A stretch of DNA of 64,000 nucleotides from Candidatus Woesearchaeota archaeon (GTDB lineage Archaea > Nanobdellota > Nanobdellia > Woesearchaeales > GW2011-AR9): contig JABHWJ010000033.1 of assembly GCA_018657845.1 (NCBI GenBank), forward strand, positions 12,834 through 76,833. The letters are read 5' to 3'. The position numbers and the translations under genes are program-made. The first letter of the stretch is position 1. Every line of letters starts with the position of its first letter. Shown here piece after piece: positions 1 through 64,000 of this stretch. The notes beneath the pieces were generated by a model. The model was not told the origin of the DNA. It made no database searches and worked only from the letters and a program-made list of their open reading frames with translations.

Positions 1-23
1 CAGGATTAGAAGCCAACTATGGC

Positions 24-404
24 ATGACAGAAGAAGAATATTTTAATAGTTTTGATGGTACAGTTTGTGGTGCTAGTAACGTAGATGGGTTGTGTAGCTC
101 TTCTCCAGATGATTCTTGTAATTTCCTTTGTACTCTTAATCTAGATAAACTGAGGTATGAAAGCATAGGCCTTAACTGTGAAGAAGGAAAAGGTTGCTAC
201 TTTGGTTGTGGAGGGGCATTAAACGCCTATAGGTCCACCCCTTGTAGTGTCATGGGTTGCGGAGGATTGTCTGATTTCAATACAGGTTATGGGGTAGTAG
301 CTAATGGTGTTGTCGCCCAACAGCCCCTGTTTCCAGACTTGGTTCCCGGTTTTAATGAGATTGGCCAAGAAGAACTCCAGAAACAATTTGATAAGTATTC
401 TTAA
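24..404 (+). CDS. Cys-rich hypothetical protein, possibly 5'-partial (frame open to window start)
   Basis: 126 aa ORF with 12 Cys and paired CxxC/CGG motifs; no stop between position 3 and the ATG at 24. Confidence 0.35.
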   Translation: MTEEEYFNSFDGTVCGASNVDGLCSSSPDDSCNFLCTLNLDKLRYESIGLNCEEGKGCYFGCGGALNAYRSTPCSVMGCGGLSDFNTGYGVVANGVVAQQPLFPDLVPGFNEIGQEELQKQFDKYS

Positions 405-1117
405 CGCAAATTCCGAGGATGATAAATAGAAACTTTTGTATCACCAGGAACAGAATCTATTGTTAAATAACTTCTTAGAAACTTACAAGCCAAAGTCACA
501 AAATACAAACCCAAACCACTGTCCCTATGTTCTTTGGTAGAAACTCCAAAATCCAAAAATTCTTTTAGCGATCGATCTTGTGGAAAACCAGGTCCATTGT
601 CACTAACTGTAAACTTAACAAATCTATCTGTCTCTTCTTCCATATTAGGAACATAGATTGGATCAGGAACATCTCCTTGGTGTTCAGTAACATCCACTCT
701 TACCTCTTCAGCTCCAGCCCTCCAAGAATTCTTAATCAAATTATGCAATGAAATATAAACAATTGGCAACCGAGTAATTAAGGGATCACTGATTTTTAAA
801 TTATAATGGATTGTCTTATTTTCTTTTCCGGGAATAATCCCTAATCTTCCCAAAATCCAACGAAAGTCATGATTTTTTTCTTTCTTAAAATAACAATTTT
901 CTGTGTATTGGGACATGGCATAAATTCCTCCCAATATATCTCTGATATGGCTAAATTTCTTTCCGATAGTATCTTGACTAAGAAATAAATCTTCATCTGC
1001 ACCTTCGTCCCTCATAAGCGCTTGACTTTTTAAATCATTAACATGAGATAATAACCCATGATTAATCAATCTACCAACACATAATCTCTCATCAAGTGTT
1101 AATAAATTCTTCATCAC
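401..1117 (-). CDS. Soluble histidine-kinase-like protein (HisKA H-box plus HATPase_c)
   Basis: H-box-like 'FSHIRDIL'; ATPase motifs 'SDNGPGFP' (G1) and 'SGLGLYFV' (G2); no TM segments. Confidence 0.55.
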   Translation of the reverse strand: MMKNLLTLDERLCVGRLINHGLLSHVNDLKSQALMRDEGADEDLFLSQDTIGKKFSHIRDILGGIYAMSQYTENCYFKKEKNHDFRWILGRLGIIPGKENKTIHYNLKISDPLITRLPIVYISLHNLIKNSWRAGAEEVRVDVTEHQGDVPDPIYVPNMEEETDRFVKFTVSDNGPGFPQDRSLKEFLDFGVSTKEHRDSGLGLYFVTLACKFLRSYLTIDSVPGDTKVSIYHPRNLR

Positions 1118-1190
1118 TAAATAGTACTAATCAAAATATATAAACTTTTTCCTCAAAACTATTAAATATCTCTTATCTTCCCAAACCCTG

Positions 1191-2171
1191 ATGAAAAAAT
1201 ATCTTTTACTCTCACTACTAATCTTTCTTACCAGTTGTACCCCTAATTTAACCGGCAACACAGTCCTTTCTTTAGTTCAAGACCAAGGAGACATAGAACT
1301 CTACTTCTGCCCTCAAGATGATTGTGAACAAGAACTAACTGATTTCATAGACTCAGCACAAGAAAGTATTCATTGTGCTTTCTTTGAAGTAGACCTAGAT
1401 AAAGTCAGAAACAAACTTTTAGAAAAACAAAAATACTTAGATGTTAAAGTAATAACAGACCAAGATTACCTATACGAATTTGATCATGATTTTGTTAAAG
1501 TAGATTCTTGGGGTTTAATGCATAATAAATTTTGTATTATTGACAATAAAAAAATCTCCACTGGTTCAATGAATCCAACTAACAATGGTGCCCAGAAAAA
1601 CAACAACAATCTTCTTTTCATTAACTCAAATGCTCTTGCCACTAATTACGAAGCAGAATTCCAAGAGATGTGGGCAGGAACCTTCAAAAAAGGAGACCCA
1701 TCACCAAATCCTAATGTAAAACTAAACAATATCACTATTAAAAATTACTTCTGTCCTGAAGAAGCCTGCGCATATAGGGTAAAAGAAGAATTAAAAAAAG
1801 CCAAAGAATCTATTCATTTCATGACTTTCTCATTCACCAACAATGGAATTGCTAATATTCTCTTACTCAAACATCAAGAAGGAATTAAGATCCAGGGCGT
1901 TATGGAAGCCCGACAAGTAACTAAATATTCTAAGTACCAAGTTCTTAAGTATCAAGGAATCGATGTTGTTAAAGATGGTAATAAACAGAATATGCATCAT
2001 AAGGTTTTCATAATAGACAAAGAAACAGTCATCACTGGATCATTTAATCCTACTGGCGGCGGCGATACTAGAAACGATGAGAATATTTTAATTATTTCTG
2101 ATAAGAATATTGCTGAAGAGTTTATGGCTGAGTATAAGAAAGTTAAAGCAGAGTCAAAAGTTAACCAATAA
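1191..2171 (+). CDS. Secreted phospholipase-D/Nuc-family nuclease with two HKD motifs
   Basis: N-terminal signal with lipobox-like 'LTSC'; two HxK(x)4D...GSxN motifs: 'HNKFCIID...GSMNPT' and 'HHKVFIID...GSFNPT'. Confidence 0.75.
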   Translation: MKKYLLLSLLIFLTSCTPNLTGNTVLSLVQDQGDIELYFCPQDDCEQELTDFIDSAQESIHCAFFEVDLDKVRNKLLEKQKYLDVKVITDQDYLYEFDHDFVKVDSWGLMHNKFCIIDNKKISTGSMNPTNNGAQKNNNNLLFINSNALATNYEAEFQEMWAGTFKKGDPSPNPNVKLNNITIKNYFCPEEACAYRVKEELKKAKESIHFMTFSFTNNGIANILLLKHQEGIKIQGVMEARQVTKYSKYQVLKYQGIDVVKDGNKQNMHHKVFIIDKETVITGSFNPTGGGDTRNDENILIISDKNIAEEFMAEYKKVKAESKVNQ

Positions 2172-2195
2172 CCAACCCATTACAAAAATTAACTA

Positions 2196-3164
2196 TTAGG
2201 TTCCATAATCCATTAAACGTTGATGTAATGCTGGGTCCCTGATTGCCTTAAGAGGACCTGTCTTCAACGGCAATTTATTGCCTCTAACAAAAGTATTCTC
2301 ATCAAGATCAACTTCTCCAATTTCTACACCATCATCTAAATAAGCTAACTGTACTTTACTACCAGCAACACCAAGTAAAGTTAACGATGCAATCTCTACG
2401 GGTGTTTGGTAGGGGGCTCGATTAGGTGGATGAACCGTCTCAATCAATAGTTTGCCATTAAAACGTAAATTGCCATCTGGAAAATTTGTTAAGAATGTTG
2501 CGAAAGGATCAACACTATCTGTAACTTTTTCTACAAAAGGAACTGCTTGATATCTAGCCCCAGATTCTTCAGAGAATTCATCAATTTTCTCTCCAATTAA
2601 GGTTGGTTTATCTGGGTCAAATCGGTGGATTGCATTAAACCAACCAGAACCATGACCAAAACCTCTTTTATATTCGACTAAAGCATAAATCTCTCCTTTT
2701 GCTCCATAAAAAATATTCCTAATCCCTTCAAATACGGGGGGTGCTTTTTCTCTATCCCGATGTTCTAATAAGTTTTCACTTTTATCAAAATTAAACAGAT
2801 CATGAGGAGGCCCATCATTTAAAACCAACTTCTGCATCACTTTATATCCTTTAGTTCCAAAAAGAAACAATTCTCCTCGAACATTAAATATTTTTGCCAT
2901 GTGGGGGATTTGAGACGTTCTGCCAGAGAAAACAGAATGAATTATATGGGGGTCAGTAAAGTAGATATCATTGTTGCCTACTGTAAGGTCACCACCGCTG
3001 CCACAACCAAGTTCTTTTACTTGTTCAGTTTCCATGTCAAAATATTGTATTTCTCTTGAACCAACAAGTAATCCTTTTACAGAAACTTTAACTAGCTGTT
3101 CAAGCGGTAATTTCACATCAATTGGTATTTCTGGACTATCAGTTGTATCTGTCATTCTATTCAA
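2196..3164 (-). CDS. Hypothetical protein (322 aa) lying between the PLD gene and a PLD remnant
   Basis: Long ORF with no recognisable motifs and locally higher GC than its surroundings. Confidence 0.5.
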   Translation of the reverse strand: MNRMTDTTDSPEIPIDVKLPLEQLVKVSVKGLLVGSREIQYFDMETEQVKELGCGSGGDLTVGNNDIYFTDPHIIHSVFSGRTSQIPHMAKIFNVRGELFLFGTKGYKVMQKLVLNDGPPHDLFNFDKSENLLEHRDREKAPPVFEGIRNIFYGAKGEIYALVEYKRGFGHGSGWFNAIHRFDPDKPTLIGEKIDEFSEESGARYQAVPFVEKVTDSVDPFATFLTNFPDGNLRFNGKLLIETVHPPNRAPYQTPVEIASLTLLGVAGSKVQLAYLDDGVEIGEVDLDENTFVRGNKLPLKTGPLKAIRDPALHQRLMDYGT

Positions 3165-3167
3165 TAA

Positions 3168-3463
3168 TCAGAACAATTATTTAATCTTTGCGGAATAACT
3201 CATTCCAGAAGCTGGTTTCTCTTTTCAAGATTCCTAGCAAATGGTAAAAAAGTAACTGGGGCTAAGAGTTTTAATTCTAACAAATGCTTCATCATAGATC
3301 AAGAAACCATAATAACTGGTTCCATGAACCCCACTGGCGGTGGAGACACCCGTAACGATGAAAACATCCTAATCATCAAAGATAAAGATCTCGCTGAGAA
3401 GTTTATGGAAGAGTTTGAGAAAGTTTATGCGGAAGCAAAAGAATTTAACAAGATGAAATAATC
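3168..3463 (+). pseudogene. Remnant of a second PLD/Nuc-family gene: C-terminal HKD region with the His lost and no start codon
   Basis: The open frame translates to '...FNSNKCFIIDQETIITGSMNPTGGGDTRNDENILIIKDKDLAEKFMEEFEKVYAEAKEFNKMK*'. This is near-identical to the C-terminus of the 1191..2171 product ('HHKVFIIDKETVITGSFNPTGGGDTRNDENILIISDKNIAEEFMAEYKK'). The His of HxK is replaced (SNK). A stop lies at 3165-3167 and there is no in-frame Met before the conserved block. Confidence 0.55.
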
Positions 3464-3467
3464 ACCT

Positions 3468-6400
3468 TCAACCAACAATAAAGAATTGTTTATATGTGTA
3501 ATTATAAGGAGAATAAGAGAACTCGTATTCTTTTAACAAAACTTTCCTTGGATAATTTCTTTCAGTAATGATGGCTTGGATACTACCACGATTAGAATGG
3601 ATTGTTCCTTCCATAGGTATTAACAAAGAATCGTATTTTAGTTTCTTTATCATCTTTTCAGAGTATTTAATAATCTGATCATACAAATGTACTGGAGAAA
3701 CTTCACTTAAAATAGTGGAATTAGGTTGGATGGACGCAATTAGATATTTTTTTCCTGCCTCTTCAATAGTTCTATAAATTACCCCTCCACAAGCCTTAAA
3801 ATTATTGTCCCAGATAATCAATTGCCAGAAATCTGTCATGTTCCACAATTTATTATCTGAAGCTACACAAACTCCAAAATTATACATTGCTACAGAATGA
3901 GGGCGCTTTTTACTTAACATAAAAAGATATTTAGCACCACCCTTACCAGAAGATTGGTGGGAATGTTCAAATTTATTCATCTGTTTATGCATCTGGTTGT
4001 AATCTTCTCCTGTTAATTCTGAGAAAATATCGCTGATTAATTTCTTACTGATAGTTCCAGCTCCCTGTTGCTTTAACCAAACCTCAACATCTTGCCATTT
4101 AGATACTTGCCAATCTATTTTCTCAGCATAGAATCCATTCTTTTCCAGAATTAATTTTATTCTTACTTCTTTATCTTTCTTTTCAGACATCCATAAACCA
4201 AACAAGGTTTTAGCTAAACCAGCATACTTTTTTGGTTTCTTTACTTTTTCAATCAGTTGAGAGAACTTAACTTTATTCTTTTGGTAAGCAGTATCAATTA
4301 AAGTGGTAATCAAATCATTTTTTAATCTGTCACCCATCCATTCTTTATATTTCATTAAAGTTGAATGTTCAGCGTTAAATTCTGGCAAACCAGTTCCCGT
4401 GTTTACAGAATATTGATAAATTAAAGTTAAGAATGCTTTTCTTCTTTTCTTCAAAGTTTTGTTAGTAAAACTGGAAAGTAAAGCTAAACCTAATTTTTCT
4501 GGAATTAATGCTTTTTGGGGTTTAGAATTTATTTCGCTCACTGCTTCAATTAACATTTTCCAGGATTCATCGTTTAATTCTTCACCCGATTTTAAGGCAT
4601 AGCCTCCTCGAGAAATTTTTACTTCTTCTGGAGATATTTTATTTAGAACTTTTGGAATATCTATTTGTCTATCAGTTCTATTGTCATAAATTAGTTCATA
4701 TCTTCTCCTAGGGACAGTTAATTCTGGAGAGAAAACAGAATACAACATCCCAATGAGAAGTTTTGAGTCATATTCTTTTGTTAGCACTCCATTAAAAATA
4801 TCTTTTTGGATAGTTTTTAATTCTTTAAACATCCTTTCTAGATGAAGATGTTTCTCAGGATGATCTGAGGCCATAATTATTTTATATTCTTTATACACTT
4901 CAATTAAATCAACAGTTGAATTTTTTAAGAAAGGAATTAAATATTCTTTTTCTTTGCTTAAAGGAGTAGCAATGATATTTTCTTTAATTCCATTAACTAA
5001 TATATGTTGAAGAAAATCATGAGCTTTAAATTTACGTTCACTTAGAATTTTAATCAAAATTTTAATATCATCTTCTGTTTGAATCACTTGAGAGATTTCC
5101 CCATAACTTTCGAAACATAAAAATGAAGCAATTTTTTGACTTTTTAATGTTGGAAAAATCAAAAGATCAAATAGATCAATACCAAAATGATTGAGTAAGG
5201 GTTCTAACTTTCTTAAAGAATCATAAGTTTTTTCTTCATTACCATTGCAATAATCTTTAATTTTTGGAAAATTTTCAATTAAATAGGACCAGGATGCAGG
5301 ATCTTTTTCCAGTAGATATCTTAATGTAGAAATACCAGAGAAGAAAATATCCGGTATGTTTTTTTCTGCAGCTTGAGTCATTTTACAAACACCATAAACT
5401 ACTTGCGCCCAAGAAAGGATTCCTTTTTCTATTAAATTTTTAAATGAAGGAAGACCATAAAGTAAAATGGTATGGATAGTATACATGTTTTTTTCTGCAG
5501 CTTGAGCAATTTTACAATATCCATCAACTATTTGCTCCCAAGAAAGGATTCTTTTTTCTAATAATTCTTTTAATGAATTACTTGAATGAAAACCATCCTT
5601 AAAGATAACTTCTGCACCTTCTCCAGCAGCTTGAGCAATTTTAGGCAAGTCGTTAACTACTTGCTCCCAAGAAAGAATTCTTTTTGAAAAGATTCCTCTT
5701 TCTAGTAAAGCTTTATTAGAAAAAATCCCTTTTTCTAGTAAATCTTTAACTGAAAGAAGACCGCGCTTGAACATAGCTTCTGCATTTTTCCCAGCAGCTT
5801 GAGCCATTTCATTCAAATCATTCGGGTGCTGGGCTAAAAACCGAACATATTCTGGATATTCTTTTAATGGGAATTCCCACTTTTGAGTATAGCCCGTTTT
5901 ATATTTTTCAGGCAGCGCTTTATACTTCTTTAAAATTGCCATCCCCTCTTCTACTAAATTCTCTCTATCTTCTTCAGGCAGTCTTTTAATTACTTTCTGT
6001 GCTTTCTTCAAACTCACTTCTAAAGCCCGAATCCATTTCTCAACATCTTGAACTTGTTCTTCAATCTGTTTGATTAATTGCAAGAAAGCAGCATGGATTT
6101 TTTCTGCTTTTTCAGGATTATCTTTTTTTATTTTTTCTTCTAATTTTGCTTCGATGGTTGCTTTATCCAATTCTTCTTCTAATAAACCATTGTAGAAACT
6201 AGCATATTTTACTAGGTGGGCATGTTCAATCTCTAACTCCTTAGCAATTTCACGAATAAAATGAATAATTTGTTTTAAATGAAAATCTTTTTTTAAATGC
6301 CCTTCCATTTGTTGATGTACTTTTTCTATTTCTTCTTGATAAGTTTCTTCGAATTCTTCTCTAAATCTTTCTTCAAAACGATCGGCTCTTCTTTCTGCTC

Positions 6401-6578
6401 GGCCGATATAATGAACAAGGTGTACTGCTTTACGAAGTTTTTTCCGGTCAGCGTCTTTTTCCTTTTCAATCTCTTCTAATTTATTATATAATTCTTTGAC
6501 ATACTTATATTCAGCAGCCGCCCAATCAATAGCAAGAATCAAATCTTTACTCAACTCTTTTTTTGTAAACATAATCAA
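3468..6578 (-). CDS. Large (1036 aa) coiled-coil/repeat protein of unknown function
   Basis: Highly charged coiled-coil N-terminus. Internal ~40-aa tandem repeats ('...KIAQAAG/EKNAE..F..G..S...LLEKxILSWEQVV...', at least 4 copies). Nucleotide-level tandem repeat at 5361..5840. Confidence 0.6.
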   Translation of the reverse strand: MIMFTKKELSKDLILAIDWAAAEYKYVKELYNKLEEIEKEKDADRKKLRKAVHLVHYIGRAERRADRFEERFREEFEETYQEEIEKVHQQMEGHLKKDFHLKQIIHFIREIAKELEIEHAHLVKYASFYNGLLEEELDKATIEAKLEEKIKKDNPEKAEKIHAAFLQLIKQIEEQVQDVEKWIRALEVSLKKAQKVIKRLPEEDRENLVEEGMAILKKYKALPEKYKTGYTQKWEFPLKEYPEYVRFLAQHPNDLNEMAQAAGKNAEAMFKRGLLSVKDLLEKGIFSNKALLERGIFSKRILSWEQVVNDLPKIAQAAGEGAEVIFKDGFHSSNSLKELLEKRILSWEQIVDGYCKIAQAAEKNMYTIHTILLYGLPSFKNLIEKGILSWAQVVYGVCKMTQAAEKNIPDIFFSGISTLRYLLEKDPASWSYLIENFPKIKDYCNGNEEKTYDSLRKLEPLLNHFGIDLFDLLIFPTLKSQKIASFLCFESYGEISQVIQTEDDIKILIKILSERKFKAHDFLQHILVNGIKENIIATPLSKEKEYLIPFLKNSTVDLIEVYKEYKIIMASDHPEKHLHLERMFKELKTIQKDIFNGVLTKEYDSKLLIGMLYSVFSPELTVPRRRYELIYDNRTDRQIDIPKVLNKISPEEVKISRGGYALKSGEELNDESWKMLIEAVSEINSKPQKALIPEKLGLALLSSFTNKTLKKRRKAFLTLIYQYSVNTGTGLPEFNAEHSTLMKYKEWMGDRLKNDLITTLIDTAYQKNKVKFSQLIEKVKKPKKYAGLAKTLFGLWMSEKKDKEVRIKLILEKNGFYAEKIDWQVSKWQDVEVWLKQQGAGTISKKLISDIFSELTGEDYNQMHKQMNKFEHSHQSSGKGGAKYLFMLSKKRPHSVAMYNFGVCVASDNKLWNMTDFWQLIIWDNNFKACGGVIYRTIEEAGKKYLIASIQPNSTILSEVSPVHLYDQIIKYSEKMIKKLKYDSLLIPMEGTIHSNRGSIQAIITERNYPRKVLLKEYEFSYSPYNYTYKQFFIVG
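5361..5840. repeat. Imperfect ~125-170 bp tandem repeats (about 3.5 copies) inside the 1036-aa gene
   Basis: Recurring blocks 'tttttctgcagcttgagNcattttacaa...actacttgcNcccaagaaaggattcNtttttcta' read directly in the sequence. They are in-frame protein repeats, not CRISPR (no unique spacers). Confidence 0.6.
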
Positions 6579-6683
6579 TAAAGAAACAATAAAGTATTAA
6601 ATACTTTTCTTTAATCTAAAACTGTCGACAAGGGTATGGAAGAATTTCAATTAGTTAGAAAAGAAGCAGAAAATAAAGTACTT

Positions 6684-7049
6684 TCATAATTCATACCATT
6701 TATCTAATTCTTCCTGAAACTTTAAAGCAGGAATATTTGAAGATAAGTAACCAACTCTTTCCCCCTGATCATAAGCGATAACAAAAGGGACACAATAGAC
6801 ATCTTCTTTACGAAAGATACTAAATAATCCCTCATTTTTATTATCTAAATAAACAGCATCAATTTCAAATAAAGATAATATCTCCTTCAAATCTGGATCA
6901 TCAACAAGATTTCCAATAAATGAGGTACAACAATCAACATTATCTTGTAGAACAAAAGCTAAAGTTCTTCCTTCACGAACAGATCTTCTAAATTCCTTTT
7001 CAGAATTAACGATGGTACATAATTTTTCGGCACCTTTAATAACAGTCAT
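6684..7049 (-). CDS. Thioredoxin-fold-like small protein
   Basis: 121 aa; 'VDCCTS' followed by a Trx-like C-terminal 'VPFVIAYDQGERVGYL' pattern; overlaps the downstream GNAT gene by 4 nt. Confidence 0.4.
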   Translation of the reverse strand: MTVIKGAEKLCTIVNSEKEFRRSVREGRTLAFVLQDNVDCCTSFIGNLVDDPDLKEILSLFEIDAVYLDNKNEGLFSIFRKEDVYCVPFVIAYDQGERVGYLSSNIPALKFQEELDKWYEL

Positions 7050-7492
7050 TTTAAACTAATCCCCCAATAGGCCCCATAAATATTTTCAAATTTATTTCTC
7101 TTAACCAAATCCAGCCCTTCTGTTGTAACCGGGTTACAAAGCAAATATTCAAATCCTTGTTTTTTAGAATTTCTTAATACTTCACTTAATACGGCACTAC
7201 CAATCCCTTTATTTCTTTTGTATACAGGTAATTCCATATTTAACAAATAAATAAGTTTATCTGGAGAAGACATTCTTCCCCCTTTCCAAAGAGTGTTAAT
7301 TACATTAATATTTTTCATCAAAGAAGTATTATTTTGAGAAGTTACAGAACCCAACAACACTTCCAAATTATCTTCCCCACAAGTTCTCCAAACAGTTCCA
7401 AACGCTAAATCAAATTGAAATTGGCTATATTTTGGCATAGTTTGTACTAAACAATCACCAAAATACCTAATCTCCATTCCCAAATCTTCCAT
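7046..7492 (-). CDS. GNAT-family N-acetyltransferase
   Basis: Acetyl-CoA-binding motif A 'VYKRNKGIGSAVLSEVL' (R/Q-x-x-G-x-G/A). Confidence 0.6.
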   Translation of the reverse strand: MEDLGMEIRYFGDCLVQTMPKYSQFQFDLAFGTVWRTCGEDNLEVLLGSVTSQNNTSLMKNINVINTLWKGGRMSSPDKLIYLLNMELPVYKRNKGIGSAVLSEVLRNSKKQGFEYLLCNPVTTEGLDLVKRNKFENIYGAYWGISLK

Positions 7493-7550
7493 ATTCTTAT
7501 TTGAAATGGTCTGGTTTATATTATTTTTTATATTTTAAAGAAAAAACAAC

Positions 7551-7823
7551 TTATTTACGTAGCTCATCAATAAAACGACCGCAACAAGTTATATAATCAA
7601 CATACACAGAAAAATAAATAGATGGTTCTGAAAAATCTCTTTGTATGTGGGTCATGATAGCAGTATGTGGAGTTACCCCTGCCACCATTTCTAAAGTCAT
7701 ATCACAACCCAAATGCTGAGGATCTATTCTTTTTTCATCAATTAAATCAAACATAAAGATCAATTGTTCCCTATTGATATATTCTGGAATTCCATGTTTT
7801 TCCATTAACTTTTTCAAAATCAT
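7551..7823 (-). CDS. Hypothetical 90-aa protein immediately upstream of the GNAT gene
   Basis: ORF only; its position matches an antitoxin-like partner, but no RHH or HTH motif was recognised. Confidence 0.4.
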   Translation of the reverse strand: MILKKLMEKHGIPEYINREQLIFMFDLIDEKRIDPQHLGCDMTLEMVAGVTPHTAIMTHIQRDFSEPSIYFSVYVDYITCCGRFIDELRK

Positions 7824-7858
7824 CCTTAAAATTCTAGAATTTATCGTTTTTATAAATA

Positions 7859-8791
7859 TTACCCTAAATTATCTAGGATATCATGGGCATTAGAAGAACT
7901 CAAGTACTTTCCAATTTCTTTATTTTCTGCCCTTAACAAAAACGAGGCCTTCAAAGAACTCTTCTCAGCATTACTAACTCTAGCGAACCTATCTGCTAAC
8001 ATCAGCCCATATGGATAACCTAAAAACACCGCATCCCTACTATTCTCCACTAAATAAGGCAAAACCTCCAAATTACCTTCAAACCTAAATACATGTTTTG
8101 CTAATGGGTGTAATTTAACAAAAGAAGTTTTATTATCAACAAAATAACTCCAACATCCAGGAGGACAAAGTTTATTCAATAAAATCATTGGATTATTCCC
8201 AGAAACCGTAAACAGCGAACAGCTTTTAGCTAAAGCACAAACTCCAGCACTTAACTTTCCTAAATATTTTTCTTCATTCCGATAACTTTTCTCTAAAGTT
8301 CCATCAAGAACAATAAAATTTGCCTCTATTGAAGAACCTAAACTCAATTCTGCAAATCTTCTAGCTATATTAGCTACTTTAGAAACAGAAGCCCTTTCTA
8401 CCCCTTTCTTAATTGTTATATCATTGGAAGATATTAACAAATCCTTCTCATCAATTGCCCGATCTCCATAAATTTTACTCTGATAAAATAATTCTCCTTC
8501 AATCCACTTTGCTCGAGTAAACAAATAGAATTCCTTTTTATAAGAATTTAATTTCTCTTGACCTTTAAATACCTGGGCAAAGATTCTAATGAAACTTAAA
8601 CAAAAGTTTCCGGTAGAAATAACCTCTGTCTGCCCTCCATCAACAAAAGCAACAGTTTTCTCCCCTTCTTTATCGTTAATTCCCTTAAAACCTTTATTCA
8701 ATTCAATAGTTCTCCCATTAAAGATAATCTTATCTTCAGAAGAAAAGCTATTCAGAACTTCCTTTATTTCCTTAGAGATTTGTTCAATCAT
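7859..8791 (-). CDS. NurA-like (RNase-H-fold) nuclease candidate
   Basis: Two hydrophobic-DG motifs, 'VAFVDGGQTEV' (~aa 50) and 'FIVLDGTLEKS' (~aa 160), spaced as in NurA catalytic motifs I and III; 310 aa; first gene of a 4-gene minus-strand operon. Confidence 0.4.
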   Translation of the reverse strand: MIEQISKEIKEVLNSFSSEDKIIFNGRTIELNKGFKGINDKEGEKTVAFVDGGQTEVISTGNFCLSFIRIFAQVFKGQEKLNSYKKEFYLFTRAKWIEGELFYQSKIYGDRAIDEKDLLISSNDITIKKGVERASVSKVANIARRFAELSLGSSIEANFIVLDGTLEKSYRNEEKYLGKLSAGVCALAKSCSLFTVSGNNPMILLNKLCPPGCWSYFVDNKTSFVKLHPLAKHVFRFEGNLEVLPYLVENSRDAVFLGYPYGLMLADRFARVSNAEKSSLKASFLLRAENKEIGKYLSSSNAHDILDNLG

Positions 8792-8852
8792 ATTATCTTT
8801 AAAGAACTAAATTCATTAAAAACATTTATGTGTTTAAAGATATAAAATCAGA

Positions 8853-9293
8853 TCATCTTTTTCTTTTGGCGTTTTTTTTAATAGTAGAATGATAAAGTCT
8901 TCTTGCTTCGTGTAATTGAACCACTCCATCTCCATTAATATCTGCATCTCTAAAGACTTTCTGATAACTTTTAGGATTAATTTTAAATTGATTCTTGCTC
9001 GATAAAAAATAATCTCCTTTTTTTGTTTTCCTTACTTTAATCTTCCCCGAATTTATTCCTTCGATCGTTCTCAAAATTCGCTTAACACTACTTTGGTTAT
9101 ACTGGTATGGTTTATATTTAGAAGGTCTTTCATTATTTTCTTGAACAGAATCATTTAAATTTTCTTCCCTAGGAAGTAAAGTATTATAATAATCACTAAT
9201 TGTCTTTTCTAGTCTTGAACACCCACCCATATTCGTAACCAAGATTACTGGAACCATATAAATTCCCACTTTATTAACCAATTTGTCTAACAT
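8853..9293 (-). CDS. Secreted or lipoprotein-like protein with an EF-hand/dockerin-type Ca-binding loop
   Basis: N-terminal hydrophobic segment ending 'NMGGCS'; 'DADINGDGVVQLHE' matches DxDxDG Ca-binding loops; Lys-rich C-terminus. Confidence 0.45.
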   Translation of the reverse strand: MLDKLVNKVGIYMVPVILVTNMGGCSRLEKTISDYYNTLLPREENLNDSVQENNERPSKYKPYQYNQSSVKRILRTIEGINSGKIKVRKTKKGDYFLSSKNQFKINPKSYQKVFRDADINGDGVVQLHEARRLYHSTIKKNAKRKR

Positions 9294-9299
9294 TTGAAC

Positions 9300-10106
9300 T
9301 TACCTCTTCAAAGATTCAAGCGCATTATCCAAGGCTTTGTCAAGACTATTATCTTTCTTAGGAACTGGTTTTGATTTGTAATCCACAGAAGGTTTTTTAG
9401 TAGCTTCATGTTTTTCCATCTTACTGTACAGTCTTGGCATCAAACCACGAAAATGTTTTTCAGTAAACTCATCATTAGTTGCGTGAAAAACTAAACGATG
9501 TTTTTTCCCTTGGTATTCTCTAATCTCAACTTCTTCGGGAGATCCATTTCCGTTACTATCAATAAACTTATACTTAAACTTTTTATCTGGAGATAATATA
9601 GAAATAAAACCATCTTTATCTGTTAAATAACTTTTCCCTTCATCTGCTGGCACTATGTAAGTTCCTTTTTGAACCATATTTTCAACATTTTCCAGGTGTT
9701 CATTAATCAGCTTTTCTCTGAAAGTTACAAACATGTCTTTGTAAACAGCACAACTCTTACCACTACAAAGCCTTTTTCCATTAACTTCTACAACATCAGG
9801 AACACCATCAGCTTGTTGGAAGTAATCACTATCATCGGACATTTTAATAGTATTACTTTGATGACGAACCATTATTGAAGCAGAAGGGTAGCCTTCTGCT
9901 GTGGGGTTCCCCTTAGCAATATAAAAAACTCTTGCCCTCTCATTTTTTTTCATATCATTTTTTAAAGCATCTTCTAATGCACCTAATACTTCGTCTGGTG
10001 TTTCTGACGCAGATAATAATCCAGGGGCAGTAACTGCTAATGTTCCAGCAACAAACGCAGTTCCCAATTTTTCTAAAAATCCTCTTCGATTCATTTTGAT
10101 TTCCAT
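9300..10106 (-). CDS. Tat-signal secreted protein of unknown function
   Basis: Twin-arginine motif 'MNRRGFLEKLGTAFVAGTLAVTAPGLLSAS' at the N-terminus. Confidence 0.55.
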   Translation of the reverse strand: MEIKMNRRGFLEKLGTAFVAGTLAVTAPGLLSASETPDEVLGALEDALKNDMKKNERARVFYIAKGNPTAEGYPSASIMVRHQSNTIKMSDDSDYFQQADGVPDVVEVNGKRLCSGKSCAVYKDMFVTFREKLINEHLENVENMVQKGTYIVPADEGKSYLTDKDGFISILSPDKKFKYKFIDSNGNGSPEEVEIREYQGKKHRLVFHATNDEFTEKHFRGLMPRLYSKMEKHEATKKPSVDYKSKPVPKKDNSLDKALDNALESLKR

Positions 10107-10108
10107 TT

Positions 10109-10498
10109 TTATTCTTGTTTTAGATTTTCATTAAACTTTTTCATAATTTCATACTGTGGCCAAGTTAGTGTGTCAATGTAAGTAGAGAATAGTTTTGTTT
10201 GTTCTTGGTTAAAAAAACAAACCTTCTTATCAGAAATATAATCTTTATCTTGCTTGTTTACAACAGCAACGATATCTTCACCGGAACTGGTTCTTTGTAT
10301 GTAACTTCCCAAATCTTTAAGTAGACTAAATAATGGCGATTCTTGTCTTAACCTTGCAAAAGTTCCCGGCCCGCTTTCTCTTTCAATTTCACTGAAAATT
10401 CCATAAGCATAAACTTCCGGACTTGAACCAGAACCCATCTCTAAAGCAGAATAATCTCCTTCTACATTTTCAACTTTCAATATTTTTAGTAATGTCAT
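10109..10498 (-). CDS. Hypothetical protein (129 aa), same operon as the secreted proteins
   Basis: ORF tightly spaced (2-3 nt) with its neighbours. Confidence 0.4.
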   Translation of the reverse strand: MTLLKILKVENVEGDYSALEMGSGSSPEVYAYGIFSEIERESGPGTFARLRQESPLFSLLKDLGSYIQRTSSGEDIVAVVNKQDKDYISDKKVCFFNQEQTKLFSTYIDTLTWPQYEIMKKFNENLKQE

Positions 10499-10501
10499 TT
10501 T

Positions 10502-10840
10502 TTATTTTTCCCCTAACATTCTTAATAATCCGTGTGCTCTTGCTTTTGATTCTATTCTTGAAGCGTAAGCTGCTTCAGAATCACTAAAGTTCCAATATTT
10601 TGGATGAATTTCTATGTTTGCAGTTTCTTCTAGCTTCTCAACTACTGTACTTAATTCTAAATTTTCTAAGAATTTTTTACCCTCAGAATTAAAGTAAGGC
10701 ATTACACCATTCTCGTATCCTAATTCTCTAACTGCTAATTTTTCTACAACATGATTCATATAAACAAATGCAGGAACTCTTCTAGTTATTCCAACTGTTG
10801 CATCTTCAGGGATTTGTTTTAAAATTTCTTTATAACTCAT
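10502..10840 (-). CDS. Hypothetical protein (112 aa), first gene of the 4-gene minus-strand operon
   Basis: ORF only; no motif recognised. Confidence 0.4.
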   Translation of the reverse strand: MSYKEILKQIPEDATVGITRRVPAFVYMNHVVEKLAVRELGYENGVMPYFNSEGKKFLENLELSTVVEKLEETANIEIHPKYWNFSDSEAAYASRIESKARAHGLLRMLGEK

Positions 10841-10969
10841 TTTATTTCCTCCTTTGATTGTTATACCTTAGTAGTAACACCATTAATTTAACTATCTTTT
10901 CACTATCTTTCATATCTTAGATATTAAAAACCAAAAGATTTAAATAAAATTAAAGCTAAAACAAAAATC

Positions 10970-11833
10970 ATGAATAGAAAACTTATCAAACAAGGTGGAA
11001 CTGGTTTAACCGTTTATGTTCCAAAGAAATGGGTAGATCGATTAAAACTTAAGCCAGGTGATGAAGTTTCTATTAAAGAAGATGGTAATAAACTAATTCT
11101 TAATCCAGAATCTATACTCAAAGAAAAAACAATCAAACTTGATGCTACTAAATTAAATGAAGATTCATTAAGAATCGCCATCTCTTTACTTTATTGGCAA
11201 GGTTATAATAAGATAGAAATAACCAACAAAAAAAAGTTTTCTTTTACGGGAATAAATAAGATTGTCGACAGTTTCATTGGTATGGTTATTACAGAACAAA
11301 CTGACCATAAAGTAATTGTTCAGAATACAATTAAAGAAAATTCTGAAGACTTGGACAAGATCATTAATAAATTGTTTATCACTGTTAAATATATGTTTTC
11401 TTATTTATTAGATAACTTTTCTAAAAACCTAGAGACTGATTCCGAAATCTTAGAACTTAGAAATTCAATCTTAAAACAAAGTAATTATTGTCAGAAGTTA
11501 ATTTTTGTAAATAATTTTGGTAGGGAGAAAACTTATGAATATGATATTTTAGTTCTAATGTTAAAGAAAATTTCGGGTTCATTGTTTTATCTTACTAAGA
11601 ACAAGCTACCTTTAAAGAAAACAAAAAATTATCTTAAAAAAGCATTTTTTTGGTTTGAATCCTTACACTCAAATTTATTAAAAAAAGATTACCATTCTTC
11701 TCTAGAGATTTACGAATTATTAAATAAAGAAAAACTTAGACTATACCAAGAACAGAATGATAATGTCATCCTTGGAGCAATGGTTGAACATATGTTCAGT
11801 CTCTCGTTAAGAATAATTAGTATATTGATTTAA
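10970..11833 (+). CDS. AbrB/SpoVT-like swapped-hairpin N-domain fused to a PhoU-like helical domain (putative regulator)
   Basis: N-terminus 'LTVYVPKKWVDRLKLKPGDEVSI' is typical of AbrB/MazE DNA-binding domains in archaeal COG0704 PhoU homologs. Confidence 0.5.
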   Translation: MNRKLIKQGGTGLTVYVPKKWVDRLKLKPGDEVSIKEDGNKLILNPESILKEKTIKLDATKLNEDSLRIAISLLYWQGYNKIEITNKKKFSFTGINKIVDSFIGMVITEQTDHKVIVQNTIKENSEDLDKIINKLFITVKYMFSYLLDNFSKNLETDSEILELRNSILKQSNYCQKLIFVNNFGREKTYEYDILVLMLKKISGSLFYLTKNKLPLKKTKNYLKKAFFWFESLHSNLLKKDYHSSLEIYELLNKEKLRLYQEQNDNVILGAMVEHMFSLSLRIISILI

Positions 11834-11937
11834 AAATATTTTACTAATAAAATTCATTTCTTTGGTTAAATATTATCTCTGGAAAATATCGCAATTTTAT
11901 CAATAATCTTTATAAACTCCCTGCTTGAAGCATTCTT

Positions 11938-12552
11938 ATGGTTGATTATTCAGGTATGATTTATCGTAAAAAATGGGACCCCACTTATAGTTTTGTAGAT
12001 GAACAAATATTAATAGATGGGGTTAGTGATAACTTAACAGAGATTATTCATTCTGCTTGGAATGACACCTTAAGAAATGTTTCTCCAGAACCAAGTAATC
12101 AGTGGCAATCTTCAGCAAAAAAGTTTGTTAAAAAGTTAAGAAAAAACTTACCTTTTGCAGGAGTCCATGGCATTTCTTCTTTTGGTAGAAATGAATATTT
12201 ACTTGAACGAAGCCAAAAACATTACTTGAGAAACTTTGGAGATGAACCAATCCCCTTAACAACTTTAGGAAGAAATAAAATGATAAATTGTATTGGCCAA
12301 GCCTTATCTGTAAAAATGGCACTTGCAGAATTGGCCGATTGGGAACTTTATAATTGTACCCAAGATTCTTTCATCGGCACCCATGGTGTTTTAAGTCTAG
12401 TTTCAGATGATTGTGCTTTAGTCTTAGATCCAGTTTCAGCAAATAGTACGGGGATTCATCCAAGTAAGAATTTTCGTATGGACTATGTCTTATCTGAAGG
12501 GAAAACATTATTAATCCCTGGAGAAGAACCTTCTTTTGGTTTCTTTGGATAG
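11938..12552 (+). CDS. Hypothetical protein (204 aa)
   Basis: ORF only. Confidence 0.4.
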   Translation: MVDYSGMIYRKKWDPTYSFVDEQILIDGVSDNLTEIIHSAWNDTLRNVSPEPSNQWQSSAKKFVKKLRKNLPFAGVHGISSFGRNEYLLERSQKHYLRNFGDEPIPLTTLGRNKMINCIGQALSVKMALAELADWELYNCTQDSFIGTHGVLSLVSDDCALVLDPVSANSTGIHPSKNFRMDYVLSEGKTLLIPGEEPSFGFFG

Positions 12553-12558
12553 AAATTT

Positions 12559-13047
12559 TTAATTGACTTCACTCCTAAGATAATCTTCTAATTTTTTTTG
12601 TTGAAATTCAGAATGAATGAATTCTTTTCCATCTCTGCTTAGTCTTATATCTCCTCGAAGTTCATTTTGGCCAGTTAACACATAACCACAATAACCTTTA
12701 GAATTACCAGCAACTTCTAAATTAACAACTTGACCTGCCAATCTTATTTCTTTATGGACATTATAAGAGGTTACAAAGTTATCTTGATGTTGACCATCGC
12801 GAGAGTAACCAGCAAATAATTCTACTGACCCTTTTTTTGGAAATTTATATTCTATTCCTAAATCTTTTAGAGTTTCTTCAAGATGATCATAAACTTTACT
12901 TACACAAGGTAGAAATTTAAGCATTTGAGCACAACCATAAAATTGATCCTCATTTCGCATTTTATGTCTATCTGCGAATTTTCTTACTTTTGCTTCTAAA
13001 CCAGCAAAGTTTCTAAAATTACTTTTTTCGTTGTCTACTGTTCTCAT
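12559..13047 (-). CDS. Hypothetical protein (162 aa)
   Basis: ORF only. Confidence 0.4.
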   Translation of the reverse strand: MRTVDNEKSNFRNFAGLEAKVRKFADRHKMRNEDQFYGCAQMLKFLPCVSKVYDHLEETLKDLGIEYKFPKKGSVELFAGYSRDGQHQDNFVTSYNVHKEIRLAGQVVNLEVAGNSKGYCGYVLTGQNELRGDIRLSRDGKEFIHSEFQQKKLEDYLRSEVN

Positions 13048-13104
13048 ATTTTTGTGATTGTTGTTTTTATTAATAAATATTTATATGTTTGGGAAGTGAA
13101 AGTA

Positions 13105-13176
13105 AGCCCCTGCCGAGATTTGAACTCGGGATCTCTGCATTACCAATGCAACGCTATACCACTAAGCCACAGGGGC
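13105..13176 (-). tRNA. tRNA-Thr (anticodon GGT), no intron, CCA not encoded
   Basis: Reverse complement folds as acceptor GCCCCTG/CAGGGGC, D-arm GGCTTAGTGGTATAGC, anticodon stem TTGCA/TGCAG with loop TTGGTAA, T-arm CCCGAGTTCAAATCTCGG. Confidence 0.8.
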
Positions 13177-13218
13177 AATAAACAATAAAAATCAAGAAGT
13201 TCTATTTAAAGATTACTA

Positions 13219-13749
13219 TTATTTTCTTGTCCTTGACAATATTTTTTCTAACCTACTATTCTCTATTCTCGTTTCTCTTAATTCTCCACTAGTCTTCTCT
13301 TCCCTCATTGCTAATTCTTTTGTCATTGCTAACATAACTTTATATCCGATCCGACTTTGAGATTCCATTAAATTATATAACTCCCCACCATCAATCTCCA
13401 TTAAATAACTTTCAGTTGTCGCAGTTACAGTGGCAGTTCTTGGCTTGCCTAATAAGGCTCCAATCTCTCCAAAGAAATTCCCTTCTTTAAGTTGTGCCAC
13501 TACTTGAGTTCCCAGATTAGGATGTTCGAATGAAACTGCTACTGTTCCTTGTTGAATCACATAAAAAGAATCTCCTTTATCACCTTCTATTACTACTTTT
13601 TCTTTGGGTTGATACACCAAAGGATTAACCAATCCATAAACTTCCTGTAATTCTCCCGGCAACAATTCCGAAAACAGATACATATATTGTAATAATTTTT
13701 CCATCTGAATAAAACTATTTCTTAGTTTAAAACCATTATCAATCGCCAA
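13219..13749 (-). CDS. Stand-alone cyclic-nucleotide-binding (CAP/cNMP) domain protein
   Basis: Canonical cNMP-binding signature 'GDKGDSFYVIQQGTVAV...FGEIGALLGKPRTATVTA'; 176 aa with no fused HTH or output domain. Confidence 0.75.
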   Translation of the reverse strand: MAIDNGFKLRNSFIQMEKLLQYMYLFSELLPGELQEVYGLVNPLVYQPKEKVVIEGDKGDSFYVIQQGTVAVSFEHPNLGTQVVAQLKEGNFFGEIGALLGKPRTATVTATTESYLMEIDGGELYNLMESQSRIGYKVMLAMTKELAMREEKTSGELRETRIENSRLEKILSRTRK

Positions 13750-13797
13750 ACTATATATTAAAGAAATATAAAAACATTCTGAAAGAAAAAATAAAAA

Positions 13798-14832
13798 TTA
13801 ATAATAAATTGATTCAGTTTTAAGAGGAACATCAGTAACAATATGTTCCAATAATCCTTTTGGGCAAGTTTCACTAAGCTCCATTAACTTTTCGTTAGTT
13901 GGAACCAATTCTTCTTTCAATTCTTCATCTAAGATATCAGTATATTCTGAAGCTCCACGATCATCAAAAGAAATTTGAACCGGTAACTTTGCAAGTAGGT
14001 TACTCATTTCATGTTTATATCGATTATGTACTCCATTAACTTCTGCTTTTTTGTCCCAAATCTTTCCTGCTTTTATAACTTCTTTTGCAATTCCTTGTAA
14101 TTGTGCAGAGTTTCCCACCACAAATTGTTTTAGTTCTTCTGCAGCAGCAATTGTAGCTCTAACATTATCCACAGTAGGTTCTGCAATTAAAGCATATCCT
14201 TTATTTTGGTCATGGAAATGAAAAGCTTTTCCAAAAGTGGTCTTATCATCTAAATTCAAAGGTTCTCCTCTAACTAAAGATTTCAGAATGGGTAAGGATA
14301 TTCCTGAATTTAAAACATAATCCTCTTTATCTGCAGGAATATAATGATGTACTAAAACATAAGCTGCAAAATTATTAACAGTAACACTTAATATATCACT
14401 TGCAAACCCAAATTCACCATCAGGATGAAGATCAGTAGCTAAGTGTACTTTAACACAAGCTTGTGCAACCTTTTCAGAGTTAAGATAAACTAAATCGTGA
14501 TTTTCAGCAGAAGAAATTATGCCCTCGCTACAATCGTTATTTGCTCTTCTAATATCCTGTTCCAAATCATAAAATGGTTCTTCTATGGTGCCAAAATATT
14601 CTGGAAATGATGCAACTAAAGCAGAGTTTGCTACTCTTCTCCAATTACGTAAGCTTAAAAATTCATTCTCTTTACTAGGATGGAGATGGGCTTCACCTTC
14701 TTCTTGTTCAGCAGTTAAACCATATTGAACTGTTACTGGCATACCCGCAATAACTTCTTTGTATCCAACACCTTCAACGGAAGGTGCTTCTTGCCCTAAA
14801 ACAACATTATTAATTGAAATTATTGGTCTCAT
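13798..14832 (-). CDS. Conserved hypothetical protein (344 aa), family not recognised by eye
   Basis: Long well-composed ORF; no diagnostic motifs identified. Confidence 0.5.
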   Translation of the reverse strand: MRPIISINNVVLGQEAPSVEGVGYKEVIAGMPVTVQYGLTAEQEEGEAHLHPSKENEFLSLRNWRRVANSALVASFPEYFGTIEEPFYDLEQDIRRANNDCSEGIISSAENHDLVYLNSEKVAQACVKVHLATDLHPDGEFGFASDILSVTVNNFAAYVLVHHYIPADKEDYVLNSGISLPILKSLVRGEPLNLDDKTTFGKAFHFHDQNKGYALIAEPTVDNVRATIAAAEELKQFVVGNSAQLQGIAKEVIKAGKIWDKKAEVNGVHNRYKHEMSNLLAKLPVQISFDDRGASEYTDILDEELKEELVPTNEKLMELSETCPKGLLEHIVTDVPLKTESIYY

Positions 14833-14982
14833 TTTATTTACCCCTTACTATCTCCCCTTATTTATTTTGATATTAGCACTTATTTAAAAAGATTTAGGTG
14901 AGTTCAGCATTATTTATCTTATCCAGCATATACTTTTTACAACCGTCAAAATTGTAGAGCTGCATATATCCCAAAGAAATGG

Positions 14983-15101
14983 TGTGGGGGAGGGGATTTG
15001 AACCCCCGAACCTACTAAAGGACAGGATATCTCACAGGCCTGAGCCTCGAAACTTAATTGTCTTAAGTCCTGCGGATTTGACCAGACTTTCCTACCCCCA
15101 C
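14983..15101 (-). tRNA. tRNA-Leu (anticodon TAA) with a ~33-nt canonical-position (37/38) intron and genomically encoded CCA
   Basis: Reverse complement: acceptor GTGGGGG/CCCCCAC, anticodon stem CAGGA...TCCTG with loop CTTAAG[intron]A, T-arm GGGGGTTCAAATCCCCT, then A-CCA (CCA at 14980-14982). Confidence 0.7.
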
Positions 15102-15177
15102 ATATCTGATCTCACAGGTGTCCGTTTTTTAGTAAGACAAGCAACAAAAACAACCCCTATTTAAAAAACTTTTCTAA

Positions 15178-16146
15178 TCAAAAACCTAGGTAGATTACTC
15201 TTCCTACATTGCCGACATGATCCACAACTGCTTTAGTTCGGTCTATTAAGAATGCAATCTTTTCAATAGGTTTGTTTTCGAGATAAAACTTATCACAAAG
15301 CATCATTGCTTCATCACGAGAATTAAGTACACTATGAACTAAAGGCAAATCATGAGTGTGGTAAGCCTTCATAATATCTAAATAAATTCTTTCTATCTTA
15401 TTAAGTATCTCCACATACTCTTCTTGTTTCTTTTTATTAAGTTTGATTTCTCCCATAAATCTCGCAGTTCTTTTAACTTCATCAGCCACAGATTCTAATT
15501 CAAAAGCAAGCCACCACAGATTAGATAAATCTATTGCCATTAATCCAAATTTCTTAATCATATAAGAGGCATTTTCAAAACCATACCTCACAATTCTAAA
15601 CATTAAGAACACTAATTTATTAACATCATTATCTCTATAATTTATACTCTCATAAGTGTCTTCGATAAACATGTTCTTACAATCTTCAAACATAGACCGA
15701 ATAATTACATCAATTTTCCGAGTTATGGTCTTAGTTGACACATCATCCATATTCAAAAAATCTTTAGCTACAATCTTTTTTGTGGTTTGTTCCATTACTT
15801 CTAACGCAACTAAACTTTGAATTATTGGTTGAATCTCTTTGGCCTTATCTTTTATATCATTACCAGCCAAGATAATTGTTTTATTATTTTTGATATAGCC
15901 TCCAATAATCTCCCGCTTGATTTGCCTCATCTCTTTTCCATCAATATTTATAGTAACTTCCCGGTTATTTGCAACCTGATTCCCAGTAATACTCAAAATT
16001 AAATCTGGGTCTTTTTCATCAAAATAAATCAAGGCTCCCTTTTCCAACTTATTTTTTCTAACCCATGCCTTAGGCAGGCTAACTACATAACTACTTTTAC
16101 CAAAAGAAATTAATTTTCTATACTCTATTTTGCCAACCCCAAACAA
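15178..16146 (-). CDS. Second AbrB/SpoVT-like plus PhoU-like domain protein (paralog of 10970..11833)
   Basis: N-terminus 'SSYVVSLPKAWVRKNKLEKGALIYF' is a swapped-hairpin motif; the rest of the protein has similar helical architecture. Confidence 0.55.
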   Translation of the reverse strand: MFGVGKIEYRKLISFGKSSYVVSLPKAWVRKNKLEKGALIYFDEKDPDLILSITGNQVANNREVTINIDGKEMRQIKREIIGGYIKNNKTIILAGNDIKDKAKEIQPIIQSLVALEVMEQTTKKIVAKDFLNMDDVSTKTITRKIDVIIRSMFEDCKNMFIEDTYESINYRDNDVNKLVFLMFRIVRYGFENASYMIKKFGLMAIDLSNLWWLAFELESVADEVKRTARFMGEIKLNKKKQEEYVEILNKIERIYLDIMKAYHTHDLPLVHSVLNSRDEAMMLCDKFYLENKPIEKIAFLIDRTKAVVDHVGNVGRVIYLGF

Positions 16147-16269
16147 CTATATACTCTTTTAAAAAATATATACTGTTCAAAATTTATTTATATTTAAATG
16201 TTTCTTTTAAAAATGTAAACTATTGGCTTAATAATTATCAATCCTTATCAAAATAATTCAACCAAAAGC

Positions 16270-16283
16270 AATATTTATAAACA
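16270..16283 (+). promoter_or_regulatory. Candidate archaeal TATA box/BRE ~27 nt upstream of the racemase ATG (leaderless transcript)
   Basis: 'atatttataaac' at the expected distance from the ATG at 16306. Confidence 0.4.
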
Positions 16284-16305
16284 ATTTAGCAATTACCTTA
16301 CCTCT

Positions 16306-16995
16306 ATGAAAACAGTAGGAATAATTGGAGGTCTTGGACCAGAGACAACTTCGGAATTTTACTTAGATATAGTTTTCTCATGTTACAAGAAAACTAAAAA
16401 AGCTAGACCTGGAATAATCATCGCCAGTGTCCCTTTACCTTATCAGATCGAAGAAGACTTAATCATGAATAATGAGGGAAGTGAAAGGTACCTGCCTTTT
16501 TTAGTTTCTGAAGCAAAAAGATTGGAAAAAGCAGGCGCAGATTTTATTGTGATGCCCTGTAATTCACTTCATGTTTTCATTGAAGAAATTCGGAACGCTG
16601 TAAATATTCCTGTTTTGAGTATTATCGAAGAGACAGTAAAGTTCCTCAAAAAGAATAAATTCAAAAAAGCAGGAATTGTTTCAACATCTGCAACAATCAA
16701 GAATAAATTATATGAACACGCTTTTAAAAAAAATAATATTGCCTATGTAACTCCAGATGATTTTCAACAGGCAAAAATGGGAAAATTTATTCTAAATCTT
16801 GTTACTGGTCAGCAAAAGAATAGCGATAGAGAAGAACTTATCAAAATAATTAATGATTTTGAAAAGAAGGGCGTTGACTGTGTTGCACTTGCCTGCACAG
16901 ACCTCCAATTACTAATTCCAAAACATCCATCCTTGAAAATATTTGATACAATGAAAATATTCGCTGACGCAACTGTAGATATGATCCTAGAATAA
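16306..16995 (+). CDS. Aspartate/glutamate racemase family protein
   Basis: N-terminal 'GIIGGLGPETTSEFY' and 'ALACTDL' are the two conserved Cys-region motifs of Asp/Glu racemases. Confidence 0.8.
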   Translation: MKTVGIIGGLGPETTSEFYLDIVFSCYKKTKKARPGIIIASVPLPYQIEEDLIMNNEGSERYLPFLVSEAKRLEKAGADFIVMPCNSLHVFIEEIRNAVNIPVLSIIEETVKFLKKNKFKKAGIVSTSATIKNKLYEHAFKKNNIAYVTPDDFQQAKMGKFILNLVTGQQKNSDREELIKIINDFEKKGVDCVALACTDLQLLIPKHPSLKIFDTMKIFADATVDMILE

Positions 16996-17084
16996 CTCTG
17001 ACTCTATTGAGTGTCTTGACTACTTAACAAAGATAATCACCTAAAACAAAAACATTTTAATACTCTACTATTTTTATTCTCTTA

Positions 17085-17879
17085 ATGGATGTTTTAAAAA
17101 GAGGTTATCATAACTCATTGAAAGTAATCAAACAACATAAATTAATTTTCTTCTCCTTAATCATATTACAAATATTAACTCTGGCAATTCTTGCTAGTGT
17201 AGGAATAAAATTTACTATTTTAATTTCTGAAAACAATCAAGAGATTGGTTATTATTTGGATAATGCCAATTATGATAGTGAATCTCTAAAATCTGGCCAA
17301 CCTTTCATCAAAGAAACTGTTGCTTTACAAAAAAGCTACCAATCTTTAATCAAAAATATTTGGTGGTTAGTCCTGATAAGTTTTGGAATCTATTTATTCT
17401 TTGACGGGTTGAATTGGAGTCTAACTAATTATCTTTTCAAAAAAACTAATCTCTTCAAGAATTGGTTAAACTTCACCATCCTTTCTTTACTTTTTATTGT
17501 TCCAGTTTCTTTAATTATTTACTCAATCTTCAAAAGCGCAGTTGGTATCGACTTAGGAGTTTTCGAATTAGTAATTTATGGATTAACATTTCTTGCAGTC
17601 ATCACTTATTACTTCCTAGCCGTCGCCTATTCCTTCTTAGAAAAAGACCTTCAATCAATATTTAAAAACCTCCAATTAATTGGAATAAGAAAAGTCTTCC
17701 CAGTGATCCTAGTTACAATATCAAACCTCGTCCTGATATCTATTTCATTAATTCTTATTTATCTCTCTCAAGATAATCTCCTCGCTATGACTGCCAGTAT
17801 TTTGTTACTCTCCTTAATCCTTACCTTAACTAGAATATTTTTTGTAGGAAACCTCAAATCCTTATCCCAAAAAGAATAA
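17085..17879 (+). CDS. Polytopic membrane protein of unknown function
   Basis: About 6-7 hydrophobic helices. Confidence 0.45.
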   Translation: MDVLKRGYHNSLKVIKQHKLIFFSLIILQILTLAILASVGIKFTILISENNQEIGYYLDNANYDSESLKSGQPFIKETVALQKSYQSLIKNIWWLVLISFGIYLFFDGLNWSLTNYLFKKTNLFKNWLNFTILSLLFIVPVSLIIYSIFKSAVGIDLGVFELVIYGLTFLAVITYYFLAVAYSFLEKDLQSIFKNLQLIGIRKVFPVILVTISNLVLISISLILIYLSQDNLLAMTASILLLSLILTLTRIFFVGNLKSLSQKE

Positions 17880-17955
17880 TTAAAGATATTAATTTAACAT
17901 AAAAATAAAAAGTTTTATTAACTAAAAAACTTAACAAATAAAAAAGAGGAATAAT

Positions 17956-19143
17956 ATGGCCGCACTAGAAATCATCACTGCACTTTCTATTTTACTATTG
18001 GTGGGAGTAATCCTAACTTATCTTTGTGGAAAATTAAAAATTTCTAATGTTTTTTTCCTTATCGTCGCCGGATTCTTAATGTCCTTTATCAAACTCCAAG
18101 GACAAAGTTTAGTTGTTTTTTCTACAGAATTCCTCACCTCTGTAGCCATCATTGCCTTAATCATGATTGTTTTTGACTCTACTTCCAGATTTAGAGTAAG
18201 AGAAATTGCTAAAGAAACTAGTTTTGCTCTCGAAGTCAGTTTGTTATTTATGGTTGTTAGTCTTGTTGTCATTCCAATTGTTACCCATTTTCTGTTTGGG
18301 TTCGCATGGTGGATCAGCATTCTTTTTGCTTCTATGATGCTTGGAACTGACCCCAGTGCAGTAGTCTCTGTTCTAAAAGACATCAAACACCACTCCATAA
18401 CCTTCTTAGAATGGGAATCTGTGATCAATACCCCTTTAACAGTTATTATCCCTTTTATGGTTATTGAAATGTCCAAAACATTTTCTTGGGGAACTATAGT
18501 TGGAAGTTTCTTAGAACAAATTATTCCTTTCTTGCAACAAATCGTCACTGGAATTGGTGCAGGTATAGTTGTTTTCTTATTAATCTTTAAAATCTTAAAA
18601 GGAAAGTATCTTGAAGTATTAACTCCCGTAACTCTATTAGTCTCAGCTCTTCTAACTTATGTACTTGCTGAAGGACTTAAAGGTAATGGGATTCTTGCCG
18701 TTACCGCATTAGGAATTTTATTTGGAAATGTTTATTTTCAAAAGAAAGAAACTCTTCAAACTTTTGGACAAGTCCTTTCTACATTATTTGAGATTCTTGT
18801 TTTCCTTTTACTAGGATTATCCATTAAACTCCCAGGTAGTTGGGTATTTTATGTTAAGGCCCTAATCTTATTTGTGGTCTACTTAGCTCTAAGAGGAGGA
18901 GTAATTTTCTTGATTTTCAAAAATACAAAAGATAGAACTATTAAAGAAAAGGTTTTCATGACTCTTAACTCTTCCAAGGGAGTTGCCGTGGCAGTTGTTG
19001 TTTTCTTCCTCATCTCTTTAGGAATCGGACGAGAAGTTATAGACTTAGGAGTTTTATTCATCCTTTACTCATTAATTGTTTCTACAATTATGGGCAAATC
19101 ATCTAAATTCTTTCTTCATGTCGAAGCGAAGGGATTGAAATGA
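17956..19143 (+). CDS. Cation/proton antiporter (CPA/NhaP-type) membrane protein
   Basis: About 11 TM helices; N-terminal 'ILLLVGVILTYLCGKLKIS' and overall topology typical of Na+/H+ exchangers. Confidence 0.55.
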   Translation: MAALEIITALSILLLVGVILTYLCGKLKISNVFFLIVAGFLMSFIKLQGQSLVVFSTEFLTSVAIIALIMIVFDSTSRFRVREIAKETSFALEVSLLFMVVSLVVIPIVTHFLFGFAWWISILFASMMLGTDPSAVVSVLKDIKHHSITFLEWESVINTPLTVIIPFMVIEMSKTFSWGTIVGSFLEQIIPFLQQIVTGIGAGIVVFLLIFKILKGKYLEVLTPVTLLVSALLTYVLAEGLKGNGILAVTALGILFGNVYFQKKETLQTFGQVLSTLFEILVFLLLGLSIKLPGSWVFYVKALILFVVYLALRGGVIFLIFKNTKDRTIKEKVFMTLNSSKGVAVAVVVFFLISLGIGREVIDLGVLFILYSLIVSTIMGKSSKFFLHVEAKGLK

Positions 19144-19517
19144 AAACAGTAATTTTAGACACCAATATATTTATGGCCATTTCTGAGTTTAAATTAGATG
19201 TCTTCGCTGAAATAGATAACTCTCTTGATTTTAAATACGAACTTAGAATTTTAGATAAAACCATAGACGAACTCGAGAAAATAATCTCTGAACAACGAGG
19301 AAAGTACAGAACCGCTGCTAAATTAGCCTTGGCCATTCTTAAGAAAAAAGAAATTAAAAAGATTAAAACCCCTTCTGGAAATGTTGATGACTTATTGGTA
19401 AACTTATCCAAAAAACCAGATATACTTGTTGCCACTCAAGATCTCGGCCTAAAAAGACGTCTTTCTAAACCATACATCACTATTAGACAGAAAAGAAAGT
19501 TTGTTTTGGTCTGGTAA
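19140..19517 (+). CDS. PIN-domain protein, Fcf1/Utp24-like
   Basis: 'VILDTNIFM' PIN motif 1 and C-terminal 'LVATQDLGLKRRL' resembling the Fcf1 motif; 4-nt overlap with the antiporter gene. Confidence 0.55.
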   Translation: MKTVILDTNIFMAISEFKLDVFAEIDNSLDFKYELRILDKTIDELEKIISEQRGKYRTAAKLALAILKKKEIKKIKTPSGNVDDLLVNLSKKPDILVATQDLGLKRRLSKPYITIRQKRKFVLVW

Positions 19518-19610
19518 TCTGATGGATCAAATTTAAGAAATATTAAGAGATATAAGAGTCATTATCGCTTTTTTAATTGATTCTCCCCATCCAACTCAAC
19601 TCAATCAGAA

Positions 19611-19625
19611 ACATTTATAAATAAA
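19611..19625 (+). promoter_or_regulatory. Candidate TATA box for the rpo7-spt4 operon
   Basis: 'acatttataaataaa' ~25-30 nt upstream of the ATG at 19646. Confidence 0.4.
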
Positions 19626-19645
19626 CTCATTAAATTACTCTTAAA

Positions 19646-20197
19646 ATGTTCTATAAAGTCAAGGTAAAGGATTTCATTCGCGTTCCACCAGGAATGTTCA
19701 ATTTAACTAAAAAAGAAGCTGTTCTCAAAAACATCAGAGAAAACTACGATAATTATGTCTCCAAAGAACTAGGATTTGTTATCAATGTAATTAATGTTGA
19801 TGATATCCAAGAAGGAGTTATTATTCCCGGAGACGGAGCAGGTTACTATGAAACTGGCTTCGACTTATTGACCTACAAACCAGAATTAAACGAAATGGTA
19901 TTTGGGAAGGTTAAAGACATTGTAGATTTCGGAGCTTTTGTAGAACTTGGTGGTGCAGAAGGAATGGTTCACGTTTCCCAATCTATGGATGATTTCGTTT
20001 CTTTTAGTAAAGAAAAAGTCCTTCAAGGTAAAAAAACTGGAAGAAGTTTAAAAGTTAATGACCGTTGCAAGGCCAGAGTTATCGCAGTAAGTTATAAAGA
20101 TATTAACAATCCAAAAATTGGTTTAACTATGAGACAAGAAGGATTAGGAAAAATCGAATGGTTAACTCAACCAGAAGAAGTTAAGGGTGAAGAATAA
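19646..20197 (+). CDS. rpoE: DNA-directed RNA polymerase subunit E' (Rpo7)
   Basis: N-terminus 'MFYKVKVKDFIRVPPGMF' and S1-like C-terminal domain; followed directly by the E''/Spt4 gene. Confidence 0.85.
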   Translation: MFYKVKVKDFIRVPPGMFNLTKKEAVLKNIRENYDNYVSKELGFVINVINVDDIQEGVIIPGDGAGYYETGFDLLTYKPELNEMVFGKVKDIVDFGAFVELGGAEGMVHVSQSMDDFVSFSKEKVLQGKKTGRSLKVNDRCKARVIAVSYKDINNPKIGLTMRQEGLGKIEWLTQPEEVKGEE

Positions 20198-20386
20198 ATG
20201 GCTAAGAGAAAAGTATGTAGGAAATGTAAACTTTTCGTTGAAGGAGAAGTTTGTCCAGCTTGCAAGAATAATAATTTTACAGACAATTGGCAAGGTCGTC
20301 TATTTGTCAATAATTTCGAAAAATCTGACATCGCTCAGAAAATGGAACTTAAATTCAATGGAGAATATGCAATTAAAATAAGATAA
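20198..20386 (+). CDS. spt4: RNA polymerase subunit E''/Spt4 zinc-ribbon protein
   Basis: 62 aa with 'CRKCK...CPACK' zinc ribbon, immediately after rpo7. Confidence 0.7.
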   Translation: MAKRKVCRKCKLFVEGEVCPACKNNNFTDNWQGRLFVNNFEKSDIAQKMELKFNGEYAIKIR

Positions 20387-20388
20387 AA

Positions 20389-20838
20389 ATGGAACTAGAA
20401 ATTAAAGAAAAACAGGAAAACAAACTCTTAAATCGATTAGAAGTTAAAGGTACCCTCACTTTTGAAGGAGCTACCCCTTCCAACGAACAAATTAGAGATT
20501 CTTTAGCAAGCACATTAAATAAAGATAAAGAATTAATTATTATGAAACATATTTATTCTAAGTTCTCTTATCAGGAAGCAGAATTTTTAGCTTTTGTTTA
20601 TGATAACCAAGAAGCTAGAGATAAAACAGAAATTATTACTAAACACTTGAAAAAGAAAGCTGAAGAAGAAACTAAGAAAAAAGCTGAAGAAGCTGAAGCT
20701 ACTGCTGAAGCCGCTCCTAAAGAAGAAGAGAAAGTAGAGGAACCAGTTAAGGAAGAACCCAAGGTAGAGGAAAAGCCTGAAGCTCCTGAAGAAACTCCCG
20801 CTGCCCCTACAGAAGAAACTAAGGAGAATAAAGAATGA
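20389..20838 (+). CDS. rps24e: Ribosomal protein S24e with an acidic/Lys-rich C-terminal extension
   Basis: 'ENKLLNRLEVKGTLTFEGATPSNEQIRDSLA' matches the S24e core; ~50-aa EK-rich tail. Confidence 0.85.
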   Translation: MELEIKEKQENKLLNRLEVKGTLTFEGATPSNEQIRDSLASTLNKDKELIIMKHIYSKFSYQEAEFLAFVYDNQEARDKTEIITKHLKKKAEEETKKKAEEAEATAEAAPKEEEKVEEPVKEEPKVEEKPEAPEETPAAPTEETKENKE

Positions 20839-21068
20839 TCGGAAAATCTAACAAAGGACCTAAAGATAGAAAACCTAAAGAGAAAAAACCAAGTAAGAGA
20901 TTAGGTGAACTCTACAACATTTCCGGCGACAGTATCGAAAGAAAAAACAAATTCTGCCCTAAGTGTGGTAAAGGATTTTTCTTAGCAGCTCACAAAGACA
21001 GATCTGTCTGTGGTAAGTGTAAATACGTAGAGATGATTTCTAAGAAAGAAGCACCCAAAGAAGAGTAA
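20835..21068 (+). CDS. rps27ae: Ribosomal protein S27ae
   Basis: 'CPKCGKGFF...CGKCKY' zinc finger; 4-nt overlap with S24e (a conserved gene pair). Confidence 0.8.
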   Translation: MIGKSNKGPKDRKPKEKKPSKRLGELYNISGDSIERKNKFCPKCGKGFFLAAHKDRSVCGKCKYVEMISKKEAPKEE

Positions 21069-21100
21069 TTTTTATATATTATCTTATTTTCTCTTAACTT

Positions 21101-21661
21101 ATGTTTGATCAATTAAAACAACAATATTCTAGCTGTAATAAATGCGAAGAACTCTGTAATTCAAGAACTCAAGTGGTTTTTGGTTCTGGCAACAAAGACG
21201 CAGACGTTCTTTTCATTGGTGAAGCTCCTGGAGCGAATGAAGACAAACAAGGAATTCCTTTTTGTGGAATGTCTGGGAAACTATTAAATGAACTCTTAGC
21301 TTCAATTAACCTCTCCAGAGATGATATCTTCATCACCAATACAGTTCTCTGCCGTCCCGAAAATAACAGAAATCCAAAAAAAGAAGAAATTGAAAACTGT
21401 AGAGAAAGATTAGACCAACTCCTAAAGGTCATGAAACCAAAAGTTATTGTTACAATTGGAAACTTTGCTACTGGAAGAATCATCAACAAAACAGGCATCA
21501 CCAAAATACGGGGACAAATCTTCCCTTTCAAAGACAACATTAAAGTTATTCCCGTAGTTCATCCCGCTTCCTATCTCTACTCTGGCAGAAACCCAGAAAT
21601 CTTCCAAAAGATGAAAGATGATTTTAAAACTATTCTAGACGTCATCCATAACAAAAAATAA
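21101..21661 (+). CDS. udg: Uracil-DNA glycosylase, family 4
   Basis: '[23 protein letters not shown]' motif, Fe-S cysteines ([16 protein letters not shown]) and 'HPAS' motif. Confidence 0.85.
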
Positions 21662-21718
21662 ACATACATTCTCAAACCCAATAATCCTTTTAAACAGAAA
21701 CCTTTTCTAAATCATAAA

Positions 21719-22087
21719 ATGTGGAATACAATTTATACTGATGGAAAAATCTTTGCAACTAATGATTTTATGAGTTTGTACAATAACCATGCCGGTTATC
21801 TTAACGAAGAACGTTTTCAAAGAGCAGCAAAAATTGCTCAATTAGACTTAATTGAATCTAAGATTACTAAAGTTGAAAGTAACAAAGATCCAGGATTTTC
21901 AGATTATTACCTCAGTGGCCCCAATAACCTTGGTCATGCAATTGCAACTTTATCGGATTCTTTAGTTCACCCAGTAATGTCTGCACTTAGGGTTTCTGAT
22001 GTTAATAATCTAGAGGGCACAGTAGTTCAGGCATTTTATCAGAGTAATCATTTGCGTGGATTCAGAGCCCTACCAAAAGAACAATAA
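21719..22087 (+). CDS. Hypothetical protein (122 aa)
   Basis: ORF only. Confidence 0.4.
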   Translation: MWNTIYTDGKIFATNDFMSLYNNHAGYLNEERFQRAAKIAQLDLIESKITKVESNKDPGFSDYYLSGPNNLGHAIATLSDSLVHPVMSALRVSDVNNLEGTVVQAFYQSNHLRGFRALPKEQ

Positions 22088-22136
22088 AGTAATTCCTCCG
22101 TTAATTATATAAAATGGTAAAGGTTTTCTTAAGCTC

Positions 22137-23894
22137 ATGAAAGCAAAAGAACTTAAACAAAAATATTTAGAATTTTTTAAGAATAAAAACCACATAATTA
22201 TCCCTTCTGCATCATTAATTCCAGATAATGACCCTACTGCCTTATTTACTACCGCCGGTATGCATCCTTTAGTTTCTTTTATCATGGGCCAACCTCATCC
22301 TTCTGGAAAAAGACTTGTTAATGCTCAGAAATGCCTCAGAACTCAAGATATTGATGAAGTGGGAGACTCTACCCATACTACTTTCTTTGAGATGTTAGGA
22401 AACTGGAGCCTTGGAGATTACTTCAAAAAAGAAGCCATTGAGATGAGTTTCGAATTCCTTACTAAAACTCTTAACTTTCCATTATCCCATTTAGCGTTCA
22501 CCTGTTTCGAAGGAGACAAAAACGCCCCTAAGGATGAAGAAGCTGCCAAGATCTGGTTAACATTAGGTGTGCCAAAAGAAAGAATTGCTTTTCTAGGAAA
22601 GGAAGATAATTGGTGGGGTCCGGTAGGAGACTCTGGACCTTGTGGACCAGATACAGAAATGTTTTACTGGGTTGGAGAAACTAACCCTCCAAAAGAATTT
22701 GATCCCAATGACAACAACTGGATGGAAATCTGGAATGATGTTTTCATCCAATATGATAAAACGAAAGAAGGAAAATTTACCTCATTAAAAAATAAAACAA
22801 TTGATACCGGTTTAGGTCTTGAAAGAGTCACCGCAGTATTACAAGGAAAGAAAACTGTTTTTGACACTGAACTATTTCAACCAATCTTTGAGAAAATAAC
22901 CCAACTAACTGACACTGAACCAAACAGAAAGAACATCACTTCTTACAGGATTATTGCAGACCATCTTAGGGCATCAGTTTTCCTTCTTGGTGATGAAAGA
23001 AAGATTACGCCGTCCAACGTAGACCAGGGTTATATCCTAAGAAGATTCATCAGAAGAACTATCCGTCATCTAAAAAATCTAGGCTTAAAAATAGAAAATA
23101 TTGATCTCGCCCCTTTCGCCAAGTTAATAATCAAAATGTATCAAGAAGAATATCCCCTTCTCAAAGAAAACAGCCAATTCATTATCGAAGAACTAAAAAA
23201 AGAACAAGAAAAATTCAAACAAACTCTTGAAAAGGGATTAAAAGAATTCAATAAAATGAGTAATAAAAAAGTCATCCCAGGAAAAGATGCCTTCCTTCTC
23301 TTCCAAAGTTATGGTTTCCCTCTTGAACTAACTGTAGAACTCGCTAATGAAAAAGGTATTAATGTTGACGAAGAAAATTTTCATAAAGAATACCAAAAAC
23401 ATCAAGAACTTTCTAGAATTGGTGCAGAGAAGAAGTTTAAAGGTGGCCTAAGTGAATCCTCTGAAGAAACTAAAAAGCTTCACACCACTACTCATTTACT
23501 CGCAGAAGCCTTAAGGAAAATCATATCTCCAGACATTAAGCAACGAGGAAGTAACATCACCGATGAACGATTAAGATTCGACTTCAATTTTGATAGAAAA
23601 CTAACTGATGAAGAAAAGAAAGCAATAGAGGAAGAAGTAAACAAGGTTATTCAACAAGGATTAGAAGTGAAACGAGAAGAAATGTCTCTTGACCAAGCAA
23701 AAAAACTTAAGGCCCAAGCCGAATTCGGATTAAAGTATCCGGATCAAGTCTCTGTTTACTTCATTGGAGACTACTCAATTGAAATCTGTGGCGGACCCCA
23801 CATCAAAAACACCAAAGAATTAGGAAAATTCAAAATTAAAAAAGAACAATCCAGTGCTGCAGGGATCAGAAGAATTAAGGCAGTATTAGAATGA
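22137..23894 (+). CDS. alaS: Alanyl-tRNA synthetase, unusually short (585 aa): catalytic, tRNA-recognition and minimal editing core
   Basis: 'FTTAGMHPL', 'HTTFFEMLGNWSLGDYFK', 'GPCGPDTEMFY', 'DTGLGLERV', and the editing Zn ligands 'HTTTHLL' (HxxxH) and 'CGGPH'. The protein ends ~30 aa after CGGPH. Confidence 0.85.
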   Translation: MKAKELKQKYLEFFKNKNHIIIPSASLIPDNDPTALFTTAGMHPLVSFIMGQPHPSGKRLVNAQKCLRTQDIDEVGDSTHTTFFEMLGNWSLGDYFKKEAIEMSFEFLTKTLNFPLSHLAFTCFEGDKNAPKDEEAAKIWLTLGVPKERIAFLGKEDNWWGPVGDSGPCGPDTEMFYWVGETNPPKEFDPNDNNWMEIWNDVFIQYDKTKEGKFTSLKNKTIDTGLGLERVTAVLQGKKTVFDTELFQPIFEKITQLTDTEPNRKNITSYRIIADHLRASVFLLGDERKITPSNVDQGYILRRFIRRTIRHLKNLGLKIENIDLAPFAKLIIKMYQEEYPLLKENSQFIIEELKKEQEKFKQTLEKGLKEFNKMSNKKVIPGKDAFLLFQSYGFPLELTVELANEKGINVDEENFHKEYQKHQELSRIGAEKKFKGGLSESSEETKKLHTTTHLLAEALRKIISPDIKQRGSNITDERLRFDFNFDRKLTDEEKKAIEEEVNKVIQQGLEVKREEMSLDQAKKLKAQAEFGLKYPDQVSVYFIGDYSIEICGGPHIKNTKELGKFKIKKEQSSAAGIRRIKAVLE

Positions 23895-23912
23895 AACGAG
23901 GTAAATAATAAA

Positions 23913-24275
23913 ATGTTATCTAGAGAAACTTTAAAAAAAGTATTAAGAACTATCTTGGGCTACGATCCAAAAAAAGATCCCCGATTAGATTTCACCAACA
24001 TGTATGGGATATTAGAAGAACACCTAAATGCGGTTGAAGAAGAATTTTCTGAGGAAAAAAAACTTGTTAAGCTTACCAAACAGTATGGAAATAACATTAA
24101 CGCTGCAATTGAAGCTATTAAAAAAATTAGAAATGCAACGGAAGATAATAAACCTCAAGCCATGATAGAAAATCTTCCCATAATCAAAAACAATTTAAAT
24201 GAAGCTCATGGATTAACTTTATTATTAGAAGCAGAACTTAAAAAAATAAAGAAAGAAAGTAAATTCCTAGAATGA
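23913..24275 (+). CDS. Hypothetical protein (120 aa)
   Basis: ORF only; 4-nt overlap with the dph2 fragment. Confidence 0.4.
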   Translation: MLSRETLKKVLRTILGYDPKKDPRLDFTNMYGILEEHLNAVEEEFSEEKKLVKLTKQYGNNINAAIEAIKKIRNATEDNKPQAMIENLPIIKNNLNEAHGLTLLLEAELKKIKKESKFLE

Positions 24276-24514
24276 AACTAAACCTGCAACTAGAAAAAGC
24301 AATCGAACAAATTAATCAAGAACAAGCTAAAACTATTCTTATCCAATTACCAGATGGACTAAAACCAAAAGCAGAAGAAATTCAAAAAACAATCCAAAAA
24401 AAAACAGCAGCAAAAATAACTTTTTGGTCCGGATCTTGTTACGGGGCTTGCGATGTCCCCTTAGTATCCAATTTTGATCTGTTAATTCAATTTGGACATT
24501 CTGAGTGGCGTTAA
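24272..24514 (+). pseudogene. dph2: Truncated diphthamide-synthesis Dph2 (N-terminal 80 aa only)
   Basis: 'AKTILIQLPDGLKPKAEEIQKTI...SCYGACDVP...DLLIQFGHSEW' aligns to the N-terminal domain of archaeal Dph2 (~330 aa). The ORF stops after 80 codons and the remainder is replaced by the convergent gene 24511..25248. Confidence 0.65.
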
Positions 24515-25248
24515 TCCACCAAATACAATTTAGAATACATTCCTTTCATTTGACTAGGAACCACCCCAACAATCCATCTATTTTTTTTATTACCAGTAGT
24601 TTCAGCAAAATAATAATTCTTACCTCCTACTTCCTGATATGGTTGTCCAGGAAAGTCCCCTTCTACGGCAACAGCAATATGTCCAAATCCTCCTTGATTA
24701 ACTTTGGGATTTTCAACTTGTAACCAACTTTTTGGCCAAGGAATTATTCCAGGAATCACAATTAACCCGGTTTCAATCCCTCTAGATTTCAACAAAGAAG
24801 CATACAAGATAGAAACATCTTCACAATCACCTTTCCCATCACTTAAAGTCTTGCCAGGCTTACGAACATATTCCCTTAGACTCAACACTTCGTCCCAATC
24901 ATATTCTATTGTACCATTAACATAATCTAACAAAGCTTGAGCTTCCTCTTCTTTTGAATTACAATCTTCAGTTAACTTATCAGCTAATTCTTGTATCTTT
25001 GAATCATTATAATCTACAAAAGTAACATAATCATCTAAACCAAAATCTTCAGTTACATTACTATCAGAAACTGCTAGTATTGCCTCCAAATCAATATCTT
25101 GAACCATTGAAGTGTTGGCAGGCCAACCATAGATCATGGCTTCTTTTTTCTCAGGAGCCGAACAGTAACTTAACAAACTAACCAGCATAGTTGCCACTAC
25201 CATTTTTGTAGATGTTAGAAATTGACCAAAGAGAGGTCTCATTGACAT
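24511..25248 (-). CDS. Transglutaminase-like cysteine protease domain protein, with signal/TM anchor
   Basis: Cys-His-Asp core 'GKGDCEDVSILYASLLKSRGIE...GHIAVAV...'; N-terminal hydrophobic segment. Confidence 0.7.
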   Translation of the reverse strand: MSMRPLFGQFLTSTKMVVATMLVSLLSYCSAPEKKEAMIYGWPANTSMVQDIDLEAILAVSDSNVTEDFGLDDYVTFVDYNDSKIQELADKLTEDCNSKEEEAQALLDYVNGTIEYDWDEVLSLREYVRKPGKTLSDGKGDCEDVSILYASLLKSRGIETGLIVIPGIIPWPKSWLQVENPKVNQGGFGHIAVAVEGDFPGQPYQEVGGKNYYFAETTGNKKNRWIVGVVPSQMKGMYSKLYLVD

Positions 25249-25354
25249 ATATAACTAATTATGAATTATTTAAATCTTTCTCCCAAAAACCAGTTATTTT
25301 ATAAACAATAACTTCTTTTCTAACATTAGTTAAATCAAAAAGAGGTGATTTAGA

Positions 25355-25579
25355 ATGGAATGTCATAGCCCTAAGTGTGCAGGAACAATGAAAATTGTAG
25401 TTGGTGTTCTTATTTTGTTAGCTGCCTTTGTATGGCCAAAGTTATCGGGTATTGATAATTGGGTTGCATTTTTAGGTGCGTTAATGGTTTTGTTTGGAGT
25501 CATGAAATTTTTCCATCCCAGTTGTGGATCTGGAGAATGTTGTCTTCCTGATAAACCAGCAAGCAAAAAAAGAAAATAA
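25355..25579 (+). CDS. Small membrane protein with a Cys-rich tail
   Basis: 74 aa with two TM helices and C-terminal 'CGSGECC'. Confidence 0.35.
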   Translation: MECHSPKCAGTMKIVVGVLILLAAFVWPKLSGIDNWVAFLGALMVLFGVMKFFHPSCGSGECCLPDKPASKKRK

Positions 25580-25597
25580 TTGATTAATTTATTTTTT

Positions 25598-26431
25598 TTA
25601 TTTTTTAAAACTTTCTAGAACTGAATTAACTTTGTCAGGATAATCTTCTAAAATTCTTTCCCTAATTTTATCTGGAGAAACAACATCTCTCGAATTAGAA
25701 TTCATTTCATCAGATACATCAACAGAAGTTAGGTGGACAAGACCTTCAAAGTCGAGTGTAATGCCACCTTCCAATATTCTTTGACCTGCCTTAACAAATC
25801 TTTTTCTTGTTAAATATTTATTAACTCCTTTTTTACTAGGATCTACTTCGCAAAATTCTGGGTGATAGTGTTTCAACAATTTTACTCCATTAGGATAACC
25901 AGGAGAATAAGAATGAATGATTACACCTTCTGGGGGACCTTCATATAAATCACTTTTCTCAATAATACCTTCCAATAATCTTTGATTAATTTTACCTCGA
26001 GATTTTAAAGGTACTTGAGGAATGATCTTAGAAACTCCCAAAAGGTCAAGCCATTCGTCTCTTTCTTCAGGATGTAAGAAACGACTCTCTTCTTCATTAT
26101 AAATACCAATAGTTAACATTTTATCAACAAATTTTGAATCATAGGGAATATGTCCATACCCTTTATGTACAAATTCTCCAAAAATAACCAATTCTTCGGG
26201 TAAGGCCAACAATGAGGCATACAACTGATTATAAACAAATTTTCTAAATTCATCAAAATAATATTTTGTTTTTTTTATTTGTCCTCCGCGGCTCCATAAT
26301 TGAATCTTATATCCAGAGTTACGTAAAGAAACATTTGATCCATCAACTTTTTCATAAACAAATAAATTTTCATCAATCATAGGTCTACCATGATAATAAT
26401 CTTTAATTGAAGGAAATTTAAATGAGCTCAT
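25598..26431 (-). CDS. ATP-dependent RNA ligase, Rnl2-like nucleotidyltransferase domain
   Basis: Covalent nucleotidyltransferase motifs I 'EKVDGSN' (compare T4 Rnl2 EKIHGTN), III 'IFGEFV', IV 'EGVIIHS' and V 'VKLLKH'; 277 aa with no C-terminal domain. Confidence 0.65.
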   Translation of the reverse strand: MSSFKFPSIKDYYHGRPMIDENLFVYEKVDGSNVSLRNSGYKIQLWSRGGQIKKTKYYFDEFRKFVYNQLYASLLALPEELVIFGEFVHKGYGHIPYDSKFVDKMLTIGIYNEEESRFLHPEERDEWLDLLGVSKIIPQVPLKSRGKINQRLLEGIIEKSDLYEGPPEGVIIHSYSPGYPNGVKLLKHYHPEFCEVDPSKKGVNKYLTRKRFVKAGQRILEGGITLDFEGLVHLTSVDVSDEMNSNSRDVVSPDKIRERILEDYPDKVNSVLESFKK

Positions 26432-27162
26432 CTTTTTCCTTCCTCTACTAAAAAATATTCTCTGGCGTTAACTGGACGTAAATAATCAAGATAACGAGCA
26501 CCATCCGGCGAAGATAAAAATAAATTTAAAGCTTTGTTTACATGGGCATCAGAAGATAATACTATTGTCCGATAAACATTCTCTAATGGAGAACCATTGT
26601 CTTGTTTGATATTCTCTGCAAATTGTTCAGCAGATTTTTGTGCAAGAAACATTGAAGCATCAATAATATCTAAATCTGTTGGAGAAATTGGATCTTGCTC
26701 AGCTTTTTTTCCAGTAATGGTAGAACTAAACAATTCTCTCAAACCATAACGCATTTCATCAAAACCAGATAATTCGCTAGTATTATATCTAAATAACAAG
26801 TTTTCGTCTCTTGCAGTTAAATTAAAACCACGAACGGCACTAAAGATAATATCTCCCAAACCATTACGATAACCATTTGAAGATAAATGATAATGATGAT
26901 CTGCACATTCCTGAGTAACCCTATCTGTAACTACAAATTTAACTTTTCCCATCCCCCTTGCAGACTCAGCAATTTGTTCTAAACCTACTGCTCCTGTCTT
27001 CTTTCCAGACTTAACAAAGGCTTTTTCTATATCCATTATCGCAGAAGTATCCAAAACAATAACTGGAATTACCCCTAATTCTTTAGTGTGTGGACTAGAT
27101 GAACAATAGAAAGATTCTAAATAATCATACAATAAATGTCGCCTCTTTACTGCCATATACAT
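26428..27162 (-). CDS. PIN-domain nuclease-like protein (244 aa) overlapping the RNA ligase gene
   Basis: 'IPVIVLDTSAIMD' (PIN motif 1) and 'TIVLSSDAHV' (C-terminal TxD-like motif) plus central acidic residues; 4-nt ATGA overlap with the ligase. Confidence 0.5.
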   Translation of the reverse strand: MYMAVKRRHLLYDYLESFYCSSSPHTKELGVIPVIVLDTSAIMDIEKAFVKSGKKTGAVGLEQIAESARGMGKVKFVVTDRVTQECADHHYHLSSNGYRNGLGDIIFSAVRGFNLTARDENLLFRYNTSELSGFDEMRYGLRELFSSTITGKKAEQDPISPTDLDIIDASMFLAQKSAEQFAENIKQDNGSPLENVYRTIVLSSDAHVNKALNLFLSSPDGARYLDYLRPVNAREYFLVEEGKR

Positions 27163-27289
27163 AAATTGTTATGACTATTTATAAGCTTTTTGGTTTTAAC
27201 TACTAGTTAGTAGTTTCCAGCATTTTTTCTGTAAATAACCCATATTCTTTGAGAAATCACATAGAATCTTGGCTAATCTACAAATATAA

Positions 27290-27658
27290 CTAAGACTCAA
27301 ATCTACAAACTAAACTTTTTTGTAACTCATCTTCATTTAAACCCAATTTAGAAATCACCATCTTATGAACGGTTTCAGGATCTTGAGTTTCGGGACCAAG
27401 ATATAATGTATGAAAATATTCGATGGGGTCTGCTCTTTTAAAAATAACACAAGTTACAATTTCTCCTAATTCTTCGGCAGCACAAAAAGGATGTACTCCT
27501 TTGTATTCTCTTCCCTTATTCCGCTTAAGGAGTTGATCTAAGTTATATGCGGGAGGCCCAGACCTAGAACTTTGCATACTCACTTGACGTGCAGAATGCT
27601 CATGAGTATACCAATCTAAATCCATAGATAAATGTTCTAAATGCTTTGGCTTATACAT
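27290..27658 (-). CDS. Hypothetical protein (122 aa)
   Basis: ORF lying between the PIN gene and rpsJ. Confidence 0.4.
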   Translation of the reverse strand: MYKPKHLEHLSMDLDWYTHEHSARQVSMQSSRSGPPAYNLDQLLKRNKGREYKGVHPFCAAEELGEIVTCVIFKRADPIEYFHTLYLGPETQDPETVHKMVISKLGLNEDELQKSLVCRFES

Positions 27659-27772
27659 ATTATCAATGTGATAATAAGTAGTTATAAATCTTTCGTTTAT
27701 TTTGTTACTAAATAGTGATTACATTAAAAAATAAATCTCAAAACACAACTTTCATAAAACAAATCAGAATTC

Positions 27773-28087
27773 TTAAGCATCAACCATTTCAATTTCAATA
27801 TTAAGATTATCAGGAATCGGAACTCTCATCACCAAACGTAAGGTTCTTTCATCAGCACCTAAATCAATTAGCCGTTTATGCACTCTCATTTCATACCGTT
27901 CCCAAGAAGCTCTACCTTCACCACAAGGACTTTTTCTGGTGGTAATTTTCAACTTCTTAGTTGGTAATGGAATCGGACCCTTAAGATCAACACCAGTCTT
28001 CTCCGCGATTTCTCTAATGCTATCACAGATCTGATTGATCTTAGCTATGTCCATGCTTGCCAACTTTATTCTTGCTCTCTGTGCCAT
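27773..28087 (-). CDS. rps10: Ribosomal protein S10
   Basis: '[41 protein letters not shown]' is the canonical S10 sequence; downstream of tuf. Confidence 0.9.
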
Positions 28088-28179
28088 TTTTTATTTATCC
28101 ACAATAAACCTTCGTTCACCATGGGTTGTTTATAAACTTTTTCATTTTTTGAATAAAAAAAATAAAATTAAAAAGAGGT

Positions 28180-29472
28180 TTAAAGCTCTTTTTTAACTAA
28201 ATCCATACACATCCCTGCAGCTACAGTAGTTCCAGAGTCACGAATTGCAAACCTAGACATCTGTGGGATTTCGCCGTTCTTCTCGATAACCAATGGTTGA
28301 ACTGGTATTAATCTAACAAGAGCAGCATCTCCATTTCTTAAGATGTCTTTGTTTTCGGTAACTTCTTCACCGGTAGCAGGATTAATCTTTTTCAAGATTT
28401 CTGCAAATCTACAAGCCACTTGTGCAGTGTGAATGTGGAATACAGGTGTATAACCAACAGTAACAACACTTGGGTGACTCATGATAACAATTTGTGCAGT
28501 AAATTCAGTAGCTACAGTTGGAGGATTGTCTGAAGGTCCTAATACGTCTCCTCTGGCAATATCTTTTTTACCAATTCCTCGTACGTTAAATCCTACGTTG
28601 TCTCCAGGTTCAGCTTTCTGAACTTGCTCGTGATGCATTTCAATAGTTTTACATTCACCGGAAATACCTTTACCTTCTCTTCCAGGTACAACTGTTACTT
28701 TATCTCCAATTTTCATTACACCGGTTTCGATTCTTCCAACAGGTACAACTCCGATACCAGTGATGTTATACACATCCTGAATTGGTAGTCTTAATGGTAA
28801 GTCGGTAGGTTTTTGTGGAACATCAAATTTGTCGATAGCTTGTAATAAGGTATCTCCATCCCACCAAGATAACTTCTCAGTTTTCTTAACTATGTTGTCT
28901 CCAGGTAGAGCTGCAAGAGGTAAGAATCTAATGTCGTCTACTTTCCATCCAGCCGGAGCTGCATGTTTTTTAACTTCTTCAACAACTTCTTTATATCTTG
29001 CTTCACTCCAGTCTACTCCAGAAATGTCCATTTTGTTAACAGCAACGATTAACTGTCCTACACCAAAAATCTTAGATAATTTCAAGTGCTCGATAGTTTG
29101 TGCATTTACACCATCGTTAGCAGCAACAACTAGAACTGCACAGTCTGCTTGAGAAGCGCCTGTAATCATGTTCTTAATGAAGTCTCTGTGTCCAGGAGCA
29201 TCGATAACTGTAAAATAATATTTGTCCGTATCGAATCTCTTGTGAGCTAGGTCAATTGTAACTCCTCTTTCCTGCTCTTCTTTTAAGTTATCCATAACGA
29301 AAGCGAATTCAAATCCACCTTTTCCAAGCTGTTCTGCCTTCTCTTTCAGTTTTCTCATTGCTTGCTCACCGATATTTCCAGAATCGAATAATAGTCTACC
29401 AACAGTGGTAGATTTACCGTGATCTACGTGACCGATAAACACTAAATTGATATGTTCTTTTTCTTTTGCCAT
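28180..29472 (-). CDS. tuf: Translation elongation factor 1-alpha (aEF-1alpha)
   Basis: '[27 protein letters not shown]', 'DAPGHRDF', 'NKMD'. The likely start is the internal Met at 29472 rather than the ORF start at 29529. Confidence 0.95.
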
Positions 29473-29581
29473 TGTTAAATCCTCCTCGTATTCGAGTATT
29501 ATTATTACTTTGTTGTGTTTTATGATCATTTATAAAGCTTTTGGAAATTTTGTCTTAAAATTTTTAAAAAACAGAAAAAAA

Positions 29582-29815
29582 TCAATATTTAATTTGATTA
29601 ATTGAGTTAGATCTAAAATATCTCATCAATTCAGAAACAGAAACTCTATCTTCTTCTTTAATAACCGGTTCAAGATAATCACCACCAACTGTCATCCCTT
29701 TTGCATCAGAACCTAGTTTCGGTGGAATGGGGTAATCACTAACTTTCTGTTCCAAACAACCAGGTGTTAAAACAATAGTTGTTGCTGCCCCCAATGCTAT
29801 TAAGTAACGAATCAT
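29582..29815 (-). CDS. Small lipoprotein-like protein
   Basis: 77 aa; signal ending 'LTPGC'. Confidence 0.35.
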   Translation of the reverse strand: MIRYLIALGAATTIVLTPGCLEQKVSDYPIPPKLGSDAKGMTVGGDYLEPVIKEEDRVSVSELMRYFRSNSINQIKY

Positions 29816-29885
29816 AATCTAAGAACAATTTTTCTACTTTTAAGTGTTGTGGAAAAACAAAATATAAGAAACTTAACAATTAATC

Positions 29886-31097
29886 TCACAATTCTCTTCT
29901 AAACATCTTACGTTTATACCTTCCCCCTGGTAACATCTCAGTTCTTGCTTCTACAAACTGTTGATAGTCTCTTGGTTTAGAAGATAGTTCTGATTGGGTA
30001 GATACTGAAGAATAAACTGGAGCACCAATCTCAACTGGTCTTTCTGCGCCCAAAGATGTTCCTAATGCAGAGATTAACCTGCCCAAGTCTCTTTCTCTTG
30101 GACTTACAGAAAGATTAAATAAAATGGCTTCACGGACAGATTCAGGAACACCTTTTCCAATCATTGTTTCTTCAGCCACATCAAAAATTATGGAATTCTC
30201 TCCTTCATTTGCAATTGTAGGTGCAACAATCATTCCTGTCGTTAAATAAAGATCAGTAGTAGTTTTTGAAAAAATATCACTTGGAATTGAAGAATCTTCA
30301 AAAAATGTTTCGGGAGCAAAATAGTCTAGAGTCCCAATCTTGGGCAGAGCATTTGCAAAACTAACTACAAAAGATCTCTCATTGGCTTCACGGAAAGAGA
30401 GCCTATACAAATCAGATCCAGTAACTCGTGAATTACCAAAATCCGTAACTGTGGTTCTTTGTCCATCAGACATAATATTCTTAGGAGTTATATCTCCATG
30501 AATAACGTTCTCTTTGTGAATTTTTTGAAGAGTTAATGCTGAATCATAAGATATTTTCAATGCAGATTCTAATGTTAATCCTTTCTCTACTAAATCATAA
30601 GTTGGTTCTCCTGGGGCTTCATCCATTTCTGTCGACATGAAAATATATTTATCAACGACAGTAAATTTCCTATCACGATATGAAACTACTCCTTCAACAC
30701 CCTGTAATGATCGTAAAATTACTCCTTCAATAATTCCTCCCACTACATGTAAATGGTCTGATTTTGAAAGTGTGAAATCAATCGACTGATCACCTTCTTG
30801 TAACCTATAACTCTTCCCACCAAGATGGTCTATCCTAACATTGTGGTGTACTCCCTCAAGTGGAACTAATGGTTTTTTACTAAATGCTAAAACTTTACGT
30901 ACGCCACCATAAGGACTTTTAGTTATTACACCAAACGAACCGGAATCACGACATTGTCCAAATACAGTTTCAAATGTTCTTTGATCTATAAGTTTAGTTG
31001 GATCAGGAACTGTATACCTTACTCCATGTGACTTAACTAAGGATCCTATTTCAGTTTGTTGTAAACCAGATCTTGTCATTTGATATTTCTTCCTCAT
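29886..31097 (-). CDS. Eukaryotic-like protein-kinase-fold protein (atypical ePK) with a novel ~170-aa N-terminal domain
   Basis: Catalytic loop 'VIHGDITPKNIM' (HxD...N) and 'VTDFGNS' (DFG motif) in the C-terminal half. Confidence 0.6.
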   Translation of the reverse strand: MRKKYQMTRSGLQQTEIGSLVKSHGVRYTVPDPTKLIDQRTFETVFGQCRDSGSFGVITKSPYGGVRKVLAFSKKPLVPLEGVHHNVRIDHLGGKSYRLQEGDQSIDFTLSKSDHLHVVGGIIEGVILRSLQGVEGVVSYRDRKFTVVDKYIFMSTEMDEAPGEPTYDLVEKGLTLESALKISYDSALTLQKIHKENVIHGDITPKNIMSDGQRTTVTDFGNSRVTGSDLYRLSFREANERSFVVSFANALPKIGTLDYFAPETFFEDSSIPSDIFSKTTTDLYLTTGMIVAPTIANEGENSIIFDVAEETMIGKGVPESVREAILFNLSVSPRERDLGRLISALGTSLGAERPVEIGAPVYSSVSTQSELSSKPRDYQQFVEARTEMLPGGRYKRKMFRREL

Positions 31098-31210
31098 TTA
31101 AAAAAGGGAATATACTTTGCCCCAGTTTCTTTTATAAAACTTCCTATTTACTGGAACATATATGTTACAGAAGTAGTTATTGAAATATAATAAAAAAAGA
31201 AATAAAAAAA

Positions 31211-33406
31211 CTAAGCACCCAATGATCCTTCACTCAAACCTTTTCTGCTAACAATTTGGTTCCGAACTTTATCCTGTAATTCTCCAGGTAATCGTTCAAA
31301 GCTCTGATCCATCAAAGAACTGTTTCCACGTCCACCCGTAGCACTTCGTAAGTCATTACTCCAACCAAACATTTCTGCAACTGGCATCTTTGCTTGAATA
31401 ACAGTTATGTCTCCTTCTTGGTTCATGTCCAATAGCTGTCCTCTTTTAGAACTAACCAATTTAGAAACTTCTCCCATGTGGACATTAGGTGTTTCTATCC
31501 TCAGGACTTGTAATGGTTCATACAAGATAGGTGCAGCCTGCATCATAGCTCCCTTGATACTTTCTCTAACAGCAGGATAAATCTGAGCTGGGCCTCTGTG
31601 AATAGTGTCTTCATGTAACTTCACATCTTTCAAACGCACAACTACATTTACACACGGCTCTTTAGCTAATGGGCCAGCTTTCATAACATCTTCAAAAGTA
31701 TCTAAGACCATTTCCATAACCTCATTAATATGAACAACCCCTCTTGTTTCCTCGAGTATGATATTTCCATTGATCATTCCTTTGACATTACCTGCACTTT
31801 TTGCATCCCAACCAATACTTCTAAAAGCCGCCACTACTGTTTCGTCCTTTTTCTTGTATCTTCCTTGGGAAATCTTATTCTCCTTAATTATCTCAGCAAT
31901 ATCTTCTGGCATTGGCTCAACAATCATGTAAAATTTATTGTGTTTATTTGGAGATTTTCCTTCTATTTCAGGACTTTCCTTAGTAATAGTTTCTCTATAT
32001 ACCACGATTGGTGAAGAGGTTTTAATTTCAACTCCTTTTTCACTTCTAATTCTGTTTTCAATGACTTCTAGGTGTAATTCACCCATACCATGCATTAAGT
32101 GTTCTCCTGTTTCTTCGTTAATCTCAACAACAATAGTTGGATCTTCTTTTTGTACTTGACGAAGAACTTCAATTAATTTAGGTAAATCTGCAGGTTTAGT
32201 AGCTTCAACTGCTTTGGTAACTACTGGATCAAAGATATGTGAAATCTTCTCAAAAGGTTCTGCTTTTCCTCCAGAAGTAACAGTTTCTCCTGGCATTCCT
32301 GATTTCAATCCCGCCACCCCAATAATATTTCCTGCAGGGACATTGTCAACAATTTCTCTTTTTGCCCCATTGTAAACATATACTTGTTGAACCCTTCCAG
32401 GAGAGTTAGCCATATTCAAGAAAACTTCTTCTCCCTTTTTCATTGTTCCACCAAAAAGTCGTCCAGCAGCAATTTCTCCCGCTTGTGGATCAACAACAAC
32501 TTTAGTGATTACAAAAAATAATCGTCCATTAGGATCACATTCGATCAAAGATTTTCCTTCGGCACTTTCTAAATCTCCATGCCATAATCTTGGAATTCTA
32601 TACTTTTGGGCTTGCACTGGGTCAGGGCTATGTTCAATAACCATGTCCAAAACTACTTCGTGAATTGGTGCCTTCTTGGCCAAAGCTTTAACTTTTTCTT
32701 TAATCTCTTCTTCAGTCCCACTATAGGCATCAATAATATCTTTGAAAGAAACTCCTTTCTTCTGCATGTAAGGTAATGAAATTCCCCAATTATGAAAAGC
32801 ACTTCCAAAAGCAACTGTTCCTTTTTCAATACTAACTTGCCATTTTTCTTTATACTCTTCTGGTGCAACACTTTTAATCATCCGATTTACTTCAGTAATA
32901 TATTTAACAAATCTCTGTTGCATCTGTTCTGGAGTTAACTTTAATTCCTTGATTAATCGGTCAGTTTTATTGATAAACAAAACTGGCCTAACCAGTTCTT
33001 TTAGAGCTTGTCTTAATACTGTTTCAGTCTGTGGCATTGCTCCTTCAGAAGCACAAATTAAAACGATTGCTCCATCTACTGCCCTCATTGCTCGAGTTAC
33101 GTCTCCACCAAAATCAACGTGACCTGGAGTGTCAATTAAATTAATTAAAAATTCTTTTTCATCTACATTATGGACCATAGAAACGGATGCAGAATCGATA
33201 GTAATTCCTCTTTCCTGTTCGTCTTCATGAAAATCTAAGTTTCTTGCCTTACCTGCAAGCTCTTCACTCATCATTCCAGCTCCTGCTAATAAATTATCAG
33301 AAAAAGTTGTTTTTCCGTGATCAATATGTGCACAAACCCCAATATTTCTAATCTGTTCGGGACTACCTGCAAGTCTCATTACCTTATCTGTCATTTTCTC
33401 TGCCAT
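31211..33406 (-). CDS. fusA: Translation elongation factor 2 (aEF-2)
   Basis: 'NIGVCAHIDHGKTT', 'DTPGHVDF', and the diphthamide-site region 'HEDTIHRGPAQIYPA'. Confidence 0.95.
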   Translation of the reverse strand: MAEKMTDKVMRLAGSPEQIRNIGVCAHIDHGKTTFSDNLLAGAGMMSEELAGKARNLDFHEDEQERGITIDSASVSMVHNVDEKEFLINLIDTPGHVDFGGDVTRAMRAVDGAIVLICASEGAMPQTETVLRQALKELVRPVLFINKTDRLIKELKLTPEQMQQRFVKYITEVNRMIKSVAPEEYKEKWQVSIEKGTVAFGSAFHNWGISLPYMQKKGVSFKDIIDAYSGTEEEIKEKVKALAKKAPIHEVVLDMVIEHSPDPVQAQKYRIPRLWHGDLESAEGKSLIECDPNGRLFFVITKVVVDPQAGEIAAGRLFGGTMKKGEEVFLNMANSPGRVQQVYVYNGAKREIVDNVPAGNIIGVAGLKSGMPGETVTSGGKAEPFEKISHIFDPVVTKAVEATKPADLPKLIEVLRQVQKEDPTIVVEINEETGEHLMHGMGELHLEVIENRIRSEKGVEIKTSSPIVVYRETITKESPEIEGKSPNKHNKFYMIVEPMPEDIAEIIKENKISQGRYKKKDETVVAAFRSIGWDAKSAGNVKGMINGNIILEETRGVVHINEVMEMVLDTFEDVMKAGPLAKEPCVNVVVRLKDVKLHEDTIHRGPAQIYPAVRESIKGAMMQAAPILYEPLQVLRIETPNVHMGEVSKLVSSKRGQLLDMNQEGDITVIQAKMPVAEMFGWSNDLRSATGGRGNSSLMDQSFERLPGELQDKVRNQIVSRKGLSEGSLGA

Positions 33407-33538
33407 AGTATATTCACCTTGTTATTTTGTTTTAATTATTAGTAGTAGAAACTTTTCTCTGGTCCTTTTTAAGTTTTTTGTTGGTTTCTTACTATTTCTA
33501 TCAAATTTATAAGAATTAAGAATAACAAAGAAATAAGA

Positions 33539-34057
33539 TTACAACTCAGATAATCTCTTGCTAAGAAGACTTTTAATTTGTCTAGCAACACCCTGAGCTT
33601 GTTTTTCTACATTTTTTAACAAATAACCTTGAGCAATTGACGGAAACAATTCAGAAGCTGTATTATCTCCATTATACACTCCGATTAGTTCATATACTCC
33701 CATTTCAACACGACCAACAATCCCTCCTTCTTCGTCTCTCTCATAATGACTAATTGTAGAAACTTGATGTTCCCAAGCAATACGCTCACCATTTTGGCCT
33801 TTACTAGCGGCTTGTTTTGCATTTTCTTCTTCTGTTCTATTAATAACTCCTACAGATTCCACCAATGCATTACTAACAGCTTGCTCTAGATCTCCTTCAC
33901 CAACAACAGAAACTAAGATGCTTTTCCCATGAGTCTCATAAGGAACCACAATTTTATCTTGTACACTATATCTATGTTCTTCAAAAAGGGGTTGAACGTA
34001 TTGATCAAATCCTTCCAATGTAAGATCTTGTCCGATTAAAAAATTTCCAGATGCCAT
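33539..34057 (-). CDS. Hypothetical protein (172 aa)
   Basis: ORF only; no motif recognised. Confidence 0.45.
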   Translation of the reverse strand: MASGNFLIGQDLTLEGFDQYVQPLFEEHRYSVQDKIVVPYETHGKSILVSVVGEGDLEQAVSNALVESVGVINRTEEENAKQAASKGQNGERIAWEHQVSTISHYERDEEGGIVGRVEMGVYELIGVYNGDNTASELFPSIAQGYLLKNVEKQAQGVARQIKSLLSKRLSEL

Positions 34058-34104
34058 TTTATACTCCAGAAGTCAGTCACTTTTTAAACTTTTCTTAATA
34101 ATAA

Positions 34105-34383
34105 TTAAAACGGTTTATACTTAGAACTCCGATTACATTTGTAAAAACTAACATAATGTCTAAACAACGGATCTTTAGAATCGCCACATCTAATTTCCAC
34201 CCTCGAACCTAAAAAACTACAAAGTAATGGCTCCTTCTGATTACTCGGATAAAAGTAAGTGCAGTACATACAATTGCCCCCTCTTTTTTCCTTACCTCCG
34301 TTTTGGTAAGTCCCCCACTTAGTACATTTATCTACTTCTTCGTCCATTCGTTCTTCTAGACATTTAGACATCTTCTCCTCCAA
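34105..34383 (-). CDS. Small Cys-rich protein (92 aa, 10 Cys)
   Basis: ORF with multiple CxxC-like pairs. Confidence 0.35.
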   Translation of the reverse strand: MEEKMSKCLEERMDEEVDKCTKWGTYQNGGKEKRGGNCMYCTYFYPSNQKEPLLCSFLGSRVEIRCGDSKDPLFRHYVSFYKCNRSSKYKPF

Positions 34384-34518
34384 TAAAAAAACCTAGAATA
34401 ATCTAAGCCTTTAGCAACTTTAGAAAAGAAAATTGAGTATATAAGTTTTCCTAACTAGAAATATCTCAAAAAGAAATACATAATCACAAGAATAAAAAAG
34501 AAATAATAAAATAAAAAA

Positions 34519-35160
34519 CTAACTTTCAATAACTTTAAAGATTCGGTCCAGAATCTCTTCCTTGTGTTTTCCAAAGTCTTCATTAACAGTTACTTCTTTC
34601 AACAAACCCTTCTCTTGATAATAACCAATCAAAGGAGCAGTTTGTTCTTCGTAAACTTTTAATCTTTCCTCAATAACTTCGGGAAGTTCATCAGATCTTT
34701 GTACTAATTTTCCACCACACTTGTCGCAAACACCTTCTTGTTTTGGTGGAATGTTTACAACATGAAAGATTGCTGCACAGTTACTACAAGTTCTTCTTCC
34801 AGTCAAACGTTGCATGATTACCTCTTTATCAGCTTTGAAATTGAGTACTAAATCAATTTCAGAAAATTCAGATAATGCCTCTGCTTGTGGAATAGTTCTT
34901 GGAAAACCATCCAAAATAAATCCGTTTGGTGTATCTTCTCTACCCAAACGTTCTTTCATCATTCCAATCGTAACTTCATCGGGGACTAATTTGCCAGAGT
35001 CAATAATCTCTTTAGCTTTTTTTCCTAGTTCGGTTTCGTTTTTAATATTCTCTCTGAACAAATCTCCAGTGGAAATACTCAAAACATTATATTTCTTAGT
35101 AATCTCTGCAGCATAAGTTCCTTTTCCTACGCCCGGACTTCCTAATGCAATTATTTTCAT
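34519..35160 (-). CDS. adk: Adenylate kinase with a zinc-binding lid
   Basis: P-loop 'LGSPGVGKGT'; lid 'CSNCAAIFH...CDKCGG'. Confidence 0.85.
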   Translation of the reverse strand: MKIIALGSPGVGKGTYAAEITKKYNVLSISTGDLFRENIKNETELGKKAKEIIDSGKLVPDEVTIGMMKERLGREDTPNGFILDGFPRTIPQAEALSEFSEIDLVLNFKADKEVIMQRLTGRRTCSNCAAIFHVVNIPPKQEGVCDKCGGKLVQRSDELPEVIEERLKVYEEQTAPLIGYYQEKGLLKEVTVNEDFGKHKEEILDRIFKVIES

Positions 35161-35171
35161 TTTTATTCACC

Positions 35172-35753
35172 TCAATATTTATGCATAACTTTCCATCTTT
35201 CCTTTTCCCAGGAAAAAATTTCTTCAGGTGTAAACCACAACCCAATTTCATTTTCAGCTTCCTCTTTATTTCCAGAAGCATGAACTAAATTTCTTAATGG
35301 TCTTCCTAACTTATCAGCCATACCATAGGATTCGGTACTGAAATCTCCTCGGATAGTTCCAATAGGTGCACCTTTTGATTCAGCAGGACCAACAATTTTC
35401 CTACCAACTTCAATTGCATGAAAACCTTCCCAAATCATTGCCACAACCGGGCCTTCAGTCAAGTATTTCATATTCCAATTTTTAACACGAGTAGCAATTT
35501 CTTCATTAGTTTCTTTTACCTCTGCCCCTCTAGAAGCGGCAGCTTTTCGGGTATTTTCTCCTAATTTTTCAATAAAAGCTGGAGTTAACACATAGTGTTT
35601 ATCTGCAATTGCTTCTGTCGGTAAAACCATTTTCATGGCAACTAACTTTAATCCCCTTTGTTCAAATCTTTTAAGAATCTCTCCAACCAATCCACGTTGT
35701 ACTCCATCGTGTTTAACTGCAATAAATGTTTGTTCAATTAATTCTTTTACCAT
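35172..35753 (-). CDS. ndk: Nucleoside-diphosphate kinase with a ~40-aa insertion
   Basis: 'EQTFIAVKHDGVQRGLVGEIL' and active-site 'NLVHASG...EIGLWF'; 193 aa versus the typical ~150. Confidence 0.8.
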   Translation of the reverse strand: MVKELIEQTFIAVKHDGVQRGLVGEILKRFEQRGLKLVAMKMVLPTEAIADKHYVLTPAFIEKLGENTRKAAASRGAEVKETNEEIATRVKNWNMKYLTEGPVVAMIWEGFHAIEVGRKIVGPAESKGAPIGTIRGDFSTESYGMADKLGRPLRNLVHASGNKEEAENEIGLWFTPEEIFSWEKERWKVMHKY

Positions 35754-35766
35754 TTTTTAAGACCTC

Positions 35767-36078
35767 TCATTTAAGTGATTCTTTTAACCATTCTTTAGCT
35801 TCTTCATTAATCTGCTCAACATCAAAAACTTCTATTACTGGCAAATCATAAGAATGAAGTGATTTTATTTTCTCAACAACTTTTTCAACAGAATCTTCAT
35901 TTGTCTTGATCCAAAGAGTGATCTCTTTTCCCCTCTCTATTTCTCCTTTCCAAACAAATCTACTGTTAACTGGCCACCAATTGATACAGGCCGCCAGCTT
36001 TTCTTCTAACAGTAATTTCATGATCTCTTCTGCTTTACTTTCGTCATCAATACAAGTAGATACTATCTTGAGATTCAT
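35767..36078 (-). CDS. cutA: CutA1 divalent-cation tolerance protein
   Basis: 'KLAACINWWPVNSRFVWKGEI' is the characteristic CutA core. Confidence 0.7.
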   Translation of the reverse strand: MNLKIVSTCIDDESKAEEIMKLLLEEKLAACINWWPVNSRFVWKGEIERGKEITLWIKTNEDSVEKVVEKIKSLHSYDLPVIEVFDVEQINEEAKEWLKESLK

Positions 36079-36260
36079 TTCTTTTTATGTTCATTTCTGA
36101 AAAGTTCTGTCCACCTTATTCTTAATGGTTTCCTCTTCAGTTTCAATGTATTCTTCTCACATTTACTAGAACAAAAGTTAAAGACTTTTCCATTAGTAAA
36201 TACAAAAATCTTACCTGTTCCTTTCTTGATTGATTCTCCACAAAAATTGCATCTTGGCAT
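36075..36260 (-). CDS. rpl24e: Ribosomal protein L24e
   Basis: 'MPRCNFCGESIKKGTGKIFV...FCSSKC' zinc-ribbon motif of L24e. Confidence 0.75.
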   Translation of the reverse strand: MPRCNFCGESIKKGTGKIFVFTNGKVFNFCSSKCEKNTLKLKRKPLRIRWTELFRNEHKKK

Positions 36261-36270
36261 ATTAGTTCAC

Positions 36271-36564
36271 CTATTTCTTGCCGCCTTTTCTTCGGCCGCC
36301 ACCGATTCTCTGTGCTTCAATTTCGGTTTCTGTAAGCATTAATGTGTCTCCGATTCTTACTGGGCCTTTGACATTTCTTCTAATTGTTTTATTCTTGTCT
36401 CTCCCATCTAAGATCTGACATAACACTTGAGTAATTTCTCCTCGACTTCCAGCTCTTGCAACGATTTCTTTTACTTCAGCAGGGACCGCACGAAAGAATT
36501 CAATCTTACCTTCTACTTTACTTTCGGACTTGTCATGCTTTTTGTCCATCATCTGTCGAGCCAT
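36271..36564 (-). CDS. rps28e: Ribosomal protein S28e
   Basis: '[49 protein letters not shown]' is the S28e OB-fold consensus. Confidence 0.8.
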
Positions 36565-36565
36565 T

Positions 36566-36916
36566 TTATTCCTCTTTCTTCTCAGAAGATTTTCCTAATC
36601 CTGCAATAAGAGTTTTAGCTTCTCCTTCTTTTACTACAGCTACTGCACTACATCCAACTCCTAAACCTGCAGCTGCTCCTAATTCATCTTTTTTGCTTAT
36701 TTCAAAACAAAGAATATTTTTATCCTTGCATAACAAAGGCAAGTGCATGATAACTTCTTTTGGAGAAACGTCTCCTGCGTAAAGAACTAACTTTGCATCT
36801 CCTTTCTCAATGGATTTGGTAGCTTCGTTAGATCCTTTTCTTATTTTGCCAGTCTCTCTAGCAATTTCAACAATTTCTAATAATTTTGCTTCATCAGCCA
36901 TTTTTATTAACCTCAA
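36566..36916 (-). CDS. rpl7ae: Ribosomal protein L7Ae (K-turn binding)
   Basis: '[30 protein letters not shown]' L7Ae/L30e signature; conserved S28e-L7Ae pair. Confidence 0.85.
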
Positions 36917-37031
36917 TTAAATTTATTTAGTAACAAAGAATTATCCATGTTACCTCCTTGGTTCACCAAGTCATTGGTATACACCCTAGAACAGCACCTT
37001 ATTTATAAATGTTTATGTTAAAATTAATTGC

Positions 37032-37721
37032 TTACCCTTCCTTAACCAGCTTATCAAACCACTTAGTATCAAAGTCAGGAAAGTCCTTTTCAGTATAAAT
37101 TAACTTTGCTCCCACTGAATCCCACAAGAAAAATGAGTCTTGCCTTACCTCTCCACTATGGACCATCATATCTGGGGGTGCAAAATAAGAAGTATACAAG
37201 TTCTCTTTGATTGTATCTCTATTAATAAAATCTGGATCTAATTTCCCAGATACAATCTGTTTAGCCATAATTCTAAACGCATCAACTAATTCATCTTGAC
37301 CATCATAATTAAAACACAAATTCAAAAAGAATTGATCATAGCCTCTTGTTTCTTCAATTAATTTTTTTAGTGGTTGAATCAACTCGGAAGGAAGATCATA
37401 CCACTTCCCCAATAAACTCACCCTTACTTTATGTTCATTTAAAAAATTCTTCAAGAAATCACCTTCAATAAACTCTTTCAAAACCAAAAATAATTCTTTT
37501 CGTTCTTCTTGTTGTAGATGTAATATTAATAGACTTAAAATTGGAATTCCTCCTTCGACTTGAGTCCTCATCACTTCTTTAATCTTAGAAAAACTTCTTA
37601 AGTAACCATCTTCTAAACTAACTTTATTCTCACCACACCAATCTTTAACTCCTTTAGTACCTATGGCAATATGTAAGAATCTAGCCCTACTTTCTTCTTT
37701 CTTCTTCCAAAAAGGGAACAT
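37032..37721 (-). CDS. uppS: Cis-prenyltransferase (undecaprenyl/ditrans-polycis-prenyl diphosphate synthase)
   Basis: 'HIAIGTKG', 'NLCFNYDGQDELV', 'HSGEVRQDSFFLWDS...FPDF' conserved blocks. Confidence 0.8.
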   Translation of the reverse strand: MFPFWKKKEESRARFLHIAIGTKGVKDWCGENKVSLEDGYLRSFSKIKEVMRTQVEGGIPILSLLILHLQQEERKELFLVLKEFIEGDFLKNFLNEHKVRVSLLGKWYDLPSELIQPLKKLIEETRGYDQFFLNLCFNYDGQDELVDAFRIMAKQIVSGKLDPDFINRDTIKENLYTSYFAPPDMMVHSGEVRQDSFFLWDSVGAKLIYTEKDFPDFDTKWFDKLVKEG

Positions 37722-37746
37722 TTAATGTAAAATAATTAAAAAATAT

Positions 37747-38193
37747 TTAAAAGTTACTAGAATCTTGCTTATCTTTTACTCCTTGGTGTATGGTTGTAAC
37801 TGTTTTTCTAACTGATATAGCACATAATCCGACCGGACCTAAAACCTTAACAATGGGGCAATTCCCTGGACCGCTGTAGGAATGTCTCACATCATCTATT
37901 AATGGAATAACGCTCTCCTCGACATATGCCGGATTCAGGTTTTCCACTTCCCTCACTATTTCGGATAACTCACTAACGTCCGTTCCTAATGGGAGAATAT
38001 GCCAGTGATTGGTTAATGCTTGATAACCTTGATTTAAATGTACTTTTGCTTGTTCCACAGTTTGTTGGGTTCCTCCCGCAACATAATCTTTCAAGAGATC
38101 TACGGCATCGTTCAAACTAGCTGTTCCCTCTAAAACACCAAAAAAACTGTCTACTCCCTTGTAGGTCAAGTAACCAGATACTAGAGTCGCCAT
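37747..38193 (-). CDS. Hypothetical protein (148 aa)
   Basis: ORF only. Confidence 0.4.
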   Translation of the reverse strand: MATLVSGYLTYKGVDSFFGVLEGTASLNDAVDLLKDYVAGGTQQTVEQAKVHLNQGYQALTNHWHILPLGTDVSELSEIVREVENLNPAYVEESVIPLIDDVRHSYSGPGNCPIVKVLGPVGLCAISVRKTVTTIHQGVKDKQDSSNF

Positions 38194-38227
38194 CCCCCAC
38201 CCTAATGTTTTTTTTTACATCCATTTT

Positions 38228-39628
38228 TTACCTCGCAATCTCTCTTATCTCCTCTACTGTTTTGTAAGCATCCATCAAATTATTATAAAAACTAAACGAA
38301 GCTCTAACTGCTCCCGGAAGTTTCATCATTCCCTTGGAAAAACCCAAATTCATTGCTAATGCTCTTGCTTCATGACCTAGAGAATACCCAACTAATTTCC
38401 CCCCCAAAATATGGGAACAAAAACAGCCGTCTCGAACACTTATTCCTTTTCTATCTAGCTCCTGAGCAACATGATCATAGCTTTTTTTCAGTACATGTCC
38501 CAGATTAAAAGTCACCACTGCAGTCCTATTTTCAAAATCCTTAGGCCCATAAATCCTTATGTCTTTAATCTTCTCCAACTCCTCAACAAAATACTTTCCT
38601 AATTCTTCATCATGGGCCGCAATTTTGTCCATTCCTAGCCTCTCTAAAAAATCAATAGTGTATCTCCATTCAATCGCTCCTTCAATATCTGGAGTTCCCG
38701 GCTCAAACCGTTCTGGGTAACCAGAATAATTAGTGAAATGTCTAGATACTAACTCGACTGCACTCCCTCCGCTAATTTTTGTTTCCAGACATCTCTTGCT
38801 CTTATTATTAACAAACATTGCTCCAATGCCAGTGGGACCATACATTTTATGAGCAGAAACTCCTACAAAATCCACGTCCAAAGCATCTAAATAAATAGGC
38901 ACATGTCCCGCAGATTGCGCTATATCTAAATAAATAAACCCTCTACTTCCTAAAATCTCTCTTACTTCTTTAACCGGATTAATAACCCCGGTGACATTAG
39001 AAGCATGAACCAAATTCAATAAAATCTTTCCATTTTTATGTTCATCAACAATCTTCTCTAAATGCTCTAAATCCAATCTCCCTTCTCCGTCAATTTTAAC
39101 AAAACCAACTTTAGCTCCCTTGTCTTTAGCAAAATTTCTCGCCGTCACAATCTGAGAATTGTGTTCCCCTTCAGTATACAAAAATAAATCTCCCTCTTTG
39201 AAAGGAAACCTCGTCCCGATCCAATTAGAAGCATCAGTAGTTCCAGAAGTAAAAGCCAAAACATAATTTCCTGCTCCAAAAAAATCGACCAATTTGTCTT
39301 TAGCCAATTCATATTGCTCTTGTGCCTCTCTAGCCTCAGCAGAATTCTTGGAATGATTACTTCCCCTAATAGTATTGCTTCTGTAATTGTGAATTAAATC
39401 CTTGACAGACTGGGGAACCTGAGAAGTAGCCGTCGTATCTAAATAAACCCGTCCGTTTCTATCTAAAATTCCAAATTCTTCTTTCCTCAAAATTCCATGA
39501 AAAGGCAACAATCCTGGAAAGGCCTCTCTCTCTCTCTCCTTCCCATCTCCTAGAATTCTCAATACATCAACAAATCCATCTTCCTTCAAATAATCTTCCA
39601 ACCCACCCATATTTCTTTGAGAACCCAA
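38228..39628 (-). CDS. Class-V aminotransferase / cysteine desulfurase family protein with an N-terminal extension
   Basis: PLP-lysine motif 'SAHKMYGPTGIGAMFV'; 'LDTTATSQ'. Confidence 0.75.
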   Translation of the reverse strand: MGSQRNMGGLEDYLKEDGFVDVLRILGDGKEREREAFPGLLPFHGILRKEEFGILDRNGRVYLDTTATSQVPQSVKDLIHNYRSNTIRGSNHSKNSAEAREAQEQYELAKDKLVDFFGAGNYVLAFTSGTTDASNWIGTRFPFKEGDLFLYTEGEHNSQIVTARNFAKDKGAKVGFVKIDGEGRLDLEHLEKIVDEHKNGKILLNLVHASNVTGVINPVKEVREILGSRGFIYLDIAQSAGHVPIYLDALDVDFVGVSAHKMYGPTGIGAMFVNNKSKRCLETKISGGSAVELVSRHFTNYSGYPERFEPGTPDIEGAIEWRYTIDFLERLGMDKIAAHDEELGKYFVEELEKIKDIRIYGPKDFENRTAVVTFNLGHVLKKSYDHVAQELDRKGISVRDGCFCSHILGGKLVGYSLGHEARALAMNLGFSKGMMKLPGAVRASFSFYNNLMDAYKTVEEIREIAR

Positions 39629-39714
39629 CTTTCTTATAAAGTTTTCTTAACAAACCTCTAAAAATATCCTCCACCACAATAATCAATATAAACTACCTTT
39701 AACCATAAAATTCC

Positions 39715-40947
39715 ATGAAATATGCCCATTTAGCTGATCTTCACATTGGCTCTTGGAGGGATCAAAAGATGTGTGATCTTTCTCTTAATGCCTTCGCTCA
39801 GGCCATTGATAATTGTCTAGAAAAAAAAGTAGATTTCATTCTCTTCTCTGGAGACCTTTTCAACACCTCCCTTCCCGCAATCGAATCCTTAAAATCAGTT
39901 ACCTCCAAACTTAAACAACTTCAAGAAGAAAACATTCCAGTTTACGTCGTCCCCGGTTCTCATGACTTTTCTCCAAGTGGAAAAACCATGATAGACGTTT
40001 TAGAAAAAGCCGGCCTATTAATCAATGTCTGCAAAGGAAGTATAGAAGATGGAACCCTTACTCTTCATTTCACCATCGACAAAAAAACTGGCACTAAGAT
40101 AACTGGGATGTTGGGTAAAAAAGGAATGCTCGACAAAACCTATTACCAAAATCTTAACTTAACAAATTTAGAAAACGAAACTGGTTACAAGATCTTTTTA
40201 TTCCACACTACTTTATCAGAACTTAAACCCAAACACTTAGAAATGATGGATTCTCAACCCCTTTCTTTCCTACCAAAAAATTTTAATTATTATGCTGGAG
40301 GGCATGTCCATCACCCCACAGAATTAGAACAACCAGGCTATGGAACTTTAACTTATCCCGGAGCCCTCTTCCCCAACAATTTCACAGAACTAGAAACTTA
40401 CCATCATGGTGGATATTATTTAATCGAAACTAACGAAAACCAACAAACTCTTACTTGGACTCCTATAAAAATTATTGACCACTTACCTCTTTCAATTGAC
40501 TGCAATAATAAATCTCCTGAAGTTGTTTTATTTGATCTCCTTGATTCCCTTAGAGAAAAGGATCTTCAAAACACCCTCCTCACTATTCGTCTATTTGGAA
40601 CTATAAGTAGTGGAAAAACCTCAGATATTAATTTCAAAAAAATATTCCAGCAGATTTATGAGCAAGGAGCTTATTTTGTCATGAAAAATACTTCCAAATT
40701 ACAATCACCCGGATTTGAAGAAATTAAAATCGACACCTCTGCCCCAGAACAAATTGAAGAAGAAATAATTAAAGAACATCTTCAACAAATAAAACTCTTT
40801 GATCCAGAAACAGAACTCAATCTTGCCAAAAACCTTCTCCATAATCTAAATACTGAGAAACAAGAAGGAGAAACCATTAAAGATTTTCAAGACAGAGTTA
40901 AACAAGAATTAAACAATCTTCTCAATCTAAAAGAAGAAATGAAATAA
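39715..40947 (+). CDS. mre11: Mre11/SbcD-like DNA repair metallophosphoesterase
   Basis: Phosphoesterase motifs 'HLADLHIG', 'FSGDLFN', 'PGSHD', 'GGHVHH'; no adjacent rad50. Confidence 0.65.
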   Translation: MKYAHLADLHIGSWRDQKMCDLSLNAFAQAIDNCLEKKVDFILFSGDLFNTSLPAIESLKSVTSKLKQLQEENIPVYVVPGSHDFSPSGKTMIDVLEKAGLLINVCKGSIEDGTLTLHFTIDKKTGTKITGMLGKKGMLDKTYYQNLNLTNLENETGYKIFLFHTTLSELKPKHLEMMDSQPLSFLPKNFNYYAGGHVHHPTELEQPGYGTLTYPGALFPNNFTELETYHHGGYYLIETNENQQTLTWTPIKIIDHLPLSIDCNNKSPEVVLFDLLDSLREKDLQNTLLTIRLFGTISSGKTSDINFKKIFQQIYEQGAYFVMKNTSKLQSPGFEEIKIDTSAPEQIEEEIIKEHLQQIKLFDPETELNLAKNLLHNLNTEKQEGETIKDFQDRVKQELNNLLNLKEEMK

Positions 40948-40957
40948 AAAAAGATAA

Positions 40958-41206
40958 TTATCTTCTACCTTTTTCGGGCAATGCTTTTCTTCCTAACACC
41001 GTTGCTATAATCCCTGCAACAATTATAACTAATACAGATATTCCAGCCCATAACCAAATTGAAACATTAATATCTCCTATTCCTTCCAAAGCTACTTCTG
41101 CCGCCCCAGTAATGTTACTGTGCCCATAAAAAAGATTCAACCCCACTACTACAATCAAAAATAGAATTGAAATAGAAATTATCCACCTATCATATTTTTT
41201 TTTCAT
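40958..41206 (-). CDS. Small two-TM membrane protein
   Basis: 82 aa, two hydrophobic helices. Confidence 0.35.
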   Translation of the reverse strand: MKKKYDRWIISISILFLIVVVGLNLFYGHSNITGAAEVALEGIGDINVSIWLWAGISVLVIIVAGIIATVLGRKALPEKGRR

Positions 41207-41324
41207 GATTTCACCTTTCTTCTTTTATCACAATTATGATTTTAATCAGAAATGAACCATAATATATAAACCTAGCCCCAATCAAACAAAAAAACATTTA
41301 AACCCTAAAATTTTCTTTCCTATA

Positions 41325-42536
41325 ATGAAAAAGAGATTTAGGGTTATAGATTTTCCAGTAGATAATAAAACTGTATTGGTAAGGGCAAGTTTTAACGTCC
41401 CTATCAAAAACAAAAAAGTCCTAGATAATAAAAAAATACAAGTTTCTCTTCCCACTATTGAGTATCTTCTTCAAAGAAAAGCTAAAATTGTCCTTATATC
41501 TCATTTGGGTAGACCTAATGGAAGGTTTAATTCTTCTTTAACCTTAGATCCTATTGCTAAAGAACTAAAAAAACTTCTTCCTAAAACAAACATAATAAAA
41601 TTAGATCATTGCCTTGGAAGAGACGTGAGAAAAACAGTCAAAGAAGCCCAACCTGGAGAAATAATTCTTTTAGAAAACCTGCGTTTTCATAAAGAAGAAG
41701 AACAAAATGATACCTCTTTTGCTCATTCCTTAGCAAACCTAGGTGATTATTATATTAATGCAGATTTTTCTACATCACATAGAAAACATGCTTCTCTTCA
41801 TGTAATCACTAAATTCCTACCTTCTGCCACCGGGTTATCAGTAGAAAAAGAATTAGCTTCTCTTTCACAAGCCCTTAAACCCAAAAAACCATTTATTTGG
41901 ATCTTGGGAGGAGCTAAATTAGATAAACTTTCTATCTTAAATAATGCACTCAAAAAAGCTGATTATGTTCTTGTCGGTGGAGCTTTGGCATTCTCTTTCC
42001 TTAAAGCCAAAGGATTTCATGTGGGCATGTCTAAAACAGATACTAAATCAATTAGTATTGCCAAAAAGATTCTTAAAAAGAAATCTTCCAAAAAAATAAT
42101 TCTTCCAGTAGATTTCGTGGTCAACAAAAGATCAAAATCAAGAGCCAAACCCAAGATTGTTTCAATTCAAGAAATCCCTATGGATCAAGTCGGCTTTGAT
42201 ATTGGTCCAAAAACTGTTAAACTATTCAAAACTTATTTACAGAAAGCCAAAACCATTATTTGGAATGGTCCCTTGGGTTATTTCGAAGTAAGACCCTATG
42301 ATCAAGGTACTAAACAGATAGCCAATTTCATTTCTAAACTCGATTCCGCCACGACAATAATTGGAGGGGGAGAAACTTCTGAAGCGATTAAAGAAATGAA
42401 ACTAGAGAAAAAGATGACTCACGTTTCTACGGGTGGAGGGGCCACTCTTGCCTTTTTATCTGGAGAAAAACTTCCCGCGTTAGTTGCTCTGGAAAAGAAT
42501 TATAAGAGATTTAAAAAGAAATTTAAACAAACTTGA
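41325..42536 (+). CDS. pgk: Phosphoglycerate kinase with Lys-rich insertions
   Basis: 'VLVRASFNVPI', 'ENLRFHKEE', 'GGGETS', 'STGGGA' signatures. Confidence 0.9.
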   Translation: MKKRFRVIDFPVDNKTVLVRASFNVPIKNKKVLDNKKIQVSLPTIEYLLQRKAKIVLISHLGRPNGRFNSSLTLDPIAKELKKLLPKTNIIKLDHCLGRDVRKTVKEAQPGEIILLENLRFHKEEEQNDTSFAHSLANLGDYYINADFSTSHRKHASLHVITKFLPSATGLSVEKELASLSQALKPKKPFIWILGGAKLDKLSILNNALKKADYVLVGGALAFSFLKAKGFHVGMSKTDTKSISIAKKILKKKSSKKIILPVDFVVNKRSKSRAKPKIVSIQEIPMDQVGFDIGPKTVKLFKTYLQKAKTIIWNGPLGYFEVRPYDQGTKQIANFISKLDSATTIIGGGETSEAIKEMKLEKKMTHVSTGGGATLAFLSGEKLPALVALEKNYKRFKKKFKQT

Positions 42537-43827
42537 TCTCTACTCTAAGAACTTCTTTAATCATTTCCTTTAACTCTTCTTTAATCTTTCCAGCATCCAT
42601 ACCTTCAACTTTAACCTTCAATTCTGCTAACTCTCTTTCAGTATTCATAATCTGTTCAGAAAAATGATTTAATTTATACTTAGCTTCTTCTAATAATTTA
42701 CCTACGCCAATATTTCCTAATTTTTCTTTAATCTCTTTTTCACCAGTTAGAATCTCTATAAAATTATCCTTCAAGTCCATTAAGTAACCTTTCTGGGCCT
42801 TGTCGATTAAATCCAAAGCATTTTCTTTTTGTTTATCATCTAAATCTACAGAACCACTAACTAAACTATTCCTTAAACCACCCAAAACTCCAACAATATT
42901 CAATCCTTCATCATTTTCAAAAGCAGTTACTGCTTCTTCTAAATATTCTCCAACCAATTTATTATCTAAAGCAACTCGTTCATATTTTCTCATCGCCCTT
43001 CCTAATTTAGAAAAAAAGGCATGAATCTCTTGGATAGAATCTTCTTTCAAATCCATATTCTTCTTCTTTGCCTCTTGAAACCCCAATAACTCAGCATGAT
43101 CTTCACTCTCTTTTAATCTCAAAATTTCTTTCTCTTGAAATTCCTTCCCTTTGACATTCCGTCCTAATTTATCTTCTTTTAACCTTAAATCTTCTTGTAA
43201 TTTTCCTTTTAATATCTCTACTTTGTCTAATTCCTTTACTTTTTCCCTGATTAAATTAATCTTACTAAAGTTTTTATTATCAATTTTCTTCTCAAAATCT
43301 TTCATTAACAAATTTATTTCACCAATAACCTTAAACACTCCTTCCACTGGCTTAAAAAACAAATGTTGAGAAGCTTGATAACTTTTAGCTGTCCGTTGAG
43401 CCAATTCATCCAATTCTTTATTGAGAAAATTATGAAACCTTATAGCTTCATCCATATTAATTTCCAAAGGAATATTTAGATGTTCTTTAAATCGCTTCAT
43501 ATCTCTTAAGTATGCGTCTTTGTGTCCCAACACAATACTTCTAACTTTTTCTTCTACATTTTCTTTTTTGTCTATTTCTGCAGAAACCAATAAATCTAAT
43601 TTTTCCTCTAATAGCCACTTTTGATCTTTTATCTTATTAAAATACGCACTCACCTCTTCGTTAAAATCAATCTTAGAAAGCTTTTCATCCACCCAACCAA
43701 ATAACTCATCTATTTTAACTTCTTCTACCTTAAGAGGTTCTTCCCCTTGAAATATTTTTTTAATGAATTTAAACATACCCTTTTCTAGAAAGAAATAATA
43801 TTTAAGGGTTTCGATAGAACAGAACAA
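42523..43827 (-). CDS. Coiled-coil protein of unknown function (434 aa)
   Basis: Charged heptad-rich sequence; no Walker motifs (not Rad50/SMC). Confidence 0.45.
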   Translation of the reverse strand: MFCSIETLKYYFFLEKGMFKFIKKIFQGEEPLKVEEVKIDELFGWVDEKLSKIDFNEEVSAYFNKIKDQKWLLEEKLDLLVSAEIDKKENVEEKVRSIVLGHKDAYLRDMKRFKEHLNIPLEINMDEAIRFHNFLNKELDELAQRTAKSYQASQHLFFKPVEGVFKVIGEINLLMKDFEKKIDNKNFSKINLIREKVKELDKVEILKGKLQEDLRLKEDKLGRNVKGKEFQEKEILRLKESEDHAELLGFQEAKKKNMDLKEDSIQEIHAFFSKLGRAMRKYERVALDNKLVGEYLEEAVTAFENDEGLNIVGVLGGLRNSLVSGSVDLDDKQKENALDLIDKAQKGYLMDLKDNFIEILTGEKEIKEKLGNIGVGKLLEEAKYKLNHFSEQIMNTERELAELKVKVEGMDAGKIKEELKEMIKEVLRVEIKFV

Positions 43828-45030
43828 CTATCTCCCAGCAACAATCTCTAGAATATCTAAATGTTTTAATTTGTGCTCCTTACCTACTGCCATTTTAGTA
43901 CGTACATCAATTGCTCTAATAAAGTTCTTTCCGAAATCAGTATGTAACTTAAAAGCGAAATCTAGGGCTGTAGAATCCGGAGGCATCAAGAAACAATCTG
44001 GCAAAACATTCCCATCTTTATCCTCTAACTTACTCGCCCCTCCGGGAAAGATTGCTATGTAACCCAATAATTCAAAAACGGCTTTGTCTAAAACTTGTTG
44101 CACTCCTGTACCTTCTTTTTTTAGAACATTCTCAGAAATAAAATTTAACGCATTCTTCTGTTTTTCATTTAACATTCCTTCACCCGTTTCTGTAATCGAA
44201 AAGCTCTTTTCTCCAGGAACATATTCAATTACGCCCATCTTGGCAGCTTCTCTTAAAGCAAGTTCTGATTCGGCAGAACAACCAATAAAGATGTACTCTG
44301 AAAACTTATCTTTTAATCTAACAAAATTCTCCATAGCTCCATTAACATCAATCTTATTACAAGCAATAATCATGGGTTTGGTTTTCTTCCTCAAAGATTG
44401 CGCCAAATTCAACAACTCTTCATTAGTCCAAGAACTTGGTTTTTCTTTATCTAATTCTAATTCGTTAATGGAATCTTCTACCATTTCTTCAGTAATCTTT
44501 AATCCAGATAGTTGTTTTCCCAACGCCTTATCAATTTCTTTTTTCTCCTGCATAACTATCCGAGAAAATTTTTCCCATCCTTTCTTTAAAATTCCCAAAT
44601 ACCACATATCTAATTCTAATTCTAAGAATTCTACGTCTTTAACCGGATCATAACTACCTGGCTCTATTGATTCACCTTTTTCATTAGTTCCACCAGAACA
44701 ATCTACTACATGGATTAAAACGTCAGCCTGCCTAAGATCATCCAAAAACTGATTCCCTAGCCCTAATCCCTCATGCGCGCCTGGAACCAAACCAGCAACA
44801 TCGATTGCTTGTACTGGAACAAATCGAGATTCCTTTAATACATATCCATTTCGGGGATTAGAAACTTTTCCAAATTCTCTAGCTACATCATTCACCTTAA
44901 CATATCCCACCCCTGTATTTGGTTTAATTGTTGCAAATGGATAATTAGCTATCTCAACTTCAGCTAAGGTGGCTGCTTTAAACAAAGTACTCTTTCCAAC
45001 ATTGGGTTTTCCCACGACACCTACAATCAT
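43828..45030 (-). CDS. ychF: Obg-like ATPase YchF/OLA1 family with a C-terminal TGS domain
   Basis: G1 'GVVGKPNVGKST', 'ANYPFATIKPNTG', C-terminal TGS-like segment. Confidence 0.75.
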   Translation of the reverse strand: MIVGVVGKPNVGKSTLFKAATLAEVEIANYPFATIKPNTGVGYVKVNDVAREFGKVSNPRNGYVLKESRFVPVQAIDVAGLVPGAHEGLGLGNQFLDDLRQADVLIHVVDCSGGTNEKGESIEPGSYDPVKDVEFLELELDMWYLGILKKGWEKFSRIVMQEKKEIDKALGKQLSGLKITEEMVEDSINELELDKEKPSSWTNEELLNLAQSLRKKTKPMIIACNKIDVNGAMENFVRLKDKFSEYIFIGCSAESELALREAAKMGVIEYVPGEKSFSITETGEGMLNEKQKNALNFISENVLKKEGTGVQQVLDKAVFELLGYIAIFPGGASKLEDKDGNVLPDCFLMPPDSTALDFAFKLHTDFGKNFIRAIDVRTKMAVGKEHKLKHLDILEIVAGR

Positions 45031-45255
45031 TTTAATGGAGATTAGACACCTGTTTTTAATTGTTTCTGTAATTCAAACCAAGAAAAAATCATTTTGTTAA
45101 GAAAAGATAATCAAGAGATTGCGGAATATTTATCTAATTATAAAAACAATATTTCTTGATCATACTACTACACGAGCATAAAGTTTATAAGAGATTAGCT
45201 GAAAGCTTACCTAATAAAAAAAATATTAAATTTAAAAAAATGTAGGTGATGTAAA

Positions 45256-46029
45256 ATGAGAAGTATTTGTGTTATTAATCATAAGGGAGGGGTAGGAAAA
45301 ACTACTACTGCCGTAAATTTGGCCGCTGGACTTTCCAGAAATAATAAAAATGTTCTGCTGATAGACTTAGATCCGCAAAGTAATATTAGCGTTTCATTAA
45401 AAGTAGACGCCCCATACAATTTATATGATTCTTTATTAGGAAACATTCCATTGAAGAGATGTATCTTTAATTTGGGTAAAAATCTTGATGTCTTAACTTC
45501 TAAAGAAACTTTAGTAAAAGCAGAATATCATCTTGCAGGAAGAAATGATTCTAAAATGGTATTACGAGATTTATTAAAAACAATTGAGGGGTATGATTAC
45601 ATTATTGTTGATTGCCCTCCATCGTTAGGAATACTTAATCAAAATGTCTTAGCATTTTGTAAAGAGGCTTTTATCCCTTCATCCACTGATTTCTTAGGAT
45701 TTGATGCACTTAAGAAAATGAAAATCATTGTGGAAAAAATCAACTCTAATTATCATCATGATATTAAGATAACGAAAGTGATCCCTACCTTCTTTGACAG
45801 GAGAACTAAGATTTGTAAAAATATTCTTAATCAAATGGAAGATAATTTTACAGGTATGGTTTCTGAACCAATAAGAGTTAACTCAAAGATTAAAGAAGCA
45901 CCAATGTATGGGAAATCAATCTTTGCTTATGCAAAATCTAGTAATGGCGCAAAAGATTACGGCCAATTAGTAGAAAGTGTTATGCAAATGGGTTCAATCA
46001 GAATCACTGAAGAAACTATTGCTGGTTAG
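45256..46029 (+). CDS. ParA/MinD-family ATPase (orphan, no parB seen)
   Basis: Deviant Walker A 'NHKGGVGKTTT'; 'IDLDPQSN'. Confidence 0.8.
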   Translation: MRSICVINHKGGVGKTTTAVNLAAGLSRNNKNVLLIDLDPQSNISVSLKVDAPYNLYDSLLGNIPLKRCIFNLGKNLDVLTSKETLVKAEYHLAGRNDSKMVLRDLLKTIEGYDYIIVDCPPSLGILNQNVLAFCKEAFIPSSTDFLGFDALKKMKIIVEKINSNYHHDIKITKVIPTFFDRRTKICKNILNQMEDNFTGMVSEPIRVNSKIKEAPMYGKSIFAYAKSSNGAKDYGQLVESVMQMGSIRITEETIAG

Positions 46030-46162
46030 GTTTTTTTATTTATTTCTTTTAATTTTTAAAGAAATTGATCAAATTGTTTCATTCTAAAATCCAAATCAAC
46101 TGATTTCCTAAAATATTGCCAAAAAACTTTCTGAACAACCAATGTATATTCTCATTTCTTGC

Positions 46163-47062
46163 TCACTCAGTAAGACTAGTCATAACTTGGTTATAAGTTT
46201 TTTTAAAATTTGCGTTGGAAACTCTAGTTCCACCCACAGCAGCATGGCCGCCACCACCTAAAGATCTCATTAAACTACCAATATCCACAGTGACTTCGCC
46301 CTTACTGAAAGGATTGTAACCAACACCAAAATTAACTTCTTCTGGATTATCAGCAGGATGAAAGATCGTTACTCCAAAATTTGCTTCTGGATTTAAAGCA
46401 TAATGAAGATATCTAATCGCTTCTGGCCGAACTTCATGTTCTGCTACCCGTAAGTCCATAACAGCAACCCCACCAACCAAAGAAGTCTGTTCTTTAACCA
46501 TTTCTTTAGCAACTTCCATATAAGTTAAATAATCTTTTATTCTGCTTCGAACCACGGGATCATTAACAATACCAGTAGCACCAGTATTTGGTAATAAATT
46601 TAATAGATGGCGATTAAAAGCCACATCTTTAGGATCGGTGTAGTTAGCCCCTACAACATATGAAACTAAAATATAATCCTGTGGATCTAAAACGTCTGTC
46701 ATTTCTAAATTTGCAGAATCAACTTTGTCTGTTTCTATTAACAGATCTGCAAAGCGATCTTCTAAACCAAAATTTCTAGCAATAACTCTACCACAACTTT
46801 TTTCTATCTCTCTTTTACCAGGAACAATAATATCCGCACGAAAGTTTGCCCCATGATGGTCAAACCAAGCTCCCGCGTTTGGGAAATAAGGAAGATCACA
46901 AATAATTGTTTTAGCATCAGCCACCACATTAGTTAATTTGGATTCATTTGGGTGTGTAAATATAACTTCAGAACTATCAATCCCAAATTGTTCTGCTAAC
47001 AACATAGCTGAAACTACTCCATCAAAATCATAATGTGTAATTATTCTGTTAAATTCGGCCAT
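46163..47062 (-). CDS. DHH-family phosphoesterase (NrnA/RecJ-like)
   Basis: Motif I 'HYDFDGVVSA', motif III 'FDHH', DHHA1 'GGGGHAAVGG'. Confidence 0.7.
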   Translation of the reverse strand: MAEFNRIITHYDFDGVVSAMLLAEQFGIDSSEVIFTHPNESKLTNVVADAKTIICDLPYFPNAGAWFDHHGANFRADIIVPGKREIEKSCGRVIARNFGLEDRFADLLIETDKVDSANLEMTDVLDPQDYILVSYVVGANYTDPKDVAFNRHLLNLLPNTGATGIVNDPVVRSRIKDYLTYMEVAKEMVKEQTSLVGGVAVMDLRVAEHEVRPEAIRYLHYALNPEANFGVTIFHPADNPEEVNFGVGYNPFSKGEVTVDIGSLMRSLGGGGHAAVGGTRVSNANFKKTYNQVMTSLTE

Positions 47063-47112
47063 AAGAATAAATTTAAGTGGCGATTTATAAATTTAATGCT
47101 CCAAGTGATGAA

Positions 47113-47805
47113 CTATTTTCTCAAATACCCTTTTCTTTTCCCTTCTTCTAATCTTTCAATAGAATATCTTAGCATCGTCCGTGGCATCTCAGTAACATGC
47201 TTATCTAAGAATTCTTCCAATACAGATTCATCCCGCTTGCCAATCTCCCTTAACATCCAGCCAACTGCTTTATGAATCAAATCATGCTTATCGTTTAATA
47301 GAATCTCAGAAATTTTCAAAGAATCTTTGAAATCATTGTTACGAATAAAAGCAAAAGTTGCCAAAACAGAAATTCTTCTTTCCCAGAGATCTTTTGATTT
47401 AACTAACTTATACAAAACACTCCTATCATGATCAACTAAATAAAACCCAACCGTTCTTGGGACAGTAACATCAACCAAATCCCAATTATTGATATATTTA
47501 GTATTCTTTAAAAAAAACTCATAAATTTCCTTCCTCTCTGAAGCAAACTTCTCATACTTGTAAACAAGCATCACTAAAGCACACATCCTAAATTCATGAT
47601 ATTTGCTTTCAACTAATTCCTGGACAGAAGAATAATCAATCTCTTTGAAATATTTCTTAGCAACAATCCTTACTTGTGGCATAGTTAAACCCAAGAAAAC
47701 ATCTCCCTCACCATACTCTCCGGGACCAGTTTTAAAGAACCGTTGACTATGTTTAGCTCTCACTGGATCAGATAATTTTCTTAATTCTTTCTCGATTAAA
47801 AACAT
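47113..47805 (-). CDS. HEAT-repeat DNA alkylation repair protein (AlkD/AlkC-like)
   Basis: 'NWDLVD' and 'HKAVGWMLRE' are characteristic of the DNA_alkylation family. Confidence 0.65.
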   Translation of the reverse strand: MFLIEKELRKLSDPVRAKHSQRFFKTGPGEYGEGDVFLGLTMPQVRIVAKKYFKEIDYSSVQELVESKYHEFRMCALVMLVYKYEKFASERKEIYEFFLKNTKYINNWDLVDVTVPRTVGFYLVDHDRSVLYKLVKSKDLWERRISVLATFAFIRNNDFKDSLKISEILLNDKHDLIHKAVGWMLREIGKRDESVLEEFLDKHVTEMPRTMLRYSIERLEEGKRKGYLRK

Positions 47806-47923
47806 TTCAAATTAATACAAATCCTTAAGACATAAAAATATTTCCTTTTTTAGAATGAAACCTCAATTCCTCATCTTGATTAAACACAAAATTTTATAAA
47901 CATCTTCTTCATTATTCTCCGTA

Positions 47924-48538
47924 ATGCCAGCAAAAAAACCCAAAGGCAAATTAGTCAAAGTAGCCCGTTATAGAGTCAAATTCAATGATGTTTTTGATAT
48001 GAAGGCCTTCTATGAATCCCTACACGAATGGTGTAAGGAATATGATTGGATCGATGAAGAAGATGGTTTTGACCATTATGAAACTCTCTACTTAGATAAA
48101 ACTGACATGAATGGTATGAAAGAAATGTGGATCAAATGGCGCCCATCAAAAATCCCCACTGCCAATTCTTATTACAAATATCACCTAGACTTTGATTACC
48201 ATGTGGTTGGTATGTCTAAAAAAGAAATCATCCACCAAGGCCATAAGAAAAAAATAGATAAGGGAGAAGTAGAAATTTACATCACTGCCCAGATGGAACT
48301 TGATTATACTGGAACTTGGTCTTCCCATCCCATTCTAAAATATTTTAATAAGTTATTTCCAGAGCGTATCTTTAGAAAAGAATTATTTGAACAACATAAA
48401 AAAGAACTTTATCGAGAAGCTTACGCACTTCAAAGATTCATTAAAGAATGGTTGAAACTTAAAAGATACTTACCTTATGAGGAAGCTAAATCTTTCTTTC
48501 CCTCAGAAGCTATACCTTCTCATTTAAAGAATGAATAA
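47924..48538 (+). CDS. Hypothetical protein (204 aa)
   Basis: ORF only. Confidence 0.4.
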   Translation: MPAKKPKGKLVKVARYRVKFNDVFDMKAFYESLHEWCKEYDWIDEEDGFDHYETLYLDKTDMNGMKEMWIKWRPSKIPTANSYYKYHLDFDYHVVGMSKKEIIHQGHKKKIDKGEVEIYITAQMELDYTGTWSSHPILKYFNKLFPERIFRKELFEQHKKELYREAYALQRFIKEWLKLKRYLPYEEAKSFFPSEAIPSHLKNE

Positions 48539-48544
48539 AAAAGG

Positions 48545-48632
48545 AGCCCCCGCCGAGATTTGAACTCGGGATCTCCGGTTATCCGTCTTGAGAGATACAA
48601 GACCGACGCATTAGCCACTATGCTACGGGGGC
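48545..48632 (-). tRNA. tRNA-Thr (anticodon TGT) with a 15-nt intron at the canonical 37/38 position
   Basis: Reverse complement: acceptor GCCCCCG/CGGGGGC, D-arm GCATAGTGGCTAATGC, anticodon stem TCGGT/ACCGG with loop CTTGTA[intron TCTCTCAAGACGGAT]A, T-arm CCGAGTTCAAATCTCGG. Confidence 0.7.
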
Positions 48633-48747
48633 AAGATTAATTGAATTCTAATTAAGTATTTATTAACTTTTCTATCCTAAAAAAGAAACTGATAATAAAT
48701 CTCCTAAACTCACAAAACTTATTAACTACACCCTTTTCAAAAATTAT

Positions 48748-49152
48748 ATGGATTCAAATATAGGTAGTAAAATTCTAACATATTGTGGTGGATTAGCACT
48801 GATTACTTCTATTGGTGTTTCTTTAGGTTCTATTTATAAAATGAACAACATTCAAGAAAACGGTCCTGCCCACATGGAATTAGCCCAATCTTCTCAAGAG
48901 TTAAGCAAACTTGAACGGGACATTCTTGATTGTCTCACCTTAGAAACTAGCCTCTCTTCTAATTGTACAGATCAAACCACTAACTATGCAACTAAAAAGA
49001 TTAAATATGATACCTTACATGCAAGTCCAGAACACCAACAAGAACTTGCAGATATTGAATCATATAGAGATCTTAGCAAAAATAGTAGTTATCTTGCCCC
49101 TCTTGGAATCTTAATGGTGTTGGCAGGTATGACTCTAAGAAAGAAAAAATAA
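48748..49152 (+). CDS. Hypothetical membrane-anchored protein
   Basis: N- and C-terminal hydrophobic segments. Confidence 0.35.
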   Translation: MDSNIGSKILTYCGGLALITSIGVSLGSIYKMNNIQENGPAHMELAQSSQELSKLERDILDCLTLETSLSSNCTDQTTNYATKKIKYDTLHASPEHQQELADIESYRDLSKNSSYLAPLGILMVLAGMTLRKKK

Positions 49153-49153
49153 A

Positions 49154-49855
49154 TCAATTCAACTCTTTAACTTTTCCAAAAGAATAAACTTTTTCTTCAC
49201 CAACAATAAACACATTAAAGTTAGAAACATCTTCTAAAAACGGACTTAACAATTCTCCCTGTAAAACATTTGTCCCTTCAGTAACTAAATTAAACGAAGG
49301 CATTACTACCAGATCTTTACCAGAAAACTTTCCCAATAAAAAACATTTATACTTCTCCATCCGAGGATATTCACTTATTGTAACTGCTGGATGTTCATGA
49401 CCAATAATTAAGAATTTAACCTCAGAAGGAATCTCCACTAATTTATCTCCATGAATAATTAAACCCTCACCAATTCTAACTGAATCAACTACTTCCACAT
49501 TTTTCTTATCTGCAATTGGTCCTAAAATAACATCATGATTTCCTTTTACTAACACAACCTCCCCTTTTGATAATAAAAACTCCAACAATTTCAAAGTATG
49601 TCTCCATTCCGTTGCCGATATCGTCCCAAACTCATGTTTTAAATCCCCATTCACCACAACCTTCTCCACATCTAACCCTTCAAAAACTCTCTTTAACCTC
49701 TGCATAATATCTTCAAATTGATACCTAGGCACTAGGACTCCTTCTTTGTTTAAGGCCTCTTCATATCCAATGTGTACATCCCCTAACACCAAAACCTTTT
49801 CCTCGACAAAATACAAACACAAGTCCAAAATCCGCACACCATTGATAATCTCCAT
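49154..49855 (-). CDS. mpe: Calcineurin-like metallophosphoesterase (MPE), partner of Lhr
   Basis: 'LGDVHIG', 'NGDLKH', 'GNHD', 'GHEH' motifs; 1-nt gap from the upstream helicase gene. Confidence 0.7.
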   Translation of the reverse strand: MEIINGVRILDLCLYFVEEKVLVLGDVHIGYEEALNKEGVLVPRYQFEDIMQRLKRVFEGLDVEKVVVNGDLKHEFGTISATEWRHTLKLLEFLLSKGEVVLVKGNHDVILGPIADKKNVEVVDSVRIGEGLIIHGDKLVEIPSEVKFLIIGHEHPAVTISEYPRMEKYKCFLLGKFSGKDLVVMPSFNLVTEGTNVLQGELLSPFLEDVSNFNVFIVGEEKVYSFGKVKELN

Positions 49856-49856
49856 T

Positions 49857-52742
49857 TTAAATTTCCTTCAGTTTTTTAAACACTATTTTACTTAATTTTT
49901 TCGACCATTCTTTCTTAATATCTTTCTCTCTATCTCTTAATTCCCTAATTACATCTAATCTTATATCTAAATGGCCTTCTAATAATCTTACAATCTGTTC
50001 CTTAACAAAGAAAGGAACTTTTTCCAAATTCATAACCTCAATCTTAAGTTCTTCCATCTCCTCATCTCTACTCTCATTTAACCTCTCTTCAGCTTTCTTC
50101 CACTCTTCATAATAATCAAATCCTTCGTCAACAACGCCCTTCTTTCCTTTCCCTTGTTTCAAAGAAATCTTCACTAAAACTAATTGATGCATCCTCTGTA
50201 AAAACTGCATCTTATCCTCTAATTTAATTACATCCATCACTCCTTGTAATACAACTTTAAAAGCAAAAGGCGAAGGAACATTCGTCTCCATTTCTACCAC
50301 ATCGACTCGACCAGTTTTAATCCCTTCCAAAACGCTCTCGGCATTAATAATATCCATCTGATCCTCAAGAACCTCACGTCGCGCCTCTTTTAATAAAGAA
50401 AAATTAGGAGAGATTCTTTTCAACGCACTCATCAAAATCATCGAACTAACTTGTTTCATTCCTACTCTTTTCTTTCGACCCATATAATTCCTTAGAATCA
50501 TCAAAGCCCTTTCTGCCACGTGCCTAAACCTTCTACGTAAAACTTCAGAACCTTCAATAGCTTGTTCCATCACTGCCCTAGCATCACTCTTCTTAACTAA
50601 TTCTAGAGCTTTCTTAATCTGTCCTTTCCTCGCTAAACCCAAATAAAAACCATTGTCATTCATCCCCAACTCTACGTTTTTATGTCCTTCTTTAGCTAAA
50701 GCAAAAGCTATCATTCTTGATAACACGTCATTAACTCTTCGACCAAATAAAGTATGAAACACAATCTTCTTTCTACCTTCTTCGTCGGCATAATGTTCTA
50801 CTAAAATCTTTTTGTCATGTGGTAACATCCCCATATATTTATATTGTTCATTGAAATAATTATACAATGCCACACTAGTCTTTCCATCAATGTAAAGATA
50901 TTTTTCAATAAATTCCAAGATTTCCTTTTTCTTTTTTCCCGCAATAAAATATCCTCCCATCAATCTCCTAAATTTCTGAATCTCCATTGCTAAATCAAAA
51001 CTCAAGGGTAACATCTCTGAAACCCAAGAAGGAATTGTTGGTGGCCGATTCACTGCTGCAGTAACAAACGCAGCCATTCCTTTTGCATATCTAAACTCGT
51101 ATGTATTCCCTCCCAAAACAAAAACATCTCTCGGCTTTAACCTCTCTAAGAATCCTTCATCGAGAGTTCCTACTATCATCGTTCCGACTTTAACTTTAAC
51201 TGCAGTCCGATCAGGAATCGTTCCTATATTCATAGAATAAATAACTCGAGTCATTCTTCCCCTTTTCCCGACCTTACCTTTATTCCGCCAAATCTTGGCA
51301 TAGACATGTCGATCTTCAAGAGAAACAAACTCTCCAGCAAGATAACTCAACAATTCATTAAAATCTACCCGACTTAAATTAGAATAACAATAACTTTCTT
51401 TTACCGTTTTAAACAACTCGTCCTCTTCCCAAACTTGTTCAATTGCCATCCCCAACAAATGTTGAGCGAGAACATCTAAAGCATGTCTAGGAATGTGAAT
51501 CCGATCAATTTTCTTTTCAATAGCTGCCTTCAACAAAACTGCACATTCTACTAAATCGTCTCTATCTAAAACAATAATTCTTCCTTTAGTAGTCGAATGT
51601 AATTGGTGTCCACTCCTTCCAATCCTCTGTAAGGCTCGGGCCACAGACTTTGGACTTCCCAAACAAATAACTAAATCAATGAAACCAATATCTATCCCTA
51701 ATTCTAAAGAAGTACTACACACCACAACTTTCTTTTTACCTTCACGTAAATCTTGTTCCAGTTGCTTCCTATGTTCAGCACTCAAACTTCCGTGGTGCGC
51801 CCCAATATTTTCTAAATTATAATTTTTAGGAAATTTATTTTTCAAATAATCGACCACTCTCTCAGTAGCTGCTCTTGTATTTGTAAAAATCAAAGTAGTC
51901 TTATGTTGTTGTACTAATTTGTTAACCATTTCATACAACTTCTTATGTAAGTGTTCATGAGAAACATTAATCAAATCTGGAACTGGACTCAACACTTTAA
52001 GATCCATCTCTTTTATGAATTGTACATCAATGATTTTTCCATCGCGATTAGTTCCAAACAGATATTTAGCAATCTCTTCTAAAGGAGCTACTGTGGCTGA
52101 TAATCCTACTCTGGCCATATGGCTACTCAAATAAGACAATCGTTCCATACTCAAACTTAAGTGTACCCCTCTTTTATTCTCAGCCAAGGCATGAACTTCA
52201 TCAGCAATAAACCATTGCACGTCTTTCAAGTGTTCTCGAAACTTTGGAGCACAAAGTAGAATTCCTAAAGACTCTGGAGTTGTAATTAAAATATGAGGGA
52301 CATTTTTCAACATCTTACTTCTTTCAGCTTGAGTAGTATCTCCAGTTCTTACTGCTACCCGGATCCCTAGTTCCTTTCCATGAATCTCTTCCATCTCTTT
52401 CAATGGTTCTAATAAATTCTTTCCAATATCATTATTCAATGCCTTCAACGGAGAGATGTAAACACAATAAACCTTATCTTCTAAAATTCCCTTAATAGCA
52501 GAATCTACCAATTCATTCAGAACTGCCATAAATGCAGTTAGAGTTTTAGTCGCTCCGGTTGGTGCACTAACCAACACATTCTGCCGAGCATGGATCTCCA
52601 AAACCCCATACAACTGTGGGAGTGAAAACTCTTTAAACCTAGAAAAGAACCATTTCTCCACCAAAGGAGTAAGGATCTTCTTTACCTGTTTCTCGGTATT
52701 TGGTTCATTTTTATATTCTATCATCTTGTCATTAAACATCAT
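49857..52742 (-). CDS. lhr: Lhr-type large superfamily-2 DEVH helicase
   Basis: Walker A 'SAPTGATKT', 'DEVH' box, 961 aa with long C-terminal extension; operonic with the MPE gene. Confidence 0.75.
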   Translation of the reverse strand: MMFNDKMIEYKNEPNTEKQVKKILTPLVEKWFFSRFKEFSLPQLYGVLEIHARQNVLVSAPTGATKTLTAFMAVLNELVDSAIKGILEDKVYCVYISPLKALNNDIGKNLLEPLKEMEEIHGKELGIRVAVRTGDTTQAERSKMLKNVPHILITTPESLGILLCAPKFREHLKDVQWFIADEVHALAENKRGVHLSLSMERLSYLSSHMARVGLSATVAPLEEIAKYLFGTNRDGKIIDVQFIKEMDLKVLSPVPDLINVSHEHLHKKLYEMVNKLVQQHKTTLIFTNTRAATERVVDYLKNKFPKNYNLENIGAHHGSLSAEHRKQLEQDLREGKKKVVVCSTSLELGIDIGFIDLVICLGSPKSVARALQRIGRSGHQLHSTTKGRIIVLDRDDLVECAVLLKAAIEKKIDRIHIPRHALDVLAQHLLGMAIEQVWEEDELFKTVKESYCYSNLSRVDFNELLSYLAGEFVSLEDRHVYAKIWRNKGKVGKRGRMTRVIYSMNIGTIPDRTAVKVKVGTMIVGTLDEGFLERLKPRDVFVLGGNTYEFRYAKGMAAFVTAAVNRPPTIPSWVSEMLPLSFDLAMEIQKFRRLMGGYFIAGKKKKEILEFIEKYLYIDGKTSVALYNYFNEQYKYMGMLPHDKKILVEHYADEEGRKKIVFHTLFGRRVNDVLSRMIAFALAKEGHKNVELGMNDNGFYLGLARKGQIKKALELVKKSDARAVMEQAIEGSEVLRRRFRHVAERALMILRNYMGRKKRVGMKQVSSMILMSALKRISPNFSLLKEARREVLEDQMDIINAESVLEGIKTGRVDVVEMETNVPSPFAFKVVLQGVMDVIKLEDKMQFLQRMHQLVLVKISLKQGKGKKGVVDEGFDYYEEWKKAEERLNESRDEEMEELKIEVMNLEKVPFFVKEQIVRLLEGHLDIRLDVIRELRDREKDIKKEWSKKLSKIVFKKLKEI

Positions 52743-52890
52743 CTAGAAACTTTTATCTCCTATTCTTAACCTGATTTAAAAAACTATTCTTTATTTTTTA
52801 CTAGAAAACATTTATATATTATCTCTACTAACTCAACTTAAACACATTTCTAAGAGAGGATAGATTAAACAGTGAGGAAGAATAACAAAA

Positions 52891-53406
52891 ATGACTCTAA
52901 TTTCCGGTATCGAATCAACATTAGATACGTATCAACAAGTCTGTGCTAACCCAGATAATGCAATAAAAAATTTATTGACTGCAGCACAGAAAACCTCTCC
53001 TCTTCTGAGGGAAGTCATTGAAGGAAAAACCACTTTTGTTGAAACTTACCAACCAATACTTGAACATTACAATAACTGGTTGAATTTCTTTGTTCCTCCC
53101 TGGATAAAGCGTTATGAAAAAGATCTGGCCAAAGAAAATAGAGTTTTAATTGATGATTATGGATTAACAAATCAAGTTAAAGCATTACTTACTCCCTTAA
53201 CACTTTCTTTAGCAGGCGCAGGATTGGCAATGTTGGTAGAAGCACCAGTAGAAATGGCTAGCAATAATTCTCCGGTTGGTTTCATTGTGGGATTTGCCAC
53301 AGTTGTAGGAACTGCATTAAAAAGCAATCAATATTTTGAGAGAATCAAACTAGAACGAGATTTAAAATTCCTAGACAAACAAGTAGCTAAGTACTTTCAT
53401 CAATAG
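52891..53406 (+). CDS. Hypothetical protein (171 aa)
   Basis: ORF only; one hydrophobic segment. Confidence 0.4.
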   Translation: MTLISGIESTLDTYQQVCANPDNAIKNLLTAAQKTSPLLREVIEGKTTFVETYQPILEHYNNWLNFFVPPWIKRYEKDLAKENRVLIDDYGLTNQVKALLTPLTLSLAGAGLAMLVEAPVEMASNNSPVGFIVGFATVVGTALKSNQYFERIKLERDLKFLDKQVAKYFHQ

Positions 53407-53478
53407 AAACCTTTAAAAAGAACCCTCACTTTATCAAACAAAAAGATAGGTAAAATATATTCTTAAGGTGTTAAAAAC

Positions 53479-54108
53479 ATGGAAAATCAATTAAAAACTG
53501 GAACTACAACTGTTGGAATTGTTTGCAAAGATGGAATCGTCCTTGCTGCAGATAAAAGAGCGACTGCTGGAAATCTCATCGTAGATAAAAAAGCAGACAA
53601 AGTACACACCATTTCAGATCACATTGCTGTGACCATTGCAGGAGGAGTATCTGATGCTCAGCTTATGATCAAGCTTCTCAAAGCAGAACTAAAACTAAAA
53701 GAAGTTAGAACTAACAAGGTTCCAACTTCAAAAGAAACTGCAAATCTTTTAGGAGGCTTACTATTCTCTAATATTAGAAGAATGAGTATGATTCCAGGAA
53801 TTGCCCATTTCCTTATGGGTGGCCGGGATAGATTAGGGTGTCATTTGTATGATCTCTTCCCTGATGGAAGTGTTACCAAGATTACTGATTATGTGTCTTC
53901 AGGATCAGGTAGTGTAATGGCTTATGGAGTATTAGAAAGCCAATATTCCCAAAACCTAACTACAGAAGAAGGGATAAAATTAGCTACTGTTGCTGTTAAT
54001 GCTGCTCTACAAAGAGATAGTTGTTCCGGAAACGGACTTGATGTTGTTGTCGTCAAGAATGAAGGAATAAAAAATGCATTACATAAGGAGCTTAATTACC
54101 AATTTTGA
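53479..54108 (+). CDS. psmB: Proteasome beta subunit (with propeptide)
   Basis: 'TTTVGIVCKDGIVLAADKRAT' (Thr1 active site) after the short propeptide 'MENQLKTG'. Confidence 0.9.
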   Translation: MENQLKTGTTTVGIVCKDGIVLAADKRATAGNLIVDKKADKVHTISDHIAVTIAGGVSDAQLMIKLLKAELKLKEVRTNKVPTSKETANLLGGLLFSNIRRMSMIPGIAHFLMGGRDRLGCHLYDLFPDGSVTKITDYVSSGSGSVMAYGVLESQYSQNLTTEEGIKLATVAVNAALQRDSCSGNGLDVVVVKNEGIKNALHKELNYQF

Positions 54109-54165
54109 AGATTCTAATTTATTAAATTATATTTTTTAAATTTATTAACTGTGAGGAACTGTAAA

Positions 54166-56055
54166 ATGTCAAATATACTAAAAGAAATTGTTAAGATATT
54201 ACCAGAAGGTAAAATCTCTGAAGCTACTTTTGAAGCTGCCAATATTGTACTTTATACCAAAGACAAAGAATACTTCTTAGACAATAAAGGAACCATTAGG
54301 GATGCTGTTCGTCAATTCAAAAAAAGAATTGAACTGAGACCAGACCCTTCTACAACCATGCCCTTAGAAGATGCTGAAAAAAAGATCAAAGAAATCCTTC
54401 CTGAAGATGCAGGAGTACAAGAATTAATTTTTGATGCCCCTAGATCTATTGTTATCATTCACGTAGAAAAACCTGGAATTGCTATCGGAAAACAGGGTTC
54501 ATTATTACAAGATGTTAAAAAAGAAACCCTTTGGGTTCCTGTAATCAAAAGAATTCCTCCAATAAGATCAAAATTAATTGAAAGCATTCGTGCTGTCCTT
54601 TATGAAAATGCCACAGAGCGTAAGAAATTTCTTAATACAACTGGCCACCGGATTTATGATGGTTGGCTCAGAGAGAAAAAACATGAATGGGTTAGAATTT
54701 CCTTCCTTGGTGCAGCCAGACAAGTAGGAAGAGCTTGTTTCTTATTACAAACTCCCGAATCAAGAATTCTAATTGATTGTGGTATCGACCCTGGAGAAGA
54801 TGGTCCAGAATCATATCCATTTCTTGATGCTCCGGAATTTAATATCTCTGAGTTAGATGCAGTAATTGTCTCTCACTCCCATTTAGATCACTCTGGATTA
54901 ATTCCTTATTTATTTAAATTTGGATACCAAGGACCAATCTATTGTACTCTCCCTACTCGGGATGTTATGTCTTTATTACAATTAGACATGGTAAAAATCC
55001 AAAGATCAGAAGGTAAAGATCCCATCTTTACTTCAGAAGATATCAAAAATATGGTTCTTCATACCATCACCGTAGAGTACGATGAAGTAACTGACATAAC
55101 TCCAGATGTAAGATTAACTTTTTACAATTCTGGCCACATCTTAGGAAGTTCTCTTGTTCATTTAAACATTGGTAATGGGCTCCATAATTTTGTGTACACT
55201 GGAGATTTAAAGTATGGAAGAACTAATGTTTTAGAACCAGCCAACACCCAATTTCCTAGAGTTGAAACCTTAATGATTGAAGCCACCTATGGTGGAAAAG
55301 ACAACATCATGGCCGAACAAGAAGCTGATGAATACATGATCAAAGTCATCCAAGATACTTTTGCTAGGGAAGGAAAAGTCCTTATGCCTGTACTTGGATC
55401 TGGTCGTGCCCAAGAAGTTATGGTCATCATAGAACGTCTAATGCGTGAAGGAAAGATCCCTAAGGCCCCGGTTTACATAGATGGGATGCTGTGGGACATA
55501 ACTGCTATCCACACCGCGTATCCAGAATTCCTTAACCGGAACATTAGGCAACAAATCTTCCATAAAGATAATAATCCTTTCTTATCTGAAATCTTCAAAA
55601 GAGTTGGATCACATAAAGAAAGAAAAGGAGTTATGTTAGAAACTGGGGCTTGTTTAATCTTAGCAACTTCAGGTATGCTTATGGGTGGACCATCAGTAGA
55701 ATATCTTAAGGGATTGTCAGAAAACAAAAATAATTCCTTAATCTTCTCTTGTTACCAACCACCTGGAAGTATGGGTCATCGGATTAGGGCTGGAGAAAAA
55801 AACATTGCCATGCAAGTGGACGGAAAAACACAAATGATCCAGATGAAGATGGAAATCCACAAAGTGGAAATAACTAACCACTCCGATCGAAGACAATTAA
55901 TGAACTATGTTAAGAGATGTAATCCTTCTCCAAGAAAAGTGATTGTAGTTCATGGAGAGTCGTCTCGATGTCTAGACTTGGCTTCTTCTATTCACAAACA
56001 GAATAGAATAGAAACAGTTGCTCCAAAGAATCTGGAAACAATTAGGATAAGGTAA
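54166..56055 (+). CDS. fttA: aCPSF1/FttA: KH, metallo-beta-lactamase and beta-CASP ribonuclease (transcription termination factor)
   Basis: MBL motif 'HSHLDHSG', beta-CASP motifs, N-terminal KH region. ATG at 54166 with 'gaggaa' 8 nt upstream; the ORF track start at 54151 is a GTG. Confidence 0.9.
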   Translation: MSNILKEIVKILPEGKISEATFEAANIVLYTKDKEYFLDNKGTIRDAVRQFKKRIELRPDPSTTMPLEDAEKKIKEILPEDAGVQELIFDAPRSIVIIHVEKPGIAIGKQGSLLQDVKKETLWVPVIKRIPPIRSKLIESIRAVLYENATERKKFLNTTGHRIYDGWLREKKHEWVRISFLGAARQVGRACFLLQTPESRILIDCGIDPGEDGPESYPFLDAPEFNISELDAVIVSHSHLDHSGLIPYLFKFGYQGPIYCTLPTRDVMSLLQLDMVKIQRSEGKDPIFTSEDIKNMVLHTITVEYDEVTDITPDVRLTFYNSGHILGSSLVHLNIGNGLHNFVYTGDLKYGRTNVLEPANTQFPRVETLMIEATYGGKDNIMAEQEADEYMIKVIQDTFAREGKVLMPVLGSGRAQEVMVIIERLMREGKIPKAPVYIDGMLWDITAIHTAYPEFLNRNIRQQIFHKDNNPFLSEIFKRVGSHKERKGVMLETGACLILATSGMLMGGPSVEYLKGLSENKNNSLIFSCYQPPGSMGHRIRAGEKNIAMQVDGKTQMIQMKMEIHKVEITNHSDRRQLMNYVKRCNPSPRKVIVVHGESSRCLDLASSIHKQNRIETVAPKNLETIRIR

Positions 56056-56078
56056 TTTCTTTTTTTTATTTCCTAAAC

Positions 56079-56088
56079 TTTTATAAAT
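56079..56088 (+). promoter_or_regulatory. Candidate TATA box for tRNA-Ser
   Basis: 'ttttataaat' ~27-36 nt upstream of the mature 5' end at 56115. Confidence 0.4.
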
Positions 56089-56114
56089 GAGATATTTATT
56101 TTCTAAGCATTAGT

Positions 56115-56247
56115 GCCAACGTGGGACAATCTGGTACTCCGCAAGCCTGGAAAGCTTGTTTCCGCAAGGATATCCCGGTTCAAATGTTTGCGAGTTCCGA
56201 GTAAACACTCAGGAGCTCCGATCTTGAAAGTCCGGGCGTTGGCGCCA
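56115..56247 (+). tRNA. tRNA-Ser (anticodon GGA) candidate with a 46-nt non-canonical intron in the T-loop region and encoded CCA
   Basis: Acceptor GCCAACG (56115-21) pairs with CGTTGGC (56237-43), then G-CCA. Anticodon stem CAAGC/GCTTG with loop CTGGAAA. Long variable arm TCC-GCAA-GGA. T-stem CCCGG (56174-78) pairs with CCGGG (56232-36), loop TTCAAAT. Intron 56186..56231. A T-tract follows. Confidence 0.5.
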
Positions 56248-56257
56248 TTTCTTTTTT
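56248..56257 (+). terminator. Oligo-T archaeal terminator after tRNA-Ser
   Basis: 'tttctttttt' immediately 3' of the CCA. Confidence 0.35.
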
Positions 56258-56303
56258 ACATTCACCTATAACATTTATAAATAATAACTTCTTTTCTCCC
56301 TTT

Positions 56304-57050
56304 ATGCAAGACATAAAAAAGAGGCACCATAAACTAAAATATTTATTAATTATTGGTGTAGTTATTGCCCTTTACTTTCTTACCTTAAATTCTCCATGGG
56401 TTAAAACATTATTTGATAATCCAGAAGGAATTCGTAATTTTATTATCTCATTTGGTTTATTTGCCCCGTTAATTATCATCTTACTTCAAACTTTTCAAAC
56501 TATAATTTCTATTATTCCATCTCAATTAACTACAATCATCGCAGGATTCCTTTTTGGTCCAGTCCTCGGAGCAATTTATAGTTTAATTGGTGTAATCCTT
56601 GGCTCTGCCATAACGTTTCTTATCTCTAGAAAATATGGGAAGAAACTAGCTTTAAAATTCTTTGAAAAGAAAGATCTCGTTCATTTAAACCTATTATTCA
56701 AACAAAAAAAAGGTTGGGCTCTTCTCTTAGCCCGTTTAGCCCCGATATTTCCCAATGATTTAGTAAGTTTTGGTGCAGGATTAACTAATATGAAGTTCAG
56801 AAATTTCAATATCTTTTCTACCTTAGGTTTTTCAGTCCAGATAGTTATCCTTTCAATTTTTGGTGGTGACCTCTTCTCTGGTGAAGTGAATCTTTCCATG
56901 GTCTTCATTTCATCGATGGTTGGAGTTCTTATTGTAGTTGCCTTATTTGAAAAAAAAATCAAGCGTTGGATTATTAAGGATTTCCATGAGTTAGAAAAAG
57001 AAGGAAAAATCATCGAAAAAGCCATTGAAAGAGAATTCAAGGAAATTTAA
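56304..57050 (+). CDS. DedA/TVP38 (SNARE-associated) family membrane protein
   Basis: 'LLARLAPIFPNDLVSFGAGLTNMKF' DedA signature; about 5-6 TM helices. Confidence 0.65.
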   Translation: MQDIKKRHHKLKYLLIIGVVIALYFLTLNSPWVKTLFDNPEGIRNFIISFGLFAPLIIILLQTFQTIISIIPSQLTTIIAGFLFGPVLGAIYSLIGVILGSAITFLISRKYGKKLALKFFEKKDLVHLNLLFKQKKGWALLLARLAPIFPNDLVSFGAGLTNMKFRNFNIFSTLGFSVQIVILSIFGGDLFSGEVNLSMVFISSMVGVLIVVALFEKKIKRWIIKDFHELEKEGKIIEKAIEREFKEI

Positions 57051-57090
57051 TCCCAAAACATTAATATAAATATACTCATTTCCTATTCAG

Positions 57091-58350
57091 ATGTCAGAGA
57101 TTACTAACAAAGTTCTTGAGAAAATCAAGCCTACCAAGAAAGAACAACAAAAGTTCTCTAAAATCATTTCTACTTTTCTTAATAAACTGAACTCTAAACT
57201 AAAACCTCTTCAAGCCCAAGCCATTTTAGGAGGCTCTGGCGCTAAAGATACTTGGCTTTCTGGAAACCATGATATAGATATCTTCGTTCAATTTAACTAT
57301 TCAAAACATAAGAACAATTCTGCAGGATTATCTGATCTTCTTGATCCCATAATCAAAAAACTATTTCCTAAAAGAAAACGTATTCATGGTTCAAGAGATT
57401 ACTTCCAAATAAAATACCAAACTATAGAATTTGAAATTGTTCCTATTCTCAAGATATCCAACGCCCAGCAAGCGCTTAATATCACTGATGTTTCTCCCCT
57501 CCATTCAAAATGGGTTAAAAAGAATGCTAGCAAAATTACTGACGAGATTAGATTGGTAAAACAATTCTGCAAAGCCAACAAACTTTATGGCGCAGAATCC
57601 TACATTACTGGTTTCTCTGGATATATTTTGGAAATTCTTACTACCCATTATGGCTCATTTAAAACTCTGCTCCAGAAATCTCTCCATTGGGAAAACAGAG
57701 ATATTTTTGACTTAGAAAAACATTACAAAAACAAAATCCAAGCACTTCACAACATCAATAGATCAAAATTAAATTCTCCCCTGATTATCGTTGATCCTGT
57801 TGATAAAAACAGGAATGCTGCCGCAGCCATGTCATTAGAAAAATTTCTTCTCTTCAAAGAAAAAGCTAGAGAATATCTCAAAAAACCAAGTTTAAAATCC
57901 TTTGAGAAAGAAACCATTACTTTCAAAAAATTAGAACAAAATACCAAACACAATCTTATCTATCTTGAAGTTTCTCCTAAAAAGGGTAAAGAAGATGTTG
58001 TTGGTACCAAATTTCTAAAAGCATTCCTATTCTTAAAGAAACAACTTAAAGATTTTGAGTTATCCGAAGCTGACTGGGATTGGAATAAAAAAGGAAAAGC
58101 TATCTTCTATTTTATTACAGAAAAAAGAAGGATTGAACCTTTCTTCATTAGATCAGGCCCTCCCTTAAAGATGGAAGAGTTTGTCAAAGACTTCAAAAAG
58201 AAAAACAAAGAAACCTTTGAACAAACTGGAAGGGTTATGGCCAAAGTTCCCCGAAAACACGTTGAACTAGAAAAACATGTAAAAGAAATTCTTAAAGATT
58301 CTTATGTAAAAGAAAGAATAAAAGAAATTAAAGTTTTGAAGTTCGGTTAG
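57091..58350 (+). CDS. cca: Archaeal class I tRNA CCA-adding enzyme
   Basis: 'LGGSGAKDTWLSGNHDIDIFVQF' nucleotidyltransferase motif (G[SG]...[DE]h[DE]h) typical of archaeal CCA enzymes; 419 aa. Confidence 0.8.
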   Translation: MSEITNKVLEKIKPTKKEQQKFSKIISTFLNKLNSKLKPLQAQAILGGSGAKDTWLSGNHDIDIFVQFNYSKHKNNSAGLSDLLDPIIKKLFPKRKRIHGSRDYFQIKYQTIEFEIVPILKISNAQQALNITDVSPLHSKWVKKNASKITDEIRLVKQFCKANKLYGAESYITGFSGYILEILTTHYGSFKTLLQKSLHWENRDIFDLEKHYKNKIQALHNINRSKLNSPLIIVDPVDKNRNAAAAMSLEKFLLFKEKAREYLKKPSLKSFEKETITFKKLEQNTKHNLIYLEVSPKKGKEDVVGTKFLKAFLFLKKQLKDFELSEADWDWNKKGKAIFYFITEKRRIEPFFIRSGPPLKMEEFVKDFKKKNKETFEQTGRVMAKVPRKHVELEKHVKEILKDSYVKERIKEIKVLKFG

Positions 58351-58392
58351 TCCTTAAGATAACCTTTTAAACTCTTATTATTTACTTGTTCT

Positions 58393-59001
58393 ATGAAAAA
58401 TGTGTTTAGTAAAAAGAATTATCCTAAGATCCTTCTCACCATATTTCTAGTATTTTGGATTATCGTGGCCATCTCTCCATTATATCGTGGAGTTTGGATT
58501 GCAGAAAATATTCTTACAGTTCTTTTTGTTTCTCTTTTAATCACAACTTATCCTAAATTTAAATTTTCTAATCTCAGTTACACTTTACTCTTTACATTTC
58601 TAATCCTTCACACAATTGGAAGCCATTACAGTTATTCCGGCGTACCATTATTTAATTTAATCAGAGATTTCTTTGAACTTTCTAGAAATCATTATGATCG
58701 TGTAATTCATTTCTTATTCGGATTATTGTTTTTCATCCCTGGTTATGAATTTATTTCTAAGAAACTTAAAGTTAAAGGATTCTGGGGATTGTTCTTAACT
58801 TTCTTAGCCATAACTGCTTTGAAAGGATCTTTTGAAGTTATTGAATATTTGTACCTCCTAATAACTCGGAGCGAAATTATTGGCACCCATTATCTTGGAA
58901 TGCAAGGTGACCAATGGGATGCTCAGAAAGATATGGCTTTGGGAATGCTCGGTTCTGGAATCGCTTGGATCTGGATTTGGTTGAAAGGATTAAAGAAATA
59001 A
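58393..59001 (+). CDS. Polytopic membrane protein of unknown function
   Basis: About 6 hydrophobic helices. Confidence 0.4.
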   Translation: MKNVFSKKNYPKILLTIFLVFWIIVAISPLYRGVWIAENILTVLFVSLLITTYPKFKFSNLSYTLLFTFLILHTIGSHYSYSGVPLFNLIRDFFELSRNHYDRVIHFLFGLLFFIPGYEFISKKLKVKGFWGLFLTFLAITALKGSFEVIEYLYLLITRSEIIGTHYLGMQGDQWDAQKDMALGMLGSGIAWIWIWLKGLKK

Positions 59002-59070
59002 AAAATTAATCAAAATAGAAACCTAAAAACTATTTTTTTTCCACCAAATAATACACATCATTCAAACCCA

Positions 59071-60069
59071 TTAAAAAATATGGGGTTTTTTCTCTACCAA
59101 CGTAGTTATCTTCCTAATAAATGGAAACCTGTCTCTCAAATTATCAATAAGCTCATAGAAATCACGTATACTCTCCACATCAAAAGTTAATACTACATCG
59201 TATTTTCCCAACTGCCTAAGAAAGTAATGGATCCCCTTAGTTTGTTTACAGTAACTGATAAACAAGTCGTATTCCTTCTTACTACATTTATTTATAGTCA
59301 TCAAAGCCGTACAGGGTTGATATCCAAGAGCGGCCATGTTCACCTTAGTCTTAAAACCAGAGATCACTCCACTTTTCTGTAGCTTCTTTATGTTATTCAT
59401 GGCAACCCTCGGCGTCACCTTGAGTTGCTTGGCCAGATTCAAGATGGTCTCTCTAGAATTTTTCTTCAGTAAACTGATCATCTTAAACTCTTCCGTTTTA
59501 AGATGTATTCGTTCTGCCTTGAAATCAAATATCATCAAAACAGTTGGTTCCTTTTTGGGTAAAAAAGACTTGTTTATCTCCAACGCGTACAGCACCACTG
59601 AAATATCTTTTTCTAAGATGTATTCAGACAATTCCCCCAACATCTCTTCCATGTCTTCCTTATCCTTCTCTTCTAAAATCTTAAAACTTAACAAAAGATC
59701 ATACTCTCCTTCGCAGAAGATGTGCCAGGTACAAGAAAAATGCTTTTTGATCACTTCGGTTATCTTACCAATCACCTCTTCATTACGCTTGGCAAGCTTA
59801 ATATGAACCGGATAAAGCCGATACCCCATCCGAGAATAATTTATCTTAGTATTAAACTTTTGAATAACTCCCCTATCGCTTAACCTCTTGATTACCTTAA
59901 TCACCCCTTCAGTAGATAATCTGGTCTTCTTTGCAATCCTAGTTGCCGGCAACCTACCGTCTTGCTCTAACAAAGAGAGAACTTTCCTTTCTGACTGGTT
60001 AAGTTTCATCTGATGATTGATATTCTTAACTATTTTATAAAACTTTTGTAAATATTTCAACTTTTTCAA
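59071..60069 (-). CDS. Transcriptional regulator with two tandem Lrp/AsnC-type HTH modules
   Basis: 'LSLLEQDGRLPATRIAKKTRLSTEGVIKVIKRLSDRGVIQKF' and a second 'LLKKNSRETILNLAKQLKVTPRVAMNNIKKLQKSGVISGF'. Confidence 0.6.
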   Translation of the reverse strand: MKKLKYLQKFYKIVKNINHQMKLNQSERKVLSLLEQDGRLPATRIAKKTRLSTEGVIKVIKRLSDRGVIQKFNTKINYSRMGYRLYPVHIKLAKRNEEVIGKITEVIKKHFSCTWHIFCEGEYDLLLSFKILEEKDKEDMEEMLGELSEYILEKDISVVLYALEINKSFLPKKEPTVLMIFDFKAERIHLKTEEFKMISLLKKNSRETILNLAKQLKVTPRVAMNNIKKLQKSGVISGFKTKVNMAALGYQPCTALMTINKCSKKEYDLFISYCKQTKGIHYFLRQLGKYDVVLTFDVESIRDFYELIDNLRDRFPFIRKITTLVEKKPHIF

Positions 60070-60108
60070 TAAGAAAGTTAAAGTATCTTCTAGATCCCTC
60101 AGTAAATA

Positions 60109-60702
60109 GTGATTAAAATGGATAAATTAATAAAAACTTTAGAAGAATTGGCCCAAGTTAAAGAGGAACAAATTTCCCGTGAAGCAGCGGAGGCTCTCAG
60201 ACCGGGATATATGCAAAAATTTGAAGTTCGCTTAGACAAACTCTTGGGGGAAGAAGTAGGAAAAGAGTTGTTGGAGTTTTGTGGAGAGATCTACCAATAC
60301 AATTGGAGAGAGATAGCTGGCCAATATGAACATGAACCAGAGTTTACTTTTGGTCCCTCAGTCAGTTATAAAAATCGGGCCATGGGTTATGAATTCCAAG
60401 AAAACAATGACTTAGTCTACTGGATGTTTAAGTTTCATGCCGCAGATAAATACAGCCAGCTAAAGATTGACGGCAATTCCGATAAGCAGGCGTTTAAGGT
60501 AGCCGTAACCAACATAGAAAAACTGGTCTCTGGGTACAGGACCCATCTTTGTGAAGAAGATAAAGAATACGGCATTCTCTGGGAAGAAGATCTAGAGTAC
60601 TTTGGTATCCACGTTGGCGAATGGAATGAACTTTTCGAATCGGGAAAGTTCAGTGAATGGTTAGATGAAGAAATTGAAAACGATGATACAGAAACTGATT
60701 AA
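60109..60702 (+). CDS. Acidic hypothetical protein (197 aa)
   Basis: ORF only; higher-GC region. Confidence 0.4.
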   Translation: MIKMDKLIKTLEELAQVKEEQISREAAEALRPGYMQKFEVRLDKLLGEEVGKELLEFCGEIYQYNWREIAGQYEHEPEFTFGPSVSYKNRAMGYEFQENNDLVYWMFKFHAADKYSQLKIDGNSDKQAFKVAVTNIEKLVSGYRTHLCEEDKEYGILWEEDLEYFGIHVGEWNELFESGKFSEWLDEEIENDDTETD

Positions 60703-61312
60703 AAAAGCAAGAGAACGCATTAGCAAAGAAGACTCTTCGCATGACTTCGGTCATGCTCTTAGAGTTTTAGCTAATGCTGAATATATTGCTTCTATCGAAG
60801 GAGGAGACCTAGAAGTCATCATCCCCGCAGCCCTGTTCCATGACGTCGTAATCTATCCTAAAAACGATCCTCTCTCGAAATTGGCTGCCACTGAAAGTGC
60901 ACAAGTAGCCAAAGAGATCTTAGAAACTCTAGATTACCCTTCGGAGAAAATCCCCTTAGTGATGCAAGCGATTGAAGAACACTCCTATTCCAACGGGATT
61001 CAACCAGCCCTGCTAGAATCACGGATCATACAAGACGCCGACCGGTTAGAGATCACTGGAGCAATTGCCATCATGAGAACCTTTTCTTCCACCGGTCAAA
61101 TGCAAAGAAGATTCTATGACTTAGAAGATCCCTTTTGTAAACAAAGACTCCCTGGAAGTAAAGTATCAGCAATAGATTTCTTTTATACTAGACTAATGAA
61201 AGTAAACTTCCACACTTCGGCTGCCAAGAGATTAGCCAAGAAAAGAACCCCCTTTCTTCACCAATTCCTCAAACAACTTCAAAAAGAATTAACAGAAGTT
61301 CAAGAATCATAA
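60683..61312 (+). CDS. HD-domain metal-dependent phosphohydrolase
   Basis: 'HDFGHALRV', 'ALFHDVV', 'DADRLE' HD-superfamily motifs. The start is uncertain: the ORF opens at 60665 and a second Met lies at 60683. Confidence 0.7.
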   Translation: MIQKLIKKARERISKEDSSHDFGHALRVLANAEYIASIEGGDLEVIIPAALFHDVVIYPKNDPLSKLAATESAQVAKEILETLDYPSEKIPLVMQAIEEHSYSNGIQPALLESRIIQDADRLEITGAIAIMRTFSSTGQMQRRFYDLEDPFCKQRLPGSKVSAIDFFYTRLMKVNFHTSAAKRLAKKRTPFLHQFLKQLQKELTEVQES

Positions 61313-61313
61313 A

Positions 61314-61402
61314 TGCCCTCACGAGGACTCGAACCCCGGTTACAGGCTTTCTGCTTTTTCTTCAACCGCAAGCCTGTGTCCTATCCACTAGACGATAAGG
61401 GC
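61314..61402 (-). tRNA. tRNA-Arg (anticodon GCG) with a ~17-nt intron at position 37/38
   Basis: Reverse complement: acceptor GCCCTTA/TGAGGGC (with G-U), D-arm GTCTAGTGGATAGGAC, anticodon stem CAGGC/GCCTG with loop TTGCGG[intron]A, T-arm CGGGGTTCGAGTCCTCG, discriminator A. Confidence 0.65.
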
Positions 61403-61517
61403 AATAACTTCTAGCAATCAGATTTCTTTAAAAAATTACCTGTTGTAGCATTCTCTCCCGCAGATGTTTATGATTTCTTTCCTCCAAAAACAAAAAAAAC
61501 TTAGGGAGGAAACTAAA

Positions 61518-61853
61518 ATGAAACTAGAAGCAATTGTAGAACACAGCAGGGATGAAAAATACATCGTTGCCCAAGTAACCAACGGAGAAAAACAAACCAA
61601 TGTCTTGGTATCTTTGCCATTTAACTACCACTCGAGTATTGCCAAAGTATATAGACAAAGATTACCCCCCAACAGCCAGATGGAAGTTCTTGGTGGAGGA
61701 ATCCTAGACATAAACCGCCAAAACAAGACCATCGAAACATATGGAACTAGTGGAAGCTTTGGAGCTCCGCCAATCGAATTGGTAAGAGAAATCCTAACAG
61801 AAAGCTTCCCGGATTACACCATCGATGCAAGAGTAACCAACTACATCAGATAA
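61518..61853 (+). CDS. Hypothetical protein (112 aa from the SD-supported start)
   Basis: 'gggaggaaactaaaATG' Shine-Dalgarno context at 61503-61520. Confidence 0.45.
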   Translation: MKLEAIVEHSRDEKYIVAQVTNGEKQTNVLVSLPFNYHSSIAKVYRQRLPPNSQMEVLGGGILDINRQNKTIETYGTSGSFGAPPIELVREILTESFPDYTIDARVTNYIR

Positions 61854-61865
61854 AAAATTTTCTTT

Positions 61866-62606
61866 TTATTTTTTCTTAGCATGCGCCCACATGAACTCGA
61901 AGTAACTTCGATAAGATTGAGCGGCAGCTTCATTCTCAATTATTACCCCTTCAGGTTCATCTGTCCAAATAATCAAAGCAATCTTATCTCCATAAATATT
62001 TGTTACTACTGGGCTTTTAACTTTCTTAGAAACATATCTAGTTCTTTTGGGATCAGAAGTCTTATTAGCACGATCTTCTCTGACAATTTCTCTAACAGAA
62101 ATCTGATTCTCTTTTAATTGACGAACAAATTGTTTTTGGTAAGCTGGCATTCTCTCTTCCAGCTGTGACTCATTACCAAAAACGATATTCTCTCCCTTAC
62201 CTTCCCTCAGAATATCCTGAAGGATTGTTCTTACACCTTTTAACCCCTTAAATAATCGTACCTGTCCTTGAACTTTACTAATCTTGTGTTGAGCTTCTAA
62301 CTCTGGAATTATCTCTTTAACATCTTCTTCTTGTTCTCTAATGTATTGTAATAATTTTTTTGGACCAGCTGATTGAAACCATTTTATTTTCCCAATTGAA
62401 ACATAACTAACTAATCCTTTCTCAATTAAACCCTTTAAAGAATTATAACAACTACTTCTATCAATCTTGGCTGATTTAGAAATTTTACCTGCCTTACTCT
62501 GCCCATGGCTATTCAACATCACATAAACTTTAATTTCATTTGGAGAAAACCCCAAATTCGCCAACACTTCTTCCGTTCTTGCCATAATAAACAAAATATA
62601 TCTCAT
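61866..62606 (-). CDS. TrmB-family transcriptional regulator
   Basis: N-terminal wHTH 'LGFSPNEIKVYVMLNSHGQSKAGKISKSAKIDRSSCYNSLKGLIEKGLV' plus a C-terminal effector domain. Confidence 0.65.
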   Translation of the reverse strand: MRYILFIMARTEEVLANLGFSPNEIKVYVMLNSHGQSKAGKISKSAKIDRSSCYNSLKGLIEKGLVSYVSIGKIKWFQSAGPKKLLQYIREQEEDVKEIIPELEAQHKISKVQGQVRLFKGLKGVRTILQDILREGKGENIVFGNESQLEERMPAYQKQFVRQLKENQISVREIVREDRANKTSDPKRTRYVSKKVKSPVVTNIYGDKIALIIWTDEPEGVIIENEAAAQSYRSYFEFMWAHAKKK

Positions 62607-62702
62607 TTATTTAAATCTTTCTGTTGTAGTGGATTCTACAACAAGATTTGATATAAAAAGTAAAAAATTAGTCTTCTTGGCGCAAAGCTGGAGGAAACTA
62701 AA

Positions 62703-63329
62703 GTGAGACAAAAATTAAAGAAAGGACTAGCAACATTAGCACTTGCTGTAACTTTGGCTTCTCCTTTTTCTGCAAAAGCAGAGGGAGCAGTTGAGTTAAT
62801 GGTTGGTAATAAAGCACATACCTTGGATGTTAAGCTCTTTGGAAATGTGGCTGAGAACACGGGTCTCTTAGCACGAACAAGAGTGGGAGTGGATTACGAA
62901 AACAATTCCAATTCACTAACTTTCTTAGATATTTACCAATCTCTTGGCAAAGGCTTTAGTGCGGCCTTGGTACCTCAGTACACCCCAGCCAAAGGGTTGG
63001 TTATAATGGCCGGGCCACAATATATGGGGAGATGGAAAGATTTGAGCACGGTTGTTCTTCTAGCCACTAGCTTGGAAGAGAATCCAAGTTATAATCTCAT
63101 AACTTCAACTAGTTACAGACCAAAACTAACTTCTGACCTAAACTTTGCCGCTCAACTTGAAACAACTAATATTTTCAACAACGAAGGGCATGTCTTTAGC
63201 ACCGAAAGAGTGAGACTCGGACTAGCGAAGAATGGTTTTGAAGCAGGGGTTGCTGCAGACATAACCCAAACAGGAAAAGAAGGAACCTTGGATTATAATC
63301 TGGGGGCTTACTTGAAAAAAGGGTTTTAG
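62703..63329 (+). CDS. Secreted beta-strand-rich protein with an OMP-like C-terminus (GTG start)
   Basis: Signal 'ATLALAVTLASPFSAKA'; alternating hydrophobic beta pattern; terminal aromatic '...KKGF'; 'tggaggaaactaaaGTG' leader. Confidence 0.5.
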   Translation: MRQKLKKGLATLALAVTLASPFSAKAEGAVELMVGNKAHTLDVKLFGNVAENTGLLARTRVGVDYENNSNSLTFLDIYQSLGKGFSAALVPQYTPAKGLVIMAGPQYMGRWKDLSTVVLLATSLEENPSYNLITSTSYRPKLTSDLNFAAQLETTNIFNNEGHVFSTERVRLGLAKNGFEAGVAADITQTGKEGTLDYNLGAYLKKGF

Positions 63330-63349
63330 ATAAACGGAGGAAATGAAAA

Positions 63350-63568
63350 ATGAAACAAAACGAAGACATGGAACAAAGAGTGAAAAATTTATTCAAAGGA
63401 GTAAAAGCAACAAACAACAACAGCTTGAAAAGTAAACTAACTGTGGAAGCAGGGGATCTGAGAAGAGAACAATACCTTACTGAAGAAAATCCACGAGCGA
63501 GAGCCAACTACCAAAGACTAGCCCGTAACTGCTACTTCGCAGCTAGAAATTTTCATTATAAGAATTAG
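63350..63568 (+). CDS. Hypothetical small protein (72 aa)
   Basis: GGAGG 9 nt upstream of the ATG. Confidence 0.35.
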   Translation: MKQNEDMEQRVKNLFKGVKATNNNSLKSKLTVEAGDLRREQYLTEENPRARANYQRLARNCYFAARNFHYKN

Positions 63569-63581
63569 AGGGAAAACTAAA

Positions 63582-64000
63582 ATGGAAATTGAGAAAGTAG
63601 GGAATTTGTTAAGAGAAAATGGTGTTCCTGAGTTTCGTTTTCTCTTAGCGGAAAGACTGGGAACTATTGAAAACCCTAAGGTCTTGGAGTCAGTGATTAA
63701 GAAGGGGGTTGAAGTGATTGAAGAAAGAAAATATGTGGGCGAGCATTTGCTTTTATGTTCTCCAGAGATTCTTGTTCCTTGTGGACTAGAAGGATATTTA
63801 ACGACTGCGGATGAATGTAAAGAACTTTCAAAATATTCTGGTCCTTGGGGACATCACTATGGCCCTGAAATGGGGTCTCATGAACCTGGAACAATGTTGG
63901 CAGAAAAAAGTCCAAAGATTTTAGAAAACTTTGGGATAGAAGGAATGCAACAGGTTTCGGAACTTGCCAAGAGAACTGGAAAAATGGCAGGGCATGGGGA
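63582..64000 (+). CDS. Hypothetical protein, 3'-partial (runs off the window end)
   Basis: Open frame of 139+ codons from the ATG at 63582 with 'gagggaaaactaaaATG' leader; not in the ORF track because no stop is reached. Confidence 0.4.
   Translation, partial: MEIEKVGNLLRENGVPEFRFLLAERLGTIENPKVLESVIKKGVEVIEERKYVGEHLLLCSPEILVPCGLEGYLTTADECKELSKYSGPWGHHYGPEMGSHEPGTMLAEKSPKILENFGIEGMQQVSELAKRTGKMAGHG

Follow-up and report, generated by a model that had tools for sequence, protein, structure and literature searches.

The N-terminal gene of a predicted split diphthamide synthase Dph2 in a Woesearchaeota archaeon

Dph2 is a radical-SAM-type [4Fe-4S] enzyme that acts on elongation factor EF-2, to whose diphthamide histidine it attaches the 3-amino-3-carboxypropyl group from SAM. 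The unsplit archaeal form is a homodimer (P. horikoshii, 3LZC/3LZD; Ca. Methanoperedens, 6BXM; M. smithii, 6Q2D), in which a single chain of ~330 residues provides three cysteine ligands; for the P. horikoshii protein (PhDph2) Cys59, Cys163 and Cys287 have been identified as the ligands of the [4Fe-4S] cluster (PMC11048331). Genes that encode the N-terminal and the C-terminal domain of Dph1/2 separately have been described in several DPANN genomes (Narrowe et al., 2018, PMC6143161), and Parvarchaeota, Pacearchaeota, Woesearchaeota and Altiarchaeota are among the lineages in which the split has been reported (Dombrowski et al., 2019, PMC6349945). The eukaryotic Dph1-Dph2 heterodimer likewise consists of two different polypeptides, but Dph1 and Dph2 are full-length paralogues with a cluster of their own in each, whereas in split Dph2 one chain is distributed over two. 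Split genes for reverse gyrase and tRNA synthetases have been found in Nanoarchaeum equitans and other DPANN archaea (cited in PMC6349945), and here, too, informational-pathway genes of reduced genomes are present in two pieces; the proteins concerned are different, however, and no intein or RNA-level joining has been seen in split Dph2.

We have analysed a stretch of 64 kb (hereafter the window), in which an 80-aa dph2 gene is found together with the following features:

23913..24275, plus strand: upstream 120-aa ORF, no Pfam or NCBIfam match, not part of Dph2
24272..24514, plus strand: dph2-N, the stand-alone N-terminal piece of split Dph2, 80 aa, identified by profiles and a structure model
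24511..25248, minus strand: transglutaminase-like gene, 245 aa with a hydrophobic N-terminus, Transglut_core match with E 6e-10
31211..33406, minus strand: EF-2, diphthamide loop HEDTIHRG, codon of the target His603 at 31598..31600

A protein identical to the 80-aa product is on record under the locus tag HOC13_03930, with Candidatus Woesearchaeota archaeon as its source, and as the published split names the Woesearchaeota, the gene is a member of the known case; split Dph2 in this lineage is thus already known and published. The phenomenon is the same as that described for DPANN Dph1/2 (PMC6143161, PMC6349945), with a stand-alone N gene in the window and a separate C gene in relatives. The details added here are the position of the break at ~83-90, inside the first domain and after the GHS strand, the distribution of the ligands, one and two, between the pieces, a conserved neighbourhood of the C piece, and a distance between the halves that ranges from adjacent to more than 10 kb. 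We consider it likely, at a probability of roughly 85%, that the 80-aa ORF is the gene for the N-terminal subunit of a two-gene Dph2, the C-terminal piece of which would be encoded elsewhere in the genome.

Identity and family of the N-terminal piece

The 80-aa ORF is the N-terminus of Dph2, as the sequence-only reading had recognised, and both profile and fold place it in this family. PF01866 (Diphthamide_syn) is matched over profile positions 1-56 of 302 with 40.8 bits against a gathering score of 33.2, NCBIfam TIGR00322 with an E-value of 6.9e-19, and a custom Dph2 profile of 330 positions, built from 34 full-length sequences, over positions 1-83 with an E-value of 2.6e-29. The solved Dph2 chains 6q2d_A (E 7e-13) and 6bxm_A have been matched at their residues 7-84, which marks the region that the piece has in common with the unsplit archaeal enzyme. 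In the AlphaFold model of the N piece (pLDDT 84) a helix is followed by a strand, a second helix and two further strands. When aligned with solved Dph2 structures, the model fits their ~75 N-terminal residues with a TM score of 0.78-0.83 and an rmsd of 1.4-1.6 Å, and its top Foldseek matches are the Dph2 chains 6bxm, 6q2d and 3lzc. A further feature in common with unsplit archaeal Dph2 is the Cys-Asp motif that holds the first [4Fe-4S] ligand, as Cys60 of the N piece (codon 24449..24451, in YGACD) aligns with Cys59 of the P. horikoshii protein. The ORF differs from a complete enzyme of three domains, ~330 residues and three cysteine ligands in that it comprises ~80 residues and carries one of the three cluster ligands, Cys60; its score of 60.7 bits with the archaeal Dph2 equivalog TIGR03682, of which it matches positions 2-63 of 308, lies below the cut-off of 202.8 bits.

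Stand-alone N pieces are widespread. At least 120 protein clusters of 75-107 aa carry one, and the best 120 of 287 homologues all have a length of 75-107 aa, an identity of 53-83%, and an origin in Woesearchaeota or Nanoarchaeota. When 1.84 billion cluster representatives were scanned exhaustively with HMMER, most of the proteins obtained had 75-130 aa, and full-length Dph2 appeared only lower in the list, with ~35-47% identity. In a scan of one genome per species, the N-piece gene has been found in at least 585 GTDB species genomes; the related loci carry Woesearchaeota or Nanoarchaeia titles, and the close relatives all have the ~80-aa form. The match to Dph2 stops between profile positions 80 and 87, most often at 83 (86 of the 86 related loci scanned, 92 pieces overall). 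Among 60 aligned N pieces, G29, C60, D61, G75 and H76 are invariant, and the consensus C-terminus GHSEWR is also that of the window's product, which is followed by the stop codon 24512..24514. The 80-aa dph2 is a conserved stand-alone gene and an ordinary feature of its lineage, not a broken gene.

The surroundings of the N piece vary. In other lineages Spt5 (SecE-Spt5) lies upstream and a gene for a HAD hydrolase or a DUF202 protein downstream, whereas in the window the N piece is flanked by alanyl-tRNA synthetase (AlaRS) and the transglutaminase-like gene; a tblastn survey of 80 related species loci has matched the latter in one locus and AlaRS in three. A conserved SecE-Spt5-dph2N synteny near EF-2 had been an early impression and has been dropped, because it is seen in only four to six of the 80 species loci, and for this reason no functional claim is derived from gene order. 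Directly upstream, the stop codon of the 120-aa ORF overlaps the start of dph2-N by 4 nt (ATGA), and this overlap suggests that the two genes may be co-transcribed and translationally coupled. The 120-aa ORF (23913-24275, plus strand) has been kept in other assemblies of the same organism.

C-terminal pieces and contigs with both halves

The closest unsplit Dph2 proteins, P0197 and its relatives, belong to a clade whose named members have been annotated as Diapherotrites. With the C-terminal 262 residues of P0197 as query, the protein database has yielded mostly full-length proteins and three C-only proteins, the Met of which is located at profile position 87-90; a profile of these three has in turn retrieved a family of C-terminal-only Dph2. 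Its members comprise 217-250 residues, have their initial Met at profile position ~90, typically with the opening sequence M-E-x-[LV]-F-[IV]-P-x-K-Y-K, and where named are annotated as Nanoarchaeota, Nanoarchaeia or Parvarchaeota; one of them is a 'histidine synthase subunit' in NCBI. The residues C76 and C207 (in GQVLGC and NTACPR) are invariant in 45 aligned C pieces and align with Cys163 and Cys287 of P. horikoshii Dph2. With the last position of the N pieces at ~83 and the first of the C pieces at ~90, hardly any sequence is lacking between the halves. 'Short' Dph2 proteins of ~283 aa have been rejected as C pieces, since they are compact unsplit enzymes that cover profile positions 23-313. 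The neighbourhood of the C piece is conserved (L087, L088, L089 and L175-L177, around position 10001): a gene for a GCD14/PCMT-like methyltransferase adjoins it on the opposite strand, and downstream follow KsgA (RrnaAD), a PF01877 RNA-binding protein and DUF655-Rpb4-L21e, usually with SRP54 beyond.

In JGI metagenome contigs, which have been scanned with the C-piece profile, 80 loci have been obtained, and in six of these an N piece is present on the same contig and strand as the C piece; because the sequences of L168 and L169 are identical, the six loci represent five organisms. The N piece is located upstream in all of them, directly in L168/L169, with a spacer of 125 nt, and at a distance of 3.5 kb in L094 (contig of 723 kb), 4.8 kb in L104 (692 kb), 5.5 kb in L106 and 8 kb in L098. 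The N pieces of these two-half contigs are only 40-46% identical to that of the window. That the break point is the same in all cases suggests that the gene was split once in an ancestor, after which the halves may have drifted apart.

The intervals between the halves show features of their own. Two ORFs of ~95 aa without a family match and one large surface-type protein with MopE-like motifs are found between the halves in L094 (6045-10681) and L104 (4858-10696); the large protein has 871 aa in L094 and 1343 aa in L104, where it also contains Ig-like domains. This arrangement suggests that unrelated genes have been inserted into a formerly adjacent N/C pair in these two loci. The spacer of L168 (9895-10020, identical in L169 from 7370) has a GC-rich core with 57% GC compared with 28% for the locus, and its folding has given a minimum free energy of -38.9 kcal/mol, corresponding to a z-score of -6.0 against shuffled sequence; searches for an Rfam family, a tRNA or a further copy of the spacer in any fetched locus have returned none.

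Rival readings of the short gene

For the abrupt end of dph2 the sequence-only reading had offered a truncation by the convergent gene, and had named three possible explanations: diphthamidylation that was lost recently, a split gene with its other part elsewhere, or a problem of the assembly. Of these three, the split gene is the sole one that fits, as C-only genes share contigs with N pieces in relatives and the split has been published. A full-length dph2 cut by insertion or rearrangement of the transglutaminase-like gene, i.e., a recent truncation or pseudogene, would agree with the layout of the junction, which had been described correctly: dph2-N ends 4 nt inside the minus-strand gene, the stop codons of both genes overlap, and this neighbour is lineage-specific, with a match in one of 80 related loci. 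However, the gene stops at the ancestral position of its family, where it also ends in at least 585 species that have other genes beside it, and as a gene of the same length occurs beside quite different genes, the neighbour did not truncate dph2-N; the stop codon 24512..24514 thus marks the ancestral end of a conserved small gene. In addition, the catalytic residues are strongly conserved, and a search of the window with the 34-sequence Dph2 profile, with all filters off, has found no decayed remnant of dph2 beyond 24514 in any frame. A truncation is thus highly improbable, and the transglutaminase-like gene is an unrelated neighbour and not the cause of the short dph2. An artefact of assembly or binning at ~24510, for which the abrupt end of homology is the one argument, is hardly credible: the stretch 24172..24800 is base-for-base identical in two independent assemblies from other samples, whose contig names suggest different assemblers, so that the junction is not a misassembly, and the genes around dph2-N are arranged in a JGI contig as they are in the window.

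It is more difficult to judge whether the N piece is an orphan, i.e., whether the C half and with it the synthesis of diphthamide have been lost and the 80-aa protein has been re-used or has not yet decayed. Several results would agree with this. With P. horikoshii Dph2 as query (sequence checked against PDB 3lzc), phmmer and tblastn have detected no further Dph2 sequence besides the 80-aa ORF in six frames of the 64 kb window, in line with the earlier statement that no remainder of dph2 follows the ORF. A C piece has not been found in the 8.8 kb left of the window either, while on the right side three other contigs end near the window's right end. The genes that flank C pieces (RadA, the GCD14-like methyltransferase, KsgA, PF01877, DUF655, Rpb4, L21e) do not occur in the window, and no Dph5 or Dph6 is present among the 20 mid-size window ORFs that have been scanned. 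EF-2, the substrate of Dph2, retains its diphthamide site, as the earlier note had pointed out, with the loop HEDTIHRGPAQ, but some archaea without dph genes also keep the target His (PMC6143161). These archaea replace the loop Arg of EF-2 (PMC6143161), whereas in the window this Arg is retained; the loop fits the diphthamide motif HxDxxHRG as defined by Narrowe et al. (PMC6143161), the second loop, SPNKHN, is also present, and the distance between dph2-N and EF-2 amounts to 7 kb. Against an orphan also speaks that the ORF is intact and follows the consensus to its last residue, including the invariant Cys-Asp and Gly-His motifs, and that the three other assemblies examined show dph2-N at an identical position with its neighbours unchanged. 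The ~73 kb covered have to be compared with a genome of probably ~1-2 Mb, as judged from relatives' contigs of 1.56 and 1.84 Mb, and the halves lie apart in close relatives as well: a search of 86 related loci (1.25 Mb) for a C piece beside the N piece has found none, and in the loci of all 80 closest species none lies within 10 kb of it. A recent loss of diphthamidylation, moreover, does not fit a conserved ~80-aa gene and the existence of C-only genes in relatives. We consequently regard an orphan N piece as unlikely. Its stricter form, in which the C half is truly absent and the 80-aa Cys-Asp/Gly-His protein has been kept for a role of its own while His603 stays unmodified, appears somewhat less probable still; if true, it would describe a DPANN archaeon that lacks diphthamide and has put a fragment of Dph2 to a new use, for example the binding of EF-2 or an Fe-S partner.

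The predicted two-chain enzyme and further features of the window

According to the preferred reading, a Dph2 in two pieces, an ancestral dph2 of ~330 aa would have been cut once in the clade, behind the GHS strand of the first domain and within the loop that follows it. The model of the unsplit P0197 places the break in the loop between the strand 74-78, which ends in HFGH, and the strand 90-93 (TIFVP), so that two helices and three strands of the first domain fall to the N piece. This piece would thereby keep strands 1-3 of the domain and the first ligand, Cys60 of the Cys-Asp motif, while the C piece, of about 226-237 aa, would take over at the following strand (M-x-x-[LV]-F-[IV]-P) and supply the two remaining ligands together with domains 2 and 3. 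In the 2010 crystal structure of Dph2 each domain reportedly consists of a parallel sheet of four strands, and in that case the second polypeptide would provide the strand that completes the first domain. The two polypeptides would most likely associate non-covalently and rebuild the active site, with the consequence that the cluster would be held by cysteines of two chains. A split intein or another mode of joining has been rejected, since the whole of the N piece is Dph2 sequence and the conserved strand that comes next is where the C pieces begin; no intein-like sequence has been detected in either half. The two-chain complex would probably dimerise like unsplit archaeal Dph2, and the dimer is predicted to modify His603 of EF-2. 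Taken from sequence and models, the product of dph2-N is thus probably part of a two-piece enzyme, with non-covalent assembly, activity and the presence of a C-piece gene in this genome as its predicted properties.

In such an enzyme the [4Fe-4S] ligands would come from two polypeptides, and the first domain from two chains. For annotation, a short match to PF01866 in Woesearchaeota or Nanoarchaeota must not be taken as a pseudogene or as loss of diphthamide, and PF01866 is unfit as a single-copy marker of completeness in DPANN archaea, a point made by Narrowe et al. (2018, PMC6143161), who have warned against the use of Dph1/2 as a single-copy marker.

Some further features of the window have been noted apart from Dph2. 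The alanyl-tRNA synthetase at 22137-23894 (plus strand) has only 585 aa and scores 825 bits with the short model PRK01584 and 603 bits with the bacterial alaS model, compared with 229 bits against a cut-off of 745 for the archaeal model. A Ser/Thr protein kinase gene (PF00069, 403 aa, 29886-31097, minus strand) is located between EF-1alpha and EF-2 and hence inside the S10-EF1A-EF2 cluster, an arrangement that is also present in other assemblies of the same organism. An ORF of 1036 aa at 3468-6578 (minus strand) and eight smaller ORFs on the same strand at 6684-10840 have almost no Pfam matches, with the exception of one faint match to NurA. Two tRNA matches of ~89 nt, at 48543-48632 and 61314-61402 (both minus strand), have been found by Rfam, whereas ARAGORN has called the former with an odd anticodon of 4 bases and has missed the latter; both are probably intron-containing archaeal tRNAs.

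Follow-up and report, generated by a model that had tools for sequence, protein, structure and literature searches.

Organisation of the locus

The window analysed here is a 64-kb (64,000-nucleotide) stretch of DNA from a Candidatus Woesearchaeota archaeon. According to the ORF list and Pfam, it carries on its minus strand, in this order, the genes for aEF-2, a protein kinase, a 77-aa ORF (orf77), aEF-1α and ribosomal protein S10. The placing of the kinase and the small ORF between the two elongation factor (EF) genes, all on one strand, had already been noted in a sequence-only reading of this DNA, and the Pfam assignments agree with it. The aEF-2 gene (31211..33406, minus strand, 731 aa) matched GTP_EFTU, EFG_III, EFG_IV and EFG_C and is ~80% identical to its relatives, while aEF-1α (28180..29472, minus strand, 430 aa from M20, in an ORF reaching 29529) matched GTP_EFTU, D2, D3 and eEF1A_C, with 85-91% identity. 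The S10 gene (27773..28087, minus strand) was also identified by Pfam; the 92 bp that separate it from EF-1α contain a T8 run and a AAAGTTTATAAA box belonging to S10.

The kinase gene occupies 29886..31079 on the minus strand when read from M7 (397 aa), or 29886-31097 when read from an upstream ATG at 31097 (403 aa). Translation probably starts at M7 (31079), which is the start of both the kinase homologues and NCBI record P0001, a 'protein kinase' of Ca. Woesearchaeota archaeon (397 aa) with 100% identity to the window kinase. For EF-1α, the start is probably M20 (29472), because the alignments of homologues begin there and a GAGGAGG motif lies 7 nt upstream. The GC content of the kinase gene is 36%, compared with 37.5-39% for the flanking EF genes, and its composition showed no anomaly.

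Fold and family of the kinase

The kinase passed the Pfam thresholds for Pkinase (PF00069; 38.1 bits, gathering cut-off 31.7) and PK_Tyr_Ser-Thr (23.2 bits, cut-off 23.1), and PF00069 was present in all kinase orthologues. It had been suggested that the protein be compared with the RIO, Bud32, APH and HipA families, and none of these reached its cut-off: Bud32 (NCBIfam TIGR03724) scored 30.8 bits against 125 and APH (Pfam) 14.3 bits against 23.2, and RIO1 and HipA gave no match at E≤0.1 in the Pfam/NCBIfam profile searches. The eEF2K-type Alpha_kinase family likewise gave no match at E≤0.1 in the Pfam scan, the fold being that of an ePK.

An AF2 model built from a 65-sequence alignment (pLDDT 84.6, pTM 0.82) contained one Hanks-type fold over residues ~20-355; a model from 12 close sequences alone reached pLDDT 41 and was not used. 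Foldseek returned at least 1,991 PDB matches, all kinases among the matches listed, over ~290-330 aligned columns and with a target-normalised TM of up to 0.70, covering a bilobal fold in which the APE motif of the C-lobe and the Arg of subdomain XI are both present. There was no transmembrane (TM) segment or hydrophobic stretch in the sequence. The model thus shows the 397-aa product as a predicted soluble, single-domain Hanks-type Ser/Thr protein kinase, and the conserved motifs described below mark it as predicted to be catalytically competent. The eukaryotic-like kinase recognised earlier from its catalytic-loop and DFG motifs, both of which were found again, is therefore upheld by profile and fold. 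The separate N-terminal domain of ~170 aa that had been proposed with it is not, as AF2, Foldseek and the alignments all assign this region to the kinase N-lobe and an insertion. A reading as a tyrosine kinase, considered because c-Kit was the top PDB sequence match and a basic residue lies at +4 of the catalytic loop, was disfavoured by the Ser/Thr-type GT..Y.APE P+1 loop.

Family-level scores were obtained for only 4 representatives among 1.84 billion proteins, the remainder being generic kinases, and the kinase is a member of a small, fast-evolving subfamily in one Woesearchaeota clade. When genome contigs were scanned with the family alignment, the matches listed were generic bacterial Hanks kinases, with no Woesearchaeota loci among them; the pattern used in the contig scan, GD[IV][TK]PxNIM, is too generic for this family.

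Kinase motifs and structural elements

All elements in this section lie on the minus strand, and residues are numbered in the 403-aa form unless stated otherwise. The glycine-rich loop DSGSFGVI (30924..30947, residues 51-58) aligns to the GAGAFGKV loop of c-Kit, and the β3 lysine K68 (GVRKVL, 30888-30905) aligns with VAKV in distant members. G53, F55, G56 and K68 were near-invariant in the alignment of 12 close members, and β1-β3 were modelled at pLDDT above 90. Between β3 and αC lies a family-specific insertion of four β-strands (30771..30851, residues ~83-109), modelled at pLDDT 93-97 (strands 77-103 in 397-aa numbering) and kept both by close members and by those as distant as 22-26% identity. 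It is because of this insertion that the N-terminal half had looked unassigned.

The catalytic loop VIHGDITPKNIM (30471..30506, residues 198-209) is of the non-RD (HGD) type, with H200, G201, D202, P205 and N207 invariant in the 12 close members. It departs from the canonical HRD-L-K-x-x-N, as HGDITPKN has Gly in place of Arg and Thr (T204) in place of Lys, and carries a basic residue, K206, at +4. The loop Lys is retained in P0010, P0011 and the distant members, and the positions covary, D-I-T-P-[K/R/Q]-N being found against D-[I/V]-K-P-[E/A]-N in P0010 and P0011. This loop is a variant within the ePK superfamily and does not exclude the protein from it. Taken over the whole domain, G53/G56, K68, E124, D202, N207 and D219 were invariant or near-invariant in the 12 close members and conserved in the distant ones.

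The activation segment, from DFG to APE (30309..30449), is unusually long at ~40 residues. It begins with VTDFGNS (30429-30449, residues 217-223) and ends with the P+1/APE motif IGTLDYFAPE (30309-30338); D219, F220, G221, A261, P262 and E263 were invariant and G255/T256 conserved in the 12 close members. Two short helices, 221-226 and 232-241, were modelled within it at pLDDT ~78-83. The subdomain XI arginine, R336, is invariant in the family. The C-terminal tail (29889..30011, residues ~363-403) is predicted to be disordered, with pLDDT below 50, and contains a threonine, T386, in an A-x-T-E-x-L motif (TEML here) that was invariant across 12 sequences. To judge from this conservation, T386 may be a pT-x-x-L docking or autophosphorylation site.

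Predicted promoters and transcription units

A BRE/TATA promoter element, AGGAAGTTTTATAAAAGAAAC (31125..31145, minus strand), lies ~55 nt upstream of the M7 start of the kinase. The motif RAAG-N-TTTATAAA precedes the kinase at a constant distance in 6/6 lineages, even where the upstream gene differs: it is kept in L001/L007, where another gene precedes the kinase, and in L005, despite the preceding DUF192 gene being on the opposite strand. EF-1α has a corresponding element, CAAAAGCTTTATAAATGATCA (29523..29543, minus strand), followed by the GAGGAGG Shine-Dalgarno sequence (~29481-29487), and this upstream element and GGAGG were conserved in every lineage examined. The kinase and EF-1α promoters match the consensus equally well. 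In 64 kb, 3 copies of the 12-mer AAGNTTTATAAA were found where 0.37 would be expected. Its possible role as a mark of a translation regulon was rejected; the motif is not translation-specific, because the third copy in the window precedes a gene for an Lrp/AsnC regulator. A conserved hairpin in the 5' leader was weak, at -4.7 kcal/mol for 6 bp and with few compensatory changes.

Two T7 runs resembling archaeal oligo-T terminators directly follow the EF-2 stop codon (31192..31210, minus strand), and a T7 and a T6 run directly follow that of orf77 (29566..29581, minus strand), a terminator-like end to a kinase-orf77 unit. Overall, the stop codons of EF-2, orf77 and EF-1α are each followed by a run of T≥7, and the kinase, EF-1α and S10 each have a BRE/TATA box upstream. 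All T≥7 runs on the minus strand from 26 to 37.5 kb were intergenic. The spacers from EF-2 through the kinase, orf77 and EF-1α to S10 measure 131, 70, 109 and 92 bp, while the genes of the neighbouring upstream operon, L7Ae-S28e-L24e-CutA-NDK-ADK, are 1-13 bp apart.

The kinase would therefore be transcribed from its own BRE/TATA promoter, in a unit bracketed by oligo-T terminator-like runs, and EF-2, EF-1α and S10 would each have a promoter of their own, although there may be read-through transcription from EF-2 or into EF-1α. Co-transcription of the kinase with the elongation factors had been deduced from their common strand, and the T-runs and conserved BRE/TATA boxes, which separate the units, argue against it. 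The genes are consecutive and on one strand, as in an operon, but their spacers are not short stretches free of internal promoter or terminator signals, and the gene order is kept in one clade only and not beyond close relatives.

Within the kinase unit, orf77 (29582..29815, minus strand, 77 aa) is probably co-transcribed with the kinase, because the two are 70 bp apart with no consensus promoter between them. It encodes a small protein, MIRYLIALGAATTIVLTPGC, whose signal-peptide-like N-terminus combines a basic n-region with a hydrophobic core of 12 residues and a cysteine, Cys20 (LTPGC), that is invariant in three homologues. These features fit the earlier description of orf77 as lipoprotein-like, but its LTPGC/LTQSC differs from the textbook lipobox [LVI][ASTVI][GAS]C. 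No Pfam, NCBIfam or PADLOC match was found for orf77. Beyond the window, homologues were limited to two lineages, L003/L112 (75 aa) and L109 (80 aa), with conservation across the N-terminal ~45 aa. The L109 homologue still adjoins EF-1α, and two genes part it from the kinase. A suspected decayed orf77 remnant in the spacer of L009 was not convincing.

The EF-2/EF-1α junction in related genomes

The sequence-only reading had taken EF-2, EF-1α and S10 to be normally contiguous. This was true of about a third of the related loci, since EF-2 and EF-1α were contiguous in 20/60 informative EF-1α-anchored loci. One of the 60 had a ~0.5-kb gap, 17/60 had other inserts, 20/60 had no EF-2 upstream of EF-1α (unlinked) and 2/60 had a kinase of the window's family at the junction. 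Inserts elsewhere comprised HicA, HepT, PIN, HTH regulators, lipoprotein-like ORFs and an unrelated TM kinase. The junction is highly variable among relatives, an insertion hotspot. The kinase can rightly be called an insertion relative to a contiguous state, as contiguous EF-2/EF-1α genes were seen in outgroup lineages. The possibility of divergent kinases in the other EF-2/EF-1α gaps was rejected: HMM searches gave only L112 and L109, which belong to the family, L122, an unrelated TM Hanks kinase directly upstream of EF-1α, and L135, which is ABC1. The 172-aa ORF upstream of EF-2 showed no similarity to the 171-aa ORF that precedes the kinase in type-B loci, and a proposed equivalence of the two was also rejected.

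The order EF-2-kinase-(small ORF)-EF-1α-S10 was found in independent ENA, NCBI and JGI assemblies, with kinase identity of 58-62% across several lineages, and within one Woesearchaeota clade the arrangement recurs in five or more lineages. Of the close loci, L009 and L010 lie in the JGI samples 3300022916 and 3300022902. The synteny comparison proposed with the original observation thus places the insertion in relatives too. In close-clade contexts with readable flanks, the kinase is always 0-2 genes from EF-2 and/or EF-1α, at least three rearrangements notwithstanding, and all nine such contexts keep it beside one or both. The kinase is nevertheless absent from the junction in the close relatives L106, L117 and L125, even though L125 shares 93% (EF-2) and 92% (EF-1α) identity with L003, and extra genes lie between the kinase and EF-1α in P0010 and L109. 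The base of the kinase tree was poorly resolved (14-56% bootstrap), and so the order of the rearrangements is uncertain; the arrangements concerned are EF2-K-EF1α, AsnRS-x-K-EF1α and EF2-DUF192-K-LeuRS, where K is the kinase.

Few genes in its neighbourhood evolve as fast as the kinase. Its identity between L001 and L007 was 66%, whereas AsnRS and CCA reached 78% and EF-1α and S10 95-98%. An initial view of it as a hyper-divergent island in this comparison was softened, as flanking enzymes were at 74-81% and a Big_7 surface protein was lower, at 64%.

Family members at 22-26% identity were found beside LeuRS, PolX, FHA or unrelated genes and never beside an EF gene. The older context of the kinase is kinase→←LeuRS…PolX, an arrangement with archaeal LeuRS that is common to P0011, P0003 and the distant P0161. 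In two distant members, P0161 and P0097, a small FHA gene (47.1 and 25.1 bits, respectively) is convergent at the kinase 3' end; neither the 64-kb window nor the ±8 kb around the close loci L001-L010 contained an FHA gene. A profile search for FHA orthologues in a 5.8-billion-protein database returned only the two query proteins.

Discussion

We consider it fairly likely that the window kinase is an independently transcribed, fast-evolving soluble Ser/Thr signalling kinase, which owes its position to rearrangement. The gene orders suggest that it reached the EF-2/EF-1α position by genome rearrangement in the ancestor of a subclade. Such a kinase would autophosphorylate or phosphorylate cytoplasmic targets on Thr/Ser, and FHA-type partners encoded at other loci could then read phospho-epitopes such as the conserved C-terminal T-E-x-L. 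The position of the kinase beside the EF genes would in that case be inherited synteny and not operonic or regulatory coupling.

Among known systems, the PknB/PknA kinases of M. tuberculosis (PDB 1o6y, 5u94, 6b2q) were among the top sequence and structure matches. They share with the window kinase the bilobal ePK fold, G-loop, β3 Lys, αC Glu, catalytic Asp/Asn, DFG, GT..Y.APE and subdomain XI Arg, but identity is only ~17-18% and the window kinase has neither a TM segment nor a PASTA sensor domain. It also differs from them in being non-RD, with the loop Lys replaced by Thr and a basic residue at +4, and in its four-strand β3-αC insertion and ~40-residue activation segment. Bud32 (KEOPS) and RIO resemble it in the HGD-type catalytic loop and, as the Bud32 score above indicates, in weak profile similarity; unlike them, the window kinase has a full C-lobe with elements not known in Bud32 and RIO, namely APE, αF-αI and the Arg of subdomain XI. 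No Kae1 gene neighbours the window kinase.

A functional tie could, alternatively, account for the proximity of kinase and EF genes through the rearrangements, with the kinase phosphorylating aEF-1α and/or aEF-2 and throttling translation, for example under starvation or on detachment of the DPANN cell from its host, so that its position would reflect co-regulation. We regard this as unlikely, even though phosphorylation of the EFs is possible and several observations are consistent with it. In the nine close-clade contexts (types A, B and C), the kinase stays with one EF gene when the other is lost; it shares their strand in type A and B loci; its promoter matches that of EF-1α in consensus quality; and the unrelated Hanks kinase of L122 also directly precedes EF-1α. 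Moreover, the bacterial Hanks kinases PrkC, YabT, PknB and PrkA phosphorylate EF-Tu and EF-G, reducing translation (PMC6213207), and PKR-like phosphorylation of aIF2α has been reported in archaea (PMC5007285). The window kinase is Hanks-type, like B. subtilis PrkC/YabT and M. tuberculosis PknB. To our knowledge, however, none of PrkC, YabT, PknB, eEF2K or the PKR-like kinases is encoded inside a str/EF cluster. eEF2K is itself an alpha-kinase, and its Thr56/Thr58 site in eEF2 is absent from the window aEF-2, as its sequence shows (...GKARNLDFHEDEQERGITI). Neutral descent from a single ancestral arrangement would also leave the kinase beside one EF gene. The promoters and terminator-like signals are separate, the third consensus promoter belongs to the Lrp/AsnC regulator, and the association is shallow. 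The regulatory link to translation that had been suggested from the gene order thus finds no specific support at a hotspot junction that takes many unrelated genes and is without the kinase in L106, L117 and L125, with distant members lying beside LeuRS, PolX or FHA genes.

It is less likely still that the kinase and orf77 form an accessory cassette for conflict or interaction (defence against viruses, toxin-like action or interaction with the host) at a genomic 'island' site. The HicA, HepT and PIN modules at the same junction in other lineages, the fast evolution of the kinase (66% identity), its pairing with a variable secreted mini-protein in some lineages and best NCBIfam/PADLOC matches to the defence kinases MADS6 and PD-T4-6 (~42-45 bits) would all suit a cassette. 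Those matches cover the generic catalytic core only, MADS6 scoring 44.9 bits against a cut-off of 460 and PADLOC ≤42 bits; the full-length profile match and companion genes of known anti-phage kinases (MADS6, PD-T4-6, Stk2) were not found, and the neighbours were without PADLOC matches. The kinase has been retained vertically across a clade in which EF-1α differs by 9-14%, its GC content is native, and orf77 is absent from most lineages and separable from it. An artefact, whether a chimeric metagenome assembly or a spurious ORF, is almost certainly not the explanation. The related contig L002 does switch lineage ~280 bp inside EF-1α, and therefore conserved genes at this locus can seed chimeras or recombination. 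A chimera is ruled out in the window because the arrangement recurs in relatives, in independent assemblies and several lineages, with the kinase-spacer-EF-1α 5' junction unbroken in all that share the order; the kinase ORF has conserved catalytic motifs and a confidently predicted fold.

The most far-reaching interpretation, which we think improbable, is of a DPANN-specific soluble Hanks subfamily whose member in one Woesearchaeota clade was recruited beside the EF genes and, by phosphorylating aEF-1α and/or aEF-2, turns translation down in a host-dependent archaeon. This reading also takes in a previously undescribed β3-αC β-meander and a basic residue of the catalytic loop shifted to a tyrosine-kinase-like position. 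If true, the EF cluster itself would encode an archaeal equivalent of YabT/PrkC-EF-Tu or eEF2K-eEF2 control. It would be the first case of elongation control in archaea by a dedicated kinase in such a place, in a reduced DPANN genome where each retained regulator is informative.

With the independently transcribed signalling kinase that we favour, the locus illustrates how often insertion and rearrangement affect the 'conserved' EF-2/EF-1α/S10 junction in Woesearchaeota, where each gene appears to have its own promoter, and cautions that same-strand adjacency in archaeal genomes does not amount to co-transcription. It also defines a small, structurally distinctive Hanks-kinase subfamily, with the β3-αC insertion, a non-RD loop and a long activation segment.

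In Sulfolobus, Hanks-type kinases are associated with an FHA phosphothreonine reader, namely ST1565/ST0829 in S. tokodaii and ArnC/ArnD with ArnA in S. acidocaldarius (PMC5007285). The window kinase and its close relatives differ from these pairs in having no nearby FHA gene, and motility genes, which the Sulfolobus kinases regulate, are absent here. The distant members P0161 and P0097, with their convergent FHA genes, resemble the Sulfolobus pairs, and the wider kinase family pairs with a mini-FHA protein in uncultured archaea.

Gene layout and transcription signals

In this archaeal sequence (34% GC), the minus strand carries, in order of transcription, aEF-2 (31211-33406), the kinase ORF (29886-31097, 403 aa), orf77 (29582-29815), aEF-1α (28180-29529, although translation probably begins at M20, 29472) and S10 (27773-28087), as determined by ORF calling, with Pfam matches for aEF-2, the kinase, aEF-1α and S10. 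This confirmed the gene arrangement described in the sequence-only reading, and the kinase motifs noted there, at residues 198-209 and 217-223, are real. The true start of the kinase is probably M7 at 31079, giving 397 aa, as in the NCBI record and all homologues. That record comes from a 77-kb contig, bears the name ‘protein kinase [Candidatus Woesearchaeota archaeon]’ and is 100% identical to the window kinase.

In archaea, a BRE/TATA box located ~25 nt ahead of the transcription start serves as the promoter, and transcription terminates at oligo-T tracts. On the coding strand, T7…T7 directly follows the EF-2 stop codon and AGGAAGTTTTATAAAAG is located ~55 nt ahead of the kinase start. After the orf77 stop codon come T7…T6, AAAAGCTTTATAAAT and, 7 nt ahead of where EF-1α starts, GAGGAGG; after the EF-1α stop codon come T8 and AAAGTTTATAAA, ahead of S10. 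All T≥7 runs on the minus strand between 26 and 37.5 kb are intergenic. The 12-mer AAGNTTTATAAA was observed three times in 64 kb (0.37 expected), twice at the kinase and EF-1α sites and once ahead of an Lrp/AsnC regulator. The element upstream of the kinase was kept in position in 6/6 lineages, including those with a different or opposite-strand upstream gene; as it is conserved even where the upstream gene differs, the kinase should be capable of initiating a transcript there. The idea that it is co-transcribed with the elongation factors, previously taken to follow from the shared strand, is therefore undercut by the T-runs and BRE/TATA boxes of each unit and by the conserved kinase box, while read-through from or into the EF genes is possible. 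The 70-bp spacer between the kinase and orf77 is the only one without a consensus box, so these two genes would likely form one transcription unit. Upstream of EF-2, L7Ae, S28e, L24e, CutA, NDK and ADK (34519-36916, minus strand) are separated by spacers of 1-13 bp with SD-like sequences, and form a genuine operon conserved across all relatives.

A hairpin-like element, CCC-TTTAAAAA-GGG, is present in the kinase 5' leader just upstream of the start codon (31080-31125, minus strand) and at four loci of relatives (L001, L003, L007 and L009), overlapping the sole purine-rich SD-like stretch. RNAalifold gave it weak support (-4.7 kcal/mol, compensatory changes in 2/6 pairs).

Fold and catalytic residues of the kinase

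The window kinase scored 38.1 bits against Pfam Pkinase (cut-off 31.7), with Bud32 and APH far below their own cut-offs and zero matches to RIO, HipA or alpha-kinase in the profile scan. The Pkinase match covers only profile positions 51-206, and the N-terminal half therefore looked unassigned. In an alignment of 12 family members, all catalytic elements were conserved: the G-loop GSFG (G53/G56), the β3 Lys (K68 in V-R-K-V), the αC Glu (E124), the catalytic loop (H200-G201-D202…N207), DFG (D219-F220-G221) and the P+1/APE segment (G-T-x-x-Y-x-A261-P262-E263), in addition to D274 and R336. In a profile search of PDB sequences, the GSFG segment paired with the c-Kit glycine-rich loop, and the top full matches were Kit, PknB, PknA and IRAK4 (~35 bits each).

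With 12 close sequences as input, AlphaFold2 gave no usable model (pLDDT 41); with 65 sequences, including distant members and generic kinases, a usable model was obtained (pLDDT 84.6, pTM 0.82). The modelled kinase is a single continuous fold from residue ~20 to ~355, in which four additional β-strands (residues 77-103 in the 397-aa numbering, pLDDT 93-97) come after β1-β3 and lead on to αC, β4-β5 and a C-lobe of normal build. Two helices lie in the activation segment, which is long, and the model is disordered at residues 1-18 and 357-397. A Foldseek search of the PDB returned at least 1,991 significant matches, protein kinases throughout, with ~290-330 columns aligned, and the sequence contains no hydrophobic segment. 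The profile match, conserved motifs, model, Foldseek matches and lack of a hydrophobic segment show that this is a soluble single-domain Hanks-type kinase. The eukaryotic-like identity first proposed thus holds on Pfam score, catalytic residues and fold, and the ‘unassigned ~170-aa N-terminal domain’ turned out, from the model and alignments, to be the N-lobe of the kinase with an insertion between β3 and αC.

The kinase is non-RD (catalytic loop HGD). Thr stands in for the catalytic-loop Lys, with K/R/Q two residues later, while P0010 and P0011, two family members, retain the Lys and have E/A at the later position. The loop (30471-30506, minus strand) covaries: 10 sequences have D-I-T-P-[K/R/Q]-N, the other 2 have D-[I/V]-K-P-[E/A]-N. 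Its basic residue appears to have shifted from +2 to +4, the position that it occupies in tyrosine kinases, whose catalytic loop is HRDLAARN. Despite this shift, the P+1 loop, G-T…Y-x-APE (ePK subdomain VIII), remains of the Ser/Thr type. The disordered C-terminal tail (29889-30011, minus strand) holds an invariant Thr, T386, in A-x-T-E-x-L; T386-E-x-L would fit a pT-x-x-L FHA epitope, or could be an autophosphorylation site. Within the Hanks superfamily the protein is a new member whose structure is somewhat unusual and whose genomic position is specific to the lineage.

Arrangement in relatives and family reach

Three arrangements were found among close relatives. In type A (window, P0008 and P0009), the order is L7Ae-S28e-L24e-(CutA)-NDK-ADK-EF2-kinase-(small ORF)-EF1α-S10. 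P0010 and P0012 (locus L109) have the same frame with one or two genes wedged between the kinase and EF-1α, namely Ldh_2 and a 228-aa ORF (P0010) or an HTH protein and Ldh_2 (P0012). Type B (P0002, P0004) is AsnRS-171aa-kinase-EF1α-S10, without EF-2. In type C (P0011, P0003), the kinase converges on archaeal LeuRS, followed by PolX and PolB, without EF-1α; the P0011 kinase (L005) is preceded by EF2 and by a DUF192 gene on the opposite strand, and the P0003 contig has no more than ~215 bp ahead of the kinase, its left flank lying beyond the contig. The insertion between EF-2 and EF-1α stands, and relatives share it. A chimeric assembly was rejected, as the same arrangement recurs in ENA, NCBI and JGI assemblies. 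The kinase-spacer-EF-1α 5' junction is unbroken in all contigs.

Across close loci, identity is 85-91% for EF-1α, ~80% for EF-2, ~70% for ADK and 52-67% for the kinase; the closest kinase pair (L007/L003) is 80% identical, though the left flanks differ. In the L001/L007 comparison, conservation is lowest for the kinase (66%) and for a surface protein of the Big_7 family (64%), compared with 78% for AsnRS and CCA enzyme and 95-98% for EF-1α and S10; these two genes evolve much faster than neighbouring housekeeping genes (74-98%). L002 (9354-10649) was compared with L001: from their left ends, across the kinase and up to a point ~280 bp into EF-1α, the two are 100% identical, beyond which identity falls to ~80% and the downstream genes differ. 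L002 is likely a strain chimera or a homologous recombinant with a crossover inside EF-1α.

Only 11 further clusters (57-63% identity) came out of a word-indexed search, and all those named were Woesearchaeota. An exhaustive HMM search of 1.84 billion cluster representatives gave four family-level matches, effectively one 50% cluster plus fragments, below which scores drop to the generic-kinase range (53,703 matches at E≤1e-3). Several proteins of similar length in that range (P0045, P0097, P0129, P0150, P0060 and P0161), at 22-26% identity, have the β3-αC insertion and long activation segment but a canonical H[KRQ]D-x-K-P-x-N loop; judged on these shared sequence features, there is a wider, very divergent family.

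On its 162-kb contig, P0161 has the order kinase→←FHA(124 aa)←LeuRS…PolX, with DUF192 ~3 kb upstream, so that its right-hand neighbourhood is that of type C loci. A 127-aa FHA gene is convergent at the 3' end of P0097, and the neighbours of P0150 are unrelated. No EF gene adjoins the kinase in these three contexts. As P0161 shares the type C neighbourhood and these distant members do not lie beside an EF gene, the kinase/LeuRS/PolX neighbourhood would be older than the close clade and the EF-1α junction derived. In an NJ tree, type C sequences were at the base of the close clade, with weak support. The two orthologous mini-FHA genes (L093 11233-11607 and L091 2011-2394, both minus strand; 124 and 127 aa) convergently abut the 3' ends of distant family kinases. 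Their products are mutually homologous (E~1e-14) and both begin MGFFD. A search of a 5.8-billion-protein database returned only these two query proteins, and no FHA gene was found in the window or near close orthologues.

Of 80 metagenome loci that were classified with EF-1α (69-91% identity) as the anchor, 60 were informative. EF-2 and EF-1α were contiguous in 20, ~0.5 kb apart in 1 and separated by 0.7-5.6 kb of other genes in 17; EF-2 was absent within ≥3 kb upstream in 20, and the family kinase was present in 2. Other fillers included HicA, HepT, PIN-like and HTH proteins, lipoprotein-like ORFs, a 787-aa protein and a nine-gene block. At L125, whose EF-2 and EF-1α are 93% and 92% identical to those of L003, a 275-aa ORF is located where the kinase would be, and at L106 the EF genes are ~300 bp apart. 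In the window only, orf172 (172 aa) and the Cys-rich orf92 (92 aa), both without a family match, lie between ADK and EF-2 (33539-34383, minus strand), unlike in relatives, where ADK abuts EF-2. The EF-2/EF-1α junction is a hotspot of insertion and rearrangement. At L122, of a Woesearchaeota-like lineage, an unrelated membrane-anchored canonical Hanks kinase (8128-9738, plus strand; Pkinase 115 bits, HRDVKPAN) is directly upstream of EF-1α and a second kinase-like ORF downstream of S10, which may be coincidental or may hint that kinases and EF-1α are repeatedly associated.

Possible function

On the best-supported reading, the gene encodes a soluble Ser/Thr signalling kinase that is transcribed on its own, and its position would reflect inherited synteny at a hotspot. 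The wider family's recurrent partner is a mini-FHA protein, resembling the Sulfolobus ST1565/ST0829 and ArnC/ArnA pairs (PMC5007285). Phosphorylation of the elongation factors is possible and has bacterial precedent, EF-Tu and EF-G being targets of PrkC, YabT, PknB and PrkA (PMC6213207); at this locus, its sole support is synteny that is shallow and placed at a hotspot, which gives the regulatory link to translation suggested earlier no specific backing. A role as a defence kinase could also be considered, but the similarity in profile scans is generic. A literature search found no paper combining DPANN, Woesearchaeota and protein kinase.

orf77 and other features

Homologues of orf77 were found in two other lineages only, with conservation limited to the N-terminal ~45 residues: a basic n-region, a hydrophobic core and an invariant Cys20 in LTPGC/LTQSC, then LE-x-x-V…PP-x-L-x-SDA. 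Profile scans gave no family match. It is absent from types B and C and from P0009, and at L109 its homologue still adjoins EF-1α, two genes away from the kinase. It is probably a real but dispensable, secreted or lipid-anchored mini-protein, and probably not a partner that the kinase requires. In the P0009 lineage, the spacer between the kinase and EF-1α (L009 9144-9329) has a short similarity to the orf77 signal-peptide/Cys region; it may be a decayed remnant, but the alignment is unconvincing in AT-rich DNA.

A gene of the RNA ligase family (PF09414) and a 244-aa unannotated ORF, which overlap by 4 bp, lie immediately beyond the S10 region on its downstream side (25598-27162, minus strand). 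Two tRNA genes of 88-89 nt are located at 48545-48632 and 61314-61402 (minus strand; Rfam 58 and 48 bits); ARAGORN missed the latter and gave the former a 4-base anticodon, ‘tgta’, and both probably carry introns.
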